Positions 1-64,000 of a stretch of DNA of 64,000 bases are shown here, in pieces. The stretch is from positions 1,550,001-1,614,000 of the forward strand of contig NW_027361754.1 in NCBI RefSeq assembly GCF_039654945.1, read 5' to 3'. The notes under the pieces were generated by a model. The model saw nothing but the letters and a program-made list of their open reading frames with translations, made no database searches and was not told where the DNA came from. The stretch's first letter is position 1, and the number at the start of each line of letters is the position of its first letter. The position numbers and the translations under genes are program-made. This stretch comes from Dendrobates tinctorius (Eukaryota).

Positions 1-1257
1 CGCAGCGATGATGTTTTCTTCCGCCCGCGTCCATGTCTCGCTCGTCAGCGCCAGCAGGAAGCCAATGACAAGAAATGGACCAGGCCGATCTCGCGCGATC
101 AGCGATAGCCAGCGGGGGAGCCGGTCGGATTTATCACATGTATCGATATCGCTGCTGCGTTACAAAATCGGTGACGCTGTGTAAAGGGCCCTTTAGTGTG
201 TTACCTGTACACTGACACTACACACTGTATACTATATACAGAGGTCCTGTGTATAATGTCATCAGTGATCACTGTTTTACCTGTACACAGACACTGCATA
301 CTAAGTACAGATCTCCTGTGTATAATGGCACTTATTGTGATAGTATTGTGGTTTTTTTTACTACTGATCAGTATTGTAGTATTCAGTCACTATAACTTTG
401 TATGTAACCCCCCTTCTCAGGTACAGCACCATGGAATTAATGGCACTATATAAATAACTAATAATAATAATAATGTGGTGATAATATTTGGTCTGGGCAT
501 GGTGTTGCGGTATTTGTCCCTTGTATGTGCTATTTGGTCACTTTGTGGTGGTAATATGTGGTCTGGTCATGGTGTGGTGGTATTTGTTCCTTGTATGTGA
601 TATTATAGGTCACTATGTGGTGGTAATATGTGGTCTGGACATGGTGCGGTGGTTTTGTCCCTTGTATATGATATTATTGGTCATTTTAAAAATTGAAAAA
701 TAAATAAAAATATACCTAAAAATTGTATTGCATATTTTAACAAATATTTAATAGGTTAGCGTAGAGTAGAGCTTGGCCAAAAGTGTCTACTGTGTTGTGA
801 TGGCGGCTTAAAAAATCTTTTGGCCAAAACAAAAGCTGCCGGCTATATGTGTGATCTGGTGATGGGAACTGTTAATGTGTGATTGGTGAGAAGTGGAGAT
901 TTTCCAAGAGAGGGCGGTGAGACTGTGGACAGTTTGAGGGGTGGAGGTGGGGCTGGGGTGGAGCCTGGGCAGTCTAAAGGGGGCCCTGAAAATGTTGCCA
1001 GTATGGGGCCTCGAAATTCCTAGTGGCAGTCCTGCTCTGAAGAAACTCCTTGAAAGACTGTCTTAGTACCCCGTCACACACAGCGATCTTGCTAGCGAGA
1101 TCGCTGCTGAGTCACAAGTTTTGTGACGCAACAGCAATCTCACCAGTGAGATCGCCGTGTGTGACACCAGCAACCGGCCCCCTGCCGGGTATCGCTGATC
1201 GTCCTGGAATGGCCAGGACATTTTTTTTGATTGCTGGTCTCCCGCTGGCCAGCACGC

Positions 1258-4200
1258 TGTCACGGGGCAGTTGGGACAAAAGCAGGAGACGTGGAACCTG
1301 GGCCCCTGAACTGCCCCTCAGGCTAAGGAGGTGCCCTGACTTTCCTTAACTTGGGGGTACACTTGTAGGTTGTGAGGCCCAAGTCCTTGACCTGTCCCTA
1401 TCTCCTGTTTAGCCCTGAGCTAAACCACCAACCCCCTCCCCAGGAGGTGAGACAGGGAATAAAGTGTACTGCACAAGACCCAAAGGAAAAAACACCAAAA
1501 CACTTACAGTATCTTGCTCTGCTGCAGTCATAAGGAAGCAGAGTGCATCACCGGATAAACTTTTCGCAGTGGCTCAACACCTAAGGGCCAGCTGCCACCT
1601 TCACCATCTAACTCTGCTGCGGACACCGGGTAGTCAGAGTTCACACCAGTTTCAGCAGTGGCCAAAGCCGCAAAAAACTCATCCACCGACCGTAGAGATG
1701 GTGAATTGGCAGGCAGGTAGAAGGCCCAGGATTGAGGATCACCTTTAAGGAGGGCTATAATGAATCCCACCCGCTGTTCCTCACTCCCTAATGAACAAGG
1801 GCGGAGCCTGAAGTGTAGCTTTCAGGCCTCCTGAAAAAAAAAAAAAAAATTCTCTCTCCCTCCAGAAAACCCGTCTGGGAGAGATAACTTGGGTTCTGTT
1901 TGAGCCTGCACCTGAGCTGAGGCCCTGAACCCCACCAACTGCAGCAGCTGCTGCTCCACCACACCATGCAGCACCCCACGCTCCTCAGGGAGGGTCTGCA
2001 GCAATTGGACAAAGGTCTGCATTTGGGCCATAGCTCACCAGGAAAAATGGGTCGGTTGGTAATAATGTCACGGGTCAGTTGAGACAAAAGCAGGAGACGT
2101 GGAACCTGGGCCCCTGAACTGCCCCTCAGGCTAAGGAGGTGCCCTGACTTTCCTTAACTTGGGGGTACACTTGAAGGTAGTGAGGCCCAAGTCCCCGACC
2201 TGTCCCTATCTCCTGTTTAGCCCTGAGCTAAATCACCAACCCCCTCCCCAGGAGGTGAGACAGGGAATAAAGTGAACTGCACAACACCCAAAGGGAAAAA
2301 CACATATCTTGCTCTGCTGCAGGCAGCAGAGTGAATCACCGGATAAACTTTTCGCAGTGACTCAACACCTAAGAGCCAGCTGCCACCTTCACCATCTAAC
2401 TCTGCTGCGGACACCAGGCAGAGTTCACATCAGTTTCAGCAGTGGCTCTTCACCTCAGAGCCCGCTGCTCACTTCACTGTGGTTCGCATCCAAAAGGAAA
2501 ATGCAGCTATTACCAACACCTGATTATAGACCATGTGACCCTATATAGGAAAAGGGAATGGTCAAATGATCAGGGCCAAGTGCTGCTATAACCTCAATGA
2601 CCACTGGGGGAAAAAGGAAAACTAAAGAAAGTACAGATGTAATGACACTTGTGGCCACTGAAGGCAAAAACCCATATCAAGCCCCCAGAAGCCTGAAAAT
2701 AAAGGTGTTCTTGAGGGAACCCAGACTCTGACACGGATCCAAGAATTGGACCATGACAGTACCCCTCCTTCAATGAGGGGCCTCTGGACCCTCAACACCG
2801 TATTACACTGCATAACACCTACGCCTTGTTCCATGAGAGTTCACTTATACCATTATCTGACACTCCGGGTCATGGCAAGAGATGGTAGATGGAGGCGAAG
2901 ACGTATACTCTGGAGGCACCACAAATCTCCAGAGCGCCGACCTGGGGAACGAGCTAGGCCTGGGTATAACAAAGGATAACTCAGACACCCATGCAGACAC
3001 GTACGCACCCAGGTCCGGACCTGAACGTTTATTGCCATTCACTCTCTTGCCACTAGATGGTGAACTCTTCACAGCACCGACAAAAGAGGCGTCCCCCCAT
3101 GTCGTAACACTCATACCCCCACAAGGCTCAGAGGCAAACTCTCCTCTCTGCACCCCCCTCCTAGGAGGACTCCGACTCAGAGGGGCAGCTTAGAATCATA
3201 GAATCGTAGAGTTGGAAGGGACCTCCTGGGCCATCTGGTCCAACCCCCTGCTCAAAGCAGGATTCGCTAAATCATCCCAGTCAGATGTCTGTCCAGCCTC
3301 TGTTTGAAGACTTCCATTGAAGGAGAACTCACCACTTCTCGTGGCAGCCTGTTCCACTCATTGATCACTCTAACTGTCAAAAAGTTTTTTCTAATATCTA
3401 ATCTGTGTCTCTTCCCATTCAGTTTCATCCCATTGCTTCTAGTCTTTCCTTGTGCAAATGAGAATAAAGTTGATCCTTCTACAATGTGACAGCCCTTTAG
3501 ATATTTGTAGACAGCTATTAAGTCTCCTCTCAGTCTTCTCTTTTGCAAACTAAACATTCCCAAATCCTGCAACCTTTCCTCATAAGACAGGGTTTGCAGA
3601 CCGGTCACCATTCTGGTCGCTCTTTTCTGAACTTGCTCCAGTTTGTTGATGTCTTTTTTAAAATGTGGTGCCCACATGCTTGAGGTGAGGGTTGCGTCTT
3701 ACCTCTACTCCCTGGCAGCACCCCTGCTGCCATTACTGGAGGAGAAGGGGATGGGGATATGGAGGAAAAATACACTCCTTGGTCGTCTTCCTCCACACAA
3801 CCAGGAGGGGACGGCTTCTTAGATGGTAAAGAATTTTCGGCGTGAGCCCCGCGGACCATATCACCAGTGTGCTCACTACAGGGACGCACCCCTTCACCTC
3901 GGGGAACCCCAGACAGCACCATGGGGACACCAACTCCTCCCACCTGCCTGGGTGCGTCCGCGTCTATGAGCAAGTCCTGCTCCCTGGCAGAGACCACAGG
4001 GGGCTTGTTCGCCAAAGCCGCAAAAAACTCATCCACCGACCGTAGAGATGGTGAATCGGCCGGCAGGGAGAAGGCCCAGGATTGAGGATCACCTTTAAGG
4101 AGGGCTATAATGAATCCCACCCGCTGTTCCTCACTCCCTAATGAACAAGGGCGGAGCCTGAAGTGTAGCTTTCAGGCCTCCTGAAAAAAACAAAAAATTC

Positions 4201-5111
4201 TCTCTCCCTCCAGAAAACCTGTCTGGGAGAGATAACTTGGGCTCTGGTTGAGTCTGCACCTGAGCTGAGGCCCTGTACTCCTCCAACTGCTGCAGCTGCT
4301 GCTCCACCACACCAAGCAGCACCCCACGCTCCTCGGTGAGGGTCTGCAGCAATTGGATACAGGTCTGCATTAGGGCCATGGCTCACCAGGAAAAATGGGT
4401 CGGTTGGTAATAATTTCACGGGGCAGTTGGGACAAAAGCAGGCGATGTGGAACCTGGGCCCCTGAACTGCCCCTCAGGCTAAGGAGGTGCCCTGACTTTC
4501 CTTAACTTGGGGGTACACTTGAAGGTAGTGAGGCCCAAGTCCCTGACCTGTCCCTACCTCCTATTTAGCCCTGAGCTAAACCACCAACCCCCTCCCCAGG
4601 AGGTGAGACAGGGAATAAAGTGTACTGCACATCACCCAAAGGGAAAAACACATATCTTGCTCTGCTGCAGTCATCAGGCAGCAGAGTGAATCACCGGATA
4701 AACTTTTCGCAGTGGCTCAACACCTAAGAGCCAGCTGCCACCTTCACCATCTAACTCTGATGCGGACACCGGGCAGTCAGAGTTCACACCAGTGGCTCTT
4801 CACCTCAGAGCCCGCTGCTCACTTCACTGTGGTTCGCATCCAAAAGGAAAATGCAGCTATTACGAACACCTGATCATAGACCATGTGACCCTATATAGGA
4901 AAAGGGAATGGTCAAATGATCAGGGGCCAAAAGCTGCTATAACCCCAATGACCACTGGGGGAAAAAGGAAAACTAAAGAAAGTATCAGATGTAATGACAC
5001 TTGTGGCCACGGGGGGGCAAAAACCCATATCAAGCCCCCAGAAGCCTGAAAATAAAGGTTTTCATGAGGGAACCCAGACTCTGACACGGATCCAAGAATT
5101 GGACCGTGACA
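1258..5111 (-). mobile_element. Non-autonomous Ty3/Gypsy-type LTR retroelement with three LTR copies (1258-~1660 partial, 2066-2758, 4414-5111) and gag remnants
   Basis: TGTCACGG...CCGTGACA termini and 5-bp TSD CACGC (1253-1257 / 5112-5116). ~695-bp direct repeats. Polypurine tract GAAGGAGGGGTAC next to the LTR end at 2758. Gag-like peptides EPKLSLPDRFSGGRENF and GFIIALLKGDPQSWAF on the - strand. No pol. Confidence 0.85.
3192..3677 (-). mobile_element. 5'-truncated CR1 LINE fragment (ORF2 C-terminus plus 3' end) inserted in the LTR element
   Basis: ORF 3267-3677 reads WAPHFKKDINKLEQVQKRATRMV...RRLRGDLIAVYKYL...NFLTVRVINEWNRLP, typical of CR1 RT. ATTCTATG-like 3' terminal repeat at ~3192-3210. 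Confidence 0.9.
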
Positions 5112-6264
5112 CACGCATCGCTGCGTGTGGCAGGCGGGAGACCAGCGATCAGCGAGCTGGCGCTGGTAACTAAGGTACACATCGGGTTCTAAGCGATGTG
5201 TTCCTTAGTTACCAGTGCGCTGGTGCAGGGAGCTGGTAACCAAGGTACACATCGGGTTTCTAAGTGCCGCGCGGCTCATAGAAACCCAATGTGTACCTTG
5301 GTTACCAGTGCGATGGTGCAGGGAGCTGGTAACCAAGGTACACATCGGGTTTCTAAGTGCCGCGCAGCTCTTAGAAACCCAATGTGTACCTTGGTTACCA
5401 GCTCCCTGCACCAGCGCGCTGGTTTCTAACATACACTGCGGGTAACTAAGCGACGTGCACGCTTGTTACCCGTGTGTCGCTGTCCTGATCGCTGCTGAGA
5501 TCTGCCTGTTTGGCAGCTCACCAGCGATCATGTAGTGACACACCAGCGATCCTGACAAGGTCATATCGTTGTAGGGATCGCTGGTGCGTCGCTATGTGTG
5601 ACGGGGCCCTTCCACTTCTTCGAGAAGGGATGAATTCAGCTTCTATAGGCCTTTCCCCATCCGGGGGAGTCTCTGTAACATTCAAGGTAAAGAAAATTAA
5701 ACAGTGGTCTTGGAATTCCACCTCAACGGTGGACAGGAAATCAGAGATATCCAGCGTTGGGCGGAATGGCTAAAAATTAACTTTTATTACGTAGTTACTT
5801 AGATAGAAAAAATGTTCTATATAATATATATAGACAGGTCAACGCATTTCAACGTAAGTCTTTGTCAAGATCAAAGGTGGACACTGCCAAAGAGATAGCT
5901 TCTTCCTTTAACCCTTTTACTCCCAAAGCTTTTTTCAGTTTTGCGTTTTCGTTTTTTGCTCCCGTAACCATAACTTTTTTATTTTTACGTCAATATGGCC
6001 GTGTGAGGGCTTGTTTGTTTGTGGGTCAAGTTGTACTTTTGAATGACACCATTGGTCTTACCATGTCGTGTACTAGAAAAAGGGAAAAAAATTCCAAGTG
6101 TGGAGAAATTGCAAAAAAATGTGCAAACCCACCCTTGTTTTTTGTTTGGCTTTTTTTTACTAGGTTCACCAAATGCTATAACTGACCTGCCATTATGATT
6201 TTCCAGGTCATTACGAGCTCATAGACACCAAACATGTCTATGTTCTTTTTTATCTAAGTGGTGA

Positions 6265-6543
6265 ATAATAATAATAATCTTTATTTTTATATAGCATTAA
6301 CATATTCCGCAGCGCTTTACAGTTTGCACACATTATCATCGCTGTCCCAGATGGGGCTCACAATCTAAATTCCCTATCAGTATGTCTTTGGAATGTGGGA
6401 GGAAACCGGAGTACCTGGAGGAAACCCACGCAAACACGGGGAGAACATGCAAACTCCTTGCAGATGTTGTCCTTGGTGGGATTCGAACCCAGGACTCCAG
6501 CGCTGCAAGGCTGCAGTGCTAACCAGTGAGCCACTGTGCTGCC
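6265..6543 (-). mobile_element. tRNA-derived SINE (V-SINE/Mermaid-like core) with an L2-type 3' tail
   Basis: Pol III A box TGGCTCACTGG and B box GGTTCGAATCCC. Core GAGTTTGCATGTTCTCCCCGTGTTTGCGTGGGTTTCC. Tail TGTAAAGCGCTGCGGAATATG followed by (ATT)n. Confidence 0.85.
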
Positions 6544-6749
6544 AAAGTTTGTTAAAAAAAATTGCGCCATTTTCCGATGCCTGTAGCATCTCCATTTTTT
6601 GCTATCTTGGGTTGGGTGAGGGCTTATTTTTTTGCGTGACGAGCCGATGTTTTTATTGATACCATTTTGGTGCAGATACGATCTGCCTGAATGAAGGAAA
6701 AGCTGCCTGCGCAGCCTGTAAATTTATTGACTTTTATTTAAAGCAATGT

Positions 6750-8263
6750 GTGGAAACTCTTCCTTCCTTTGTTCAGGATACCACAGATGTCCTTAGACGA
6801 CTTAACGGTCTTACTTTGGACAGTGATATGTGGTTGGTTACTTGCGATGTGGAGTCCCTATATACGTTGATTGACCACAGCCACGGGGTGAAGGCTGCTA
6901 GATTTTTTCTTCAAATGACCAACTTGGAACCTAATCTGATCCAATTTATTTTGGATCTATTATTGTTTATTTTGACACATAATTTTTTGTGTTCAAGGAC
7001 CGCCCCTTCCTACAACTCCAGAGCACAGCTATGGGGGTGGCCTGCGCGCCCTTCTACGCTAACTTGTTCCTGGGGCTGTGGGAGAGGGATACGGTCCTTG
7101 ATACACCTGGTCACTGCCATATCACCTCGTGGCTGCGTTATATCGATGATATTCTTTTCATCTGGCAGGGCTCCACGTCGCAACTAGATACTTTCCTGAA
7201 CCGCCTTAATGTCAATGAATTTAATATAAGGCTAACATGGAAATATAGCCAAAAATCTATTGATTTTTTGGACCTCCTTATCTCGAAAACTTTGGATGGA
7301 ATGATCTGTACGGATATTTTCCGTAAAAATACAGCGACGAATGCACTTTTACACTACTTGTCTTCCCATCCTCCACAATTTAAAAATTCAATTCCTATTG
7401 GACAATTTTTAAGAGCACGTCGGATTTGCTCAGATGATAAAATTTTCTTTAAGCAAGCAAAGGAATTGTCCAACCGTTTCCAAGATAGAGGTTATAGGAA
7501 AAAGGACATCCATAGAGGCCTTATGCAAGCAGCTCATTCTAAGAGACAATCTCTATTGAATAAATCATTTAAAAGCAGACAAAAAACTAATGACTCTAAA
7601 CCACGCTTTATCACCAAATTTAACTCGAATTGGGCCGAAATTAGTAACATCTTTAAAAAACACTGGCCAGTATTACTGACCGATAGAGATTTAAATTATC
7701 AACTGACCCCATATCCCTCGATTACATGGCGGAAATCACAATCGTTAGGAGATATCCTCTGCCACAGTCATTATGTTCCACCCCAAATTAAATCACCGTT
7801 TACATCGAATAAAGGTCCTCCTTGGGGTAGTTTTCCCTGCGGGGATTGCTCAGTATGTTCCAATATACTATGGACTAAAGAATTTGGGGATTCTTCTAAG
7901 ACCAAAAAATTTAAAATATTCCATCATATCACATGTAAAACAGAAGCAGTGATATATCATGCTTGCTGCCCTTGCGAATATATTTATATTGGCATGACTA
8001 CTAAGTCCCTCAGAGATATTAAAAATGCGTCAGACTGTACTGAACCACATCTTTCAAAAACCATCCCTAAACATTTTTTCGAGGCTCATAAATGTGATCC
8101 GAAAGGACTCAAATTATGCGGTATCGACCACATATATATGGGGATTCGTGGAGGGAATCTCAGACAGAGATTGCTTCAAAATGAGACACGATGGATCACA
8201 ATTCTCGACACAGTGGCCCCCAAAGGTCTCAGTGAAACCGTCAGCTTCAAATCCTTTTTATAA
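6750..8263 (+). pseudogene. Penelope reverse transcriptase-GIY-YIG endonuclease, frameshifted near 6985
   Basis: Motifs LVTCDVESLYT, STAMGVACAPFYANLF, WLRYIDD, IDFLD, HPPQFKNSIPIGQFLRARRICS, CGDCSVC and the GIY-YIG-like IYHACCPCEYIYIGMT, spread over two overlapping ORFs. Confidence 0.9.
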
Positions 8264-8955
8264 ATTATTTTATTTTTGAGGCATGTGCTATATTTTTAAT
8301 GTTTTGTTTTGCTGTTACTTATTTTGTGTTTTTGCATCACATTGTAGATTGGATGATGCCTCACTTCCTCTTCCTTCACGTTCTTTTTTCCTGGATTCCC
8401 TCAGCAATATCGCATATAGAACATATTGCGAAGATTGATGAAGATCTCTCTACCTGTGGCTACGAGTGGATGTTGTATCTGTGATGTTTTACAATGATAC
8501 ATGTTTTCACATATAATTTATATGTTTATTTTTTCTTTCAAAAAAACTCTCTTTACCTTAGAAACACGTGATGCTGGTCTATATTATGATCAGTACCTCC
8601 CCAATAGTTATATCTTGGGATTGAGATATTTCTATTTAGACTTTATCACGTGAAGCAGTTTTATTCATATTTTTCTCTGTTTATTTGTTATATTCCTGGC
8701 TGCGGGCATAAGTTAGTATAGGCAAATTTATGAATTATTATGTTATACATACTTGCATATTGTGCCTAAAAACCTTGATATCAGGTTCCTGACAGCGCCG
8801 GCATGCAGCCTCCGCTGAGCAGGGACTCACCAGTGCTGTAGGGGTCCCGGGAACAGTAACAGCTGGAAAGTACAGACGCACAGGACCTGAACGCTGAAGT
8901 ATTAGCAAGCAGGCACGGGACCTACAGTCGCGTGACCACAAGGGGGCGGGGCTTA

Positions 8956-9425
8956 GGCCTCTTTCACACTTCCGTTTTTGACCATCAGTCAAAATCTGCC
9001 AGTTTTTAAAAAAAACATCCGCCATTTTTTTGGCGGATCCGTTTTTTCCCCATTGAGTTGCATTACTGGCGGATCTTGACAGATGGCCATCCGTTGGATC
9101 CGTTTTTTTGCGGATCCGCCAAATTTTTTGCGTCTGCTGGCATGCCTGGACGGACCTTGCAACTTTTTATTGTTGTAGGATCCGCATTTTCCAGTGCGCA
9201 TGCCCAGAGAAAGGAAGTCAAGGAGAAAATTAACCCTGAAATCCTTTCTGGTGGACGACAAAAATTCTCTCTCTCGGACTGCGGTTCCTTTAAAATTCTG
9301 CATTCAACGAACCCGTCAAAAAAACGGTCCGGTGGCATCCGTTTGCATCAGTTACAACCGGATCCGCTTTCCGCCATTTTGGCGGATTTTAACTGACAAG
9401 AAAAAACGGAAGTGTGAAAGAGGCC
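8956..9425. mobile_element. Harbinger/Tourist-like MITE
   Basis: Perfect TIR GGCCTCTTTCACACTTCCGTTT and TTA TSD on both sides. Confidence 0.85.
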
Positions 9426-9552
9426 TTAGCGTCCTGCTTGCTGAAATGCAAGAACACTCAGAGTCCGGCAAACCAGAGATCATACACAATGCAGGCGAAC
9501 AAGGTACAGGCGGGACAAGCATATGGGAGGTCAGACAAAGCCAAAGGTCATA

Positions 9553-10036
9553 GGCCTGTTTCACACTTCAGTTTTTTTGTGTCAGTTAAAATCCGCCAAA
9601 ATGGCGGAAAGCAGATCCGTTGGTAACTGATGTGAACGGATGCCACCGGACTGTTTTTTTGACAGATCCGATGAATGAAGAATTTTAAAGGAACCGCAGC
9701 CGAGAGAGAGAGAATTTTTTTTTGTTCCAGCCGCCAGAACAGACTTTAGGGTTAAATTTCCGGCTGAGTGAAGACTTTCGGGCATGCGCAGTGTGAAGTG
9801 CGGATCCTGCCGGACGAAAAAACATTACATGCTCCGTTTGGGCATGTCGGCGGACGGCAAAATTTTGTCGGATCCGCAAAAAAACGGATCCAACGGATGG
9901 CCGTCCGTCAAGATCCGCCTGTAATGCAACTCAATGGGAAAAAAAACGGATCCGCCAAACAAAATGGTGGATCCGTTTTTTTTTGCAAAACGGCGGATCT
10001 TGACTGATGGACAAAAACTGAAATGTGAAACAGTCC
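9553..10036. mobile_element. Second MITE of the same family, in inverted orientation
   Basis: TIR GGCCTGTTTCACACTTCAGTTT / AAACTGAAATGTGAAACAGTCC and ATA TSD. The interior is reverse-complement-similar to 8956-9425. Confidence 0.8.
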
Positions 10037-10359
10037 ATACACAAGAGGGCGGTACGGTACCAAAGGGACGAGCAGAGAGCAGTCGAGTCACAAGCAGAGG
10101 GTCATACACGAGAGGACAGTGTGGTACAAGAGGGTCAGGCAGAACTCGTAACAGGGACAGAACCAGATCACAACAAATGTGTCGGGGTGGTGTGCGCGTT
10201 GCCGGGGCGACGGATAGTGACGACACTGTCCTCCTTTTCGTCGACTCTGGCGCGCGCTGCCCCCTCCCTGCAGTGGGCGGGCACTCACGTAGAAGTTTCT
10301 GATTTGCTGAGGCTTCACATCACGTACCATAAAAGCCCATGCCTCTTTTAATTGACCAC

Positions 10360-10398
10360 GCCTCCCGACGAAGCCATAGGCGAAACGCGCGTCGAGGC
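10360..10398 (+). ncRNA. Minimal type-I hammerhead ribozyme motif (Penelope pLTR-associated)
   Basis: Stem I GCCTC/GAGGC, core CCGACGA (U4C variant of CUGANGA), stem II GCC-ATA-GGC, GAAA, palindromic stem III CGCGCG, GUC cleavage triplet. Confidence 0.6.
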
Positions 10399-10685
10399 TC
10401 CCGGTGTCTCACATGTGCCTGCGGCATTTACACCCTGCTACACCATGACTGAAGGTAATGATTATACTGACACCTCTACCCTTCCCTACTGATGAATTCC
10501 TGATGGATGGCATAGTGATCACTTTATTTTTTGATGGGATCCTTATCATAGCCATTTCTAATCATGTGAGATATGCTAGAGGTGGGCACTTAACGCCTTC
10601 TTTCTGAGAGCAGCTGCATTGATTACGTAAGGCAGTGTGAGACTGTTTTCCCTGTCTGATGTCTACATATATGCCTGTTAAGGTG

Positions 10686-10732
<47 letters not shown>

Positions 10733-11384
10733 TCTACATGTCTCTACACGTCTTGATATTTATATTCAGCTATTTTAGCTAATACACTATAACACACCAA
10801 TACTCTTAATAATACCTTGGTGAAGGATATTTAAGCTTATGAGATTTAATTGATAAATCTTTCTTACTTAATTCTCTTTCACTTAAGGAGAGTTTCTCTG
10901 TCCTTGATTTTCTGACCGTAGTGGTCTTTTTCGGTTTTTATGAAGGAAAAGCTGCCTGCGCAGCCTCCCCGCCTGAGCGGAGATGAACTCAGTAGCGCTG
11001 GAAAGTTTCGAAACATTTTCCCACGCTGTCAGTTCACCGCGGGGAGTCAGCGCAGCCTAAGTGATGTCAGCGGTATGCACTGAGGCTTTTCCTTCATTCC
11101 TCCGTGGTTTACAGCTGGGCAGGTCGCATTAGCACCGCTTCCGGTTGTAATCTATTGAACCCCTTCAGATGGATTGCAGCGTGGGACTTGACTGTAGGTA
11201 TGGGATATTGTTGCTTTTTTTATTTTGGATTTTTTACAGGAGAACGATGGCTTCGATTGGATTGGTAGTGAAATAAAGATGGAAAAAATGTGTTTATTTC
11301 ATTAAAACTCTTTATTTTTATTGTGTGTGTGTGTGTGTTCTTTTAACCCTTTCAGACTAGTGGATTAATAATGGATAGGTTTTC

Positions 11385-12247
11385 GACCTTTTCTTACTTT
11401 TGACTCTGCAAAAACTTTTACTGTTTCTCTTATTCATTCTCGTCTCGACTATTGTAACTCTCTTCTAATCGGTCTCCCTCTTACCAAACTCTCCCCTCTC
11501 CAATCTCTCTTGAATGCTGCAGCCAGGATCATATTCCTCACCAATCGTTACACCGATGCCTCTACCTTGTGCCAGTCATTACACTAGCTACCCATCCACT
11601 CCAGAATTCAGTATAAACTTATTACCCTCACCCACAAAGCCCTCCATGGCTCAGCACCACCCTACATCTCCTCCCTTGTTTCAGTATACCACCCTACCCG
11701 CGCCCTCCGTTCTGCTGATGACCTGAGGTTAGTATCCTCAATAGTCAGAACCTCCCACTCACGTCTCCAAGACTTTACACGTGCCGCGCCAATTCTTTGG
11801 AATGCACTTCCCAGGTCAATACGATTAGTCCCCAATCCCCACAATTTTAAGCGTGTCCTGAAAACGCATTTATTCAGACTGGCCTATCGCCTCAACACAT
11901 TAACCTAACCTATCCCTGTGTGGCAGAGCCAAAAGTTTTACCATAACCAGGTTCCCAGCATCATGTTCCCACATGCTTTATGCATCCATTAGCCCTCTGT
12001 GTCTGTACTGTTACACACTTAACATTATGGCTGGTCCATACAATCAGGGCAACTGTTTTCACCCACCTTTCGTGTCTACCTCTTTCCTCATAGACTGTAA
12101 GCTTGCGAGCAGGGCCCTCACTCCTCTTGGTATTTGTTATAATCTACTGTATGTGATTATTGTTATGCTGTAATGTCTATTGTCTGTACAAATCCCCTCT
12201 GAAATGTAAAGTGCTGCGGAATATGTCGGTGCTATAAAAATAAAATT
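11385..12247 (+). mobile_element. L2-clade LINE 3' fragment
   Basis: Conceptual translation SLIHSRLDYCNSLLIGLP...LQSLLNAAARIIF matches the L2 RT C-terminus. 3' tail TGTAAAGTGCTGCGGAATATGTCGGTGCTATAAAAATAAA. Confidence 0.85.
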
Positions 12248-14089
12248 TATTTCTTATTGACACCTCTCCATTATTAACCAGGCTTAATGTCACCTTACAA
12301 TAGCAAGGTGACATTAACCCCTTATTACCCCATATGCCATCCGCTACAGGGCAATGGGAAGAGAGAGGATAAGTGCCAGAAAAGGCGCATCCTATAGATG
12401 CGCCTTTTCAGGGGTGGTTGGGGGCAGATTTTTTTTAGCCAGGGGGGCCCAAAAACAATGGTCCCTCTGTATGCTATTAATTTCTGCCCTCAGTCGCTTG
12501 CCCTCTCTATGTGTTGTAACGTTCCACACTATGAGTGGACGGGGAGTACTCACTTGGCTGGTCCTTGAGGTAGATACCGGGACACTTAGGGTTAAAAAAA
12601 AAAGTCCATTTGGTTTATTAAATACAACATAAACCGCTCCTCAGGAACTTAGTACCACTACAGCAGCGAGTACATGGTCTGTTATACATTCGCCTCTATA
12701 GGAAACCAAATACAGTCTATCACTGACCCCGGTCAGCACAACATGGATTCCTCTCCGTTACCTGTTGGTGTCAGCCACACAGGTTCCAGGGTGCCTCTTA
12801 TCCTTAGAAGTATCCCACAAGCGTCTCTCACTGACCCCGATCAGTATCACTCACGGTTATCAGACTGTCCACTCTGGTGGTATCTCACAGGCCTCGGGCT
12901 CAGACTAGCCAACACTGCACATGTGCCAAACACATAGGCGTCATTAGGTAGCCTTAACCACTCCCAGGTACCTATCACATGGCAAGTCAGGTGATCATGC
13001 CATCACCGCAGGTCCTAAAACACACTATCACATACAAGCTTCATCTTGGTTATTCAGACACACATCCCTTGGGTAGGTATGTAGGTGACTGGATCCACCC
13101 ATCTCTCCAAGTCACCTGGAAGCCTCCCAATGTATAGCAAAAACCCTCAGCAGTTCTGCTGAGCAAAACACGCCCAGGCTTCCATCACAGGGCCACCCAC
13201 CTCTGCGATACATACCACCGATCAATCACATGACCAGTCGCCATGCCACAGTGTATACATGTATTGAATCTATTCTATTTTAACCTGTCAGTGTGATTTT
13301 ACAGTATAGTACACTGAATTGCCGGCTTTTCTAAAGGATATTGGAGTGTATTTCTCGCAAGTCACACGCATGGTCCGTGTATAATCCGTTTTTTTCTTGC
13401 ACCCATAGACTTGCATTGGCGAGTCTTGGCCGTAATATGGTGCAAATTGCAGCATGCTGCGATTTCACCCACACATATAATACGGGCAAGAAAAAAATCA
13501 GATGATGGGAGCTGCCCAAGAAATTAACATTGATCCGAGTGCTATGCGATTTTTTTATCGCTTAGCACTCGTCCGTATTTCTCTCTAGTGTGACTCCGGC
13601 CTAACAGTCAGTGCTGCGCATGTGCTGCCTGACAGAGACTGTGACCGGGTACTGCTGCTTCCTGAATCCCCGGTGCATACAAACAAACCTCTGTATTCCC
13701 TGTACTGCCCGTTATTTACCTCACGTTTACCTACCTCCCTGTGTGGAGTAGCTCCCTGTTTTATTAAAACCTGTTAACCCTTGATCTACCTCCTGTCTGT
13801 CACTGCATCCCACAACTTGCTCACACCTGAGTCCCCAAAAATGATCCAGTTTTAGCGGATCTGTGCGTGGGGGACCCAGACGCCCCAGCACACACTGCCA
13901 GAGACGCGGCCCCGGCTGTCAACACCCCACTGACAGTGGACGAAGCAGCGGCGGTCACACACGCCGTCACCTGCACGCCAGTGGGTGCACTAGGTGCTCG
14001 GCCAGTCCCGCTTGCCACAGAGAACATAGGCCAAGCACCTCCACTACCCCTACCTCTGTCCGGCGCAGTGCCACCCTCCATATCACTGT

Positions 14090-17000
14090 CTACCATAGCC
14101 GCAGCCGTGCTACCACCAGTAGAGATGGTGCCCTGCACCGGACAGCTTATGCTCTCCTCAGCCCCTCGCTACGTACCCACAACAGAGCCCAAGCTGTGGT
14201 GGCTATCAAGTACCAGACCCCAGGAAGGGGGAAATAGATGAACTTCTCTTCTGTTGTTTTAGATTTTTTTTTTTCTTTTCTCTGCCATTTTTCCTCCTGG
14301 TTTCCACACCCTCATCCCAGAACGTTAGCTGATCAAGCCATATCAAGGACTCGATCTGCTGCAAGATGACGCAACCCCCCTCACGACTACTACCACCCTT
14401 CTTCCTCGTCTTCGCTCCCGCTACCCTCTATCAGACTGGAGTCAGGTGGGAGGGCCACTTGCTCAGGGGCTGTCCCGCTGTGCAGAGCCTGGTGTTCACC
14501 TACCAGGCCTCTAGGTGGGTACGACGCGATGATACCAACCTCTCCCTCCTCCTCCACCTGGACAGAACTCCATGACCCCTCAGGGGCCCCACCGGTCAGG
14601 GCTCTAAACCGGTCATTTTCCAGATTTTTCCTTGAAGGGGCCGCTTTCGGCGAGGATGGCCGCCCTCCTCTCCTCCAGCTTCTGAATGGACCCCGTCAGC
14701 CCGTTTACAGCGGCGGGAGGAGCTCCGATATCTTTGAGCCGGAGGCTCTGTTCACTTTGGCTCTTACTCTCCACCATTCCGCCTGGAGCAACCGCAGATC
14801 TTTTGTATTCGCAGAGGTGCTCGTATATGCGGGAGCCATAGATGGTGACAGGCTCCCTTAATGCCCCAGTCATGGGGCACTGCCGCTGCACCTCTGCCAG
14901 TCTCTTGCTTACTTCCAGAAGGAGGAACCATCACGGCCATCAGCCATGCCTTCAGGGGTCCTGCGGCTACCATAGCCGCAGCCGTGCTACCACCAGTAGA
15001 GATGGTGTCCTGCACCCGACAGCTTATGCACTCCTCGGCCCCTCACTACGTACCCACAACAGAGCCCAAGCTGTGGTGGCTATCAAGTACCAGACCCCAG
15101 GAAGGGGGAAATAGATGAACTTCTCTTCTGTTGTTTTAGTTTTTTTTTTACTTTTCTCTGCCATTTTTCCTCCTGGTTTCCACACCCTCATCCCAGAACG
15201 TTAGCTGATCAAGCCATATCAAGGACTCGATCTGCTGCAAGATGACGCAACCCCCCTCACGACTACTACCACCCTTCTTCCTCGTCTTCGCTCCCGCTAC
15301 CCTCTATCAGACTGGAGTCAGGTGGGAGGGCCACTTGCTCAGGGGCTGTCCCGCTGTGCAGAGCCTGGTGTTCACCTACCAGGCCTCTAGGTGGGTACGA
15401 CGCGATGATACCAACCTCTCCCTCCTCCTCCACCTGGACAGAACTCCATGACCCCTCAGGGGCCCCACCGGTCAGGGCTCTAAACCGGTCATTTTCCAGA
15501 TTTTTCCTTGAAGGGGCCGCTTTCGGCGAGGATGGCCGCCCTCCTCTCCTCCAGCTTCTGAATGGACCCCGTCAGCCCGTTTACAGCGGCGGGAGGAGCT
15601 CCGATATCTTTGAGCCGGAGGCTCTGTTCACTTTGGCTCTTACTCTCCACCATTCCGCCTGGAGCAACCGCAGATCTTTTGTATTCGCAGAGGTGCTCGT
15701 ATATGCGGGAGCCATAGATGGTGACAGGCTCCCTTAATGCCCCAGTCATGGGGCACTGCCGCTGCACCTCTGCCAGTCTCTTGCTTACTTCCAGAAGGAG
15801 GAACCATCACGGCCATCAGCCATGCCTTCAGGGGTCCTGCGGCTACCATAGCCGCAGCCGTGCTACCACCAGTAGAGATGGTGTCCTGCACCCGACAGCT
15901 TATGCACTCCTCGGCCCCTCACTACGTACCCACAACAGAGCCCAAGCTGTGGTGGCTATCAAGTACCAGACCCCAGGAAGGGGGAAATAGATGAACTTCT
16001 CTTCTGTTGTTTTAGTTTTTTTTTTACTTTTCTCTGCCATTTTTCCTCTTGGTTTCCACACCCTCAACCCAGAACGTTAGCTGATCAAGCCATATCAAGG
16101 ACTCGATCTGCTGCAAGATGACGCAACCCCCCTCACTACTACTACCACCCTTCTTCCTCGTCTTCGCTCCCGCTACCCTCTAACAGACTGGAGTCAGGTG
16201 GGAGGGACACTTGCTCAGGGGCTGTCCCGCTGTGCAGAGCCTGGTGTTCACCTACCAGGCCTCTAGGTGGGTACGACGCGATGATACCAACCTCTTCCTC
16301 CTCCTCCACGTCAGAACTCCATGACCACTCAGCAGGGCCGGTTTAAGGCAAAGTGGGGCCCTAGGCAACGTTTAAAATGGAGCCCCAAATGCTACTGTAA
16401 CATATTGCACATCACACAGAAGCATTTCGGTTGTAGTTACACGCGCTGAGTTCAGGCCGCTAAATTAGTGAGATCGACAATATTGAAGTCATTCAACGCT
16501 TGTTTCCCGGCCTCTTTCCCCCATCTGAGAGAGAATGATGGGGACAGAATCATCACTAATGGATCACCACACAGTATCATGTTATCAGCAGCACATCTAC
16601 AGTTTACACCCCATAGTCCTCCATACAGTATAATACACTCCTCAGTCCTCCATATAGTATAATACACTACCCATAGTCCTCCATATATTAAAATACACTG
16701 CTCAGTCCTCCATATAGTATAATACACTCCTCATAGTCCTCCATATAGTTTAATGCACCGCCATAGTCATCCATGTAGTACAATTCACTTCCCATAGTAT
16801 AATGCACCCCATAGTTATTCATATAATGTATTCACCATAGTACTCGATACAGTATAACGCAGCCCACATATAGTATAATGCAGCCACCCCATAGAGCATA
16901 ATGCAGCCCCGCCATACAATATAATGTAACCCCCCCATAGAATATAATGCAGCCCCCCAAAATAGTATAATGCAGCCCCTCCATAGAATATATGCAACCC

Positions 17001-18826
17001 CCTCAGAGTATAATGTAGCCCCTCCATAAAATACAATGTAGCCCTCCTCATATACAGTATAATGCAGCCCCTACAGAATATAATGTAGCCCCCTCATATT
17101 ATAATGAAGCCCCCATACAATATAATGCAGCCCCCCATAGAATACAATGTAGCCTCCTCATATAGTATAATGTAGCCCCCTCAGAGTATGATGCAATCAC
17201 CCCAATAGAATAAATATAATACAGCCCCCCATAGAATATAATGTAGCCCCCCATATTATATAACAGCCTCCCCCATAGAATATAATGAAAAATGTACCCC
17301 CCATGGTATATAACACAGCCGCATATTATATAGCCCAGCACCACATGGTATACAGCCCAGCATGGTATACAGCATGATATACAGCCCAGCATGGTATATA
17401 ACATGATATACAGCCCAGCATGGTAAATAGCCCAGCATGGTACACAGCCCAGCATGGTACACAGCGTGGTATATAGCTCAGCATGGTACACAGCGTGGTA
17501 TATAGCCCAGCATGGTACACAGCGTGGTATAGAGCCCAGCATGGTACACAGCGTGGTATAGAGCCCAGCATGGTACACAGCGTGGTATAGAGCCCAGCAT
17601 GGTACACAGCGTGGTATAGAGCCCAGCATGGTACACAGCGTGGTATGGAGCCCAGCATGGTACACAGTGTGGTATAGAGCCCAGCATGGTATATAGCGTG
17701 GTATCGAGCCCAGCATGGTATATAGTGTGGTATAGAGCCCAGCATGGTATATAGCGTGGTATACAGCCCAGCATGGTATATAGCGTGGTATAGAGCCAAG
17801 CACGGTATATAGCGTGGTATACAGCGTGGTATACAGCCCAGCATGGTATATAGCGTGGTATACAGCATAGTATACAGCCCAGCATGGTATATAGCGTGGT
17901 ATAGAAACCGGCATGGTATATAGCGTGGTATAGAGCCCAGCGTGGTATACAGCCCAGCTTGGTATATAGCCCCCCCCCCCCCCCCCCGAGAGTGGCCCCA
18001 CAGTCCAGTACTCACAGTGATTAAAAAAAACAAAACAAAACAAAAAAAAACAAAACACACACACTCTTTACCTCTTCTCCTCGCTCCCGCGCTGGTCCCA
18101 GCTCCTGGCTCAGCCTGCACTGCCTGGCACACAGTGAGCGCGTGATGATATGACGTCATCGCGCACCCGCTGTCTTTAAGAGGCAGAGCGGGGAATGATG
18201 GGAGAGGGAGCGTCAGCTGATGCCCTCTCCTCCATCATTGCGGTGAACTATACCGGCGTCTATGATGCCGGTATAGTTCAATGCGGCGGCGGGAGTCGGC
18301 GCTGGGGGCAGGCGGGGCCCCCTGCCTCACAGGGGCCCCATAGCGGCTCCATGATGTTCCGCTAGCTGGGGGCCCCTGGGGGAGCGGGGGCCCTAGGCAC
18401 CTGCCTGGTCTGCCTGCCCCTAGCGCCGGCCCTGCCACTCAGGGGCCCCACCGGTCAGGGCTCTAAACCGGTCATTTTTCAGATTTTTCCTTGAAGGGGC
18501 CGCTTTCGGCGAGGATGGCCGCCCTCCTCTCCTCCAGCTTCTGAATGGACCCCGTCAGCCCGTTTACAGCGGCGGGAGGAGCTCCGATATCTTTGAGCCG
18601 GAGGCTCTGTTCACTTTGGCTCTTACTCTCCACCATTCCGCCTGGAGCAACCGCAGATCTTTTGTATTCGCAGAGGTGCGCGTGTATGCGGGAGCCATAG
18701 ATGGTGACAGGCTCCCTTAATGCCCCAGTCATGGGGCACTGCCGCTGCACCTCTGCCAGTCTCTTGCTTACTTCCAGAAGGAGGAACCATCACGGCCATC
18801 AGCCATGCCTTCAGGGGTCCTGCGGC
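14090..18826. repeat. Tandem triplication of an ~876-bp unit; the third unit is interrupted by a hAT element
   Basis: Identical ORF translations offset by 876 bp (14366/15242, 14613/15489). The unit resumes at 18435 after the insertion. Confidence 0.9.
16333..18434. mobile_element. Non-autonomous hAT transposon with internal minisatellites
   Basis: TIR CAGGGCCGG/CCGGCCCTG and 8-bp TSD CCACTCAG (16325-16332, 18435-18442). The empty site is visible in the sister tandem units. Internal tandem repeats at ~16600-17965. Confidence 0.9.
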
Positions 18827-19119
18827 ACCCTGAGGTCCTTGTCTGGGGCCCCAGGCTTGCTCCACCCAGGGGACGGCCTGACTGGGTCGACCCCCAAGCC
18901 GATTCTTGTGGCCTCCTACTGGCCTGGACCAGGAGCCCAACCCTGGGATCCAGTCTCGCCAATGCCTCTTTGCTGGAAAAGAGATGGACAAAAAGTTCCA
19001 GGTGGTAGCTCTTTTCCTCCCTTCCCAGCTCCTGCAGCACACAGTACTGACACCCGCAGCAGACTCCCCCTCTTCCTCCACACAGGACTGGCCATATACC
19101 AGGAACACCCCACGAGATT

Positions 19120-20980
19120 CACTGAGGTGTGTCTCCTGCAGCGCTTGGCTCATTAAGTGGAGGGGACTGAGCATGTGTGTCCTCCAGCACTTTCACTTAT
19201 TAGGTGGAGGGGACTGAGCATGTGTGTCCTCCAGCACTTTCACTCATTAGGTGGAGGGGACTGAGCATGTGTGTCCTCCAGCGCTCGGCTCATTAAGTGG
19301 AGGGGACTGAGCGTGTGTGTTCTTAAGCTTTCAGCTCATTGGGCGGAGGGGACTGAGCATGTGTGTCCTCCAATACTCGGCTTATTAAGTGGCGGGGACA
19401 GAGCGTGTCCTCCAGCACTCGGTTCATTAGGTGGAGGGGACTGAGTGTGTCCTCCAATACTCGGCTCATTAGGTGGAGGGGACTAAGCGTGTGTCCTCCA
19501 GAATTCAGCTCATTAGGGGGAGGGGACTGAGCGTGTGTCCTCTGCCACTTGGCTCATTAGGTTGAGGTGACGGATGTCACGGACGTGGTTTGTGGAACCA
19601 CTGTGCCACAGACCGAGGTGCGCCTGGCCCTCCTGACTGTTCACTAGAGCCTCTGATGGTGAGGTTAGACTTGGCTCCCGACGAACAACAGGTGTCACTC
19701 CGGGACAGACCAACGGACGCGCAGCAGCTGGACCCAGAGGAGAGACTGGAGGAAGCAGCTTGCAGAGTTTGTATTAGAATGCAGCAGGCAGAGTTCAAAT
19801 CAGAGTGCAGCAGAGTTTGTATCAGAGTGCAGCAAGCAGTGTGAGCAGCAGGCAGGATTTGCACCAGAGTGCAGCAGTGTTTGTATAAGAGTACAGCAGG
19901 CAGGACCTGCACCAGGGTGCAGTAGGCAGGATTTGCACCAGAGTGCAGCAGGCAGGATTTGCACAAAAGGCAGCAGGCACTGGTATGCAACCTTACACAA
20001 CTTAAGACTGCAAAACAGGAAGGTTGCTCAGGCACCTCCCCAGTGGAGAGGAAGCAATATATATAATGCCTCTCAACCATTGGCTGGGGAGGAAATAGAA
20101 AGTGCACGTGCTGGCCCTTTAAGAGGGCGGGAGCACATGTGCCATAAGGACACGGCTGGAATTGCTGCTGGAAGCATGCAGAGCATGAGGAAGAGGGGAA
20201 CCAACCTGCAGTGCGGGTGAGTGAAGCAACACGCCGGAGACCCTGCCTGTCAGAGTAGGGATCCGGCGTGGTGCTAACAACGGAGCGTGTCCTCCAGTAC
20301 CCGGCTCATTGGGTGGAGGTGACTGAGCGTGGGTCCTCCAGCACTCGGCTCATTAGGTGGAGGGGACTGAGCGTGGGTCCTACAGCACTCAGCTCATTAC
20401 GTGGAGGGGACTGAGCATGTGTCCTCCAGCACTCGGCTCATTAGGTGGAGGAAACTGAGCCTGTGTCTTCCAGAACTATGCTTATTTGATAGAGGGGACT
20501 GAGCGGGTGTCCTCCTGAACTCGGCTAATTGGGTGGAAGTGACTAAGCATGTGTGTCCACCAGCACTTTCACTCATTAGGTGGAGGGGACGGAGTGTGTG
20601 TCCTCCAGCACTTTCATTTGTTAGTTGGAGGGGACTGAGCATGTGTCCTCCAGTGCTCCGCTCATTAAGTGGATGGGACTGAGAGTTTGTGTCCTCCAGA
20701 ACTAATCTCATTAGGTGGAGGTAACTGAGCGTGTGTCCTCCAGCACTCAGCTCATAAGGTGGAGGGGACGGAGCATGTGTGTCCTCCAGCACTCGGCTCA
20801 TTAAGTGGAGGGGAATGAGCGTGTGTCCTCCAATATTCGGGTCATTAGGTGGAGGGGACTAAGCATGTGTGTCCTACAGCAGTCGGCTTATCAGGTGGAG
20901 GTGACTGAGCGGTGTCCTTCAATACTCGACTCTTTAGATTGAGGGGACTGAGCGCCTGTTTTCCAGCACTCGGCTCATCA
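19120..20980. repeat. ~39-41-bp minisatellite (GGTGGAGGGGACTGAGCGTGTGTCCTCCAGCACTCGGCTCATTA)n interrupted by a solo LTR
   Basis: Degenerate tandem units directly visible on both sides of 19575-20279. Confidence 0.9.
19575..20279. mobile_element. Solo LTR (705 bp)
   Basis: TGTCAC...CTAACA termini and 5-bp TSD ACGGA (19570-19574, 20280-20284). Confidence 0.8.
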
Positions 20981-20981
20981 A

Positions 20982-22725
20982 GGCTACGTTCACATTTACA
21001 TATATGTGCGCAACATATCATCTGCATGTCAAAACGCATGCTAACGCAGCATTTTTTATCCGCATCAGCTTACACATGACGCCAAAAAACGCTGTGTGTG
21101 CATGCGTTTGCATTATTTATGCGCATGCGTTCGATAGGACAATGCTTTTCCAGGAGAATTTCCTTGACACAAGCCACGTCCAATGGGCGTGTCTCATGGA
21201 AATTCAGTATATTCTTGTCAGCTATGGATACCGCGTCTCTGATGACTGCACGCCAGCACCCCAACCCACCCAAGTACTATTTGATACAGGCTCTAGTGCA
21301 TGACCAGTCACATTTAAAGTTACTATGGTGTCACTCCTATTATCGCACTGAACGCGATTAACTACTATATGGCAGTCAGTTACTGATGAAGGCCAGTGAG
21401 GCCGAAACATCTATATTATTTTCTGGCTGCATTAAAGAATCCAAAAAATATTCTAGAAGTTGAGTGCCAAATTTTCTTTATTATACACAATTACATCCTG
21501 GCAAAAGAGCGACCTAACTTAGAACTTGAGGAACCTGTTAATACCACATCGCAGGATTACCAAGATCACCCTCTGAGGACTACAGTGGAAGTTGCCCAAA
21601 TGAGGGATACAATTTGCTGCCTGCTTTTTTTCAGATATTGGACGTGTGGCATGGCAAGACTACATGGTTTAAGCCGCTAAAATGCACCTGTAATGTTATG
21701 TACCTGTAATGTTTGTGACTTTAATAATAAAACACCTCTAGTGAAACACCCGTTACCTCAACAATACAATCCACAAGTGTGTTTACAGTGCATAAAGAGA
21801 CAAAGAAAACAGCGATTGTGCAAACAAAAGCAAATTTTTATTGAACAATAAAATCAGTAATTAGCTTTGGGGTATGTTGGAGGGTGAGATATTGTGGACG
21901 TGGGGGGGGGAGTGTGGAGCTGGAACGAGTGGCTACCATGAGTGGATGACGAAGGGATTCTAGGGGAAGGGCCTACAAAATGCATGGGGTCTGGGTGGTC
22001 ATAGATGGGAGTAGACACATTAGGACTGGAATCGTGGGAATGGAGAAACAAATTAGAAAACAGACACATCGGTAGGTGAGGTGGTTGGACAGTTTTGGGG
22101 TGACGTTTGGTGCGTCTAGTCTTCCTCTTCTGGCAGTGCTGAACAGAGCTGATACGGGGCATCTGTTTTCTGCTTTTTTTTTCCTTGGGTGTGTGGGAGT
22201 GGTGCCATCAGACTGGCGTGCCTCGGGACTCGGCCTGGTGGTGGCTTCAGACTGGCGTGCTGCTAGACTCATCATTGTGGTGGCTTCAGACTGGCGTGCT
22301 GCTGGACTTGTCATCGAGAGTGAAATCCAGAGTCTTCACAGCAGATCCACTGGCTTGTAATAGCATCCAGAGGCTTAAGAGTACTGGACTTTGAGTGTCC
22401 ACATCCTCTTTTTATACAGCTTTGTTTTGTGGGTGACTGAAACCAGTTCCTGGACCTGCTCATTCTGAAGTACGCATGCCCTTGCGTACCAATGTGTTCC
22501 CATAGACAGTAATGCGTTGATTTGACGCACTTCATCCGCATGCGTATGGCTGCACATATGACACCTCAAAAAATGCAACATGTTGCATTCACCGCACACC
22601 GCGAAACAACGCATGCGTACACATCAGCAAGCGAACGCATGTCCCTGTGTGCACCATGTTAAAGATATGTACACGACGCATGCGGATCAAACGCTGCGCA
22701 CAGATACACAAATGTGAAACCTGCC
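20982..22725. mobile_element. Internally deleted PIF/Harbinger transposon remnant
   Basis: Imperfect TIR GGCTACGTTCACATTT / AAATGTGAAACCTGCC(taa). Degenerate peptide IHNYI...MRDT..F/SDIGRVAWQD at ~21480-21660 resembles the Harbinger transposase C-terminus. Confidence 0.55.
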
Positions 22726-22749
22726 TAAGTCATGTGTATGGAGGCTTTA

Positions 22750-23077
22750 GGGTAGGTGCACACGTTGCGGATCCGCAGCGGATTTGCCACTGAAGATCCG
22801 CAAGTGATTTACAGTACAATAATAACCTATGTGAAAAAAAATTGGCTGTGCACATGCTGCACAAAATTCCGCACAGAATCCGCAGCGGTTCAATTTCCAC
22901 ATCATGTCAATTCTTTGTGTGGATTCTGCAGTGTTTTTACACCCATTACATTATAGAAATCCGCAGGTGTAAAAACGCAGGCCAAAACCACACAAAATAC
23001 GTGCGGATTTTGACCTGCGGATTCCGCCAAGAGATGCAGATTCCGCGCGGAAAAATCCCCAAAGTGTGCACATACCC
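22750..23077. mobile_element. Harbinger-type MITE
   Basis: TIR GGGTAGGTGCACAC / GTGTGCACATACCC and TTA TSD. Same family as 53765-54438. Confidence 0.75.
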
Positions 23078-23411
23078 TTAGACTAGATGGCTTTTCAGCT
23101 GCAGGAGCCACTTAGAGATCTGTAGCCTTGTAAGACGACTGATTAAATCATGCACCATTAAAAACACAAACAGGGAGTGGACAAATCCTTACTAGAGGCT
23201 CATGCAGGGCTGTGGAGTCGGAGTCGTGGAGTCGGAGCTCATTTTGGTGGAGTCGGCGTTGGAGTCGGTATAAAAGGGACCAACTCCGACTCCTAAAATA
23301 TATAATAAATTGGGTACAGTAGTTCACTGCAGAATGTGCTGAATATTTTTTCATAGGAATTTGGGAAAGTTATGAAATGTCCTATAAATGACTGTTCTAT
23401 TTCTGATCTAA

Positions 23412-24328
23412 GGCTACATTCACACACAGCGTTTTTCGAGGATAAGTTTTTCAGTTGCAAAAGCAGATCAGCTTTTTAAAAAACCGCATCACCTGAAAGG
23501 TTTTTGAGCTCATAGATGTTTTCAATAGCAAAAGCAGATTAGAAATCTGCTCTATCTATATATCCATTTATCCATATCTGTATCCATATCATATCTGTAC
23601 CAAAAAAGAATGAAAGCCGGATAGCACACAGACTAAAGCCCCCGTTACACACTGCGATATCGCTAGCAATATCACTGTAAAGTCACCGATTTTGTGACGC
23701 AGCAGCGATATTACTATCGATATCGCTGCATGTGATACTTACCTACGACCCGCTCCCCCTCTGGTTATCGCTGATCGCGCGAGAAGCTCCTGGACCATTC
23801 CTCGTCGGTCACTTCCTGCTGGTGCTTTCTGTGGCGCCGACGAGCGAGGCGTGGAGCCGGGCGGGAGGACGTCAGGATCGCCTCGTCTGACAGGTAAATA
23901 GCGATCCCCGTCCCCTGCGATGTCGCTAGTGAGATCTGCCTGTGTGGCAGCTCACTAGCGACCACCTAGCGATGCACCAGCGATCCTGACCGCGTCATAT
24001 CGCTGGTGAGTCGCTAGGTGTAACGGTACCCTAACACTCCTTTTTTTAGCACCAGTCAGGGACACCTCATAGCTGCCCAAAAGGACGCCCAGGACAGGCA
24101 TTGCTCGTCTTCAGTAACACATCAACATCAATTGATAGTTGGAATAAATAGACTGCATTCATCACATCTTCTTAAGGTGCAGGCTTTATTTTCAAGTGTA
24201 GGGGTGTGAAGTATGAGGTTCTGCAGCAGCTGAGGTGTGCAATATGAAATTCTGCGGAACAGCATGAGGTTCTGCCCCCCCCCCCCCCCAGGTTTGATCC
24301 CAGCTACGCCCATAGTGTGAATGTAGCC
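23412..24328. mobile_element. Harbinger-type MITE containing a second MITE (23637-24031)
   Basis: Outer TIR GGCTACATTCACAC / GTGTGAATGTAGCC. Inner element (taa)AGCCCCCGTTACAC...GTGTAACGGTACCC(taa). Confidence 0.7.
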
Positions 24329-24373
24329 TGAGAATCTAGGCTTTGTCTTAGCTGAGATAAGTCATAGTGTGTG

Positions 24374-24419
<46 letters not shown>

Positions 24420-24801
24420 GTACAGACCAAAAGTTTTGACACACCTTCTCATTCAAAGAGTTTTCTTTATTTTCTTGACTATGAAAATTGTAGATTCACT
24501 CTGAAGGCAACAGGAAACCTACAGATACAAAAAGGCGGCACCTCTCCCACGCATCAGTTGGATTACAGAGCACAAGAGGACCACAATTGTTAATAGCAAA
24601 ATTATATACAGTACTTTACACAACTATTCTTTACCAGTGTACATACAAGAGGAAGAAGTGCACACCCAAATTTAAACTAAAGGGAGGGAATATACGGGTG
24701 CTGTCATGGGCTCCAAAAAACACCGTTAACCGGTGAGTAACTAAGACTTTATCGGTCGTCCATGACAGCACCACCTGAGAGAATTACAGAGAGTAAACTA
24801 T

Positions 24802-26232
24802 TTAGGGAGGGACTACAGCCTGCAGTACCCTTATACCAAAAGAGAGGTCTGTGGAAGCACCCAAGTCTAGCCTATAATGACTATAAAAGGTGCTCGGAGA
24901 GGACCAAGTAGCCGCCTTACATATCTGGTCAATGGACACTTCTGACCTTTCGGCCCACGAGGTCGCCATGGCTCTGGTGGAATGCGCCCTCAGCTTCCGG
25001 GGTGGCGACCTGCCTTTTGAGGTGTATGCTATTGAGATCGCTTCTCTAACCCACCTGGCTAGTGTACTTTTTGACGCTCTACAACCTTTCCTAGGGCCAT
25101 GATGAGAGACAAACAGGGCATTATCTTTTTTCCAGGGATCGGTAACTGCCAGATATTCTATGAGGCATTTCCTAACATCCAAGGTGTGAAGCTTCTCTTC
25201 CTTCTCATTAGCTGGATTAGGGAGGAAAGATGGAAGGACTATCTCCTGTGTCCTATGAAAGCTGGAAACTACCTTAGGTAAATATGCCGGATCAGGTCTG
25301 AGTATTACCCTATCGTCCCTGAACTGTATATAAGGAGGACGTCTAGATAATGCCTGGATGTCGCTTACCCTACGAGCTGAGGTTAGAGCTACCAGGAAGG
25401 CTACTTTGAGGGACAGGTTTTTTATGGAAGCTAATGAGATAGGTTCGAATGGGGCTTCTGTCATAGCCGTGAGGACTAGGTTCAAGTCCCACGGCATGAA
25501 TCTATCCTTCGCTATTGGCCTGGATCTACCTGCTGCCTTAATGAATCTACTGATCCAGTAATTACCCGCGATGTTGCAGCTAAAGAGGGCCCCCAAGGCT
25601 GATACTTGTACTTTAAGGGTACTAGTGGAGAGCCCCATATCCAGACCTTTCTGAAGAAACTCTAAGATTTGGTTTACAGGTGCTGAAGCGCCAGCAACCA
25701 CTCCAGAGTTCTGCAGGAATTGTTTCCAAATTCTGACATAGATTTTGGTGGTGATGACTTTTCTACTTTTAAGTAGGGTGCTAATCAGGTCTGGGGAGAA
25801 GCCTTTTTCTCTCAGTAGTGTCCGTTCAAACTCCACGCCGTCAGATGTAGGCCAGCCACCTGAGGATGGAACACAGGGCCCTGGGATAGGAGATCCGGGA
25901 TGTCCGGAAGGACCCAAGGGTCGGACACTGACATGGTCCTGAGGCAAGAAAACCAAGCCCTCCTGGGCCAAAATGGAGCGATAACTATCACCCTTGCTTT
26001 GTCTCTCCTGATTTTCTTCATCACCAGGGGTAGTAGTGATAGGGGAGGGAAGGCGTATGCTAGCCCGAAGTCCCACTTTATCAGAAAGGCATCTACCGCC
26101 AGGGGGTTCTCTCTGGGATTTAGGGAGCAAAATTGTTTTAATTTTCTGTTTTCCCTGGTAGCGAAGAGGTCTACCTCTGGTTGTCCCCATCTTTGTACAA
26201 TCAGGTCGAAGATGGAGGTGCTTAGGGACCAT
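24802..26232 (-). CDS. DIRS tyrosine recombinase (true start uncertain)
   Basis: SARRVSD (catalytic R), LRAHSTRAMATSWA (HxxR), AATWSSPSTFYSHYRLD (catalytic Y). The ORF overlaps the RT ORF, as in DIRS1. Confidence 0.9.
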   Translation of the reverse strand: MVPKHLHLRPDCTKMGTTRGRPLRYQGKQKIKTILLPKSQREPPGGRCLSDKVGLRASIRLPSPITTTPGDEENQERQSKGDSYRSILAQEGLVFLPQDHVSVRPLGPSGHPGSPIPGPCVPSSGGWPTSDGVEFERTLLREKGFSPDLISTLLKSRKVITTKIYVRIWKQFLQNSGVVAGASAPVNQILEFLQKGLDMGLSTSTLKVQVSALGALFSCNIAGNYWISRFIKAAGRSRPIAKDRFMPWDLNLVLTAMTEAPFEPISLASIKNLSLKVAFLVALTSARRVSDIQALSRRPPYIQFRDDRVILRPDPAYLPKVVSSFHRTQEIVLPSFLPNPANEKEEKLHTLDVRKCLIEYLAVTDPWKKDNALFVSHHGPRKGCRASKSTLARWVREAISIAYTSKGRSPPRKLRAHSTRAMATSWAERSEVSIDQICKAATWSSPSTFYSHYRLDLGASTDLSFGIRVLQAVVPP

Positions 26233-27710
26233 TCTCCTTGTTTTAGTGGATTGCGGCTTAGGAAATCTGCTGTGATATTTTCCTTCCCTTTTATATGTAG
26301 AGCTGTTAAAGATTGAAAATGCTGCTCTGCTAGCCGGAACAACCGTTCTGCCACTTTCATCAGGGGTTTTGAACGAGTCCCGCCTTGGTGGTTGATATAA
26401 GCCACGGTGACCTGATTGTCGGAGAACACTCGCACATGATGGCCCTGTAGATACACAAGTAGCTCCTTAGCTGCCTGCTCTACCGCTGTCAACTCTTTCA
26501 GATTAGATGACATTTCTATCTGATGATGCTCCCATAGGCCCTGTACCAGAATCTCACCCATATGAGCCCCCCAACCGGAAGGGCTAGCATCCGTGGTGAT
26601 TATGCGGGATATGTCATACTCCCAGGGGACCCCTTTGGATAAATTATCCTTGACTAGCCACCACTCTAGGGACTCCCTTGTGTTTCGGGACAAGGTTAGT
26701 TGACCCTCCAAGTAACCCCCAAGGACTCTTTGATGCCTTAAGACCTCGCCCTGCAGTTTTCTTGTATGAAACTGTGCCCACTGGACTGCCGGGATACAGG
26801 ACGAGAGGGAACCCAGAAGGGACATGGCTTTTCTGAGGGACATGGTAGGGTTATTGCAAGCGTTCAGGACCTGATAGTGTAGGCGAACAAGCTTCTCCGG
26901 GGGCAGATGGCATTCCTGTTTCTCAGAGTCTAGGATCAGGCCCAAGAACTGTTGGACTCTCACCGGCTGTAACAGAGACTTTTTAATGTTAAGCAGCCAT
27001 CCTAACCCCTCTAGGGCAGACATTGCCCTTTGTAGTTGTTCCAGACGTTTTGCTGTTTTCCATACGATCAGGAATTCATCTAAGTAGGGGATCACAAGAA
27101 TGTCCGATTCACGTAGATGGGCCATAACTTCCGCTACAACTTTGGTAAACACACGGGGAGCGACTGCCACCCCAAAGGGGAGGGCCGCATATTGAAAATG
27201 TTGGACTGACCCATCTAGCTGAACCGCCACTCTGAGAAACCGCTGATGGGCTGCATGAATGGGAATATGGTAGTAAGCGTCTTTTAAATCTAAGACCACC
27301 ATAAAACAGTTTTGAAACAGTAATTTTATTGTTGATGTAATTGTCTCCATCTTAAACGGGCGTATGATCAGGAATTTGTTGAGGGATTTAAGGTTTATTA
27401 TAGTTCTGAAGGACCCGTCTGGTTTGCGGACCAGGAACAGGGGGGAGTAAAACCCTTTCCCCGTTTCTCCCTCTGGGACCACCGTCAGGACCCTCTTACG
27501 GCAGAGATCATGCACCTCGGCCTCCAGGGCAGCTTGTTCTGGTGTGGAAGACCTGAGCGGGGTGACCTTAAATCGATCTTGGGGAACCCGGGCGAATTCT
27601 AGGCGTAGACCCACAGCTATCACCCCCAGTATCCATTTACTATTGGAAATCAAGGACCAGGCTGGGTAGAAGGCAGCTAGTCTCCCCCCTACCGGGGCGC
27701 AACTAGTCAT
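25812..27710 (-). CDS. DIRS pol: reverse transcriptase, RNase H and DNA N6-adenine methyltransferase-like domain; the catalytic YxDD reads YLDE
   Basis: GFYSPLFLVRKPDGSFR, LDLKDAYYHI, LPFG, YLDE, TTDASPSGWGA, FSDNQVTVAYINHQGGTRS, ENITADFLSR, VDLFA and YAFPP motifs. Confidence 0.9.
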   Translation of the reverse strand: MTSCAPVGGRLAAFYPAWSLISNSKWILGVIAVGLRLEFARVPQDRFKVTPLRSSTPEQAALEAEVHDLCRKRVLTVVPEGETGKGFYSPLFLVRKPDGSFRTIINLKSLNKFLIIRPFKMETITSTIKLLFQNCFMVVLDLKDAYYHIPIHAAHQRFLRVAVQLDGSVQHFQYAALPFGVAVAPRVFTKVVAEVMAHLRESDILVIPYLDEFLIVWKTAKRLEQLQRAMSALEGLGWLLNIKKSLLQPVRVQQFLGLILDSEKQECHLPPEKLVRLHYQVLNACNNPTMSLRKAMSLLGSLSSCIPAVQWAQFHTRKLQGEVLRHQRVLGGYLEGQLTLSRNTRESLEWWLVKDNLSKGVPWEYDISRIITTDASPSGWGAHMGEILVQGLWEHHQIEMSSNLKELTAVEQAAKELLVYLQGHHVRVFSDNQVTVAYINHQGGTRSKPLMKVAERLFRLAEQHFQSLTALHIKGKENITADFLSRNPLKQGEWSLSTSIFDLIVQRWGQPEVDLFATRENRKLKQFCSLNPRENPLAVDAFLIKWDFGLAYAFPPLSLLPLVMKKIRRDKARVIVIAPFWPRRAWFSCLRTMSVSDPWVLPDIPDLLSQGPVFHPQVAGLHLTAWSLNGHY

Positions 27711-29261
27711 TGGGGAGGTTTTTTAGTGTCACGTGCTGGACCTTCTTGACGCCCCCCTCCTCCGAACATGAAGCCTGTACCTCTCCTTCTTCTGTCCTCT
27801 CATCTTCCCTGATCTCTGGACAGCCTTCTACGGAAATAGCCTTTCCTGGTAAAGGGACGTCTGTAGGAATGATTCGGTAGACCGGGGAACTTCTTTTTAT
27901 CATCCCCGGCTTTCTCTAAGAGTTCATCCAAGACTGGGCCAAACAGATATTCGCCCTCACATGGAATGGAGCAGAGCCGTGATCTGGCCTGGATATCTCC
28001 CGGCCAGCATTTTAACCAAAGGGCCCTTCGAGCTGCGTTAGATAAACTCGCAGTTCTGGCTGCCATCCTCGCAGAGTCCGCTGAAGCATCCGCCAAAAAA
28101 GCTGCCGCACTTTGGATGATTGGCAGCGTTTTCCTGATAGAAGCTCTTGACACTCCGTCCTTTAGTTGGGAATCCAATTGGTCTAGCCAGACCATCATGG
28201 ATCTGGCCGTACATGTGGCAGTTATCGCTGGTCTTAGAGCACCTGCTGACATCTCCCAAGTTCCCTTCAAAAAGGAGTCTGCTTTCTTATCTAATGGGTC
28301 TTTTAAGGAGGCCATGTCGTCGAAGGGAATGGAGGATTTTTTGGAGGCTTTGGCTACTGCCGCGTCCAGTTTAGGGGCTTTATCCCATCTGTTTACCACT
28401 GGGTCGTCAAACGGGTACCTCCGTTTGAAGGCCGGAGGTAAGGAGCCTCTTTTTTCAGGTCTCTTCCATTCCCTATCTATTAGGCTCTGAACTTTATCAT
28501 TTAATGGAAAGGCCTTCCGCTTCCTGGGATCTAGACCCCCGAACATCACGTCCTGAGCTGAAAGTTCCGGTTTTGTATCTGCTACCCCCATGGTGGACCT
28601 TATTGCTTTAACTAGCTTATCCATCTGGTCTAAGGGGAAGCAGAATCGACTCGAGTCTTCCTCTGAAGATGATGAAGTGGAGGCCGGGGAATCTTAAGAG
28701 TCATCGATCCTTAGGGCGGTCGAGGACTCTGAACCTGAGAAACTACATTCTCTTCCCCTAGAGGAATCCTTTTTAGACAGGGCCTTTATCTCTGTCCTGA
28801 TTATGTCCCTCAGGCTTGCGGTGAAGTCCGGCGTTTCTTCCGCTACCTGTATGGACGGGAGAGTGTAAGGGCCTGTCAATCTACCCCAGGGCCAACGTCC
28901 CCTTCCACCCCTACCGTTTGTCTCACGCATGGCTGACACAACTTTTTAGGGTGGCCGTCCGGCAAGGTGCAACTACAGAGGGCACATTCCCTGTGCTTCT
29001 GCTCCCCTGCGAGCAAAACATAAGGGAACACTGCATCAGGGTACATTCACGGAGATCTCTTACCCATGCAGATGAGGCAGGTACCGGATCATGGAGGGAG
29101 GCAGGAGGATCCTTTAGCCTGGAGGAACTTCTGTGGCTTTGTTCGCCCGTCCGTTTCTGTTTTTTCTGCTGGCCACTCGCATGCGGCTTCACTGTGGCCT
29201 GTTTCTGTGGGTGCTCCTGCACCTCGTCCAGCTGCTCTAAGGGGGCTTCTGTCGTATCCAT
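27703..29261 (-). pseudogene. DIRS gag/ORF1 (LAP2alpha-like region), disrupted by stops and frameshifts
   Basis: Fragments 27800-28624 (WDKAPKLDAAV...ARRALWLKCW...GEYLFGPVLDEL), 28694-28939 and 28923-29261 lie in different frames. Confidence 0.75.
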
Positions 29262-30245
29262 CGCTGGCCTTTCAGAAGCACCCCAGCAGCGTTACCTCCT
29301 GCCTTTTAAGGCCTCCTTGGCCGGGTCAGCAGGGTTCTCGCGCACACCCCCCACCCGGGACCCCTCCGCGACCCTCCCCCCGCAAGCTCCGGTCCTCCCC
29401 CGGCCACCGCGCGCCACCCAGGACTGCCGCGCACACCGGAAGCCGGCCGGCACCCGACTTCCGGTTTCGGCGTCCCCGGCCCCGCCCCCTCCGCTGCCCG
29501 TCTGAGGCCTGCGTGGGACGCGCAGAAGGAGCAGGCACGGCGCCCCCCCGGCTCAGGCCAGGCTACAGCCCCCACGCACGCCGACCAGGCGCCACGCCAG
29601 GAGAGAGAGAGCGGCCACGGGGAGAGCGCACCAGGAGGGGCCCAGGTCATACATACCTGGAGCGGCAATATGGAGGCGGCTGTCCACCGGACCCCTGGCT
29701 CCCACCTGCTCTCACCACCGTCGTGGAGACCTGCCCGGCCCCACCGTGGCGCTTCCAGGGACCCAAGCTTGACCGAGGTAGGAGACCCCCTCGCTACCTG
29801 GGTCGGTCAGCCGGCCTGGGAATCCCTCGGCGACTCCATGATGGACGACATGAAGGAAGTCCCGTCCTCTAGGAACAGGAAACCAACTGATGCGTGGGAG
29901 AGGTGCCGCCCTTTTGTATCTGTAGGTTTCCTGTTCCTGAAGGGCGGATCCCCTCTCTCAGGTGGTGCTGTCATGGACGACCGATAAATGTGTCTTATAT
30001 TCTAGGTTCTTCAAAGTAGCCACCTTTTGCTTTGATTACTGCTTTGCACACTCTTGGCATTCTCTTGATGAGCTTCAAGAGGTAGTCACCGGAAATGGTT
30101 TTCACTTCAAAGGTGTGCCCTGTCAGGTTTAATAAGTGGGATTTTTTGCCTTATAAATGGGGTTGTGACCATCAGTTGTGTTGTGCTGAAGTCTGGTGGA
30201 TACACAGGTGATAGTCCTACTGAATAGACTGTTAGAATTTGTATT

Positions 30246-31289
30246 ACGGCAAGAAAAAAGCAGCTAAGTAAAGAAAAACGAGTGGTCATCATTACTTTAA
30301 GAAATGAAGGTCAGTCAGTTCAAAAAAATTGGGAAAACTTTGAAAGTGTCCCCAAGTGCAGTGGCAAAAACCATCAAGCGCTACAAAGAAACTGGCTCAC
30401 ATGAGGACCGCCCCAGGAAAGGAAGACCGAGTCACCTCTGCTGCAGATGATAAGTTCATCCGAGTCACCAGCCTCAGAAATCGCAGGTTAACAGCAGCTC
30501 AGAAGAGACCAGGTCAATGCCACACAGAGTTCTAGCAGCAGACACATCTCTACAACTGTTAAGAGGAGACTTTGTGCAGCAGGCCTTCATGGTAAAATAG
30601 CTGCTAGGAAACCACTGCTAAGGACAGTCAACAAGCAGAAGAGACTTGTTTGGGTTAAAGAACACAAGGAATGGACATTAGACCAGTGGAAATCTGTGCT
30701 TTGGTCTGATGAGTCCAAATTTGAGATCTTTGGTTCCAACCACCGTGTCTTTGTGCGATGCAGAAAAGGTGAACGGATGGACTCTGCATGCCTGGTTCCT
30801 ACCGTGAAGCATGGAGGAGGAGGTGTGATGGTGTGGGTGTGCTTTGCTGGTGACACTGTTGGGAATTTATTCAAAATTGAAGGCATACTGAACCAGCATG
30901 GCTACCACAGCATCTTGCAGCGGCATGCTATTCCATCCGGTTTGTGTTTAGTTGGACCATCATTTATTTTTCAACAGAACAATGACCCCAAACACACCTC
31001 CAGGCTGTGTAAGGGCTATTTGACCAAGAACGAGAGTGATGGGGTGCTACGCCAGATGACCTGGCCTCCACAGTCACCAGACCTGAACCCAATCGAGATG
31101 GTTTGGGGTGAGCTGGACCGCAGAGTGAAGGCAAAAGGGCCAACAAGTGCTAAGCATCTCTGGAAACTCCTTCAAGACTGTTGGAAGACCATTTCCAGTG
31201 ACCTCTTGAAGCTCATCAAGAGAATGACAAGAGCGTGCAAAGCACTAATCAAAGCAAAAGGTGGCTACTTTGAAGAAACTAGAATATAA
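30246..31289 (+). pseudogene. Tc1 transposase, frameshifted, second catalytic Asp replaced (FQQNNDPKH)
   Basis: WSDESKF, PTVKHGGGGVMVW and WPPQSPDLNPIE. The N-terminal half is broken and the start codon reads ACG. Confidence 0.88.
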
Positions 31290-31968
31290 GATGTTTTCAG
31301 TTGTTTCACACTTTTTTGTTAATTCTATAACTCCACATGTAATTCATAGTTTTGATGCCTTCAGAGTGAATCTACAATTTTCATAGTCATGAAAATAAAG
31401 AAAACTCTTTGAATGAGGTGTGTCCAAACTTTGGTCTGTACTGTATATATGTAATCGATATTATACAGTGTATTACATATTTACAATTTATTACAGTTTG
31501 TGTTCTAAAGTTGTATTCCAATAAATAGATATGTTCTACCTAAATATCTTGATTGGATCATAGAAATGATTAAATGTCTGATGTTCACATTGTACTACAA
31601 TAAATTTTTCACTTAAATATAAGCAATATATGTGGGAGTCGGAGCCGTGGAGTCGGTGTAAGGGAAATTGAGGAGTCAGAGTCGCAGGTTTGGCTTACCG
31701 ACTCCAAAGCCCTGGGCTCATGGCAGCCATCACTTATTGCTGTCTAGTGGAAGCCTCCGACACATCGCAGGCTCATGTTGGCCGCTGCTCCGTTCTGGCG
31801 AGTGTAAACTTCCGATACACCGCAGGATCTCGAATAGTATTCTGCACCAGCTAAAATCAGCACATCTACAGTAAGCGTTTATGATGGCCGCATCCACACG
31901 ACCTCCGTGCGGTGTAGCGGATCCAAGCTTTCATGTATACACACAGATATAAAATACACACCGCTCTA

Positions 31969-32124
31969 CAGTGCTGTGCAAATTAATTGGGACAAAGCAT
32001 TTTATTAAACACACTCACACCTGTTCAAAGCAGTTAAAACTGGTTTGAATCACTGACTTGGTAACCAACTTACGATTTTACTTTAAAAAAAAAAAAGCTG
32101 TCCCAATTAGTTTGCACAGCACTG
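31969..32124. mobile_element. 156-bp Tc1-type MITE
   Basis: TIR CAGTGCTGTGCAAATTAATTGGGACA / TGTCCCAATTAGTTTGCACAGCACTG and TA TSD. Confidence 0.85.
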
Positions 32125-32980
32125 TAGCTCTCATCACTCCCGACCGATGGGCACAAGCATAAACCATCTCTCCATTCTACTTAACATTACACAATGACCA
32201 TTTTAAGCCCCCTACCCAATTCTGGGCATAGTTGGCCCCCCAGACACCGCTGATTGGGGGGGGGGGGGGGTAAGCCCTTTACTAACCACATGTGTACACC
32301 TCTGTTCACTCCCCACTTGTGCAATGGGGGAATGTGTCCTGCGGTGAGCTCATCGAAGGGGTCTGACCGCTAAATGAGATATGGCAGATGGCTAGCACTC
32401 GACTAGTGTAATGAATAAATGGTGCTAGTGAAAGTGAGCCTCTGGTCCCGTAAATGTGAAGTCAATATAGAATCACTGCACACGTAAATTATGCTAAAGT
32501 GAGCTTTTTATTATTTGACAGTGATGAAGCGCCAGCTGACGTTTCGGCCTAACAACGGCCTTTATCACATAGTCGCCCTTTTGAAGTAGAGTTTTGGTAG
32601 TCACCGTTTGATAGTTTATCACTGCAAGGCAATATTTAAAAAAAAATGCGGATTATCCAATATAGCCAATAGTCCAGGTGCTAGAGGAGCAGAGATCCTG
32701 TTGGTATGGCAAAAAAACATTGGTGGCGCAGTGGGGGATTTATTTATCAGTGGTCACTTACGTGAGCAGCCACATCCCACCATAAACTGATCGTGCCGGC
32801 ATCACTGCAGTATTAAACTATGTGATGCTGACATCCAACGAGACTCATCCCCAGCTCTGTACCAGAGGGAGAACAGTGGGCCAAACGCTCAGTATTTATT
32901 ACTGTGTCCACCTCAGACTGGATATTCCCCAGTGGGGCCGCTGCACGCTCTCCCCATCATTCTGTAAACACAATGACTTC

Positions 32981-33775
32981 TGTTATGATTGAGTCACCGT
33001 AGGAGGCAAAAACAGAAATGCTAGCCAAGTCCAGAAAACCAGAGAGGTTGGCAGCTATCGGATTGCAGACCCCTGATCCTATCCACAACAGTAGCCGTGG
33101 GGGGTTCCTACGATGCCCTAGATCCCTCGATCACAGCCGGAGAATTAAATAGGCCTAAAGAAAGAAAGGGGAAATCTAAACTGCCCCAGAGCAGACCCCA
33201 AAGCAAAAGGCAGCCCCCAACATATAATGAAGGTGAAGCAAGATGAAAACACTAACACAGACAGAAAGATAGCTTGGGCCCCGTCTTTGCTCATTCTAAC
33301 TAGATAGGAAAGGACAGGAAGGCTGCTGTCTGCAATCCGTGAAAAACTCTATGAAAATAAGAGCCAACAGACTGACAGTGAAAAAGGCCCTGAAGACGCT
33401 AGGCTTCAAAAAAGCTATGTCAGTACTCAGGAATATTCTGAAGACAGAGCGGCCGGCAAAAGGAGATTCAGCTCACCCAGCAGGGAATGGCAGAATCCAG
33501 AAAAGCAAGGAAAACAAAAACAAAACAAATGCTAACAGGCAAAGCAGAAAACTTAGCTTTAGAGGAGCAGGAATCAGACTGGTGTCCTAGAAGTCCACAG
33601 AGAAATCACCCGCAGGGCAGAAGGGCGTCGGCAGCCTTATATCCAGTCCGTGACTCCACTCAGCCAGTCATCCTCATTAGGCTCAGGTGCCTGATAATCA
33701 GGCTCATTACCTTCCTTTACCAGAATAGGGAGTTCACCAGACCTCAGTGACGAAGGGGAAAATGAACTCACAACA
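32981..33775. mobile_element. Solo LTR (795 bp) just downstream of RPL27A
   Basis: TGTTATGA...TCACAACA termini and flanking direct repeat GACTTC (32975-32980, 33776-33781). Confidence 0.7.
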
Positions 33776-34093
33776 GACTTCCCTGCACGGTCCCAGCTTC
33801 AGTGCAGCAGGACCACGGCTCTGGCTAGTAACACACTGCATGTGCTACATGTAATAAAGCTGCAGCATTTATATGACCCCCTCCCGTTGTGTGTATACAG
33901 CTTCCTCGCAGACCTATGCGTTTCCCTGGAGTTTGACTGTACGCTGATACTGCAGTTTTGATACTCCTCGGCAGAATAAGGCGGACGAGGTGGAGGAACA
34001 AGACTGCAGCATCGACCACATGGCCGCCTACGGCACTAACAGTACACAAGACAAAAAACAGCACAACCAGCCACAGGATGTAACCAATGGAAG

Positions 34094-34099
34094 TTTATT
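34094..34099 (-). terminator. RPL27A polyadenylation signal AATAAA
   Basis: AATAAA 17 nt after the stop codon, followed by a GT-rich downstream element. Confidence 0.85.
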
Positions 34100-34116
34100 C
34101 ATTTTCTGCACAGCGA

Positions 34117-38557
<4,441 letters not shown>

Positions 38558-38560
<3 letters not shown>

Positions 38561-38588
38561 GGCGGCGGCTGCGAGAGAAAGAGAGAGA
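38558..38588 (-). promoter_or_regulatory. RPL27A: RPL27A exon 1: 5'TOP/TCT tract, Kozak and ATG, then splice donor
   Basis: The - strand reads TCTCTCTCTTTCTCTCGCAGCCGCCGCC-ATG|gtaagt. Confidence 0.9.
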
Positions 38589-38745
38589 TCCCGGCAGCTC
38601 CCGCGAGAAGTAAGAGGGGGCGGGGACTGAGGGGGTAGGACGTCGTGTTACGGCGAGATCTCGCGAGACTTGAACGGTCACAGGTAACGTGACAGAAGCA
38701 TCGGCGGCGCCGAACACTAGAGGAGGCGGAGGCGGCCATATTGGG
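38589..38745. promoter_or_regulatory. CpG-rich bidirectional promoter with TCTCGCGAGA (BANP/CGCG element), GC box and YY1-like site; candidate non-coding exon 1 of the THAP gene ending at 38683
   Basis: TCTCGCGAGA at 38659-38668, TCCCGCGAGA at 38599-38608, GGGGCGGGG at ~38617-38625, GGCCATATT at ~38734, and + strand donor CAG|GTAACG at 38683/38684. Confidence 0.7.
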
Positions 38746-38949
38746 GGAGACACAGAGGCAAGTGCGACAACTGCGAGACGGCGCTCGGGACAGCAGCGCG
38801 GCGCTGTCACACGGACACCGAGGGTACACGGCCGTGCGTATGTACTGCTCTACTATGCCCCACCGTATACTGCCCATATACACTGTATACGGGGAGCGCA
38901 GGTACTGGGGAGGGGCTCCGCTGCGTAATGTACTGCAGATAGCCCCTGT

Positions 38950-40770
38950 ATGACGACCTGTGCCCCCCTTATCGCGCTGTATGATACCCTGCACCACCCC
39001 TATTGCACCGTATGACACTGCGCCCCCCTTATCGCACTGACACCCTCTGCGCCCCCTTTATCTCGCTGACACCCTCTGCGCCCCCTTTATCTCACTGACA
39101 CCCTCTGCGCCCCCCTTATCGCGCCGTATGACACCCTATGCGCCTCTTATCGCACTGACACCCTCTGCGCGCCCCTTAATGCGCTTACACTCTCTGGGCC
39201 CCTCTTATGCCGTATGACACTGCGCCCCCCTTATCGCACTGACACCCTCTGTACCCCCCTTATCGCACTGACACCCTCTGTACCCCCCTTATCGCACTGA
39301 CACCCTCTGTACCTCCCTTATCCCGCTGACACGCTCTGCGCCCCCCTTATAGCGACGTATAACACCCTCTGCGCCCCCCCTTATCGCGCTGACACCCTCT
39401 GGGCCCCTCTTGTCGTGCCGTATGACACCCTCTGCGCCCCCCTTATCGCGCCGTATAACACCCTCTGCGCCCCCCCTTATCGAGCTTACACTCTCTGTGC
39501 CCCTCTTATCGGGCCGTATGACACTGTGCCCCCCTTATCGCACTGACACCCTCTGCGCCCCCTTATCACTCCGTATGACACCCTCTGCGCCCCCCTTATC
39601 GCACTGACACCCTCTGCACGCCCCTTAACGCGCTTACACTCTCTGGGCCCCTCTTATGCCGTATGACACTGCACACCCCCTTATCACGCTGACACCCTCT
39701 GCGCCCCCCCTTATCGCCCTGACACCCTCTGCGCCCCCCCTTATCGCCCTGACACCCTCTGCGCCCCCCCTTATCGCCCTGACACCCTCTGCGCCCCCCC
39801 TTATCGCCCTGACACCCTCTGCGCCCCCCCTTATCGCGCTGACACCCTCTGGGCCCCTCTTGTCGTGCCGTATGACACCCTCTGCGCCCCCCTTATCGCG
39901 CTTACACTCTCTGGGCCCCTCTTATCGTGCCGTATGACACTGCGCCCCCCTTATCGCACTGACACCCTCTGCGCCCCCTTATCACTCCATATGACACCCT
40001 CTGCGCCCCCCTTATCGCACTGACACCCTCTGCACGCCCCTTAACGCGCTTACACTCTCTGGGCCCCTCTTATGCCATATGACACTGCACCCCCCCCTTA
40101 TCGCGCTGACACCCTCTGCACCCCCCCTTATTGCCCTGACACCCTCTGCGCCCCCCCTTATCGCACTGACACCCGTCTGCGCCCCCCCTTATCGCGCTGA
40201 CACCCTCTGGGCCCCTCTTGTCGTGCCGTATGACACCCTCTGCGCCCCCCTTATCGCGCTTACACTCTCTGGGCCCCTCTTATCGTGCCGTATGACACTG
40301 CGCCCCACTTGTCGCACTGACACCCTCTGCGCCCCCTTATCACTCCGTATGACACCCTCTGCGCGCCCCCTTATCGCACTGACACCCTCTGCGCGCCCCC
40401 TTATCGCACTGACACCCTCTGCGCCCCCCCTTATCGCACTGACTCCCTCTGCGCCCCCCCTTATCGCGCTGACACCCTCTGGTCCCCCCTTATCGCGCTG
40501 ACACCCTCTGGTCCCCCCTTATCGCGCTGACACCCTCTGGGCCCCCCTTATCGCGCTGACACCCTCTGGGCCCCCCTTATCGCGCTGACACCCTCTGGGC
40601 CCCTCTTGTCGCGCCGTATGACACCCTCTGCGCCCCCCCCTTATCTCGCTGACACCCTCTGCGCCCCCTTAGCGCACTGTATGACACCCTCTGCGCCCCC
40701 TTAGCGTGCCGTATGACACCCTCTGTGCCCCCCCCTATCGTGCTGACACTCTTTGCACCCCCCCCCCCCA
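38950..40770. repeat. ~30-bp GC-skewed minisatellite (TGACACCCTCTGCGCCCCCCTTATCGCRC)n in the presumed first intron of the THAP gene
   Basis: Dozens of degenerate tandem units with higher-order duplication; C-rich + strand. Confidence 0.92.
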
Positions 40771-40826
40771 GCTGCTGAGGCTGTGATGCTTTTCGCAGAT
40801 TGACATGTGTTTTCTTTAGAAGCGAG

Positions 40827-43800
40827 ATGACAGTGTGCGCCATGTTCGGGTGCAAGAATCGCAGGCACAAGGGATGCGGCAAGCACTTCTTCAGGTAATC
40901 CAGGTTGGGGGTTTCTCTCATTTTGTGGAACAGAACATGGAGCGCAGCATTCCTGTAGTATTAAGTCCCACAGCTCTGGGACTGCATTCCTCCTCATTCT
41001 CAGGATCTCTGCTCTTATTGCTAACAGCCTGTTCTGCTCACAGCTGCGGGTTTGCTCCTGCGTGTATCTTTTGTATCTGTCCCTGTGATCAGATCCCTTT
41101 GCCGTGGATCGCACTTTGCCATTTTAGTTGTACACTTTGTCTTGTGATTGTCCATGAAGCCCTGGACTGTCTGGGGCCATCGAATGCAGCGAGCGCTCTG
41201 TGACATTTGGGCCCCCCCAGCTCCATTCTCCATAATATCATGGATTGCTGGGCATTGTGGTTTTGCAGCAGCTATAAAGCTGTGGTTCAGGACGACTGCT
41301 AGGAGGAAGTTGGGGGTCTATGAGTGTTTCAATCCACTGACCACAAGCAGAGATAATGCAATTGGTAGAAACAACCATTTGTTGAGTAATAAATCTGTGA
41401 CTTCTTATCTGCAGGTTTCCCATGAAAGATCCGGAACGTCTCATAAAGTGGATTGAAGCCACCCAGAGAGATAACTGGAAACCGTCCATTCACAGCAAGG
41501 TCTGCAGCGACCACTTCACGGAAAAAGACTACATGATCCGTCCGGGGGCGGCCTTTCCTTACCTGCGCATTGACGCAGTGCCCACTCCCCTCCATCCTGA
41601 CCAACGGAAGAAGAAGACTAAAAAGAGGAATTATACTAAGAAAGTAGCAAGCGAAACTGCCGAACCCATGGAAATAAAGACTGAGGATGTGGAACAGGAG
41701 ATCTCCAGCGAGTATGGCTGCAGCTACAGAAAGGAGATTGGAACACAGACAGCTGCGCAAGTGGAGAAAACACAGAAGGTGGTGGAAGCGAGGGTGATAA
41801 AGAGTGAGGATGAATCGCAGGACGAGGAGCAAGTGGTGGTAGAAATGCAGGGCGAGGAGCATGGGGTGGTGGAAACGCAGGGTGAGGAGCATGGGGTGGT
41901 GGAAACGCAGGGTGAGGAGCATGGGGTGGTGGAAACGCAGGGTGAGGAGCATGGGGTAGTGGAAATGCAGGGCGAGGAGTATGGGGTAGTGGAAATGCAG
42001 GGCGAGGAGTATGGGGTAGTGGAAATGCAGGGCGAGGAGCACGGGGAGTTGGAAATGCAGGGTGAGGAGCACGGGGAGTTGGAAATGCAGGGCGAGGAGC
42101 ACAGGGCAATGGAAATGCAGGGCGAGGAGCACGGGGCAATGGAAATGCAGGGCGAGGAGCACGGGGCAATGGAAATGCATGGCGAGGAGCACGGGGCAAT
42201 GGAAATGCAGGGCGAGGAGCACGGGGCAATGGAAATGCAGGGCGAGGAGCACGGGGCAATGGAAATGCAGGGCGAGGAGCACGGGGCAATGGAAATGCAG
42301 GGCGAGGAGCACGGGGCAATGGAAATGCAGGGCGAGGAGCACGGGGCAATGGAAATGCAGGGCGAGGAGCACAGGGCAATGGAAATGCAGGGCGAGGAGC
42401 ACGGGGCAATGGAAATGCAGGGCGAGGAGCACGGGGCAGTGAAAGCGCAGGGCGAGGAGCACGGGGCGGCAGAAGTGCAGGGCGAGGAGCACGGGGCGGC
42501 AGAAGTGCAGGGTAAGGAGCACGGGGCGGCAGAAGTGCAGGGTAAGGAGCACGGGGCGGCAGAAGTGCAGGGTAAGGAGCACGGGGCGGCAGAAGTGCAG
42601 GGTAAGGAGCACGGGGCGGCAGAAGTGCAGGGTAAGGAGCACGGGGCGGCAGAAGTGCAGGGTAAGGAGCACGGGGCGGCAGAAGTGCAGGGTAAGGAGC
42701 ACGGGGCGGCAGAAGTGCAGGGTAAGGAGCACGGGGCGGCAGAAGTGCAGGGTAAGGAGCACGGGGCGGCAGAAGTGCAGGGTAAGGAGCACGGGGCGGC
42801 AGAAGTGCAGGGTAAGGAGCACGGGGCGGCAGAAGTGCAGGGTAAGGAGCACGGGGCGGCAGAAGTGCAGGGTAAGGAGCACGGGGCAGCGGAAAGAAAG
42901 GAGTGGCCTGTGGAAGCACAGGGCGTGGAGCACAGGGCTGCTGAAGTACAGGGTGAGGAGCAAAGGGCGGCAGAAGCACAGGAAAAGGAGCAAGAGGTGG
43001 CAGAAATGCAGGGTGAGAAGCATAGTGTGGCGGAAGCACAGGGTGAGGAGCACGGGGCAGTGGAAGTGCAGGGTGAGGAGCACAGGGCGGCTGAAGCCCA
43101 GGATGAGGAGCACGGGGCGGCGGAAGCACAGCAAGTGGAAGTGCAAGATGATAAGCAGTTGGTGGATTCGCAGCATGGGAAACAGATGGTAAAAGCACAG
43201 GGTAAGCAGCCAGTGGAGTCTCAGGCCATGGAGGTGCAGGGTGAGGAGGAAACAGAAGGTGACATGCATATGGGCAAAGCTCAGAGAAAGCAGAATATGG
43301 ATGTGCATACACAGGGCAAGAAGAAGGTGACAGAAGAGCAGGAAGGGAAGCGTGCAGGGGAAACACAAAATAAAAGGCATAAGGAGGAAATACAGGACAA
43401 GGAGCAGGCGCTGGTATCACCAGAGGAGGTGAGTGTGGAGGGTACAGAGTGTGAGATGCTGGATGTAATAGGGCAGGGAGAGAAAATGAACGTGGGATGG
43501 CAGGCTGAGGGTCCAGCAGTGGGAGAGCAGGCTGAGGGTCCGGCATTGGGAGGGCAGGCTGAGGATCCGGCTGTAGAATCTCGGGATGCAAATATGGAGT
43601 CACCATCTCTAAATGATCAACTGGATGTGGCAGAGCGGCCAACGGAGTGCAAGTGGGCGACAACTAAACAGCCCGCTCGTAAGCCAACAGTGAATGGACA
43701 GGGCAGGAACCGGAGGGCAGGTGCACTGACGGGGAGTTGTCTACCTGACCTGACCATTGTAGTGAACCAGACTGTCAGGAACTTTCCATCCAGACCTCCC

Positions 43801-44751
43801 TGTGAGAATGCAGCTGATTACATTCCCGTTGACCACTCATACTACACTGCATTTGGCGACAAGGAAAACGAGGTTCCTGCCCCCGTCACTGACCCAAAAG
43901 TTGTGAAATTGAGAAAAAAGATCAAAACATTACAAAAGCAAGTCCTGCGCCAGGGCGTCAAGATCAAGAGCCTGAAAAAGTCGCTAGTTAATTTACAGAA
44001 AAACAACATGATGGAGATAGATCCGGAGCAAGTGGTCGCTGAGCACTGCAGCGGCCTCACTCAGGTTCTGTTCACACAACAGCTGAAGAACGGCTGCCGG
44101 CGGCACAGTGTCACCCAGTACTGCAGCCTCATGAAGGAGTTCGCTTTAAACCTGTACTGCGCATCCCCAAAGGCTTACAAATTCTGCAGACTTTTTCTGT
44201 GCCTTCCGCACCCCGTATCTTTGAGAAACTGGAAAGCAGCCATTGAGGGAAACATGGGACCCTCATCTGATGGTTCTGCCCCTGATAATCCTACATTGGG
44301 GGCATTATTTGTAGGGAATGAACATTTACAGGATAGTCCTATTCAAGAAGTAGCTTTGCAGGGACAATCAATTGAAGAGAGACATTTGCCAGAGACCCCC
44401 ATAGAGATGGCACATTTGCCAGTGATGCCAATGCAAGAAGGACATTTTTCTATCATTCCAGGTCTGGAAGGACACTTGTCTGTGGTTCCAGTGCCGGAGG
44501 GACACTTGTCTGTGGTTCCAGTGCCGGAGGGACACTTGTCTGTGGTTCCAGTGCCGGAGGGACACTTGTCTGTGGTTCCAGTGCCGGAGGGACACTTGTC
44601 TGTGGTTCCAGTGCCGGAGGGACACTTGTCTGTGGTTCCAGTGCCGGAGGGACACTTGTCTGTGGTTCCAGTGCAAAATGGAGATTTCTCTGTGATTCCA
44701 GTGCACAAGGGACATTTGCAGCAATCATCTGTGCAGGAGGAACTGCAGTAA
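40827..44751 (+). CDS. THAP-domain protein (~1134 aa; exons 40827-40894 and 41415-44751), THAP9/P-element-transposase-derived, lacking the catalytic domain
   Basis: Spliced N-terminus MTVCAMFGCKNRRHKGCGKHFFR|FPMKDPERLIKWIEATQRDNWKPSIHSKVCSDHF...LRIDAVPT (C2CH, conserved P/W/F, AVPT box). GT-AG phase-2 intron. DHSY motif, coiled coil, and YCSLMKEFALNLYCASPKAYKFCRLFLCLPHPVSLRNW. Uninterrupted 3.3-kb frame. Confidence 0.9.
41842..42890 (+). repeat. Coding 30-bp tandem repeat (~35 units; QGEEHGVVET > QGEEHGAMEM > QGKEHGAAEV)
   Basis: Exact 30-nt periodicity that preserves the frame. Variants are arranged in homogeneous blocks. Confidence 0.95.
44467..44672 (+). repeat. Coding 30-bp tandem repeat (EGHLSVVPVP) x ~7
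   Basis: GTGCCGGAGGGACACTTGTCTGTGGTTCCA repeated identically. Confidence 0.95.
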
Positions 44752-46188
44752 TCAATGCAAGACTTAATGGTGGCTCCATAAATTGTACCTGTGCCGACTT
44801 CTATAAAGTTTGTTCTATAAAAGCAACTTTACTGCAAAAAAATCAGTTCAGTGTTGTCATAGTGGTAGGTTAAGATCTCATCATTGACAGGAATAAGGAT
44901 GTGAAACCAAACAATGTCCTATCGGCAGTACTGGACTGTCAAATCGTGACCTGAAAAGTTGTGAATGAGAAAGAACAGGATTTCTCCAGTAATATGCAAT
45001 GGTGTGTGCAGTTCTGCAGTGGTAATCCAAATGATCTGCACACCGTCACTGCTGTCTACCCTTCCTGTAATAATTACCTGATATAGGGTTTTGCTCCGGT
45101 CCAGGGGTCCTGGTTCTGTAGCTTCATCTTTGGTCCTAGCTGCTGATTCCAGAGACGTTGCATTACCCTCTGCACAGCTGTATTCCTGCACATGTGAGAG
45201 CCAGAGCAACCGCTGGGGGGGAGCTCGTTGTGCTGCGCTGTCTTCGTAACTCCCATTAATTATATCTCAATTCCATGTACCGTGCTCCTTCCCTAATGGT
45301 CGGAGCCCGGCCTAAGATATTCCTTTAATGGCCATTTAACACTTAATGCACTTAACACGTCTGATGCTGGTGTATGGAATGGGCTCAAGAGAAGCCATTT
45401 AACCTTTTGAATGCCAGTGTCCATCACCCACTACTTAAGTATGCTGATGGATCCACAACCGCTATGGCAACCCATCTAAGGCCGCACCCAGCATCCCTGT
45501 TCTCCCATGTAGACCAAGCAGAGGAGCAGCTCAAGTTCTATATGGTCATTTTTACCTTTTTAAGTCCAGGTGGGTGTTATCTTATAGATTTCACAGAATT
45601 GCATTTTTTTTCAACTTTTCTCTGTGAAATTTTTTTTAAAAAATTTTCCTTTATTTTATCTACATTTTTTTCAGTACCGTGATGGTAAAATTAATGGTGA
45701 TATTCAAAACTACAACTTTTGTGACCACAAACAATCCCTTAAACGCTGTGTAGGCAAAACAATAAAATGCTTAAGGCTCTTGAAAGAAGAGAATAGACAG
45801 CGAAAAAATGTCCGGTTGCTAATCATTAAAAAAAAAAATATGGCTGGAAAATAGAAAATGTCAAAATCCAGAATAAACTGTATCTTGGTTACCAGCTTTC
45901 TGCACCAGCGCGCTGGCTTCTAACATACACAGCGAGTAACTAAGCAACGTGCGCGCTTGTTACCCGCGTCGTCGCTGTCCTGATCGCTGCTGAGATCTGC
46001 CTGTTTGACAGCTCACCAGCGATCATGTAGCGACACATCAGCGATCCTGACAAGGTAATATTGTCGGAATCGCTGGTGCGTCGCTATGTGTGACTGGGCC
46101 CTTACACTGTGGCTGATGACCTCCAGCCGTGGCTCCTTCAGAAGCAGGACATTGACAAGGGACTATCCAGAGATAAGATGCTGGGTTA

Positions 46189-46739
46189 AGGCCCCGTCAC
46201 ACACAGCGAGATCGCTGATTTTGTGACGCCACAGCGATCTCGCCAGCGACATCGCTGTGTGTGACACACATCAGCGACTGGGCCCCCCGCCGGGTATCGC
46301 TGATCGTGCAGGATCGTCCTGGGCCATTTTTTAATCGTTGCTCTCCCGGTGGCCAGCGCGCATCGCTGCGTGTGGCAGCGGGAGCCAACGATCAGCGAGG
46401 CTCCCAGCGCTCTAAGCAGGTGCTGGGAGCTGGTATCTAAGAAAAATATCGGGTTACTAAGCGGCGGGCGTCACTTTGTTACCCGATGTGTACCTTAGAA
46501 ACCTGCGTGCTCGCAGCTCCCGGCGCGAGCACAAAGGTTTCTAAGGTACACATCGGGTAACTAAGTGACACGCGCTGCTTAGTAACCCGATATTTACCTT
46601 AGATACCAGCGTCCTCGCTGGTGCTGATTGCTGGTGAAGCTGCCTGTTTGGCAGCTCACCAGCGATCATGTAGCGATGCACCTGACAAGGTCGTATCGTT
46701 GTCGGGATCGCTGGTGCATCTTTAAGTGTAACGGTACCC
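46189..46739. mobile_element. Harbinger-type MITE (same family as 1066-5608); a partial copy lies at ~45880-46103
   Basis: (tta)AGGCCCCGTCACAC...GTGTAACGGTACCC(tta) and internal inverted repeats. Confidence 0.75.
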
Positions 46740-47392
46740 TTACTTTACGCAGGTGGCTTTAGTGGCAGATTTTCTGTTTGACTCGGTTGAGCAGTCTAGG
46801 CTATCCGCCCGTGCCATGGTGCTATCTACTACAGGCAAAAGGGCTCTGGCTAAAACAATGAGGGGTGGATGTACTCTCTAGAAGTGCCTTCTGTTCCATG
46901 GAATTTGAGCTAGGGCATCTCTTTGGGGCTCAGGTGGACGCATTAATGGAGAATCTAATAAGGAAGGAAAGACCCTTCCAGTCGGATAAAGATGAAGTTC
47001 TTTATTTTGAGACCAAGACTGAAGCAGAGTCGGCAGGACTCGGAGGAGAGGGCCTCCTCGAGTGGAGGTAGAGCCTCGAACAGTCTCTGGTAGGCGTCAA
47101 GAGAACTTTTCAGACCTTCCTCCTCTTCCAATGAGGTTGGATTTCTGACACCAAGGACCTGCCAGTGGGGGGTATGTTTTTTTTTTTTTTTTTTTTCCAC
47201 CAGTGGCAGAGCCTAGTAAGAGACCTCTGGGTCCTAGATATCAGATATCATAAGAGGTGGTTTCCATAGAGAGTTTCTTACACCCCCTGAAAGATTCGCT
47301 ACTACGCCAGGAATGCACAGAATGAAGTGGCTTTTAGAAACATCTATAATCTTATCAATATGCGGATCCTAGTTCCAAAGCCATTCAACAGA

Positions 47393-49035
47393 TAGTCATA
47401 TGTTAAAGTTTGGGCACCCCTATTAATGTTAACCTTTTTTCTTTATAACAATTTTGTTTTTTGCAACATTTCAGTTTCATATATCTAATAACTGATGGAG
47501 TCAGTTATATTTCTGGATTCAAATGAGGTTTATTGTACTAACAGAAAATGTGCAATCTGCATTTAAACAAAATTTGACCGGTGCAAAAGTATGGGCACCC
47601 TTATCATTTTCTTGATTTGAACACTCCTAACTACTTTTTGCTGACTTCCTGAACCACTAAATTGGTTTTGTAACCTCATTGAGCTTTGAACTTCATAGCC
47701 AGGTGTATCAAATCATGAGAAAAGGTATTTAAGGTGGCCACTTGCAAGTAGTTCTCCTATTTGATTCTCCTATGAAGAGTGGCATCATGGGCTCCTCAAA
47801 ACAACTCTCAAATGATCTGAAAACAAAGATTATTCAACATAGCTTTTCAGGGGAAGGATACAAAAAGTTGTCTCAGAGATTTAACCTGTCAGTTTCCACT
47901 GTGAGGAACATAGTAAGGAAATGGAAGAACACAGGTACAGTTCTTGTTAAGTCCAGAAGTGGCAGGCCAAGAAAAATATCAGAAAGGCAGAGAAGAAGAA
48001 TGGTGAGAGCAGTCAAGGACAATCCACAGACCACCTCCAAAGACCTGCAGCATCATCTTGCTGCAGATGGTGTCACTGTGCATCGGTCAACAATACAGCG
48101 CACTTTGCACAAGGAGAAGCTGTATGGGAGAGTGATGTGAAAGAAGCCGTTTCTGCAAGCACGCCACAAACAGAGTCGCCTGAGGTATGCAAAAGCACAT
48201 TTGGACAAGCCAGTTACATTTTGGAAGAAGGTCCTGTGGACTGATGAAACAAAGATTGAGTTGTTTGGTCATACAAAAAGGCGTTATGCATGGAGGCTAA
48301 AAAACACAGCATTCCAAGAAAAACACTTGCTACCCACAGAAAAATTTGGTGGAGGTTCCATCATGCTTTGGGGCTGTGTGGCCAATGCCGGCACCGGGAA
48401 TCTTGTTAAAGTTGAGGGTCGCATGGATTCAACTCAGTATCAGCAGATTCTTGAAAATAATGTGCAAGAAAAAGTGAAGAAGTTGAAGTTACGCAGGGGA
48501 TGGATATTTCAGGAAGACAATGATCCAAAACACCGCTCCAAATCTACTCAGGCATTCATGCAGAGGAACAACTACAATGTTCTGGAATGGCCATCCCAGT
48601 CCCAAGACCTGAATATCATTGAACATCTGTGGGATGATTTGAAGCGGGCTGTCCATGCTCGGCGACCATCAAACTTAACTGAACTGGAATTGTTTTGTAA
48701 ACAGGAATGGTCACAAATACCTTCATCCAGGATCCAGGAACTCATTAATAGCTACAGGAAGCGACTAGAGGCTGTTATTTTTGCAAAAGGAGGATCTACG
48801 AAATATTAATGTCACTTTTATGTTGAGGTGCCCATACTTTTGCACCGGTCAAATTATGTTTAAATGCAGATTGCACATTTTCTGTTAGTACAATAAACCT
48901 CATTTGAATCCAGAAATCACTGAGTCCATCAATTATTAGATATATGAAACTGAAATAGCTGTTGCAAAAACCAAAATTGTTATAAAGAAAAAAGGTTAAC
49001 ATTAATAGGGGTGCCCAAACTTTAACATATGACTG
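47393..49035 (+). mobile_element. Full-length Tc1 transposon with long (~210 bp) IR/DR-type TIRs
   Basis: AGTCATATGTTAAAGTTTGGGCACCCCT at both ends in inverted orientation, inner repeat AAAAGTATGGGCACC, and right-hand TA. Confidence 0.92.
47787..48809 (+). pseudogene. Tc1 DD34E transposase (340 codons) with one in-frame nonsense codon at 48138-48140
   Basis: ORFs 47742-48140 and 48201-48809 are in the same frame. GRPRK, WTDETK and FQEDNDPKH...34 aa...E. Confidence 0.92.
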
Positions 49036-49109
49036 TAAATGACTATTATAGATCTTCGGTTTCTGAACTGGTTTCTGATGAAAAGAAAGTTTGGTATGAA
49101 ATCGGGTGA

Positions 49110-49370
49110 GCTCCGTGGTTGGCGCTGTGCGGTGGCTCCGTGGTCGGCGCTGTGCGGTGGCTCCGTGGTCGGCTCTGTACGGTGGCTCCGTGATCGGCGT
49201 TGTACGGTGGCTCCGTGTTCGGCTCTGTACGGTGGCTCCGTGGTCTGCTCTGTACGGTGGCTCCGTGGTCTGCTCTGTACGGTGGCTCCGTGGTCGGCTC
49301 TGTACGGTGGCTCCGTGGTCGGCTCTGTACGGTGGCTCCGTGGTCGGCTCTGTACGGTGGCTCCGTGGTC
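49110..49370 (+). repeat. 25-bp minisatellite (GGTGGCTCCGTGGTCGGCTCTGTAC)n fused to a SINE body (49369-49540)
   Basis: About 10 units, immediately followed by AACATCTGCAAGGAGTTTG... and the SINE tail. Confidence 0.85.
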
Positions 49371-49802
49371 AACATCTGCAAGGAGTTTGTATTTTCTCCC
49401 CGTGTTTGTGTGGGTTTCCTCCTTGTAATCCAGTGTCCTCACATTCTCTAAAGACTGATATGGAACTTAGATTGTGAGCCCAATAGGGAGAGTGCCGATA
49501 ATGTGTGTAAAGTGCTGTGGAATTAATGGCGCTATGTAATAGCTCGATTATGCCCTTTTAGAACAAAGGGATTATCAAGACCCCATCACACATCTGCCTA
49601 TTCCCATCTTTCCATGCAGTCATCAAAGAGAAGGGAGAAGATACGGATTAGATATTACAAAAAGCTTTTTGACAATGAGGAAGATTAATGAGTGGAACAG
49701 GCGACCACGAGAGGTGGCGAGTTCTCCTTCAGTGGAAGTCTTCACACAGAGGCTGGACAGACATCTGTCTGAGATGATACAACAGCTAGCCTTATATGTA
49801 TA

Positions 49803-51424
49803 CAGTGCCTTGTGAAAGTATTCGGCTCCCTGGAACTTTTCAACCTTTTCCCACATATCATGCTTCAAACATAAAGATACCAAATGTAAATTTTTGGTGA
49901 AGAATCAACAACAAGTGGGAGACAATTGTGAAGTTGAACAAAATTTATTGGTTATTTTAAATTTTTGTGGAAATTCAAAAACTGAAAAGTGGGACGTGCA
50001 ATATTATTCAACCCCTTTATCTTAATGCTTTGTTGCGCCACCTTTTGCTGCGATTACAGCTGCAAGTCGCTTGGGGTATGTCTCTATCAGTTTTGTACAT
50101 CGAGAGACTGAAATTCTTGCCCATTCTTCCTTGGCAAACAGCTCGACCTCAGTGAGGTTTGATGGAGATCGTTTGTGAACAGCAGTTTTCAGCTCTTTCC
50201 ACAGATTCTCGATTGGATTCAGGTCTGGACTTTGACTTGGCCATTCTAACACCTGGATACGTTTATTTGTGAACCATTCCATTGTAGATTTTGCTTTATG
50301 TTTGGGACCATTGTCTTGTTGGAAGACAAATTCCGTCCCAGTCTCAGGTCTTTTGCAGACACCAACATGTTTTCTTCAAGAATGGTCCTGTATTTGGCTC
50401 CATCCATCTTCCCATCAATTTTAACCATCTTCCCTGTTCCTGCTGAAGAAAAGCAGACCCAAACCATGATGCTGCCACCACCATGTTTGACAGTGGGGAT
50501 GGTGTGTTCAGGGTGATGAGCTGTGTTGCCTTTACGCCAAACATATCGTTTGGCATTGTTGACAAAAAGTTAGATTTTGGTTTCATCTGACCAGAGCACC
50601 TTCTTCCACATGTTTGGTGAGTCTCCCAGGTGGCTTGTTGCAAACTTTAAACGACACTTTTATGGATATCTTAGAGAAATGGCTTTCTTCTTGCCACTCT
50701 TCAATAAAGGCCAGATTTGTGCAGTGTATGACTGATTGTTGTCCTATGGACAGACTGTCCCACCTCAGCTGTAGATCTCTGCAGTTCATCCAGAGTGATC
50801 ATGGGCCTCTTGGCTGCATCTCTGATCAGTCTTCTCCTTGTTTGAGATGAAAGTTTAGAGGGACGGCCGGGTCTTGGTAGATTTGCAGTGGTATGATACT
50901 CCTTCCATTTCAATATGATCGCTTGCACAGTGCTCCTTGGGATGTTTAAAGTTTTGGAAATCATTTTGTATCCAAATCCGGCTTTAAATCTCTCCACAAC
51001 AGTATCACGGACCTTGTTGTATTCCTTGATCTTCGTGATGCTCTCTGTGCTTCAAACAGAACCCTGAGACTATCACAGAGCAGGTGCATTTATACGGAGA
51101 CTTGATTACACACAGGTGGATTATATTTATCATCATTAGTCATTTAGGACAACATTGGATCATTCCGAGATCCACAATGAACTTCTGGAGTGAGTTTGCT
51201 GTACTGAAAGTAAAGAGGCTGAATAATATTGCACGCCCCACTTTTCAGTTTTTGAATTTCCACAAAAGTTTAAAATCAATACATTTCATTCAACTTCACA
51301 ATTCTGTCCCACTTGTAGGTGATTCTCCACCAAAAATTTACATTTGGTATCTTTATGTTTGAAGCATGATATGTGGGAAAAGGTTGAAAAGTTCCAGGGG
51401 GCCGAATACTTTCACAACGCACTG
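49803..51424 (-). mobile_element. Tc1 transposon with frameshifted transposase (~50022-51040)
   Basis: TIR CAGTGCCTTGTGAAAGTATTCGG with TA flanks. Fragments PGRPSKLS, MVWVCFSSAGTG and WPSQSPDLNPIENLW lie in different frames. Confidence 0.92.
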
Positions 51425-51594
51425 TACATATAGGGTAAAGAAGCGATCCCACAAAATTAAGATAAAACAATATATTTTATTGAACAGTATTTTATAAAAC
51501 AGAAGTAAAAAATCAGGATAACCGTAACAGGGGAAAATATCAAAACAATATAAAAGGGCTATCCAACGAATGGCTGCAAAAAAGGCCCATATAA

Positions 51595-51842
51595 ATAATA
51601 ATAATCTTTAATTTTATATAGCGCTAACACATTCCGCAGCGCTTTACAGTTTGCACTCATTATCATCACTGTCCCCAATGGGGCTCACAATCTAAATTCC
51701 CTATCAGTATGTCTTTGGAATGTGGGAGGAAACCCACGCAAACACGGGAAGAACATACAAACTTCTTGCAGATGTTGTCCTGTTGTCCAGGACCCCAGCC
51801 CTGCAAAGCTGCAGCGCTAACCACTGAGCCACCGTGCTGCCC
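51595..51842 (-). mobile_element. tRNA-derived SINE, same family as 6265-6543 (B box deleted)
   Basis: GGCAGCACGGTGGCTCAGTGGTTAGC head, shared core and tail. Confidence 0.85.
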
Positions 51843-53764
51843 CATATAAATCCAAAACAAAGAGATAAATAATACAAAAAGACCTTATATTAAAGTGTAC
51901 ATAAACCTACCACAGGAAGGACAAATAATAGCAATAGTGGTAAAGAAAACGTGACTTGGGGCCCCGTCACACATAGCGACTCACCAGCGATCCCGATAAC
52001 GATATGACCTTGTCAGGATCGCTGGTGTTGCTACATGATCGCTGGTGAGCTGTCAAACAGGCAGCTTCACCAGCGATCAGGACAGCAACATGCGGGTAAC
52101 AATCGACGCACGTCGCTTAGTTACCCGCAGTGTACGTTAAGATACCAGCGCGCTGGTAACTAAGGTAAACATCGGCTTTCTAAGCGCCGCGTGGCGCTTA
52201 GGAACCCGCTGTTTACCTTGTTTAGCAGCTCGCTGATCGCTGGTCTCCCGCCTGCCACACGCAGCTGAGATGAGATGGTTTAGTGACTCCTGCATTGAGC
52301 AGGGGGTTGGACACGATGACCATGTAGTTTCCTTCCAACTCTAACATTCTATAACGAGTTTCCTTCCAACTCTAACATTCTATAACGACATTTTTCTGAC
52401 AGTGATCTGGTAGGAGTCAGTCTAATTTATCTCGCTCCCTTTTAGGATTTCCTCCGCATCTCAAATCTTTACAAAAGTAGTGACTGCAGTCATTGCAGGA
52501 CTGAGAGGTAGAAGCATCGTCAGATGCCTGGATACTTGATGTTTACATTTGTGGGCATTTCGTCCTGAATTGGTCATCCCCCAAAGATTCTGGGAAAGTT
52601 CCACTGGAACTGTGAAAGGTATTTGACCAGAGTCTTCTAAGTCCATAGATTTGAGATGATAGGGAGTCACCCAATTTTGAAGGCCCCAAGAGATCAGTCT
52701 CCTGGTCCTCCGACCAGATTGATGAAGGATCTCAGGGATTTATTCATGTCGTTCAATTCCAAAGAAGACTGGACCTCGGGAGCTGGTTCTTTACTGTAAG
52801 AGCAGTGAATCTGTGGAATAGTCACCTCGGCAGCTGGTTCTTTACTGTAAGAGCAATGAATCTGTGGAATAGTCACCTCGGGAGCTGGTTCTTTACTGTA
52901 AGAGCAGTGAATCTGTGGAATAGTCACCTCAGGAGCTGGTTCTTTACTGTAAGAGCAGTGAATCTGTGGAATAGTCACCTCGGCAGCTGGTTCTTTAATG
53001 TAAGCGCGGTGAATCTGTGGAAGTCACCTCGGCAGCTGGTTCTTTACTGTAAGAGCAGTGAATCTGTGGAATAGTCACCTCGGGAGCTGGTTCTTTACTA
53101 TAAGAGCGGTAAATCTGTGGAATAGTCACCTCGGCAGCTGGTTCTTTACTGTAAGAGCAATGAATCTGTGGAATAGTCACCTCGGGAGCTGGTTCTTTAC
53201 TGTAAGAGCAGTGAATCTGTGGAATAGTCACCTCAGGAGCTGGTTCTTTACTGTAAGAGCAGTGAATCTGTGGAATAGTCACCTCAGGAGCTGGTTCTTT
53301 ACTGTAAGAGCAGTGAATCTGTGGAATAGTCACCTCGGCAGCTGGTTCTTTAATGTAAGCGCGGTGAATCTGTGGAAGTCACCTCGGCAGCTGGTTCTTT
53401 ACTGTAAGAGCAGTGAATCTGTGGAATAGTCACCTCGGGAGCTGGTTCTTTACTATAAGAGCGGTAAATCTGTGGAATAGTCACCTCGGCAGCTGGTTCT
53501 TTACTGTAAGAGCAGTGAATCTGTGGAATAGTCACCTCGGCAGCTAGTTCTTTACTATAAGAGCGGTGAATCTGTGGAATAGTCACCTTGGGAGTTGGTT
53601 CTTTACTATAAGAGCGGTGAATCTGTGGAATAGTTACCTCAGGAGCTAGTTCTTTACTATAAGAGCAGTGAATCTGTGGAATAGTCACCTCGGGAGCTGG
53701 TTCTTTACTATAAGAGCAGTGAATCTGTGGAATAGTCACCTCGGGAGCTGGTTCTTTACTGTAA

Positions 53765-54438
53765 GGCTGTGTGCACACGCTGCGGATTTAGGTGCGGATT
53801 GATCCGCTCGGATTTTGTAAAATCCGCAGGTCAAAATACCTGCGGTTTTACCTGCGGATTGCTCTGTGGTTTTGCCCTGCGGTTTTTCATCTCAATGGAG
53901 GAGATGGCAAACCGCAGCAGAATCTGCAGAAAGAATTGACATGTCAATTCTTTCTGCGGATTGAAAACCGCAGATAACCCGCGCGGAAAATTCTGCACCG
54001 TCTGCACTGCGGTTTTTGATTCCCATAGGGAATCATGGTACTGTACACCGCAGCAGGAACCGCAGCAAAATCCGCAGCGTGTGCACACACCCTAAGGCTA
54101 TGTGCACACGCTGCGTATTCTGCTGCGAATCTGCAGCAGTTCTGCAGACAGTGTACAGTACCATGTAAGTCTATGGGATTTACAATCCGCAGTGCACATG
54201 CTGCGGATTTTCACTGCGGAAAAGCTGCGGTTTTAAATCCGCAGAAAGAATTAACATGTCAATTCTTTCTGTGGATTCCGCTGCGGTTTGCCATCTATTC
54301 CATTGTCCAGGTGTCAAACCGCAGGGGAAAACCGCTGGCCAATCCGCAGGTAAAACCGCAGGTCATTTTAACTGCGGTTTTACCTGCGGATCCGCAGATA
54401 CAAATCCGTGGATGAATTCGCAGCGTGTGCACATAGCC
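53765..54438. mobile_element. Two adjacent Harbinger-type MITEs (53765-54092, 54096-54438) sharing a TAA
   Basis: TIRs GGCTRTGTGCACACGCTGCG with TAA/TAA/TTA flanks. Confidence 0.85.
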
Positions 54439-54493
54439 TTAGAGCGGTAAATCTGTGGAATAGTCGCCTCGGGAGCTGGTTCTTTACTGTTAA

Positions 54494-54859
54494 GGGGGTT
54501 TTACACATAGCGATATCGCTAGCAATATCGCTAAAACCTCACTGATTTTGTGACGTTATAGCGATATTGCTAGCGATATCGCTGTGTGATACCTCCGACC
54601 GGCTCCCCCGCTGTCCATCGCTGATCGGGCGGCTCCATTTCTCGTCGGGCGCTTCCTGCTGTGTGAGACGAGCGACGCGTGGAGGCGGGCGGGAGGACGC
54701 CAGGATCGCTGTGTGTGAAAGGTGAGTATCATGCGCTGCATCGCTGCTGCATCGCTGTGAGATCTGCCTGTGTGACAGCTCACTAGCGATCATTTAGCGA
54801 TGCACCAGTGATCCTGACCGCGTCGGATCGCTGGCGCATCGCTAAATCTAAAAGGGCCT
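54494..54859. mobile_element. Harbinger-type MITE inserted in a satellite unit
   Basis: Body similar to 23637-24031 and flanked by TAA. The satellite unit resumes with GAGCGGTGAATC. Confidence 0.7.
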
Positions 54860-55516
54860 TAAGAGCGGTGAATCTGTGGAATAGTCACTAGAGTTGAGCG
54901 AATTTGATCGGGTCCCTGCTTATTGGCAAGTTATAGCACTTACCTATAAGCTGCAAAGGGAACCAGGATACGTGGAGCATACCGGCTGATCAGCTGTCCG
55001 GTGCCGCAGTTGCATGGAGAGCCTGTGTATTGGGAATTTGGTGAATGATGAGAAGCTGCTTCTATCTGTACATGGAGAATTACGTGCATTGTGGTCTTAT
55101 AGGAGGTGAGGGCCCACCGGGGAATTTACCTCCGCTGTGTGCCGGTCCGAGCCCGATCAGCTTTATACACTGCAGGCTGGAGACGTGACTGATCACATGG
55201 TCATGACATCATCAAAGGTCCTTTAGCCCAGATAGCCTGACTCCTCCCATAACGGATCACATGGTCATGACAGGTCCTTCAGCATTGGGATCTGCGCTCT
55301 AGTGAGGTGGTTGAGCTGCGGGACATCAGCACAGAGTGGCCGCCCTGCTGCAACACCTCCGGCCCATCCCGGTGAGTGCAGACTGCCTCTCGTCCGCCCC
55401 AGACTCCGAATGTGTGGGAGCGTCTGCTGCTCCGGAGTCTGGGGGCGCGGGGTCACCGAGAGCGACCAGGCCGGTACACAGCACAAACGGTGGCGTCTGC
55501 TGAGATCAACAATCCG

Positions 55517-58500
55517 CTCACACACATCCCACACTGAGATGCACACTGCTGAGACACATCCCACACTGAGATACATCCCACACTGAGATACATCCCACAC
55601 TGAGATACACACACACACACACACACACACACGCTGCCGAAATACATCCCACACTGAGATACACACACACGCTGCCGAGATACATCCCACACTGAGATAC
55701 ATCCCACACTGAGATGCACACTGCTGAGACACATCCCACACTGAGATGCACACTGCTGAGACACATCCCACACTGAGATGCACACTGCTGAGATACATCC
55801 CACACTGAGATACATCCCACACTGAGATGCACACTGCTGAGACACATCCCACACTGAGATGCACACTGCTGAGATACATCCCACACTGAGATACATCCCA
55901 CACTGAGATACATCCCACACTGAGATACATCCCACACTGAGACACATCCCACACTGAGATGCACACTGCTGAGACACATCCCACACTGAGATGCACACTG
56001 CTGAGATACATCCCACACTGAGATACATCCCACACTGAGATACATCCCACACTGAGACACATCCCACACTGAGATGCACACTGCTGAGACACATCCCACA
56101 CTGAGATGCACACTGCTGAGATACATCCCACGCTGAGATACATCCCACACTGAGATGCACACTGCTGAGATACATCCCACACTGAGATGCACACTGCTGA
56201 GACACATCCCACACTGAGATGCACACTGCTGAGACACATCCCACACTGAGATGCACACTGCTGAGACACATCCCACACTGAGATGCACACTGCTGAGACA
56301 CATCCCACACTGAGATACATCCCACACTGAGATGCACACTGCTGAGACACATCCCACACTGAGATGCACACTGCTGAGACACATCCCACACTGAGATGCA
56401 CACTGCTGAGATACATCCCACACTGAGATACATCCCACACTGAGATGCACACTGCTGAGACACATCCCACACTGAGATGCACACTGCTGAGACACATCCC
56501 ACACTGAGATGCACACTGCTGAGATACATCCCACACTGAGATACATCCCACACTGAGATACATCCCACACTGAGACACATCCCACACTGAGATGCACACT
56601 GCTGAGACACATCCCACACTGAGATGCACACTGCTGAGATACATCCCACACTGAGATACATCCCACACTGAGATACATCCCACACTGAGACACATCCCAC
56701 ACTGAGATGCACACTGCTGAGACACATCCCACACTGAGATGCACACTGCTGAGATACATCCCACGCTGAGATACATCCCACACTGAGATGCACACTGCTG
56801 AGATACATCCCACACTGAGATGCACACTGCTGAGACACATCCCACACTGAGATGCACACTGCTGAGACACATCCCACACTGAGATGCACACTGCTGAGAC
56901 ACATCCCACACTGAGATGCACACTGCTGAGACACATCCCACACTGAGATGCACACTGCTGAGACACATCCCACACTGAGATGCACACTGCTGAGACACAT
57001 CCCACACTGAGATGCACACTGCTGAGATACATCCCACACTGAGATGCACACTGCTGAGACACATCCCACACTGAGATGCACACTGCTGAGACACATCCCA
57101 CACTGAGATGCACACTGCTGAGACACATCCCACACTGAGATGCACACTGCTGAGACACATCCCACACTGAGATGCACACTGCTGAGACACCTCCCACACT
57201 GAGATGCACACTGCTGAGACACCTCCCACACTGAGATGCACACTGCTGAGACACCTCCCACACTGAGATGCACACTGCTGAGACACCTCCCACACTGAGA
57301 TGCACACTGCTGAGACACCTCCCACACTGAGATGCACACTGCTGAGACACCTCCCACACTGAGATGCACACTGCTGAGACACATCCCACACTGAGATGCA
57401 CACTGCTGAGACACATCCCACACTGAGATGCACACTGCTGAGACACATCCCACACTGAGATGCACACTGCTGAGACACATCCCACACTGAGATGCACACT
57501 GCTGAGACACATCCCACACTGAGATGCACACTGCTGAGACACATCCCACACTGAGATGCACACTGCTGAGACACATCCCACACTGAGATGCACACTGCCG
57601 AGACACATCCCACACTGAGATGCACACTGCCGAGACACATCCCACACTGAGATGCACACTGCCGAGACACATCCCACACTGAGATGCACACTGCCGAGAC
57701 ACATCCCACACTGAGATGCACACTGCCGAGACACATCCCACACTGAGATGCACACTGCCGAGACACATCCCACACTGAGATGCACACTGCCGAGACACAT
57801 CCCACACTGAGATGCACACTGCCGAGACACATCCCACACTGAGATGCACACTGCCGAGACACATCCCACACTGAGATGCACACTGCCGAGACACATCCCA
57901 CACTGAGATGCACACTGCCGAGACACATCCCACACTGAGATGCACACTGCCGAGACACATCCCACACTGAGATGCACACTGCCGAGACACATCCCACACT
58001 GAGATGCACACTGCCGAGACACATCCCACACTGAGATGCACACTGCCGAGACACATCCCACACTGAGATGCACACTGCCGAGACACATCCCACACTGAGA
58101 TGCACACTGCCGAGACACATCCCACACTGAGATGCACACTGCCGAGACACATCCCACACTGAGATGCACACTGCCGAGACACATCCCACACTGAGATACA
58201 CACACACTGCCGAGATACATCCCACACTGAGATACACACTGCCGAGATACATCCCACTCTGAGATACACACTGCCGAGATACATCCCACACTGAGATGCA
58301 CACTGCCGAGATACATCCCACACTGAGATGCACACTGCCGAGACACATCCCACACTGAGATGCACACTGCCGAGACACATCCCACACTGAGATGCACACT
58401 GCTGAGACACATCCCACACTGAGATGCACACTGCTGAGACACATCCCACACTGAGATGCACACTGCTGAGACACATCCCACACTGAGATGCACACTGCTG

Positions 58501-59087
58501 AGACACATCCCACACTGAGATGCACACTGCTGAGATACATCCCACACTGAGATGCACACTGCTGAGACACATCCCACAGAGATGCACACTGCTGAGACAC
58601 ATCCCACACTGAGATGCACACTGCTGAGACACATCCCACACTGAGATACACACACACACACGCTGCCGAGATACATCCCACACTGAGATACACACTGCCG
58701 AGATACATCCCACACTGAGATGCACACTGCCGAGATACATCCCACACTGAGATGCACACTGCTGAGACACATCCCACACTGAGATGCACACTGCTGAGAC
58801 ACATCCCACACTGAGATGCACACTGCTGAGACACATCCCACACTGAGATGCACACTGCTGAGACACATCCCACACTGAGATACACACTGCTGAGACACAT
58901 CCCACACTGAGATACACACACACACGCTGCCGAGATACATCCCACACTGAGATACACACACACACGCTGCCGAGATACATCCCACACTGAGATACACACT
59001 GCTGAGACACATCCCACACTGAGATACACACTGCTGAGACACATCACACACTGAGATACACACTGCCGAGACACATCACACACTGAG

Positions 59088-59124
<37 letters not shown>

Positions 59125-59487
59125 CGAGACACATCACACACTGAGATACACACACATGCTGCCGAGATACATCCCACACTGAGATGCACACTGCTGAGAC
59201 ACATCACACACTGAGATACACACTGCCGAGACACATCACACACTGAGATACACACACTGCCGAGATACATCACACACTGAGATGCACACTGCCGAGACAC
59301 ATCACACACTGAGATGCACACTGCCGAGACACATCACACACTGAGATACACACACACACTGCCGAGATACATCCCACACTGAGATACACACACACACGCT
59401 GCCGAGATACATCCCACACTGAGATGCACACTGCTGAGACACATCACACACTGAGATACACACTGCCGAGACACATCACACACTGAG

Positions 59488-59534
<47 letters not shown>

Positions 59535-60025
59535 CGAGATACATCCCACACTGAGATGCACACTGCCGAGACACATCACACACTGAGATACACACTGCCG
59601 AGACACATCACACACTGAGATACACACACACTGCCGAGACACATCACACACTGAGATACACACACACTGCCGAGATACATCCCACACTGAGATACACACA
59701 CACGCTGCCGAGATACATCACACACTGAGATGCACACTGCTGAGACACATCACACACTGAGATGCACACTGCTGAGACACATCACACACTGAGATGCACA
59801 CTGCTGAGACACATCACACACTGAGATGCACACTGCTGAGACACATCACACACTGAGATGCACACTGCCGAGACACATCACACACTGAGATACACACACA
59901 CACACTGCCGAGATACGTCCCACGCCGAGATACATCCCACACTGAGATGCATCCCACACTGCCGAGACACATCCCACACTGAGAGACACGCGCACTGCCG
60001 AGACACATCCCACACTGAGAGACAC
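55517..60025. repeat. 32-bp satellite (GAGACACATCCCACACT + GAGATGCACACTGCT) with 17-bp subunit runs and (CA)n expansions
   Basis: Direct periodicity; the 32-aa period recurs in all three - strand frames. Confidence 0.97.
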
Positions 60026-60254
60026 AACATCCCTACAGTCCCTATCCCTATTCCCTTTTGTGCACTTGCTTTGGCTAAACTAATGTGTATTTAGTCCTGC
60101 CAATAAAGCTTCTTTGAAGTTGATATACCCCCCACTGACATATAGACGCCCCACACATATCCCCCCCCCACACTGACGTACGCTTCCTCACACTGATATA
60201 CAGCCGCCCCACACTGAGAAACTCCCCACACTGATATACATCCCCCCACACTGC

Positions 60255-63200
60255 TACTGAGAGACACGATCCGCCCAGATACACCCCGCACTGAGAGAGG
60301 AGACACGCGATCCACCGAGATACAACCCCCCCCCGGCACTGAGACACACGATCCATTGGGATAGTACCCCCCCCCCCGCACTGAGACACGCGATCCGCTG
60401 AGATAACTCCCCCCCCCCGCACTGAGACATGCAATCCGCTGAGATAACGCCCCCCCTCCGCACTGAGACACGCGATCCGCTGAGATAACGCACCCCCCCG
60501 CACTGAGACGCGCGATCCGCTGAGATAACGCACCCCCCCGCACTGAGACGCGCGATCCGCTGAGATAACGCACCCCCCCGCACTGAGACGCGCGATCCGC
60601 TGAGATAACGCACCCCCCCGCACTGAGACGCGCGATCCGCTGAGATAACGCACCCCCCCGCACTGAGACGCGCGATCCGCTGAGATAACGCACCCCCCCG
60701 CACTGAGACGCGCGATCCGCTGAGATAACGCACCCCCCCGCACTGAGACGCGCGATCCGCTGAGATAACGCACCCCCCCGCACTGAGACGCGCGATCCGC
60801 TGAGATAACGCACCCCCCCGCACTGAGACGCGCGATCCGCTGAGATAACGCACCCCCCCGCACTGAGACGCGCGATCCGCTGAGATAACGCACCCCCCCG
60901 CACTGAGACGCGCGATCCGCTGAGATAACGCACCCCCCGCACTGAGACGCGCGATCCGCTGAGATAACGCGCCCCCCCCGCACTGAGACGCGCGATCCGC
61001 TGAGATAACGCGCCCCCCCCGCACTGAGACGCGCGATCCGCTGAGATAACGCGCCCCCCCCGCACTGAGACGCGCGATCCGCTGAGATAAGGCCCCCCCC
61101 CGCACTGACACGCGATCCGCTGAGATAAGGCCCCCCCCCGCACTGACACGCGATCCGCTGAGATAAGGCCCCCCCCCGCACTGACACACGCGATCCGCTG
61201 AGATAACCGATAACTCCCCCCGCACTGAGACACGCGATCCGCTGAGATAACCCCCCCGCACTGAGACACGCGATCCGCTGAGATAACAACCCCCCCGCAC
61301 TGAGACACGCGATCCGCTGAGATAACGACCCCCCGCACTGACACACGCGATCCGCTGAGATAACCGATAACCCCCCCCCGCACTGAGACACGTGATCCGC
61401 TGAGATAACCGATAACCCCCCCCGCACTGAGACACGTGATCCGCTGAGATAACCGATAACCCCCCCCGCACTGAGACACGCGATCCGCTGAGATAACGAC
61501 CCCCCGCACTGACACACGCGATCCGCTGAGATAACCGATAACCCCCCCCCTTGCACTGACACACGCGATCCGCTGAGATAACCGATAACCCCCCCCTTGC
61601 ACTGACACACGCGATCCGCTGAGATAACCGATAACTCCCCCCGCACTGAGACACGCGATCCGCTGAGATAACCCCCCCCCGCACTGAGACACGCGATCCG
61701 CTGAGATAACCCCCCCCCGCACTGAGACACGCGATCCGCTGAGATAACCCCCCCCGCACTGAGACACGCGATCCGCTGAGATAACCCCCCCGCACTGAGA
61801 CACACGATCCGCTGAGATAACGATAACCCCACCCGCACTGAGACACGCGATCCGCTGAGATAACGCCCCCCCGCACTGACACGCAATCTGCTGAAATAAC
61901 CGATAACCCCCCCCGCACTGAGACACGCGATCCGCCGAGATAACGCCCCCCGCACTGAGACACGCGATCCGCCGAGATAACGCCCCCCGCACTGAGACAC
62001 GCGATCCGCCGAGATAACGCCCCCCGCACTGAGACACGCGATCCGCCGAGATAACGCCCCCCGCACTGAGACACGCGATCCGCCGAGATAACGCCCCCCG
62101 CACTGAGACACGCGATCCGCCGAGATAACGCCCCCCGCACTGAGACACGCGATCCGCCGAGATAACGCCCCCCGCACTGAGACACGCGATCCGCCGAGAT
62201 AACGCCCCCCGCACTGAGACACGCGATCCGCCGAGATAACGCCCCCCGCACTGAGACACGCGATCCGCCGAGATAACGCCCCCCGCACTGAGACACGCGA
62301 TCCGCCGAGATAACGCCCCCCGCACTGAGACACGCGATCCGCCGAGATAACGCCCCCCGCACTGAGACACGCGATCCGCCGAGATAACGCCCCCCGCACT
62401 GAGACACGCGATCCGCCGAGATAACGCCCCCCGCACTGAGACACGCGATCCGCCGAGATAACGCCCCCCGCACTGAGACACGCGATCCGCCGAGATAACG
62501 CCCCCCGCACTGAGACACGCGATCCGCCGAGATAACGCCCCCCGCACTGAGACACGCGATCCGCCGAGATAACGCCCCCCGCACTGAGACACGCGATCCG
62601 CCGAGATAACGCCCCCCGCACTGAGACACGCGATCCGCCGAGATAACGCCCCCCGCACTGAGACACGCGATCCGCCGAGATAACGCCCCCCGCACTGAGA
62701 CACGCGATCCGCCGAGATAACGCCCCCCGCACTGAGACACGCGATCCGCCGAGATAACGCCCCCCGCACTGAGACACGCGATCCGCCGAGATAACGCCCC
62801 CCGCACTGAGACACGCGATCCGCCGAGATAACGCCCCCAGCACTGAGACACGCGATCCGCCGAGATAACGCCCCCCGCACTGAGACACGCGATCCGCCGA
62901 GATAACGCCCCCCGCACTGAGACACGCGATCCGCCGAGATAACGCCCCCCGCACTGAGACACGCGATCCGCCGAGATAACGCCCCCCGCACTGAGACACG
63001 CGATCCGCCGAGATAACGCCCCCCGCACTGAGACACGCGATCCGCCGAGATAACGCCCCCCGCACTGAGACACGCGATCCGCCGAGATAACGCCCCCCGC
63101 ACTGAGACACGCGATCCGCCGAGATAACGCCCCCCGCACTGAGACACGCGATCCGCCGAGATAACGCCCCCCGCACTGAGACACGCGATCCGCCGAGATA

Positions 63201-64000
63201 ACGCCCCCCGCACTGAGACACGCGATCCGCCGAGATAACGCCCCCCGCACTGAGACACGCGATCCGCCGAGATAACGCCCCCCGCACTGAGACACGCGAT
63301 CCGCCGAGATAACGCCCCCCGCACTGAGACACGCGATCCGCCGAGATAACGCCCCCCGCACTGAGACACGCGATCCGCCGAGATAACGCCCCCCGCACTG
63401 AGACACGCGATCCGCCGAGATAACGCCCCCCGCACTGAGACACGCGATCCGCCGAGATAACGCCCCCCGCACTGAGACACGCGATCCGCCGAGATAACGC
63501 CCCCCGCACTGAGACACGCGATCCGCCGAGATAACGCCCCCCGCACTGAGACACGCGATCCGCCGAGATAACGCCCCCCGCACTGAGACACGCGATCCGC
63601 CGAGATAACGCCCCCCGCACTGAGACACGCGATCCGCCGAGATAACGCCCCCCGCACTGAGACACGCGATCCGCCGAGATAACGCCCCCCGCACTGAGAC
63701 ACGCGATCCGCCGAGATAACGCCCCCCGCACTGAGACACGCGATCCGCCGAGATAACGCCCCCCGCACTGAGACACGCGATCCGCCGAGATAACGCCCCC
63801 CGCACTGAGACACGCGATCCGCCGAGATAACGCCCCCCGCACTGAGACACGCGATCCGCCGAGATAACGCCCCCCGCACTGAGACACGCGATCCGCCGAG
63901 ATAACGCCCCCCGCACTGAGACACGCGATCCGCCGAGATAACGCCCCCCGCACTGAGACACGCGATCCGCCGAGATAACGCCCCCCGCACTGAGACACGC
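60255..64000. repeat. CpG-rich 37-40-bp satellite (CGCACTGAGACACGCGATCCGCCGAGATAACGCCCCC)n running off the window
   Basis: A 40-bp block at ~60480-60930, a mixed zone, then near-perfect 37-bp units from ~61915. Confidence 0.97.

What the first reader, a model, noticed from the sequence alone, without database searches (positions are those of the whole stretch)
38558..38745. The THAP gene appears to share a ~100-bp bidirectional promoter with RPL27A
Seen: the RPL27A TOP start (~38588, - strand) lies under 100 bp from a + strand donor CAG|GTAACG (38683). A perfect palindromic TCTCGCGAGA, a second TCCCGCGAGA and a GC box lie between them. A good acceptor (tttctttag, 40819) precedes the THAP ATG. 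Knowledge: TCTCGCGAGA is the BANP-bound CGCG element of CpG-island promoters, including ribosomal protein genes, and can support divergent transcription. Inference: a transposase-derived gene captured the divergent output of a strong housekeeping promoter, which is a plausible route to domestication and co-regulation.
Basis: partly seen in the sequence, partly recalled or inferred. Interest (0 to 1): 0.7.

Follow-up and report, generated by a model that had tools for sequence, protein, structure and literature searches.

The report
THAP gene shares RPL27A's divergent promoter

Summary
RPL27A is a real, intron-containing gene on the - strand. Its exon 1 is a TOP/TCT tract plus the ATG at 38560..38558, and its introns hold two SNORA3/45 snoRNAs.

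It covers at least 38731/38748/38751 and ends at donors 38823 or 38837 (38833 in the related species). No contig uses the proposed donor at 38683. That GT lies in a decayed E-box and is absent in Phyllobates.

The THAP transcript therefore begins at most ~145-150 bp from the inferred RPL27A start. An independent NCBI model in Rhinoderma reaches the equivalent of 38689, about 100 bp away.

The ~210-bp unit is conserved in seven neobatrachian frogs while the flanking introns are not. It holds RPL27A exon 1, two or three CGCG elements, and a 23-nt YY1-like block at the start of THAP exon 1.

Verdict: the bidirectional CpG-island promoter is supported and the exon model is corrected. Functional sharing and "promoter capture" remain inferred. 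The kind is known: about 30% of human RP genes have a divergent partner. An earlier scan note covers the THAP gene itself.

The parts
38558..38588 (-). RPL27A exon 1. It holds the pyrimidine TOP/TCT tract (38573-38588), with the inferred start at C 38581-38587, a 5'UTR of about 21-27 nt, and the ATG at 38560..38558. The donor GT is at 38557-38556.
   Evidence: Read directly. The downstream exons translate to RPL27A. The end of the Rhinoderma RPL27A coding range, L002:9879, maps to window 38560. The tract is conserved in seven frogs. The start site itself is inferred, not measured.
38599..38608 (.). CGCG element 1, the variant TCCCGCGAGA, 12-18 nt upstream of the inferred RPL27A start.
   Evidence: It is present at the aligned place in all seven species, as TCCCGCGAGA or TCTCGCGAGA (TCTCGCGCGA in Mantella).
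38616..38625 (.). GC box GGGGGCGGGG, Sp1-type by consensus.
   Evidence: The core CGGGG is conserved in the four hyloid species only.
38659..38668 (.). CGCG element 2, the perfect palindrome TCTCGCGAGA.
   Evidence: It is conserved with its GA flank in the hyloids (Ranitomeya has 1 mismatch). Mixophyes and Staurois carry three elements and Mantella two.
38685..38693 (.). Decayed E-box TAACGTGAC. The relatives have TCACGTGAC or TCACATGAC.
   Evidence: Alignment A1. Phyllobates has GATCAC, so no GT. No RNA contig uses this donor.
38731..38753 (+). Conserved 23-nt block GGCGGCCATATTGGGGGAGACAC, with a YY1-like core GCCATATT, at the 5' end of THAP exon 1.
   Evidence: It occurs once per locus, always on the THAP-sense strand, about 167-208 bp from the RPL27A ATG in seven species. 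It lies inside the RNA contig of run X5 and inside exon 1 of the Rhinoderma model. YY1 binding is inferred from the consensus only.
38731..38837 (+). THAP gene exon 1, non-coding, minimal extent. The true start is probably 38670-38731. Alternative donors follow 38823 (GAGG|GTACAC) and 38837 (GTGC|GTATGT); the related species uses 38833.
   Evidence: tables 5 and 8. Contig records 1, 11 and 18 carry this exon joined to the coding exons (exon 2 and the start of exon 3 for records 1 and 18). All joints are GT..AG. There is no ATG in 38669-38837.
38838..40819 (+). THAP intron 1. It holds a C-rich 29-bp tandem array at 39018-40763 (58 copies).
   Evidence: array; joints.
40820..40894 (+). THAP exon 2. 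The acceptor is tttctttag|aag, the ATG is at 40827, and the exon encodes the first zinc-ligand half of the THAP domain. The donor is CAG|GTAAT.
   Evidence: One search shows joints into 40819/40820 in all four runs and the joint 40894>41415. One search shows the sequence. The coding part is conserved in nine sequences.
41415..44751 (+). THAP exon 3. It encodes the rest of the THAP domain, 10-residue repeats and the P-element transposase HTH domain. The stop is at 44749-44751.
   Evidence: ORF; Pfam PF05485 and PF12017; contigs from 41412/41415 onward.
35615..36752 (-). Two SNORA3/SNORA45 H/ACA snoRNAs in RPL27A introns (36622-36752 and 35615-35745). They mark this as the ancestral host-gene copy of RPL27A.
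   Evidence: Rfam RF00334, 96.7 and 91.4 bits against a gathering score of 51.

Best explanation
RPL27A (- strand) and the THAP/P-transposase-derived gene (+ strand) are a divergent pair driven from one TATA-less CpG-island promoter of about 210 bp (38545-38755).

RPL27A starts in its TCT/TOP tract at about 38581-38587. This is inferred.

The THAP gene starts about 100-150 bp away, most likely at 38690-38730. That is 20-70 nt beyond the distal CGCG element and just upstream of, or at, a deeply conserved YY1-like 23-nt block. The start position is inferred; RNA contigs show transcription from 38731 at the latest.

Its non-coding exon 1 ends at alternative donors 38823/38837 and is spliced over a 2-kb repeat-filled intron to 40820, 7 nt before the ATG. 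This is shown.

Two palindromic CGCG elements, with a GC box between them, lie between the two starts; the E-box remnant follows the distal element, at or just upstream of the inferred THAP start. By analogy with published reporter work, the CGCG elements are the likeliest drivers of initiation in both directions. This is inferred.
For: 1. RNA contigs. Single contigs in four runs (three studies, two related species) carry 38731/38751/38794 to 38823/38833/38837, then exon 2, then exon 3. All joints are GT..AG on the + strand. No contig runs collinear into 40820 from upstream.

2. Independent gene model. The first 34 residues of the NCBI Rhinoderma protein P0004 map exactly to L002:10001-10104. 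That is 122 bp from the RPL27A ATG and equals window 38689-~38790. A GTACGT donor follows, and the acceptor lies 20 kb downstream.

3. Synteny. RPL27A lies head-to-head upstream of the orthologue in Phyllobates, Ranitomeya, Rhinoderma, Mixophyes, Mantella and Staurois.

4. Conservation. Between the window and Rhinoderma, only the promoter (38535-38755) and the two coding exons align within 38300-41500. The CGCG elements and the 23-nt block keep their order and strand in seven species.

5. Internal ATG exon. In the eight frog genomes aligned, a 3' splice site lies 7-30 nt before the ATG, so the ATG exon is always internal.

6. Literature. The CGCG element drives bidirectional transcription, with starts 20-70 nt away on either strand (PMC6192621). 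About 30% of human RP genes have a divergent partner within 500 bp (PMC10813206). Downstream YY1 sites are typical of RP promoters (PMC554972).
Against: - No 5'-end data exist here. Contigs cannot show a start, so both start sites are inferred.
- No run covered 38534-38730.
- Sharing of cis-elements is an analogy and was not tested in frogs.
- In Gastrophryne and Hyperolius, RPL27A is not within 10 kb of the ATG exon, so the arrangement is unconfirmed there.
- A ranid-like transcript contig (L008) has a 5' part that does not contain the conserved block.
- The 5' end of the Rhinoderma model could be partly ab initio.
Confidence: 0.75

Rival explanations
1. The two core promoters are adjacent but functionally independent within one CpG island. 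RPL27A uses its TCT initiator plus the proximal CGCG element and GC box. The THAP gene uses its own E-box and YY1-like elements. Closeness reflects shared open chromatin only.
For: The 23-nt block and the E-box lie on the THAP side. The GC box is conserved only in hyloids, and the number and spacing of CGCG elements vary between lineages. PMC10813206 found no bias of the motif toward bidirectional RP genes.
Against: The whole interval is only ~100-150 bp, and the distal CGCG element sits 52-82 nt from the block in the six species where the gap was measured. That is within or near the published 20-70-nt window for initiation on either side. By the usual operational definition (divergent starts under 1 kb apart) it is a bidirectional promoter either way.
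Confidence: 0.18
2. The RPL27A-proximal exon is a minor alternative 5' exon, in effect a spliced promoter-upstream transcript. The main THAP promoter lies elsewhere, in intron 1 or far upstream.
For: Contigs show presence, not abundance. The L008 transcript contig from another frog has an unrelated 5' part.
Against: All four runs assembled the exon 1-exon 2 junction, and none assembled an alternative 5' end into 40820. Exon 1 of the Rhinoderma model is at the same place. The start of exon 1 is as conserved as the coding exons. The 5' part of L008 ends in a pyrimidine tract plus AG at the conserved acceptor, so it looks like a retained intron.
Confidence: 0.05
3. One reading: a + strand start at ~38630-38670 and a ~50-nt exon ending at the donor CAG|GTAACG (38683), spliced to 40820.
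For: The GT and a fair donor consensus are present. The acceptor is right.
Against: No joint from 38683 appears in any of four runs, and all assembled exons lie downstream of it. The GT is missing in Phyllobates, and the site is a mutated E-box.
Confidence: 0.02

Closest known systems
Human ribosomal protein genes with divergent partners and a TCTCGCGAGA motif (RPL12, RPL15, RPL23A; PMC10813206)
   Same: An RP gene with a TOP/TCT start lies in a TATA-less CpG island with the palindromic CGCG motif. A second gene is transcribed the other way within a few hundred bp.
   Different: Here the partner is a frog-specific gene derived from a transposase. RPL27A is not mentioned in that paper's main text, where the bidirectional examples are named. 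Relative expression of the two genes was not measured here.
CGCG-element promoters such as human DENR, with three tandem elements (Mahpour et al. 2018, PMC6192621)
   Same: There are two to three copies of TCTCGCGAGA or one-mismatch variants in tandem in a CpG island. Inferred starts on both strands lie a few tens of nt from an element.
   Different: No functional, methylation or factor-binding data exist for the frog element. The proximal element lies only 12-18 nt from the inferred RPL27A start, which is closer than the published 20-70 nt.
Human THAP9 / THAP9-AS1 head-to-head pair (PMC9326536)
   Same: A P-element-derived THAP gene sits at a predicted bidirectional promoter.
   Different: The human partner is a lncRNA, and THAP9 keeps the full transposase. 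The frog gene keeps only the THAP and HTH front end and is paired with an RP gene. The two are not shown to be orthologous.
Promoter acquisition by domesticated genes and retrogenes (PMC3369469, citing Kalitsis and Saffery 2009)
   Same: A gene derived from a mobile element is transcribed from a neighbour's bidirectional CpG-rich promoter through a newly evolved 5' untranslated exon and intron.
   Different: The order of events (promoter first, gene later) is not shown here, for lack of an outgroup.

Membership tests
Bidirectional promoter (divergent gene pair) | Two genes on opposite strands, transcribed away from each other | tested here: met
   RPL27A exons are on the - strand. THAP joints are GT..AG on the + strand.
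Bidirectional promoter (divergent gene pair) | Transcription start sites less than 1 kb apart | tested here: met
   The THAP RNA reaches 38731. The RPL27A ATG is at 38560, so the two transcripts are at most 171 bp apart even if the UTR is ignored. The exact starts were not measured.
Bidirectional promoter (divergent gene pair) | Shared cis-elements needed for both directions | not testable with these tools
   This needs a dual reporter or genome editing.
CGCG-element CpG-island promoter (Mahpour 2018) | TCTCGCGAGA consensus, often in tandem copies | tested here: met
   One perfect copy and one 1-mismatch copy lie 60 bp apart. They are conserved in seven species.
CGCG-element CpG-island promoter (Mahpour 2018) | TATA-less CpG island context | tested here: met
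   GC is 0.62-0.70 and CpG o/e 1.0-1.2 over 38300-38900. There is no TATA-like hexamer in 38500-38900.
CGCG-element CpG-island promoter (Mahpour 2018) | Divergent starts 20-70 nt from the element on either strand | tested here: inconclusive
   Contig ends at 38731-38751 lie 63-83 nt beyond element 2. The Rhinoderma model reaches 16 nt beyond it. The inferred RPL27A start is 12-18 nt from element 1. There are no 5'-end data.
CGCG-element CpG-island promoter (Mahpour 2018) | Unmethylated and bound by BANP, ZBTB33 or DYRK1A | not testable with these tools
   No methylation or ChIP data are available.
Vertebrate RP gene promoter (TOP/TCT initiator, downstream YY1) | Start embedded in a pyrimidine tract, short 5'UTR, GCCAT-type box downstream | tested here: met
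   The tract at 38573-38588 holds the conserved core CTCTTTC. GCCGCCATGG spans the ATG. The start itself was not measured. See PMC554972.

The most novel reading that the evidence does not exclude
The ~210-bp unit is an ancient, roughly mirror-symmetric bidirectional module, older than 100 million years by published frog timetrees. It has a GCCAT box downstream of each start and CGCG elements in the middle. It ties a DNA-binding remnant of a P-element transposase to the growth-regulated expression programme of a ribosomal protein gene. Landing beside it is what allowed the transposase fragment to be domesticated. The 23-nt block would then be a dedicated control element of the THAP direction, not of RPL27A.
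Probability: 0.15. Interest if true: 0.5.

Novelty: new member of a known kind. Interest (0 to 1): 0.33.

Why it matters
This locus gives a precisely mapped, deeply conserved natural example of a transposase-derived gene running off the divergent side of a ribosomal protein promoter. A short list of conserved elements (two or three CGCG palindromes and one 23-nt YY1-like block) can be mutated one by one. It also corrects the gene model, which matters for annotating this undescribed frog gene. The principle is already established: bidirectional CpG-island promoters, CGCG elements, and promoter capture by domesticated genes are all known. The value is as a clean test case, not a new mechanism.

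Tried and rejected
1. Rejected: no joint in four runs, and it is not conserved as GT.

2. The 121-bp gap between gene calls in Rhinoderma, read as a distance between transcription starts. Rejected: the ranges are coding ranges (L002:9879 is the RPL27A ATG). The useful fact is that the model's first coding exon lies there.

3. L008, a Logan transcript contig of a ranid-like frog (SRR2086385), as evidence for exon 1 in ranids. Uninformative: only positions 156 onward match Staurois or Mantella. The upstream part ends in a pyrimidine tract plus AG at the conserved acceptor, so it is probably a retained intron.

4. Gastrophryne and Hyperolius. Neither RPL27A nor the block lies within the 10-kb flank. 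Intron 1 may simply be longer, as it is in Rhinoderma (20 kb).

5. Leptodactylus P0003. No locus is on record.

6. An outgroup RPL27A locus (Xenopus, Spea). It could not be fetched, because RPL27A is spliced and no single exon is long enough for the length-bounded protein search.

7. Disclosure. In one search a script concatenated window exon 1 and exon 2 letters in memory, only to count ATG triplets in the 5'UTR (none found).

9. CTCF-like and CLEAR/USF readings of ACACTAGAG and TCACGTGAC are resemblances from memory only. They were not tested and are not claimed.

Full report
**Observation**

- On the - strand, RPL27A exon 1 is a pyrimidine tract (38573-38588), a short leader and the ATG at 38560..38558, followed by GTAAGT.
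- The downstream exons read as RPL27A. Two of its introns hold SNORA3/SNORA45 snoRNAs at 96.7 and 91.4 bits. This marks the locus as the ancestral, intron-containing host gene.
- Going rightward from the tract come:
  - TCCCGCGAGA at 38599-38608;
  - a GC box at 38616-38625;
  - the perfect palindrome TCTCGCGAGA at 38659-38668;
  - CAG|GTAACG with its exon end at 38683.
- The acceptor tttctttag ends at 40819, 7 nt before the THAP ATG at 40827.
- The exact 10-mer occurs once in 64 kb. Four matches with up to 1 mismatch are found against 1.07 expected, and two of them lie here.
- The interval is a TATA-less CpG island, with GC 0.62-0.70 and CpG o/e 1.0-1.2.
- The + strand gene carries a THAP domain and a P-element transposase HTH domain.

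**Transcripts**

The one read-laying run used contigs from four runs: X1, X17 and X19 of organism A, and X5 of a related organism B (three studies). All four contain spliced contigs, so they are RNA.
- Record 18 (X5) covers 38731-38833, 40820-40891 and 41412 onward.
- Record 11 (X19) covers 38751-38837 and then exon 3, with the 72 letters of exon 2 in between.
- Record 1 (X1) covers 38794-38822, 40819-40891 and 41412 onward.
- The joints are 38823>40820 (X1), 38837>40820 (X17, X19) and 38833>40820 (X5). Each is GT..AG on the + strand. All four runs also show 40894>41415.

So the acceptor is right and the ATG exon is internal. The upstream exon is linked to the THAP coding exons in single contigs. 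Nothing uses 38683, and no contig covers 38534-38730. There is no collinear contig into 40820, so a start just upstream of the ATG exon has no support. Contigs cannot show true 5' ends, so 38731 is only the latest possible start.

**Relatives**

The word-based protein search found orthologues with THAP plus Tnp_P_element domains in eight other frogs: Phyllobates, Ranitomeya, Leptodactylus, Rhinoderma, Mixophyes, Staurois, Mantella, Hyperolius and Gastrophryne. The window is closest to Ranitomeya, so it comes from a dendrobatid-like frog.

Fetching the loci shows RPL27A head-to-head upstream in Phyllobates, Ranitomeya, Rhinoderma, Mixophyes, Mantella and Staurois. The gene ranges given are coding ranges, because L002:9879 maps to the A of the RPL27A ATG.

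The NCBI Rhinoderma model P0004 has 34 extra N-terminal residues. They map exactly to L002:10001-10104, which is 122 bp from the RPL27A ATG and equals window 38689 to about 38790. A GTACGT donor follows, and the acceptor lies 20 kb downstream. That is an independent gene model placing exon 1 in the same CpG island and reaching about 100 bp from the RPL27A start. Its upstream ATG lies in CACATGAC. The other species have no ATG there, so the N-terminal extension is probably not real coding sequence.

**Conservation**

Between the window and Rhinoderma, only three pieces of 38300-41500 align: 38535-38755, exon 2 and the start of exon 3. The alignments show the following blocks in order:
- RPL27A exon 1 with the core CTCTTTC;
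- CGCG element 1;
- the GC box (hyloids only);
- CGCG element 2;
- an E-box, TCACGTGAC, in the relatives;
- ACACTAGRG;
- a 23-nt block, GGCGGMCATWTTGKGGRRGACAC.

The window has TAACGTGAC at the E-box.

The 23-nt block occurs exactly once per locus, on the THAP-sense strand, about 167-208 bp from the RPL27A ATG in all seven species. Its core, GCCATATT or GACATTTT, fits the YY1 consensus as I know it. Downstream YY1 sites are a hallmark of vertebrate RP promoters (PMC554972). RPL27A's own GCCGCCATGG spans its ATG on the other side, which gives the unit a rough mirror symmetry.

In the eight frog genomes aligned, a 3' splice site lies 7-30 nt before the ATG. The dendrobatids use a newer site at 40819/40820. 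The older site survives as ttttcgcag at 40799. An upstream non-coding exon is therefore a conserved feature.

The seven species span Hyloidea, Myobatrachoidea and Ranoidea, which is crown Neobatrachia. Published timetrees, cited from my own knowledge and not tested here, put that at well over 100 million years.

**Mechanism**

Mahpour et al. (PMC6192621) showed the following about the CGCG element:
- It is enriched in RP and housekeeping CpG-island promoters.
- It suffices to drive bidirectional transcription in reporters.
- It acts additively in tandem copies.
- It lies 20-70 nt (peak ~50) upstream of starts on either strand.

Applied here, element 2 predicts + strand starts at about 38690-38740. 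That fits the contig ends, the Rhinoderma model and the position of the block. The gap from the distal element to the block is 52-82 nt in the six species where it was measured.

The inferred RPL27A start is 12-18 nt from element 1 and 72-78 nt from element 2.

The best reading is therefore one compact bidirectional promoter. Its two starts lie about 100-150 bp apart, with the CGCG elements as the likely shared drivers. The arrangement is shown; the sharing of elements is inferred.

**Comparison and novelty**

- About 25% of human RP promoters carry the motif. About 30% of RP genes have a divergent partner within 500 bp, including RPL12, RPL15 and RPL23A, which also carry the motif (PMC10813206).
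- Human THAP9 itself sits at a predicted bidirectional promoter with THAP9-AS1 (PMC9326536).
- Domesticated genes using neighbours' bidirectional CpG promoters through new 5' untranslated exons is an established idea (PMC3369469).
- No paper in the library pairs RPL27A with such a partner.

This is a new member of a known kind. It is well documented and deeply conserved, but not surprising in principle.

**Limits**

- Both start sites are inferred.
- Sharing of elements is untested.
- Gastrophryne and Hyperolius are unresolved.
- The 'capture' scenario lacks an outgroup.
One script concatenated two exons in memory only to count ATGs.

Noticed in passing
window 39018-40763: THAP intron 1 holds a C-rich 29-bp tandem array of 58 copies at 77% match. 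Phyllobates and Ranitomeya have a homologous array at the same place. Contigs of runs X17 and X19 lie on it, many fitting two places. These may be pre-mRNA or other copies of the repeat.
   Followed up: partly
window 41817-42895 and 44466-44718: THAP exon 3 holds in-frame 30-bp coding repeats: 36 copies at 96% and 8.4 copies at 94%. They encode 10-residue acidic and proline/valine-rich repeats. The orthologues have different repeat units at the same places, so the repeats turn over quickly while the THAP and HTH ends are kept.
   Followed up: partly
window 36622-36752 and 35615-35745 (- strand): Two SNORA3/SNORA45-family H/ACA snoRNAs lie in RPL27A introns. As I recall, this is the same host-gene relationship as in mammals.
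   Followed up: yes
window 40790-40820: Two acceptors lie 20 nt apart. The site ttttcgcag|att (40799/40800) aligns with the acceptor position of all non-dendrobatid frogs. The RNA contigs use the dendrobatid-specific tttctttag|aag (40819/40820).
   Followed up: partly
L002:10001-10104 (Rhinoderma); L001:4971-8629 (Phyllobates); L003 (Ranitomeya): The public gene models look off here. The Rhinoderma THAP model starts at an ATG inside the E-box and adds a 43-residue N-terminal extension (34 residues from exon 1) that the other models lack. The Phyllobates RPL27A-side model has 209 residues and runs through the promoter. The Ranitomeya THAP model overlaps RPL27A.
   Followed up: partly
window 47742-48809 (+) and 50022-50997 (-): These ORFs read like Tc1/mariner-type transposase pieces downstream of the THAP gene. 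They were not scanned against Pfam.
   Followed up: no
window 55265-59191: A roughly 4-kb satellite-like array is open in several frames on the - strand. A further short-period repeat lies at 52694-53778.
   Followed up: no
L004:17065-21958 and L006:14880-23685: In Mixophyes and Gastrophryne a FYRN/FYRC-domain gene follows the THAP gene on the same strand, so the synteny extends beyond RPL27A.
   Followed up: no

Follow-up and report, generated by a model that had tools for sequence, protein, structure and literature searches.

A THAP gene linked to RPL27A in neobatrachian frogs and its probable origin in the non-catalytic N-terminus of a P-element/THAP9-type transposase

Results

Structure of the locus

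The window, which is the whole 64-kb stretch of DNA that was analysed, holds a gene of three exons that codes for a THAP-domain protein (called the THAP gene here) and lies head-to-head with the ribosomal protein gene RPL27A (Table 1). Its coding exons, 40827-40894 and 41415-44751, give a protein of 1134 aa that ends at the stop codon at 44749-44751. Exon 2 codes for aa 1-22 and two bases of codon 23 and therewith for the first two zinc ligands, C4 and C9; position 40894 (AG/gt) joins 41415 (ag/G) in phase and codon 23 is restored as AGG, Arg, in FFR/FP. A preliminary description of this DNA had claimed a spliced, intact ORF with the first two Cys of the THAP domain on a separate exon, and all the coordinates that it gave were verified. 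Non-coding exon 1 is an addition to that gene model. Its 5' limit is set by an 87-nt loose contig end, which places the start at or before ~38751; loose contig ends lying before 40820, from 2 runs, have a unique placement at 38808-38837. Intron 1 holds ~58 copies of the 29-bp satellite (39018-40763).

RPL27A was recognized by tblastx with 88-94% identity to the Mixophyes gene across four coding-exon matches, and its introns hold two SNORA3/SNORA45 snoRNAs, at 35615-35745 and 36622-36752, that match Rfam RF00334 with 96.7 and 91.4 bits. On the minus strand its ATG occupies 38560-38558, with GTAAGT directly after it, and its pyrimidine tract reads across 38561-38590 as the reverse complement. 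Exon 1 of the THAP gene lies ~160-190 bp from the TOP tract and ATG of RPL27A on the opposite strand, and the promoter region between the two genes contains the palindrome TCTCGCGAGA at 38659-38668.

Table 1. Features of the RPL27A/THAP gene locus (positions in the window)
Feature	Position	Strand	Basis or remark
RPL27A, divergent neighbour	34117..38560	-	tblastx against annotated Mixophyes RPL27A (PF00828)
Shared head-to-head promoter region, RPL27A (-)/THAP gene (+)	38561..38750	.	
Non-coding first exon (5' UTR)	38751..38837	+	start is a minimum; donor gt at 38838
Intron 1	38838..40819	+	holds the 29-bp satellite
Exon 2	40820..40894	+	ATG at 40827; contigs of 4 runs begin at 40820
Intron 2	40895..41414	+	520 nt, GT..AG, phase 2; spliced contigs
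Rest of THAP finger and basic patch QRKKKTKKRNYTKK	41415..41629	+	Pfam THAP, dN/dS
Acidic low-complexity region	41752..43746	+	30-bp tandem repeats, then degenerate acidic sequence
DHSY, (D/E)HxY consensus	43831..43842	+	aa 829-832
Basic coiled coil KVVKLRKKIKTLQKQVLRQGVKIKSLKKSLVNLQKNN	43876..44001	+	AlphaFold2 helix; near-invariant in orthologs
P-transposase-type helix-turn-helix (HTH)	44002..44244	+	PF12017; profile and fold matches to 6P5A
C-terminal tail, decapeptide repeat EGHLSVVPVP, stop TAA	44245..44751	+	tandem repeat search and translation

The preliminary description had proposed a check of synteny near rpl27a. The head-to-head position is kept in three other species, Rhinoderma, Phyllobates and Mixophyes, with 122 bp between the gene models in Rhinoderma and a wider distance in Mixophyes. 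No RPL27A was found within 10 kb upstream of the coding start in Hyperolius, which we do not count as evidence against synteny because the non-coding exon 1 may lie further off. On the downstream side, where the Mixophyes ortholog is followed by a FYRN/FYRC gene, only repeats were matched within the window, which probably ends short of the next gene. A mobile element of this kind would have TIRs and 8-bp target-site duplications; a search of 37500-47500 found no inverted repeats flanking the THAP gene. The claim that it is immobile is supported: no dispersed, TIR-flanked copies were seen, the window holding one copy without TIRs, and the place beside RPL27A does not change in the three other species.

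THAP finger and HCF-1-binding motif

The protein begins with a THAP finger of the form C4-X4-C9-X43-C53-X2-H56 with P25, W35, F57 and AVPT at 77-80, in agreement with the general pattern C-X2-4-C-X35-53-C-X2-H with its P, W, F and AVPT box. The part encoded by exon 3 alone matches PF05485 with E 3.6e-9, while orthologs read with the entire domain match at E ~5e-16 over profile positions 1-85 of 87; both this profile and PF12017 (see below) had been named beforehand as the ones to run, and both domains were matched. The basic patch QRKKKTKKRNYTKK that follows the finger is a putative NLS.

The DHSY that had been noticed in the sequence is indeed at the position reported and agrees with the consensus of the HCF-1-binding motif (HBM), (D/E)HxY. 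It is DH[SA]Y in 7/7 orthologs read and EHSY in the paralog described below, and it lies ~20 residues ahead of the coiled coil, so that the protein carries the motif of HCF-1-binding THAP proteins. The motif is no guarantee of HCF-1 binding because THAP5 carries it yet does not bind HCF-1 (PMC10824691). Since an HBM is already present in THAP9 at residues 123-126 (PMC10824691), and (D/E)HxY is also found in a P-like transposase fragment (P0010), these sequences indicate that the motif is native to THAP9-type transposases and was inherited, not added.

Coiled coil, HTH and loss of the catalytic core

The coiled coil, 31% of which is K+R, forms one helix at residues 8-43 of an AlphaFold2 model (pLDDT ~72-96, mostly >90), and the model of the coiled coil and HTH together has a pLDDT of 86. 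The segment YCSLMKEF...SLRNW at 44119-44232 (aa 925-962) had been read as a P-transposase HTH. This was borne out by Pfam, where PF12017 (Tnp_P_element) is matched over positions 2-73 of 73 with E 3.2e-13 and 50 bits (cutoff 23), by a match of an 88-sequence profile to PDB 6P5A (E 2e-5), and by the fold. In an exhaustive VIA structure search of 48,161 chains, 6p5a_A ranked first, over its residues 130-199, with Z 6.9 and rmsd 2.8 A over 69 residues; the next rows have Z 5.3. When the C-terminal piece was used by itself as a sequence query against the PDB there was no match, nor did Foldseek find one there for the coiled-coil and HTH model. In the P transposase the order is THAP, coiled coil, HTH, RNase H(GBD) and CTD, and the HTH contacts the TIR (PMC7776569). 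The frog protein thus has the Tnp_P_element type of HTH after a coiled coil by which the P-element/THAP9 superfamily is recognized.

Pfam gave no match of the frog protein to PF21787, PF21788 or PF21789 (the split RNase H and the GTP-binding insertion). In addition, four full-length P transposases, each with THAP, HTH, RNaseH_N, GBD and RNaseH_C in Pfam, were compared by tblastn with the 64-kb window and with four orthologous loci, and in none of these was any RNase H or GTP-binding remnant found; the matches were only to the THAP and coiled-coil/HTH parts. Further exons carrying a catalytic core were considered and rejected, for the Phyllobates gene model has the same C-terminus and no catalytic similarity appears at any locus. 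The loss of the core that was claimed for this gene extends to the four orthologous loci. The frog protein is derived from the P-element/THAP9 family and, since the catalytic domains are absent, it cannot be a transposase.

Repeat regions

Between the THAP finger and the HBM a 30-bp unit is repeated 36 times with 96% identity (41817-42895), and degenerate units run on to 43131. They encode ~38-45 decapeptide units with the consensus EMQGEEHGAx and 27% D+E, spanning ~440 aa of the protein. The unit sequence, period and length of this acidic array vary between species, and the proteins range from 508 to 1134 aa. On the minus strand, ORFs of 683 and 675 aa lie over the array. A second 30-bp unit, repeated 8.4 times (44466-44718), lies in the tail. 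The preliminary description called this an unrelated repeat tail; a repeat tail after the HTH is real, but it is conserved among hyloid orthologs. In Phyllobates both the EGHLSVVPVP motif and the C-terminal end are identical to those of the window gene, and units akin to it are found in Leptodactylus and Rhinoderma. In Mixophyes and Hyperolius its place is taken by a repeat of the E-x-x-L-Q type.

Orthologs, selection and expression

Orthologs of the same architecture were found in 11 other neobatrachian frog species, with two-domain orthologs in Ranitomeya, Phyllobates, Leptodactylus, Rhinoderma, Mixophyes, Hyperolius, Pyxicephalus, Staurois, Gastrophryne and Mantella. An exact look-up of the Leptodactylus ortholog returned no contig. 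The gene had been called lineage-specific, and this holds in so far as no ortholog was found outside Neobatrachia in protein databases, but it spans the sampled Hyloidea, Ranoidea and Myobatrachidae and not one species. In an exhaustive protein search the identity goes from 66% in frog orthologs straight to 40% or less in the paralog or in P-transposase-like proteins; among non-frog proteins the identity to the C-terminal part never exceeded 41%, and the matches included no orthologs of THAP1 or THAP5 from other vertebrates. The orthologs have only automatic names, 'uncharacterized' or 'THAP5-like', and no published description of the gene was found in literature searches. It is probably not an ortholog of a THAP gene already described, and it appears to have been undescribed until now.

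That selection keeps the frame open, as had been suggested, is confirmed by NG86 estimates of dN/dS: the THAP part has values of 0.03-0.20 and the HBM-coiled-coil-HTH block values of 0.07-0.26, with dS from 0.26 to saturation. The junction of 40894 with 41415, for which support from RNA had been proposed as a check, is present as an exact GT..AG joint in spliced contigs from 4 runs, 4 studies and 2 species, and these contigs extend into the upstream exon at 38808-38837. The runs are presumed to be RNA, and the gene is very probably expressed; joints like these would also result from a processed DNA copy, an unlikely source given that the contigs come from four small assemblies in two species. 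The gene accordingly has syntenic orthologs, an intact ORF, purifying selection and transcription, as expected of a domesticated transposase, and it has been maintained under selection beside RPL27A for well over 100 million years.

A paralog and other frog relatives

The THAP gene has a sister paralog of ~276 aa, annotated as 'THAP domain-containing protein 1-like' (P0007 in Hyperolius and P0190 in Phyllobates). Both proteins start with MTVCA..GCKNR..KGCGKHFFRFP, and the paralog has the same plan of THAP, EHSY, coiled coil and HTH and the same first-exon break, with ~40% identity over the coiled coil and HTH, but neither the acidic array nor the repeat tail. In Phyllobates it is on another chromosome-scale record than the RPL27A-linked gene and has no gene within 10 kb. 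A tree of the coiled coil and HTH puts the THAP gene clade (99) and the paralog clade (99) together as sisters (SH-aLRT 88), both nested among proteins with RNase H and GBD domains. In clade B of the gene tree the hyloids group together and the ranoids together, matching the species tree.

Pelobatoid frogs have relatives of ~206 aa with only THAP, HBM and coiled coil, and the short gene of Spea is syntenic with ARID4. The position of intron 2 is at the same codon in every frog family member examined, and the Spea short gene and the Phyllobates paralog both have the exon break after residue 23. No HTH remnant was found downstream of the short Spea gene at E <= 1. In a tree of THAP and coiled coil the four frog clades form a polytomy with a single long outgroup, and it is conceivable that the HTH is not ancestral but was gained by a THAP gene that existed before it.

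Discussion

Comparison with known systems

The closest relatives in architecture are the Drosophila transposase DmTNP (PDB 6P5A) and human THAP9, which have a THAP finger, a coiled coil or leucine zipper and a PF12017 HTH in the same order, the HTH being matched by that of the frog in both sequence and fold; THAP9 also has (D/E)HxY in the corresponding region (PMC10824691). They differ from the frog protein in having the split RNase H, the GTP-binding insertion and the C-terminal domain, where the frog protein has a repeat tail, and in having no counterpart of its ~700 aa of acidic repeats between THAP finger and HBM. The KP (207 aa) and 66-kDa repressors of Drosophila likewise consist of the N-terminal DNA-binding and dimerisation parts of a transposase without catalysis, and the P-neogenes of the obscura and montium groups are stationary and immobile, have no TIRs and are conserved between species. 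The frog gene is an independent vertebrate event. Its protein breaks off directly behind the HTH and so extends beyond KP but not as far as the 66-kDa protein. It also differs in its HBM, its large repeat arrays and its ribosomal protein gene promoter, and a repressor role for it is putative. Human THAP1, THAP5 and similar proteins share the same type of THAP finger and a (D/E)HxY followed by a coiled coil, but they end after the coiled coil, whereas the frog protein retains a P-type HTH, and neither similarity nor, in so far as RPL27A is not known as a neighbour of human THAP1 or THAP5, synteny suggests orthology to the frog gene.

Origin and proposed function

We consider it very probable that the THAP gene is a single-copy, immobile neobatrachian host gene whose ancestor was a P-element/THAP9-type transposase, of which only the non-catalytic N-terminus has been kept; its putative function is that of a dimeric DNA-binding regulator. 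The preliminary description is thereby largely upheld as to an immobile, transposase-derived gene, and is corrected as to the species range, the existence of a paralog and family, the tail and the origin of the HBM. The gene would be transcribed from the head-to-head promoter that it has in common with RPL27A, and the protein would dimerise through its basic coiled coil, each subunit contacting its specific sites on DNA through both the C2CH THAP finger and the HTH. HCF-1 may be recruited as a co-regulator through DH[SA]Y, and the acidic decapeptide array and the repeat tail might be disordered spacer or effector regions. It is homology that suggests dimerisation, DNA binding and HCF-1 binding, and a role in transcription is putative.

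It seems unlikely to us that the host uses this gene to repress P-like transposons, as a vertebrate counterpart of KP, the 66-kDa protein and the obscura/montium P-neogenes. The THAP finger and HTH would then occupy transposase sites at P-element ends, and the coiled coil would poison active transposase through mixed oligomers. Its architecture is indeed the N-terminal part of the transposase kept in the Drosophila repressors, a truncated transposase does bind P DNA and repress transposition (PMC7776569), and the HTH, which reads the TIR (inner half) in DmTNP, has been kept here under purifying selection, unlike in the frog relatives that have only THAP, HBM and coiled coil. However, the syntenic position in Hyloidea, Ranoidea and Myobatrachidae and the bidirectional ribosomal-protein promoter speak for a constitutive host role and against an arms race with a single transposon family, the window was found to contain neither a P element nor a P-like TIR, and the large acidic array and tail are without counterpart in known repressors. 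It is hardly credible that the long frame is in part a tandem-repeat artefact, in which the THAP and C-terminal parts alone would count, or belongs to a decaying, non-autonomous P copy that is open by chance. Repeat arrays can keep frames open on either strand, as the two minus-strand ORFs illustrate, and units that are 96% identical imply that the array expanded recently; an artefact or a decaying copy is contradicted by dN/dS and the spliced contigs, since the non-repeat parts on both sides of the array share one frame, purifying selection is strong on each of them, and spliced transcripts come from the presumed RNA runs. Moreover, the array is in frame in all orthologs despite differing units and lengths, and the locus is syntenic across frog families.

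The gene might instead be an ordinary, old member of a THAP1/THAP5-like family in which a P-type HTH was ancestral and mostly lost, or the frog genes might be diverged co-orthologs of THAP1. Besides the automatic names 'THAP5-like' and 'THAP1-like', the closest solved THAP domain is that of human THAP1 (E 7e-13), the pelobatoid relatives match the plan of THAP1 exactly, and the phase-2 intron after the FFR/FHK codon probably falls where THAP1 has its intron 1 (exon 1 ends at c.71). We nevertheless judge this improbable, because of the abrupt drop in identity below the frog orthologs, where only the frog paralog or P-transposase-like proteins follow, and because of synteny with RPL27A, or with ARID4 for the Spea short gene, neighbourhoods that are presumably not those of human THAP1 or THAP5. 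THAP1 also scores no higher than P transposases against the frog THAP domain: the best P transposase in hand has 52 bits and human THAP1 47 bits, compared with 107-176 bits within the frog family. Since the THAP domain is not closer to the P transposases in hand than to THAP1, P ancestry rests on the coiled-coil/HTH part.

Implications

A more speculative possibility, conceivable though doubtful, is that the frog THAP paralogs, with their one common intron, preserve the successive steps by which a P transposase became a THAP1-type regulator. THAP-HBM-coiled coil-HTH-(catalytic core) would have been reduced to THAP-HBM-coiled coil-HTH in clades A and B of Neobatrachia, and this further to THAP-HBM-coiled coil in the pelobatoid short genes, while the repeat tail might have arisen by tandem amplification of a few residues (PG[FHY]L..V) left over from the beginning of the RNase H domain. 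Were this so, erosion of P transposases might have given rise to vertebrate THAP1-like factors in general, and the HTH kept in frogs would provide a second DNA-reading module.

Many vertebrate THAP factors are tied to P elements solely by their zinc finger, and to our knowledge the only domesticated P transposase in vertebrates so far is the full-length THAP9. In the THAP gene and its paralog a vertebrate lineage has retained the second DNA-binding domain of the transposase, the HTH, without any catalytic part, which is the same solution as that of the KP-type repressors and P-neogenes of Drosophila. In at least a dozen frog annotations the automatic names 'THAP5-like' and 'uncharacterized' can now be corrected. 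An old, selected gene that is linked to a ribosomal promoter would offer a clean system in which to study recognition by a THAP and HTH pair, and it could be used to ask whether such a protein regulates host genes or polices transposons.

Structure and splicing of the THAP gene

Reading of the sequence bore out the exon pair that the preliminary description had proposed for the THAP gene, with its 40894/41415 junction and open frame, and the DHSY motif and the YCSLMKEF...SLRNW stretch lie exactly at the positions claimed. Codon 23 (Arg, FFR/FP) is rebuilt across the junction by the base at 41415 and the spliced product is 1134 aa long. The THAP finger has the pattern C-X4-C-X43-C-X2-H; C4 and C9 are encoded by the first coding exon, and C53, H56, W35, F57, and the AVPT box by the second. 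Both Pfam profiles that had been expected were found and they are the only families matched: Tnp_P_element HTH (PF12017) at E 3.2e-13 with all 73 profile positions covered, and THAP (PF05485) at E 3.6e-9 as measured on the part after the intron. Tandem Repeats Finder resolves the coding sequence of the protein's middle into 36 copies of a 30-bp unit at 96% identity followed by degenerate units, and that of the tail into 8.4 copies of another 30-bp unit. Asp and Glu make up 27% of the array region, whose unit and length vary among species, and Lys and Arg make up 31% of the coiled coil.

Features of the THAP gene and its upstream neighbour
Feature	Position	Strand	Basis
RPL27A	34117-38560	-	tblastx
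SNORA3/SNORA45 snoRNA (H/ACA), RPL27A intron	35615-35745	-	Rfam RF00334
SNORA3/SNORA45 snoRNA (H/ACA), RPL27A intron	36622-36752	-	Rfam RF00334
RPL27A start	ATG 38560-38558, GTAAGT immediately after, pyrimidine tract before	-	sequence
THAP gene first coding exon	ATG 40827, 68 coding bases, end AG/gt 40894	+	sequence reading
THAP gene intron between coding exons	520 nt, between 40894 and 41415	+	sequence reading
THAP gene second coding exon	ag/G 41415 to TAA 44749-44751, frame open	+	sequence reading
DHSY motif	43831-43842	+	sequence reading
YCSLMKEF...SLRNW stretch	44119-44232	+	sequence reading

For four public runs, which come from four studies and carry two species labels, the contigs were aligned to 40764-41816. 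Each of the four has a contig that begins at 40820, leaves out the 520 nt, with GT..AG at the borders, and runs on to 41816, in agreement with the predicted junction; the runs are presumed to be RNA, and it is the spliced form that indicates this. Two of the four hold extra sequence before 40820, the last 30 bases of which map uniquely to 38808-38837 with gt next, and the THAP gene thus has a non-coding first exon. A 29-bp satellite at 39018-40763 (about 58 copies, 77% matches, plus strand C-rich) sits wholly within intron 1 and caused the ORF track to miss the 5' exon.

Between the non-coding first exon and the RPL27A start there are no more than about 160-190 bp. RPL27A is annotated as the opposite-strand upstream neighbour in Rhinoderma and Mixophyes and tblastx finds it in this position in Phyllobates and the window too, so the synteny next to rpl27a, suggested earlier for comparison, holds in these three frogs. 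The two snoRNAs in RPL27A introns score 91 and 97 bits against RF00334, and tblastx shows them to be conserved at the loci of Mixophyes, Rhinoderma, and Phyllobates. The shared promoter (38561-38750) has the RPL27A pyrimidine tract, which we take to be TOP-like, the palindrome TCTCGCGAGA at 38659-38668, and GCCATATTG at 38736-38744, which is presumably YY1-like.

The HTH region and the catalytic core

The claim that 44119-44232 is of P-transposase identity is supported by profile and fold as well as by the Pfam match. A profile of 88 coiled-coil and HTH sequences matches the Drosophila P transposase structure 6P5A at E 2e-5, in an alignment that spans the A..L...P.AY...LP...L..W motif. In the AlphaFold2 model of residues 843-966 (mean pLDDT 86) a single long helix leads into a five-helix bundle. 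The model's best fold match among 48,161 PDB representatives is residues 130-199 of 6p5a_A (Z 6.9, rmsd 2.8 A, 69 residues), and every lower-ranked match (Z at most 5.3) is a generic single helix on the coiled coil. Foldseek alone missed the 6P5A match for this coiled-coil and HTH model. The THAP domain matches human THAP1 (47 bits; PDB match E 7e-13) about as well as it does the top P-like proteins (52 bits), and the case for P ancestry of the gene therefore rests on the HTH part.

The domain order of P transposase is THAP, coiled coil, HTH, RNase H with a GTP-binding insertion, and CTD (PMC7776569). Pfam assigns the complete P-transposase series of THAP, HTH, RNaseH_N, GTP-binding insertion, and RNaseH_C to four related proteins found in the exhaustive search, and THAP9_C in addition to one of the four. 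When these four full-length proteins were used in tblastn against the 64-kb window and against four orthologous loci with 10-kb flanks, matches were confined to the THAP and coiled-coil/HTH regions and there was no RNase H or GTP-binding catalytic similarity. No inverted repeats were found around the THAP gene. The lack of a catalytic core and of TIRs, as first described, therefore stands.

In P transposases the RNase H N-terminal part starts directly after the HTH with C.PG[FHY]L.EV, as in QPGHLTEV. The tail at 44245-44748 has the unit EGHLSVVPVP, and the Mixophyes and Hyperolius alignments extend a few residues beyond the HTH; proteins P0035, P0012, and P0040 entered this comparison. The repeat tail may derive from a remnant of the lost RNase H domain that was amplified; the likeness is short.

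Downstream of the stop there are two hairpins that resemble MITEs: a near-perfect one at 46429-46610 (86-nt arms, 91% complementary, 10-nt loop, about 1.7 kb 3' of the stop) and a smaller one at 46196-46265. Elsewhere in the window, 55265-63998 on the minus strand has three overlapping ORFs of >1100 aa in all three frames of the strand and strong GC and AT skew, and these indicate long low-complexity or satellite DNA, not a gene.

Conservation and relatives in frogs

Word-indexed and exhaustive protein searches found orthologs that share both Pfam domains and are 65-92% identical along the C-terminal part; these belong to Hyloidea (Ranitomeya imitator, Phyllobates terribilis, Leptodactylus fuscus, and Rhinoderma darwinii), Myobatrachidae (Mixophyes fleayi), and Ranoidea (Hyperolius, Pyxicephalus, Staurois, Gastrophryne, and Mantella). 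Engystomops probably carries a further, partial ortholog. Below these, identity drops straight to 41% or less. As the preliminary description had expected of a gene under selection, dN/dS of the non-repeat domains is low (Nei-Gojobori, five species), at 0.03-0.20 for the THAP part and 0.07-0.26 for the part from the HCF-1-binding motif through the coiled coil to the HTH, with dS from 0.26 (Phyllobates) up to saturation (Hyperolius). The THAP gene is a conserved gene and not a transposon copy. The database models P0001 (Ranitomeya imitator) and P0004 (Rhinoderma) have N-terminal extensions that, judged from exon positions and a similar peptide stretch, appear to be translated 5' UTR exon; the MTVCA methionine, the start in other orthologs, is probably where they really begin.

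A search with the Hyperolius "THAP1-like" protein showed that roughly 17 neobatrachian species carry a second gene, encoding about 276 aa, with THAP, EHSY, coiled coil, and HTH and without repeats. Pelobatoid relatives of about 206 aa end after the coiled coil and lack the HTH, and HTH-less relatives with two or three THAP domains occur in pipids, pelobatids, and neobatrachians. A coding break after residue 23 is common to the THAP gene, the Phyllobates paralog, and the short Spea gene, and the family therefore arose by gene duplication rather than by repeated insertion. In the coiled-coil and HTH tree the THAP gene clade (99) and the 276-aa clade (99) are sisters (SH-aLRT 88) and both are placed among RNase H-bearing P transposases; the THAP and coiled-coil tree recovered four frog clades but not their order. 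The HTH-less Spea gene (206 aa, locus L005, 1-11936) is head-to-head with an ARID4-type gene (RBB1NT, ARID, Tudor-knot), a second divergent-promoter layout in the same THAP family.

Proposed role of the THAP gene

The protein retains, in native order, all the non-catalytic modules of a THAP9-type transposase, and THAP1-type regulators have the same modules minus the HTH. The best reading of this architecture is a nuclear, dimeric DNA-binding regulator, which would bind specific sequences with two reading heads and recruit HCF-1 through DH[SA]Y, the acidic array serving as a disordered spacer or effector. DH[SA]Y is present in all orthologs read and THAP9 carries the same motif at residues 123-126, but the (D/E)HxY motif alone is no proof of HCF-1 binding (PMC10824691). 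The main rival is that the protein acts as a KP-like transposon repressor; both the long conservation of the gene and its housekeeping-type promoter weigh against this and leave the regulator as the preferred reading.

Full-text literature searches turned up no description of the THAP gene, nor do papers on THAP9 and on transposon-derived factors describe it, and databases name its orthologs "uncharacterized" or "THAP5-like". Its kind is already known, from truncated immobile P-derived genes in Drosophila and from THAP factors in vertebrates; what is new, as judged from that literature, is the THAP gene itself.
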